From Vibrio cholerae ATCC 14035 (lineage in GTDB: Bacteria > Pseudomonadota > Gammaproteobacteria > Enterobacterales > Vibrionaceae), in contig NZ_KK211326.1 of the NCBI RefSeq assembly GCF_000621645.1, positions 1,807 to 6,967 of the forward strand: a stretch of 5,161 nucleotides of DNA, in the 5' to 3' direction. The notes beneath the pieces were generated by a model. The model searched no databases. It saw only the letters and a program-made list of their open reading frames with translations, and was not told where the DNA came from. A program made the translations under genes and the position numbers. Positions 1 through 5,161 of the stretch are shown one piece after another (positions within the stretch are counted from its first letter, which is position 1; the number at the start of each line of letters is the position of its first letter).

Positions 1-1
1 A

Positions 2-58
2 ATGTCGAAAGAGCGTGGTTTTGATACAAATCGGCTCATTTACGTTCAGCAGCAATAA
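2..58 (+). CDS. Probable 3' end of the upstream cassette ORF (partial; ..SKERGFDTNRLIYVQQQ*)
   Basis: The frame is open from the window edge to TAA at 56-58, just upstream of attC at 61, which is where a cassette ORF is expected to end. Only 18 codons are visible, so neither product nor reality can be judged. Confidence 0.3.
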   Translation: MSKERGFDTNRLIYVQQQ

Positions 59-60
59 AT

Positions 61-188
61 ACCTAACAAACGCCTCAAGAGGGACTGTCAACGCGTGGCG
101 TTTCCAGTCCCATTGAGCCGCGGTCGTTGCAGTTGTTGTGTTTGAGTTTAGTGTTATGCGTTGTCAGCCCCTTAGACGGGCGTTAGCA
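61..188 (+). repeat. attC site (VCR) no. 1
   Basis: Inverse core ACCTAAC (61-67) and core GTTAGCA (182-188). The internal arms are complementary (CGCCT..AGGCG; CTGTCAACGC..GCGTTG.CAG), as in folded attC. Confidence 0.95.
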
Positions 189-205
189 GCTATAGAGGAA
201 GAGAA

Positions 206-502
206 ATGATCCGGCACATATTGCTTATAAAGTTTAAAGCGTCGGCAGAGCCATCCGAAATTGAAAAATTAAAAGGCTTGTTTGCTTCAATGCCGGACAA
301 AGTGGATGGAGTTTTATCTGTTGAGTGGGGAGAAAATGATAGTCCTGAAGGTAAAAATCAAGGCTATTCACATTCGGTTTTAATGACATTTTCAGATGAG
401 AAAGGCAGGCAAAATTACTTGCCTCATCCAGAGCATGAAGTCCTGAAAAAAGTCTTTCGTCCGTTGCTTGAGGATATCGTGGTTTTTGATTACACAATTT
501 AA
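206..502 (+). CDS. Dabb family (stress-responsive alpha/beta-barrel domain) protein, 98 aa
   Basis: Complete ORF with RBS GAGGAAGAG 4 nt upstream of the ATG. The sequence MIRHILLIKFK...SVEWGENDSPEGKNQGYSHSVLMTFSDEKGRQNYLPHPEHEVLKKVFRPLLEDIVVFDY follows the Dabb signature as I remember it (hHhvLfKfK, G.N.SpEg...GythafvmtF.d......Yl.hP.H, d..vfDy). Confidence 0.88.
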   Translation: MIRHILLIKFKASAEPSEIEKLKGLFASMPDKVDGVLSVEWGENDSPEGKNQGYSHSVLMTFSDEKGRQNYLPHPEHEVLKKVFRPLLEDIVVFDYTI

Positions 503-514
503 TCTTTGGCACGC

Positions 515-641
515 AGCTAACAAACGCCTCAAGAGGGACTGTCAACGCGTGGCGTTTCCAGTCCCGTTGAGCCGCGGTGGTTTCGGTGTTGTGTTTGAGT
601 TGGGTGCTATGCGTTGCCAGCCCCTTAGGCGGGCGTTATGT
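515..641 (+). repeat. attC site (VCR) no. 2
   Basis: Inverse core AGCTAAC (515-521) and core GTTATGT (635-641), with a near-consensus VCR body. Confidence 0.95.
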
Positions 642-655
642 ACTAGGTAGAAAAA

Positions 656-1048
656 ATGAACAATAACATTAGATTGAATATGTACAGATATGTGTTCACA
701 GAACTCGCTTATATCGTGTTTTTGTGGCTTGTCTTCTATTGGCTTTCAAATGGTAATCATCATTTAATACAATCGCTTACATTAATAATGTGTTGTGGTG
801 CAGCTGCTAGGATCCTTATGTTATGGAATAAGTTTCGGCAAGGTTCTCTAAAAATATTAGGTGGGAATTTATTTTTCAAAGGTTTAGCTTGCGATGTAAC
901 TTTGTTGTATGACTTTCTGCCGTTAGGAATAGGCTCGACCATAAAGGTCTCATACTTTGAAGAGACTATGCAGAAACGTAGTATTTACATTCCGAAAAAT
1001 GCGCTAAGCCATGAACACTGGCAACAATTGTTAGATCAACGTACATAA
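656..1048 (+). CDS. Hypothetical small membrane protein, 130 aa (two predicted TM helices plus a ~70-aa soluble C-terminal domain)
   Basis: It is the only long ORF in cassette 636-1165. Hydrophobic stretches are YVFTELAYIVFLWLVFYWL and LIQSLTLIMCCGAAARILMLW, followed by a mixed beta-like region. The stop TAA (1046-1048) is the TAA of the attC inverse core. The RBS is weak (AGGTAG). I do not recognise a family; a 2-TM plus bacterial-PH-like architecture is only an impression. Confidence 0.7.
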   Translation: MNNNIRLNMYRYVFTELAYIVFLWLVFYWLSNGNHHLIQSLTLIMCCGAAARILMLWNKFRQGSLKILGGNLFFKGLACDVTLLYDFLPLGIGSTIKVSYFEETMQKRSIYIPKNALSHEHWQQLLDQRT

Positions 1049-1171
1049 CAAACGCCTCAAGAGGGACTGTCAACGCGTGGCGTTTCCAGTCCCAATGAGC
1101 CGCGGTGGTTGCAGTTGTTGTGTTTGAGTTTAGTGGTAATGCGTTGCCAGCCCCTTAGGCGGGCGTTATGT
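1043..1171 (+). repeat. attC site (VCR) no. 3
   Basis: Inverse core ACATAAC (1043-1049) and core GTTATGT (1165-1171). It is the only attC here followed directly by GCTTTTTTG (1172-1180). Confidence 0.95.
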
Positions 1172-1497
1172 GCTTTTTTGTTCAACATACCCTTTCTTCT
1201 TATTCATCCCTAATAAATTCAGTTTGTTACGTTCTCTTTGTCATGACTTTTATCGAATGCTGTTTGGCATAATATGCCCCCAAGGCGCCGACTCTTAATC
1301 TAGACAGACCTGTATTTGTCGTAAGCAAAATCGTTGGCTATTCAGTCTATTACCCTTACTTAAAGGGTTTGAGGATCCCGATACTCTTACTGATGACCAT
1401 TGTAAGAAACTCCGAATTAGAAACGTAAAGCGGTGTAAGCTCTCAATCGTAGGTTTCTAGAATTGAAAATATGCCATAAAAGGCATTACAGTCAGGC
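1172..1497. other. Body of an ORF-less cassette (no ORF over ~35 codons on either strand)
   Basis: I scanned all six frames by hand. The longest ATG-initiated ORFs are 9-14 codons: MTFIECCLA, MLFGIICPQGADS, MTIVRNSELET on +, and MNKKKGYVEQKST, MVISKSIGILKPFK on -. The longest alternative-start ORF is a 34-codon TTG ORF on the - strand with no RBS. The flanking attC sites are intact, so this is a bona fide cassette. Confidence 0.8.
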
Positions 1498-1623
1498 ACA
1501 TAACAAACGCTTCAAGCGGGACTGTCAACGCGTAGCGTTTCCAGTCCCATTGAACCGAAGTGGTTACGGCTGTTGGTTTAAGCTGTGCGGTAGCGTTGCC
1601 AGCCCCTTAAGCGGGCGTTATAT
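1498..1623 (+). repeat. attC site (VCR variant) no. 4
   Basis: Inverse core ACATAAC (1498-1504) and core GTTATAT (1617-1623). The body diverges moderately from the VCR consensus, with a compensatory arm change (CGCTT..AAGCG instead of CGCCT..AGGCG). Confidence 0.93.
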
Positions 1624-1640
1624 TTCTAAGAGGAAAAAAT

Positions 1641-2267
1641 TTGATCTCTGAGTATTTACCGATCACTGTAGTGGTTACATTAATATTATTCTGCACTCGT
1701 GAAATTCTCGATTTAACAAAGAGGTATCGTGATAAAAAACGCATGCTTGCAACTCTTAAGATTGTGGTATCTGAAGAGTTAAAAGACAATTATCATGCGT
1801 TAGATGCTTTATATTCTGTCTTGACCCAAGTAGATAAACTTCTGAAAATTGGTGAAAAGAGAATACCAGTATGGAAGAACATAAAAACTGATCGCTATGG
1901 AAATGATATGGCTCATATCGTTATCGGTGAAAATGGAGAGTATGGTGTGCTTCATATGGCATTCCCAAAGTTTTCAACAAAGCGCTACGAGTCATACATC
2001 AAGGATATAGCGTCTTTAGATCTTCAGTTATATGAAGCTATTACCAAATTCTATAAAGAGCTTCGCTACTGCGAGAAAATTCGTTGCGAAGTTATTGAGT
2101 ATCTAGAAAGGGACAATAATCATATCAACTGGGCTTTTGATTACCGTGTAAACTTTATGCTCGAACGTAAGCCAGAATATGAGTCCTTGTGTCAAAATCT
2201 TCATGAGCTTCTTTCTGGTAAATACATGAAAATAGATCGCAATGAAGTGGTTGAAATCGAAATATAA
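1641..2267 (+). CDS. Hypothetical N-terminally membrane-anchored protein, 208 aa, TTG start
   Basis: Strong RBS AAGAGGA (1628-1634) lies 6 nt before TTG at 1641. Residues 5-19 (YLPITVVVTLILFCT) form a hydrophobic helix followed by a basic patch KRYRDKKR. The rest is predicted helical and rich in charged residues and Tyr. The stop TAA (2265-2267) is inside the attC inverse core. The next in-frame ATG (1743, M35) would remove the TM segment and has no RBS. No family recognised. Confidence 0.75.
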   Translation: MISEYLPITVVVTLILFCTREILDLTKRYRDKKRMLATLKIVVSEELKDNYHALDALYSVLTQVDKLLKIGEKRIPVWKNIKTDRYGNDMAHIVIGENGEYGVLHMAFPKFSTKRYESYIKDIASLDLQLYEAITKFYKELRYCEKIRCEVIEYLERDNNHINWAFDYRVNFMLERKPEYESLCQNLHELLSGKYMKIDRNEVVEIEI

Positions 2268-2390
2268 CAAACGCCTCAAGAGGGACTGTCAACGCGCGGC
2301 GTTTCCAGTCCCATTGAGCCGCGGTGGTTATGGTTGTTGTGTTTGAGTTTAGTGGTAGTGCGTTGCCAGCCCCTTAGGCGGGCGTTAGCC
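2262..2390 (+). repeat. attC site (VCR) no. 5
   Basis: Inverse core ATATAAC (2262-2268) and core GTTAGCC (2384-2390), with a consensus VCR body. Confidence 0.95.
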
Positions 2391-2397
2391 CGCAAAT

Positions 2398-3435
2398 ATG
2401 ATATTACGTCAGTTAAATAGGATAGATATGTCTAGTTTTGATTTTCCTAAGTATCAAGCAAATCAAGAAGTAGGGAACACTGGTGAAGCTTTTTTTGAGC
2501 ATTTTGTAACTAAGGAGTTGGGTTGTATATACCGAAAAGTTCACCGAGAACATGATTTTGGCATCGATGGGTATATTGATATCGTCAATAATGGTGTGGT
2601 GAGTGGACGCTCGGTTGCAGTTCAAATCAAGTGTGGTGATAGCTATATCTCTAAAGTCACAAGCGGTGATATTAAATACTTGGGTGATAATAAGCACTTA
2701 AATTTCCTTATTAATCATAATGTTCCTGTTATTTTGGTTGTGCTTAACAGTGACTGTACTAAAGGGTATTGGGTGGAATTTTCTGTTAACGCAACTAATC
2801 CAAGTAGCAAATCATGGTGGATTGAAATTCCGTTTGAGAATCAGTTAGGCACTTTAGATATGACTAGTCTCTGTGATATCGCTGGAATTGCAGAGGATTA
2901 TTCCGAAGATATCAAAGTATCTTGGGCAATAAATTCTGCCATGGATGAACAGTCTGATATATCTTTTGTTCTTTCTAAGGAAGAAGTTGAAGAGCTTGAT
3001 TTATCGGGGATAAATCAAATGATGGAGCGTTACTTCAGAACGAAAGATTTGCTAATTTCAAATAGAAACAAAACTGTATTTTGGATCTTTGGATATGATG
3101 ATGACTCACGAGAATTATATGAGATTCCAGAAGTAAGAAGATGGTTTAAATTTACCTTAGAACAAGGTGTGCCTTGGTTCTACCTCCTAGATGTAGGTGC
3201 TGACCATATGAGTTTACCTATTAATATGTACTCATGCTGTAATATTTCAGTTAATAAACTAAGTTGTGGTTCAAAGTCAGTAGTTATTTCAAGTGTGTCA
3301 GATATTAATAATTGGGTAGAAGTAAACTTTGAAAATTTGAACCGTTTCGCTGATGAAAAGAAAATACCAGATAATATTTTAAAAGAAGTCTCTGAAAAAG
3401 TAATTACTTCAGTTCACCGTCTGGTTGCTGGCTAA
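2398..3435 (+). CDS. PD-(D/E)xK-like (DUF4365-type) putative nuclease domain fused to an uncharacterised C-terminal domain, 345 aa (335 aa if started at ATG 2428)
   Basis: It is the only long ORF of the largest cassette. The N-terminal ~130 aa carry G29-E30 (GEAFFEHF), D53-F-G-I-D57-G-Y-I-D61 (nt 2554-2580) and V75-Q76-I-K78 (nt 2620-2631). This is the E...D-x-G-I-D...Q-x-K arrangement I associate with DUF4365 and Mrr-like restriction-endonuclease folds. The C-terminal half (~aa 180-345) includes FGYDDDSRELYEIPEVRRWFKFTLEQGVPWFYLL and is unassigned. ATG 2428 has a better RBS (AGGA 2419-2422, 5-nt spacer) than ATG 2398, which has none. The stop TAA (3433-3435) lies in the attC inverse core. 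Confidence 0.8.
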   Translation: MILRQLNRIDMSSFDFPKYQANQEVGNTGEAFFEHFVTKELGCIYRKVHREHDFGIDGYIDIVNNGVVSGRSVAVQIKCGDSYISKVTSGDIKYLGDNKHLNFLINHNVPVILVVLNSDCTKGYWVEFSVNATNPSSKSWWIEIPFENQLGTLDMTSLCDIAGIAEDYSEDIKVSWAINSAMDEQSDISFVLSKEEVEELDLSGINQMMERYFRTKDLLISNRNKTVFWIFGYDDDSRELYEIPEVRRWFKFTLEQGVPWFYLLDVGADHMSLPINMYSCCNISVNKLSCGSKSVVISSVSDINNWVEVNFENLNRFADEKKIPDNILKEVSEKVITSVHRLVAG

Positions 3436-3555
3436 CAAACGGTTCAAGAGGGACAGCCAACGCTTGGCATTTTTACTATGCGTTGGTTTTTGTGGTTACG
3501 GTGTTATGCGGAAGCTTGGTAATGGCGTTGGCTGCCCCTTAACCGGGCGTTATGT
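3430..3555 (+). repeat. attC site no. 6, strongly divergent from VCR consensus
   Basis: Inverse core GGCTAAC (3430-3436) and core GTTATGT (3549-3555). It keeps the TAACAAAC and GGGCGTTA ends and the palindromic architecture, but the arms differ (CGGTT..AACCG; CAGCCAACGC..GCGTTGGCTG) and the central region is unrelated. Confidence 0.9.
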
Positions 3556-3568
3556 GTTTTCCTAGAAA

Positions 3569-3967
3569 ATGGAGTTTCTGATGAAAATTAGTCACCTTGA
3601 TCATTTGGTTCTGACTGTTGCAGATATTCCAACAACAACGAACTTTTATGAAAAAGTGTTGGGCATGAAAGCTGTTAGTTTTGGCGCTGGTCGGATTGCT
3701 CTAGAGTTTGGTCACCAGAAGATCAATCTTCATCAACTCGGTAATGAGTTTGAACCTAAAGCCCAAAATGTCAGAGTTGGGAGCGCAGATTTGTGCTTTA
3801 TTACCGACACAGTTCTGTCTGATGCGATGAAGCATGTGGAGAATCAAGGTGTGACTATCATGGAGGGGCCTGTAAAACGTACAGGTGCACAAGGTGCAAT
3901 CACATCATTCTATTTCAGAGACCCTGATGGGAATCTTATTGAAGTATCAACGTATTCAAACACATAA
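3569..3967 (+). CDS. VOC (glyoxalase/bleomycin-resistance/extradiol dioxygenase fold) family protein, 132 aa; more likely starts at ATG 3581 (128 aa)
   Basis: Shows HLDHLVLTVADI..T.NFYEKVLGM near the N-terminus and FYFRDPDGNLIEVS near the C-terminus, which are typical VOC beta-alpha-beta-beta-beta module signatures with candidate metal ligands His and Glu. GGAG (3571-3574) sits 6 nt before ATG 3581 and overlaps the first ATG, favouring 3581. The stop TAA (3965-3967) is in the attC inverse core. Confidence 0.88.
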   Translation: MEFLMKISHLDHLVLTVADIPTTTNFYEKVLGMKAVSFGAGRIALEFGHQKINLHQLGNEFEPKAQNVRVGSADLCFITDTVLSDAMKHVENQGVTIMEGPVKRTGAQGAITSFYFRDPDGNLIEVSTYSNT

Positions 3968-4090
3968 CAAACGCCTCAAGAGGGACTGTCAACGCGTAGC
4001 GTTTCCAGTCCCATTGAGCCGCGGTGGTTTCGGTTGTGGTGTTTGAGTTTAGTGGTCATGCGTTGCCAGCCCCTTAGGCGGGCGTTAGGC
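3962..4090 (+). repeat. attC site (VCR) no. 7
   Basis: Inverse core ACATAAC (3962-3968) and core GTTAGGC (4084-4090), with a consensus VCR body. Confidence 0.95.
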
Positions 4091-4124
4091 ATTAATCGTT
4101 CGACTATCAAATTTAGCTGATACA

Positions 4125-4427
4125 ATGCTCTTAATATTCAAAGTAGTAGAGTTTTTAAGTATGGACATAGGCAAGTTAACGCGAAAAGAACTGATAGAAT
4201 TAAATCATAGGATCGTAGCTCGTTTGGAGCATCTGGATGAACTTGAAGTTCAAGCCAAAAGGCAAGAGTTCATACTTGGTTCGCCGGCGCAGTTTGTCGA
4301 TGATAAAGGCACTATTCAGCTATGTGTTGTCGTTAAGTTCAATAAGAAGTCAGTATCAGTGTCAACAGCAAATGGTGAGCGTTGGAACATTCCAGCAGAA
4401 CGAATACTACCGTTGGCAAATGCCTAA
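4125..4427 (+). CDS. Hypothetical small protein, 100 aa (88 aa if started at ATG 4161); N-terminal helix plus small beta-rich C-terminal domain
   Basis: It is the only ORF in cassette 4085-4544 that does not read into the repeat. Neither ATG has a good RBS. The first 12 codons (MLLIFKVVEFLS) look like non-coding read-in, and a TACAAT -10-like hexamer (4121-4126) overlaps ATG 4125, so 4161 (MDIGKLTRKELIELNHRI...) is plausible. The C-terminus (GTIQLCVVVKFNKKSVSVSTANGERWNIP) looks SH3/KOW-like, which is an impression only. The stop TAA (4425-4427) is in the attC inverse core. Confidence 0.65.
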   Translation: MLLIFKVVEFLSMDIGKLTRKELIELNHRIVARLEHLDELEVQAKRQEFILGSPAQFVDDKGTIQLCVVVKFNKKSVSVSTANGERWNIPAERILPLANA

Positions 4428-4550
4428 CAAACGCCTCAAGAGGGACTGTCAACGCGTGGCGTTTCCAGTCCCAATGAGTCGCGGTGGTTTCGGTTGTTGT
4501 GGTTGAGTTTAGTGGTAGTGCGTTGCCAGCCCCTTAGGCGGGCGTTAGGT
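4422..4550 (+). repeat. attC site (VCR) no. 8
   Basis: Inverse core GCCTAAC (4422-4428) and core GTTAGGT (4544-4550), with a consensus VCR body. Confidence 0.95.
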
Positions 4551-4621
4551 GTTCATCAGCTATGTGAACCAAAAGTTGAGCGTGAACGTAAAACCGATTT
4601 TCGAAACTTCGGTTATTTGAG

Positions 4622-4873
4622 ATGGAACTGAATACGGCAATCGAGTCAAGAATTATAGAAATGGCATGGGAAGACCGCACCCCATTCGAAGCAATCAAGC
4701 ATCAATTTGGTCTGAACGAAGCTGAAGTGATTAAGTTTATGCGCAGTCGACTCAAACCTAGTAGTTTTAAATTATGGCGTGGTCGTGTTTCGGGCCGTAA
4801 CACAAAACATGCGAAGTTGCGCAGCTCAGAAATTAGTAGAGGCTACTGCCCAACCCAGTACAAGCATCGCTAA
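4622..4873 (+). CDS. TIGR03643 / DUF2805-like small conserved protein, 83 aa
   Basis: The core RIIEMAWEDRTPFEAIKHQFGLNEAEVIKFMRSRLKPSSFKLWRGRVSGRNTKHAKLR matches my memory of the highly conserved TIGR03643 (DUF2805) family motif (MAWEDRTPFEAI...FGL.E.EVI..MR..LK..SF..WR.RV.GR.TKH..LR). The stop TAA at 4871-4873 lies 9 nt upstream of the attC. Confidence 0.85.
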   Translation: MELNTAIESRIIEMAWEDRTPFEAIKHQFGLNEAEVIKFMRSRLKPSSFKLWRGRVSGRNTKHAKLRSSEISRGYCPTQYKHR

Positions 4874-4882
4874 CTGGCACAC

Positions 4883-5008
4883 ACCTAACAAACTGCTTAA
4901 GAGGGATTCGCAATGCGTGGCATTTTCAGCATGCGGTGGGTTTTGTGATTAAGGCGGCGTGCGGTAGCTTTAGCAGTGCATTGCTCACCCCTTAGCAGGG
5001 CGTTAGGT
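4883..5008 (+). repeat. attC site no. 9, strongly divergent from VCR consensus
   Basis: Inverse core ACCTAAC (4883-4889) and core GTTAGGT (5002-5008). The arms are changed in a compensatory way (CTGCT..AGCAG; GCAATGC..GCATTGC) and the central part is unrelated to VCR. Confidence 0.9.
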
Positions 5009-5021
5009 ATTTGGAGACATC

Positions 5022-5161
5022 ATGAGAGCTATCTTTTTGATTCTTTGCTCTGTTTTATTGAATGGTTGCTTGGGCATGCCCGAATCAGTAAAACCAGTGT
5101 CGGATTTTGAACTGAACAACTATTTAGGCAAATGGTACGAGGTTGCTCGACTCGATCACTC
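5022..5161 (+). CDS. blc: Bacterial lipocalin (Blc-type outer-membrane lipoprotein), 5' partial, continues beyond the window
   Basis: This ORF is absent from the supplied track because it has no stop in the window. GGAG (5013-5016) lies 5 nt before ATG 5022. Translation is MRAIFLILCSVLLNGCLGMPESVKPVSDFELNNYLGKWYEVARLDH.., giving a signal peptide with a lipobox-like LLNGC and the lipocalin SCR1 motif (compare E. coli Blc ..FDAKRYLGTWYEIARFDH..). Confidence 0.85.
   Translation, partial: MRAIFLILCSVLLNGCLGMPESVKPVSDFELNNYLGKWYEVARLDH

Follow-up and report, generated by a model that had tools for sequence, protein, structure and literature searches.

What does the largest cassette of this Vibrio cholerae integron array encode, and could its only gene protect the cell against phages? 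From the bare sequence, the first-pass annotation had proposed a stand-alone DUF4365-type nuclease fused to a second domain and acting as a one-gene defence cassette. The window considered here is the whole stretch of 5,161 nucleotides of V. cholerae ATCC 14035 that was analysed; it is an integron cassette array with nine attC sites that share the common ends TAACAAA...GGGCGTTA.

The cassette and its attC site

The conserved G|TTA recombination points (GGGCG|TTA cores) were taken as cassette boundaries, and cutting at these points yielded eight complete cassettes of 453, 530, 452, 767, 1165, 535, 460 and 458 bp. The cassette under study (Table 1) begins at the recombination point G2384|T2385, located in the preceding VCR, and ends at G3549|T3550. 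It is the largest of the window, with about 2.5 times the median size, and the seven other complete cassettes measure 452 to 767 bp, which agrees with the earlier remark that it is around twice the size of its neighbours. It is flanked by attC sites with R''/R' cores, the bottom strand folds as a hairpin, and its only long open reading frame (2398-3435, + strand) terminates in a TAA codon that sits within the R'' box of the attC. The cassette holds this one gene and no antitoxin gene. A scan of the window against Rfam found no RNA family, and PADLOC found nothing in the neighbouring cassettes.

The attC that closes the cassette had been described as a non-VCR site starting at 3430. The site is genuine and distinct from the VCRs of the window, to which it is 66-70% identical versus 81-95% among the VCRs themselves, but it starts at 3433. 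Its bottom strand is predicted to form an imperfect attC hairpin (-19.5 kcal/mol, z = -2.5). When compared with V. parahaemolyticus attCs, identity was 77%, and 84% in the central part; moreover, a V. parahaemolyticus genome carries the gene at 93% nucleotide identity, in a cassette of its own array. Taken together, this copy and the attC identity support an exchange of the cassette with another Vibrio cassette pool, as had been suggested earlier. The AT-richness that had also been noted is real, with a GC content of 36.6% for the cassette and 35.0% for its body versus 41.3% for the window. However, it is not unique, since the bodies at 636-1045 and 1618-2264 also show about 35% GC. As these two equally AT-rich cassettes are flanked by VCRs, AT-richness alone is no mark of foreignness and was rejected as a sign of foreign origin.

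Table 1. Coordinates of the cassette, its gene and their features within the window; residues follow the 345-aa numbering.
Feature	Position	Strand	Evidence
VCR-type attC of the preceding cassette	2265..2390	+	83-94% identical to the other VCRs of the window
Complete integron cassette, single gene	2385..3549	+	GGGCG|TTA cores; one long ORF on the + strand
43-nt leader, AGGA at 2419-2422	2385..2427	+	Scan for promoter-like sites; V. parahaemolyticus comparison
Divona gene, O395 allele VC0395_0873, 335 aa from M11	2428..3435	+	Exact V. cholerae match; annotated 345-aa form from 2398
DUF4365/DREN-type PD-(D/E)xK nuclease domain	2479..2880	+	aa 28-161; PF14280, PADLOC, PDB and Foldseek
Predicted catalytic core D53-F-G-I-D57...Q76-I-K78	2554..2631	+	Invariant in 41/41 members; SPARDA residue alignment
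Acidic Crr6/DUF1817-like C-terminal domain	2902..3432	+	aa 169-345; Pfam, AlphaFold2
Signature motif G232-YDDDSRELYEIPEVRRW-F250	3091..3147	+	Family alignment; shared by Crr6-like proteins that stand alone or have other fusions
Non-VCR attC of the Divona cassette	3433..3555	+	66-70% identical to VCRs; hairpin; V. parahaemolyticus likeness

Start codon and leader

A length of 345 amino acids had been assumed for the protein. Translation almost certainly begins at M11 (position 2428), giving 335 residues, because an AGGA lies 5 nt before this ATG, homologues are around 335 amino acids long, and the upstream ATG is lost in the V. parahaemolyticus copy. There, an ATT stands in its place, out of frame through frame-breaking indels, while the leader is kept apart from this codon. 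The start at 2398, not being conserved in V. parahaemolyticus, was rejected. No promoter-like site was found upstream of the start on the + strand.

Identity of the gene

The protein matches VC0395_0873 of V. cholerae O395 exactly. It also falls into the same 90% cluster as VC_A0374 of strain N16961, with 344 of 345 residues identical, and the sole substitution, G91D, affects a variable position. From the integron of N16961, Darracq et al. (bioRxiv 10.1101/2024.07.02.601686) cloned 88 unknown cassettes, and they gave names to 16 new defence systems. One of them, Divona, is described there as DUF4365 fused to crr6 (PF08847), encoded just downstream of VCA0373, and as protecting against vibriophage 24. 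In the same study, Divona is switched on once it has been moved to the first integron position (attI), where the native Pc drives it and the protection gained is phage-specific. The authors further state that most systems active in V. cholerae lead to growth arrest or lysis at high MOI, without singling out Divona, and that most of the systems were acquired when the lineages of the 6th and 7th pandemics emerged, which is consistent with the window deriving from O395. Divona is cited as a known system in two later papers.

An explicit statement that Divona is VCA0374 was not found in the available text or supplement of Darracq et al., the latter containing neither name, so that the equation of Divona with VC_A0374 is a strong inference from matching architecture and position. 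Because our protein is nearly identical to VC_A0374, shows the same combination of DUF4365 and PF08847, and the described position downstream of VCA0373 fits, the cassette is very likely the classical-biotype (O395) allele of Divona, with a role in anti-phage defence. The proposal of a one-gene defence cassette with a fused DUF4365-type nuclease is thus borne out by the PF14280 match, the superposition on DREN domains described below and the match to Divona. The system as such is already known and has been validated experimentally, as Divona, for the near-identical N16961 allele; a defence gene was correctly recognised from raw sequence, and a systematic screen of the V. cholerae integron had already named it. 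What is new here is the corrected start, the mapping of residues onto the catalytic site of SPARDA, the V. parahaemolyticus-like attC, the wide spread of the family and the presence of the Crr6-like domain on other nucleases.

The N-terminal nuclease domain

The nuclease assignment of the N-terminus was confirmed by Pfam, in which PF14280 (DUF4365) matches residues 28-161 with E=1.4e-37 and 129 bits versus a cutoff of 24.3. The best PADLOC match of the protein is the pAgo-associated REase (2e-21), and a phmmer search against PDB sequences returned the DREN-APAZ protein of SPARDA (8e-5). An AlphaFold2 model has a pLDDT of 91.4, and Foldseek placed the N-terminal domain on the SPARDA DREN domains 9qcc, 9jt2 and 9jsz, with E values around 2e-9 over some 150 aligned columns. 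The same type of domain occurs with other partners, namely APAZ in SPARDA and a region of 1,200 amino acids in a Caulobacter protein (L073). Similarity to Mrr_cat was below the Pfam cutoff of 21 bits (15.5 bits, E=0.019).

When 41 diverse members of the family were aligned, E51, D53, G55, D57, Q76 and K78 proved invariant throughout. The motif set put forward earlier therefore stands with respect to D53, D57, Q76 and K78; by contrast, E30 is not conserved, unlike the adjacent G29, and was rejected as a catalytic residue. In the phmmer alignment, D53, D57, Q76 and K78 correspond to E37, D41, Q62 and K64 of XauSPARDA. In that protein, nuclease activity was reduced in the alanine mutant E37A and abolished in D41A, Q62A and K64A. 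D53, D57, Q76 and K78 are accordingly the predicted catalytic residues of Divona, judging from this alignment. In sum, Divona has an intact predicted active site of the DREN type and lacks both a partner gene and its own promoter.

The C-terminal domain

While the first-pass annotation could not place the C-terminal half of the protein, Pfam assigns residues 193-265 to PF08847 (Crr6/DUF1817) with 32.4 bits versus a cutoff of 25, and the score rises to 34.2 bits with the C-terminal domain alone. The NCBIfam equivalog NF038024 (CRR6_slr1097) was not reached, with 31.8 bits versus a cutoff of 125, and at NCBI the family already goes by the name 'DUF4365 and DUF1817 domain-containing protein'. Modelled alone with AlphaFold2, the domain is confidently predicted to adopt an alpha/beta fold (pLDDT 92.6, pTM 0.84). 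Its net charge is -10, with a family median of -7.8. The hallmark of the domain is the motif GYDxDPRELYEIPEVRxWF, in which R238 and E239 are invariant and D236, I243 and E245 nearly so.

The structural comparison that had been proposed for this domain was not informative. Foldseek against the PDB gave no significant neighbour (best E=0.45), and against BFVD it gave only a borderline match to an uncharacterised Marseillevirus protein (E=1.2e-3). A profile search against PDB sequences returned chance matches only, and PHROGs returned nothing. CRR6 proteins are regarded as factors for the assembly of the NDH complex, a role that suggests protein binding.

Distribution, neighbourhoods and modularity

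The distribution of the family was scanned by pattern and tblastn with one genome per species. Relatives were obtained from Campylobacterota, Cyanobacteria, Desulfobacterota, Firmicutes and Myxococcota, as well as from Bacteroidota, Verrucomicrobiota, Planctomycetota, Acidobacteriota and Betaproteobacteria. On plasmids and phages they are rare: a single plasmid copy is full-length, and a single phage sequence matches in part.

Eight neighbourhoods were sampled. The gene lies in an integron array in V. parahaemolyticus (P0126, L081/L082) and, on a metagenome contig (P0016, L089), in an integron-like array outside of Vibrio whose attC-like repeats are short and palindromic and which has a tyrosine recombinase close by. 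It adjoins a reverse transcriptase and a DNA methylase in a Helicobacteraceae MAG (P0013, L083) and an OLD-family ATPase, with IS elements, in Luteibacter (P0112, L085), and is accompanied by toxin-antitoxin genes and transposases in P0058 and P0022 (L084, L088). Of the eight, one is a plain housekeeping context (P0117, L087) and one is neutral (P0060, L086). Not a single neighbour gene is conserved among the eight, which points to a one-gene system and agrees with the earlier statement that there is no partner gene. Several of the contexts in which relatives were found are integron arrays or regions rich in toxin-antitoxin, restriction-modification, reverse-transcriptase, OLD-ATPase or transposase genes.

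A profile of the C-terminal domain retrieved 2,742 representative clusters (50% identity) with E <= 1e-3 among 1.84 billion representatives. These searches revealed stand-alone Crr6-like proteins of around 170 amino acids, for instance in Rhodocyclaceae, and showed the domain fused to ankyrin repeats, to HAMP-PAS or, in P0364, to an endonuclease domain of the NucS_C type. A further Crr6-like protein, P0392, has a weak NERD match (E = 0.0012) that lies below the cutoff, and two others (L075, L079) carry an N-terminal region with a 'D...IQAKD' motif (QxK) and without a Pfam match. In several of these proteins the Pfam Crr6 match covers almost the full profile, and non-photosynthetic bacteria are among the hosts of stand-alone as well as fused relatives. 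A search with a stand-alone protein returned only further stand-alone proteins of 171 amino acids and no new fusions, and PADLOC found nothing in the alternative nuclease-Crr6 fusion. It is a speculative and rather unlikely extension of these findings that the Divona-type Crr6-like domain is a widespread, previously unrecognised infection-sensing or autoinhibitory module used by several effectors of the REase fold (DUF4365, NucS_C and possibly NERD-like), to which cyanobacterial and plant CRR6 would be related by shared ancestry. If true, the NDH assembly factor CRR6 would share its ancestry with an immune regulatory domain.

Proposed mode of action and alternatives

In SPARDA, the DREN domain shows no activity in isolation and is kept closed by a negatively charged tail; filaments have to assemble before it becomes active and degrades dsDNA non-specifically. 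The Divona gene lacks its own promoter; it is silent deep in the array and is expressed upon recombination next to the integron promoter, as has been shown in the literature for the N16961 allele. We propose that the Crr6-like C-terminal domain would keep the nuclease inactive in uninfected cells and would sense a cue of infection, most likely by binding a phage protein or a protein altered by the phage. Sensing would then release or assemble the nuclease domains, which would cut DNA without sequence specificity, so that phage replication would be stopped and the infected cell would be arrested in growth. The acidity of the C-terminal domain and its presence on at least one further nuclease of the restriction fold both fit a module for regulation or sensing better than one for DNA recognition, and by analogy the domain may act as a sensor or autoinhibitor. 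The explanation as a whole, comprising identity, expression, protein and mechanism, is probable in our judgement; that the nuclease is held inactive by the C-terminal domain until infection, with an abortive-type outcome, is a tentative proposal to which we would give somewhat less than an even chance.

The main rival to this mechanism is a direct restriction of phage DNA, in which Divona would be a solitary or Type IV-like restriction enzyme with a constitutively competent nuclease, its C-terminal domain would recognise some property of the DNA of phage 24, for example a modification, and the cell would survive. The similarity to Mrr_cat speaks for it, although it remains below the Pfam cutoff, as does the fact that phage 24 is the only phage against which protection by Divona is described in the available text of Darracq et al. 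However, strong acidity of the C-terminal domain is common to the whole family, the domain matches no DNA-binding fold in the PDB or BFVD, NCBIfam names CRR6 proteins as a protein maturation factor and not as a DNA binder, and most systems of the same screen cause growth arrest or lysis at high MOI. We therefore regard direct restriction as quite improbable.

Two further readings would place the gene outside of dedicated defence. Divona might be a toxin-like addiction element that stabilises the array, its anti-phage effect being a side effect of toxicity upon overexpression; toxin-antitoxin cassettes do stabilise integron arrays, and in an excision-capture library the Divona cassette ranked with those recovered most poorly. 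Yet its authors attribute the low recovery to the size of the cassette, toxin-antitoxin systems were not depleted in the same library, and the Divona cassette is devoid of an antitoxin gene. Furthermore, Darracq et al. describe phage-specific protection from attI under the native Pc and apparently report that uninfected cells grow normally while Pc or pBAD drives Divona, which makes an addiction element highly improbable. A housekeeping assembly factor of the CRR6 type for an NADH dehydrogenase-like complex, bearing a degenerate nuclease-like domain, could account for a Crr6 match above the Pfam cutoff. This reading is effectively refuted, given a score far short of the CRR6_slr1097 equivalog cutoff, the invariance of the catalytic nuclease residues, the accessory, cassette-borne nature of the gene, and the stand-alone and fused relatives in non-photosynthetic bacteria. 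For experimenters, the preferred reading of a nuclease governed by its Crr6-like domain offers the residues D53, D57, Q76, K78 and R238/E239, the correct start and the testable idea of an acidic autoinhibitor or sensor.

Comparison with known systems

Shedu SduA, Cap4 and Hachiman HamA had been named as related effectors. The analogy holds for the general logic of a PD-(D/E)xK effector restrained by a module that is either attached to it or a partner, but the nuclease subfamilies and the partners differ, and no SduA (DUF4263), HamA (DUF1837) or Cap4 was among the Pfam or PADLOC matches. Mrr-type Type IV enzymes are likewise distinct, with Mrr_cat at 15.5 bits versus 21 and an acidic C-terminal domain that has no DNA-binding fold match. 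With CRR6/Slr1097 (PF08847, NF038024; the NdhI maturation factor of NCBIfam), Divona shares a domain homology above the Pfam cutoff, whereas it differs in its score far below the equivalog cutoff (31.8 versus 125), the fusion to a nuclease, the non-photosynthetic hosts and the defence context.

Among known nucleases, the DREN effector of SPARDA (PDB 9qcc, 9jt2, 9jsz and 9qbq) is the nearest relative of the nuclease domain. In SPARDA it acts on dsDNA as a non-specific endonuclease and stays inactive before assembly. Both share the nuclease fold and family and the set of an acidic residue, D, Q and K, the first catalytic residue being Asp (D53) in Divona and Glu (E37) in SPARDA. Divona is, however, not a SPARDA system: it has neither APAZ nor an Argonaute partner, the PADLOC and PDB matches end at about residue 165, the gene is the only one of its cassette, and the Crr6-like domain replaces APAZ. 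Its activation cannot depend on a guide RNA. N16961 Divona, in turn, agrees with the protein of the window in 344 of 345 residues, in the combination of DUF4365 with Crr6 (PF08847) and in being borne on a cassette of the chromosomal integron of V. cholerae. The two alleles differ in G91D, carried by the window allele, and in their background, El Tor for N16961 and the 6th-pandemic classical biotype for O395.

Start codon of Divona and other cassettes of the array

In the annotated 345-aa form of the Divona protein (VC0395_0873, VC_A0374), translation almost certainly begins 10 codons too early, since the upstream ATG is not conserved when the sequence is compared with that of the V. parahaemolyticus copy of the gene. 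The version present in newer NCBI records is the 335-aa form. The stretch affected and the other features considered here are collected in the table.

Features of the window and of related loci
Feature	Location	Remarks
Extra N-terminal codons of the 345-aa form	window 2398-2427	
"Gene-less" cassette	window 1166-1617	normal VCRs on both sides; longest + strand ORF <=42 aa
208-aa protein gene, second-largest cassette	window 1641-2267	hydrophobic N-terminus
Second non-VCR attC	window 4886-5008	closes DUF2805 cassette 4545-5002
Stand-alone Crr6-like protein, 171 aa	L076 9965-11572 (Sulfuritalea MAG)	conserved; likewise in L078 and L080
Integron-like array	L089 1-9000	low-GC metagenomic contig; holds Divona homologue, 44% identical
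1,340-aa open frame, N-terminal DUF4365	L073 9926-13948 (Caulobacter hibisci)	long, repeat-rich C-terminal region

In pairwise comparisons, the second non-VCR attC shared 57-60% identity with the VCRs of the window and 78-81% with V. parahaemolyticus attCs. Because it is nearer to the latter, it looks as if more than one cassette of the window was imported from the V. parahaemolyticus pool. Rfam detected no known RNA family in the "gene-less" cassette, and the 208-aa protein was without match in Pfam and PADLOC. This protein is an unannotated candidate that merits the same kind of test as Divona.

Divona homologues and related architectures

A second protein of the Divona family (P0010) is present in some strains of V. 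cholerae, and its identity of only 53% suggests an independent acquisition. Aeromonas salmonicida subsp. pectinolytica possesses a VC_A0374 homologue, 51% identical, which a transposon insertion together with an inversion has broken into two distant fragments (PMC5756416). On the metagenomic contig L089, the array consists of small same-strand genes separated by short palindromic repeats with GTT at the end, and the contig also encodes a tyrosine recombinase, along with a transposase of the IS91 type.

The stand-alone Crr6-like protein occurs in non-photosynthetic Rhodocyclaceae, where the gene directly downstream of its own encodes a 351-aa protein whose C-terminal end is a cysteine-rich CPCGSGKKFKKCC motif, which by eye looks SEC-C-like. 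The L076 region also contains ORFs that, again by visual inspection, putatively resemble HipA-, VapC- and AbiEii-like proteins as well as a large methyltransferase. In other proteins, the Crr6-like domain is joined to a NucS_C endonuclease domain (P0364), to a weak NERD match (P0392) or to ankyrin repeats (P0361), and these fusions are candidate sister defence architectures. As for the nuclease half, the Caulobacter hibisci frame is an alternative wiring of the DUF4365 domain.
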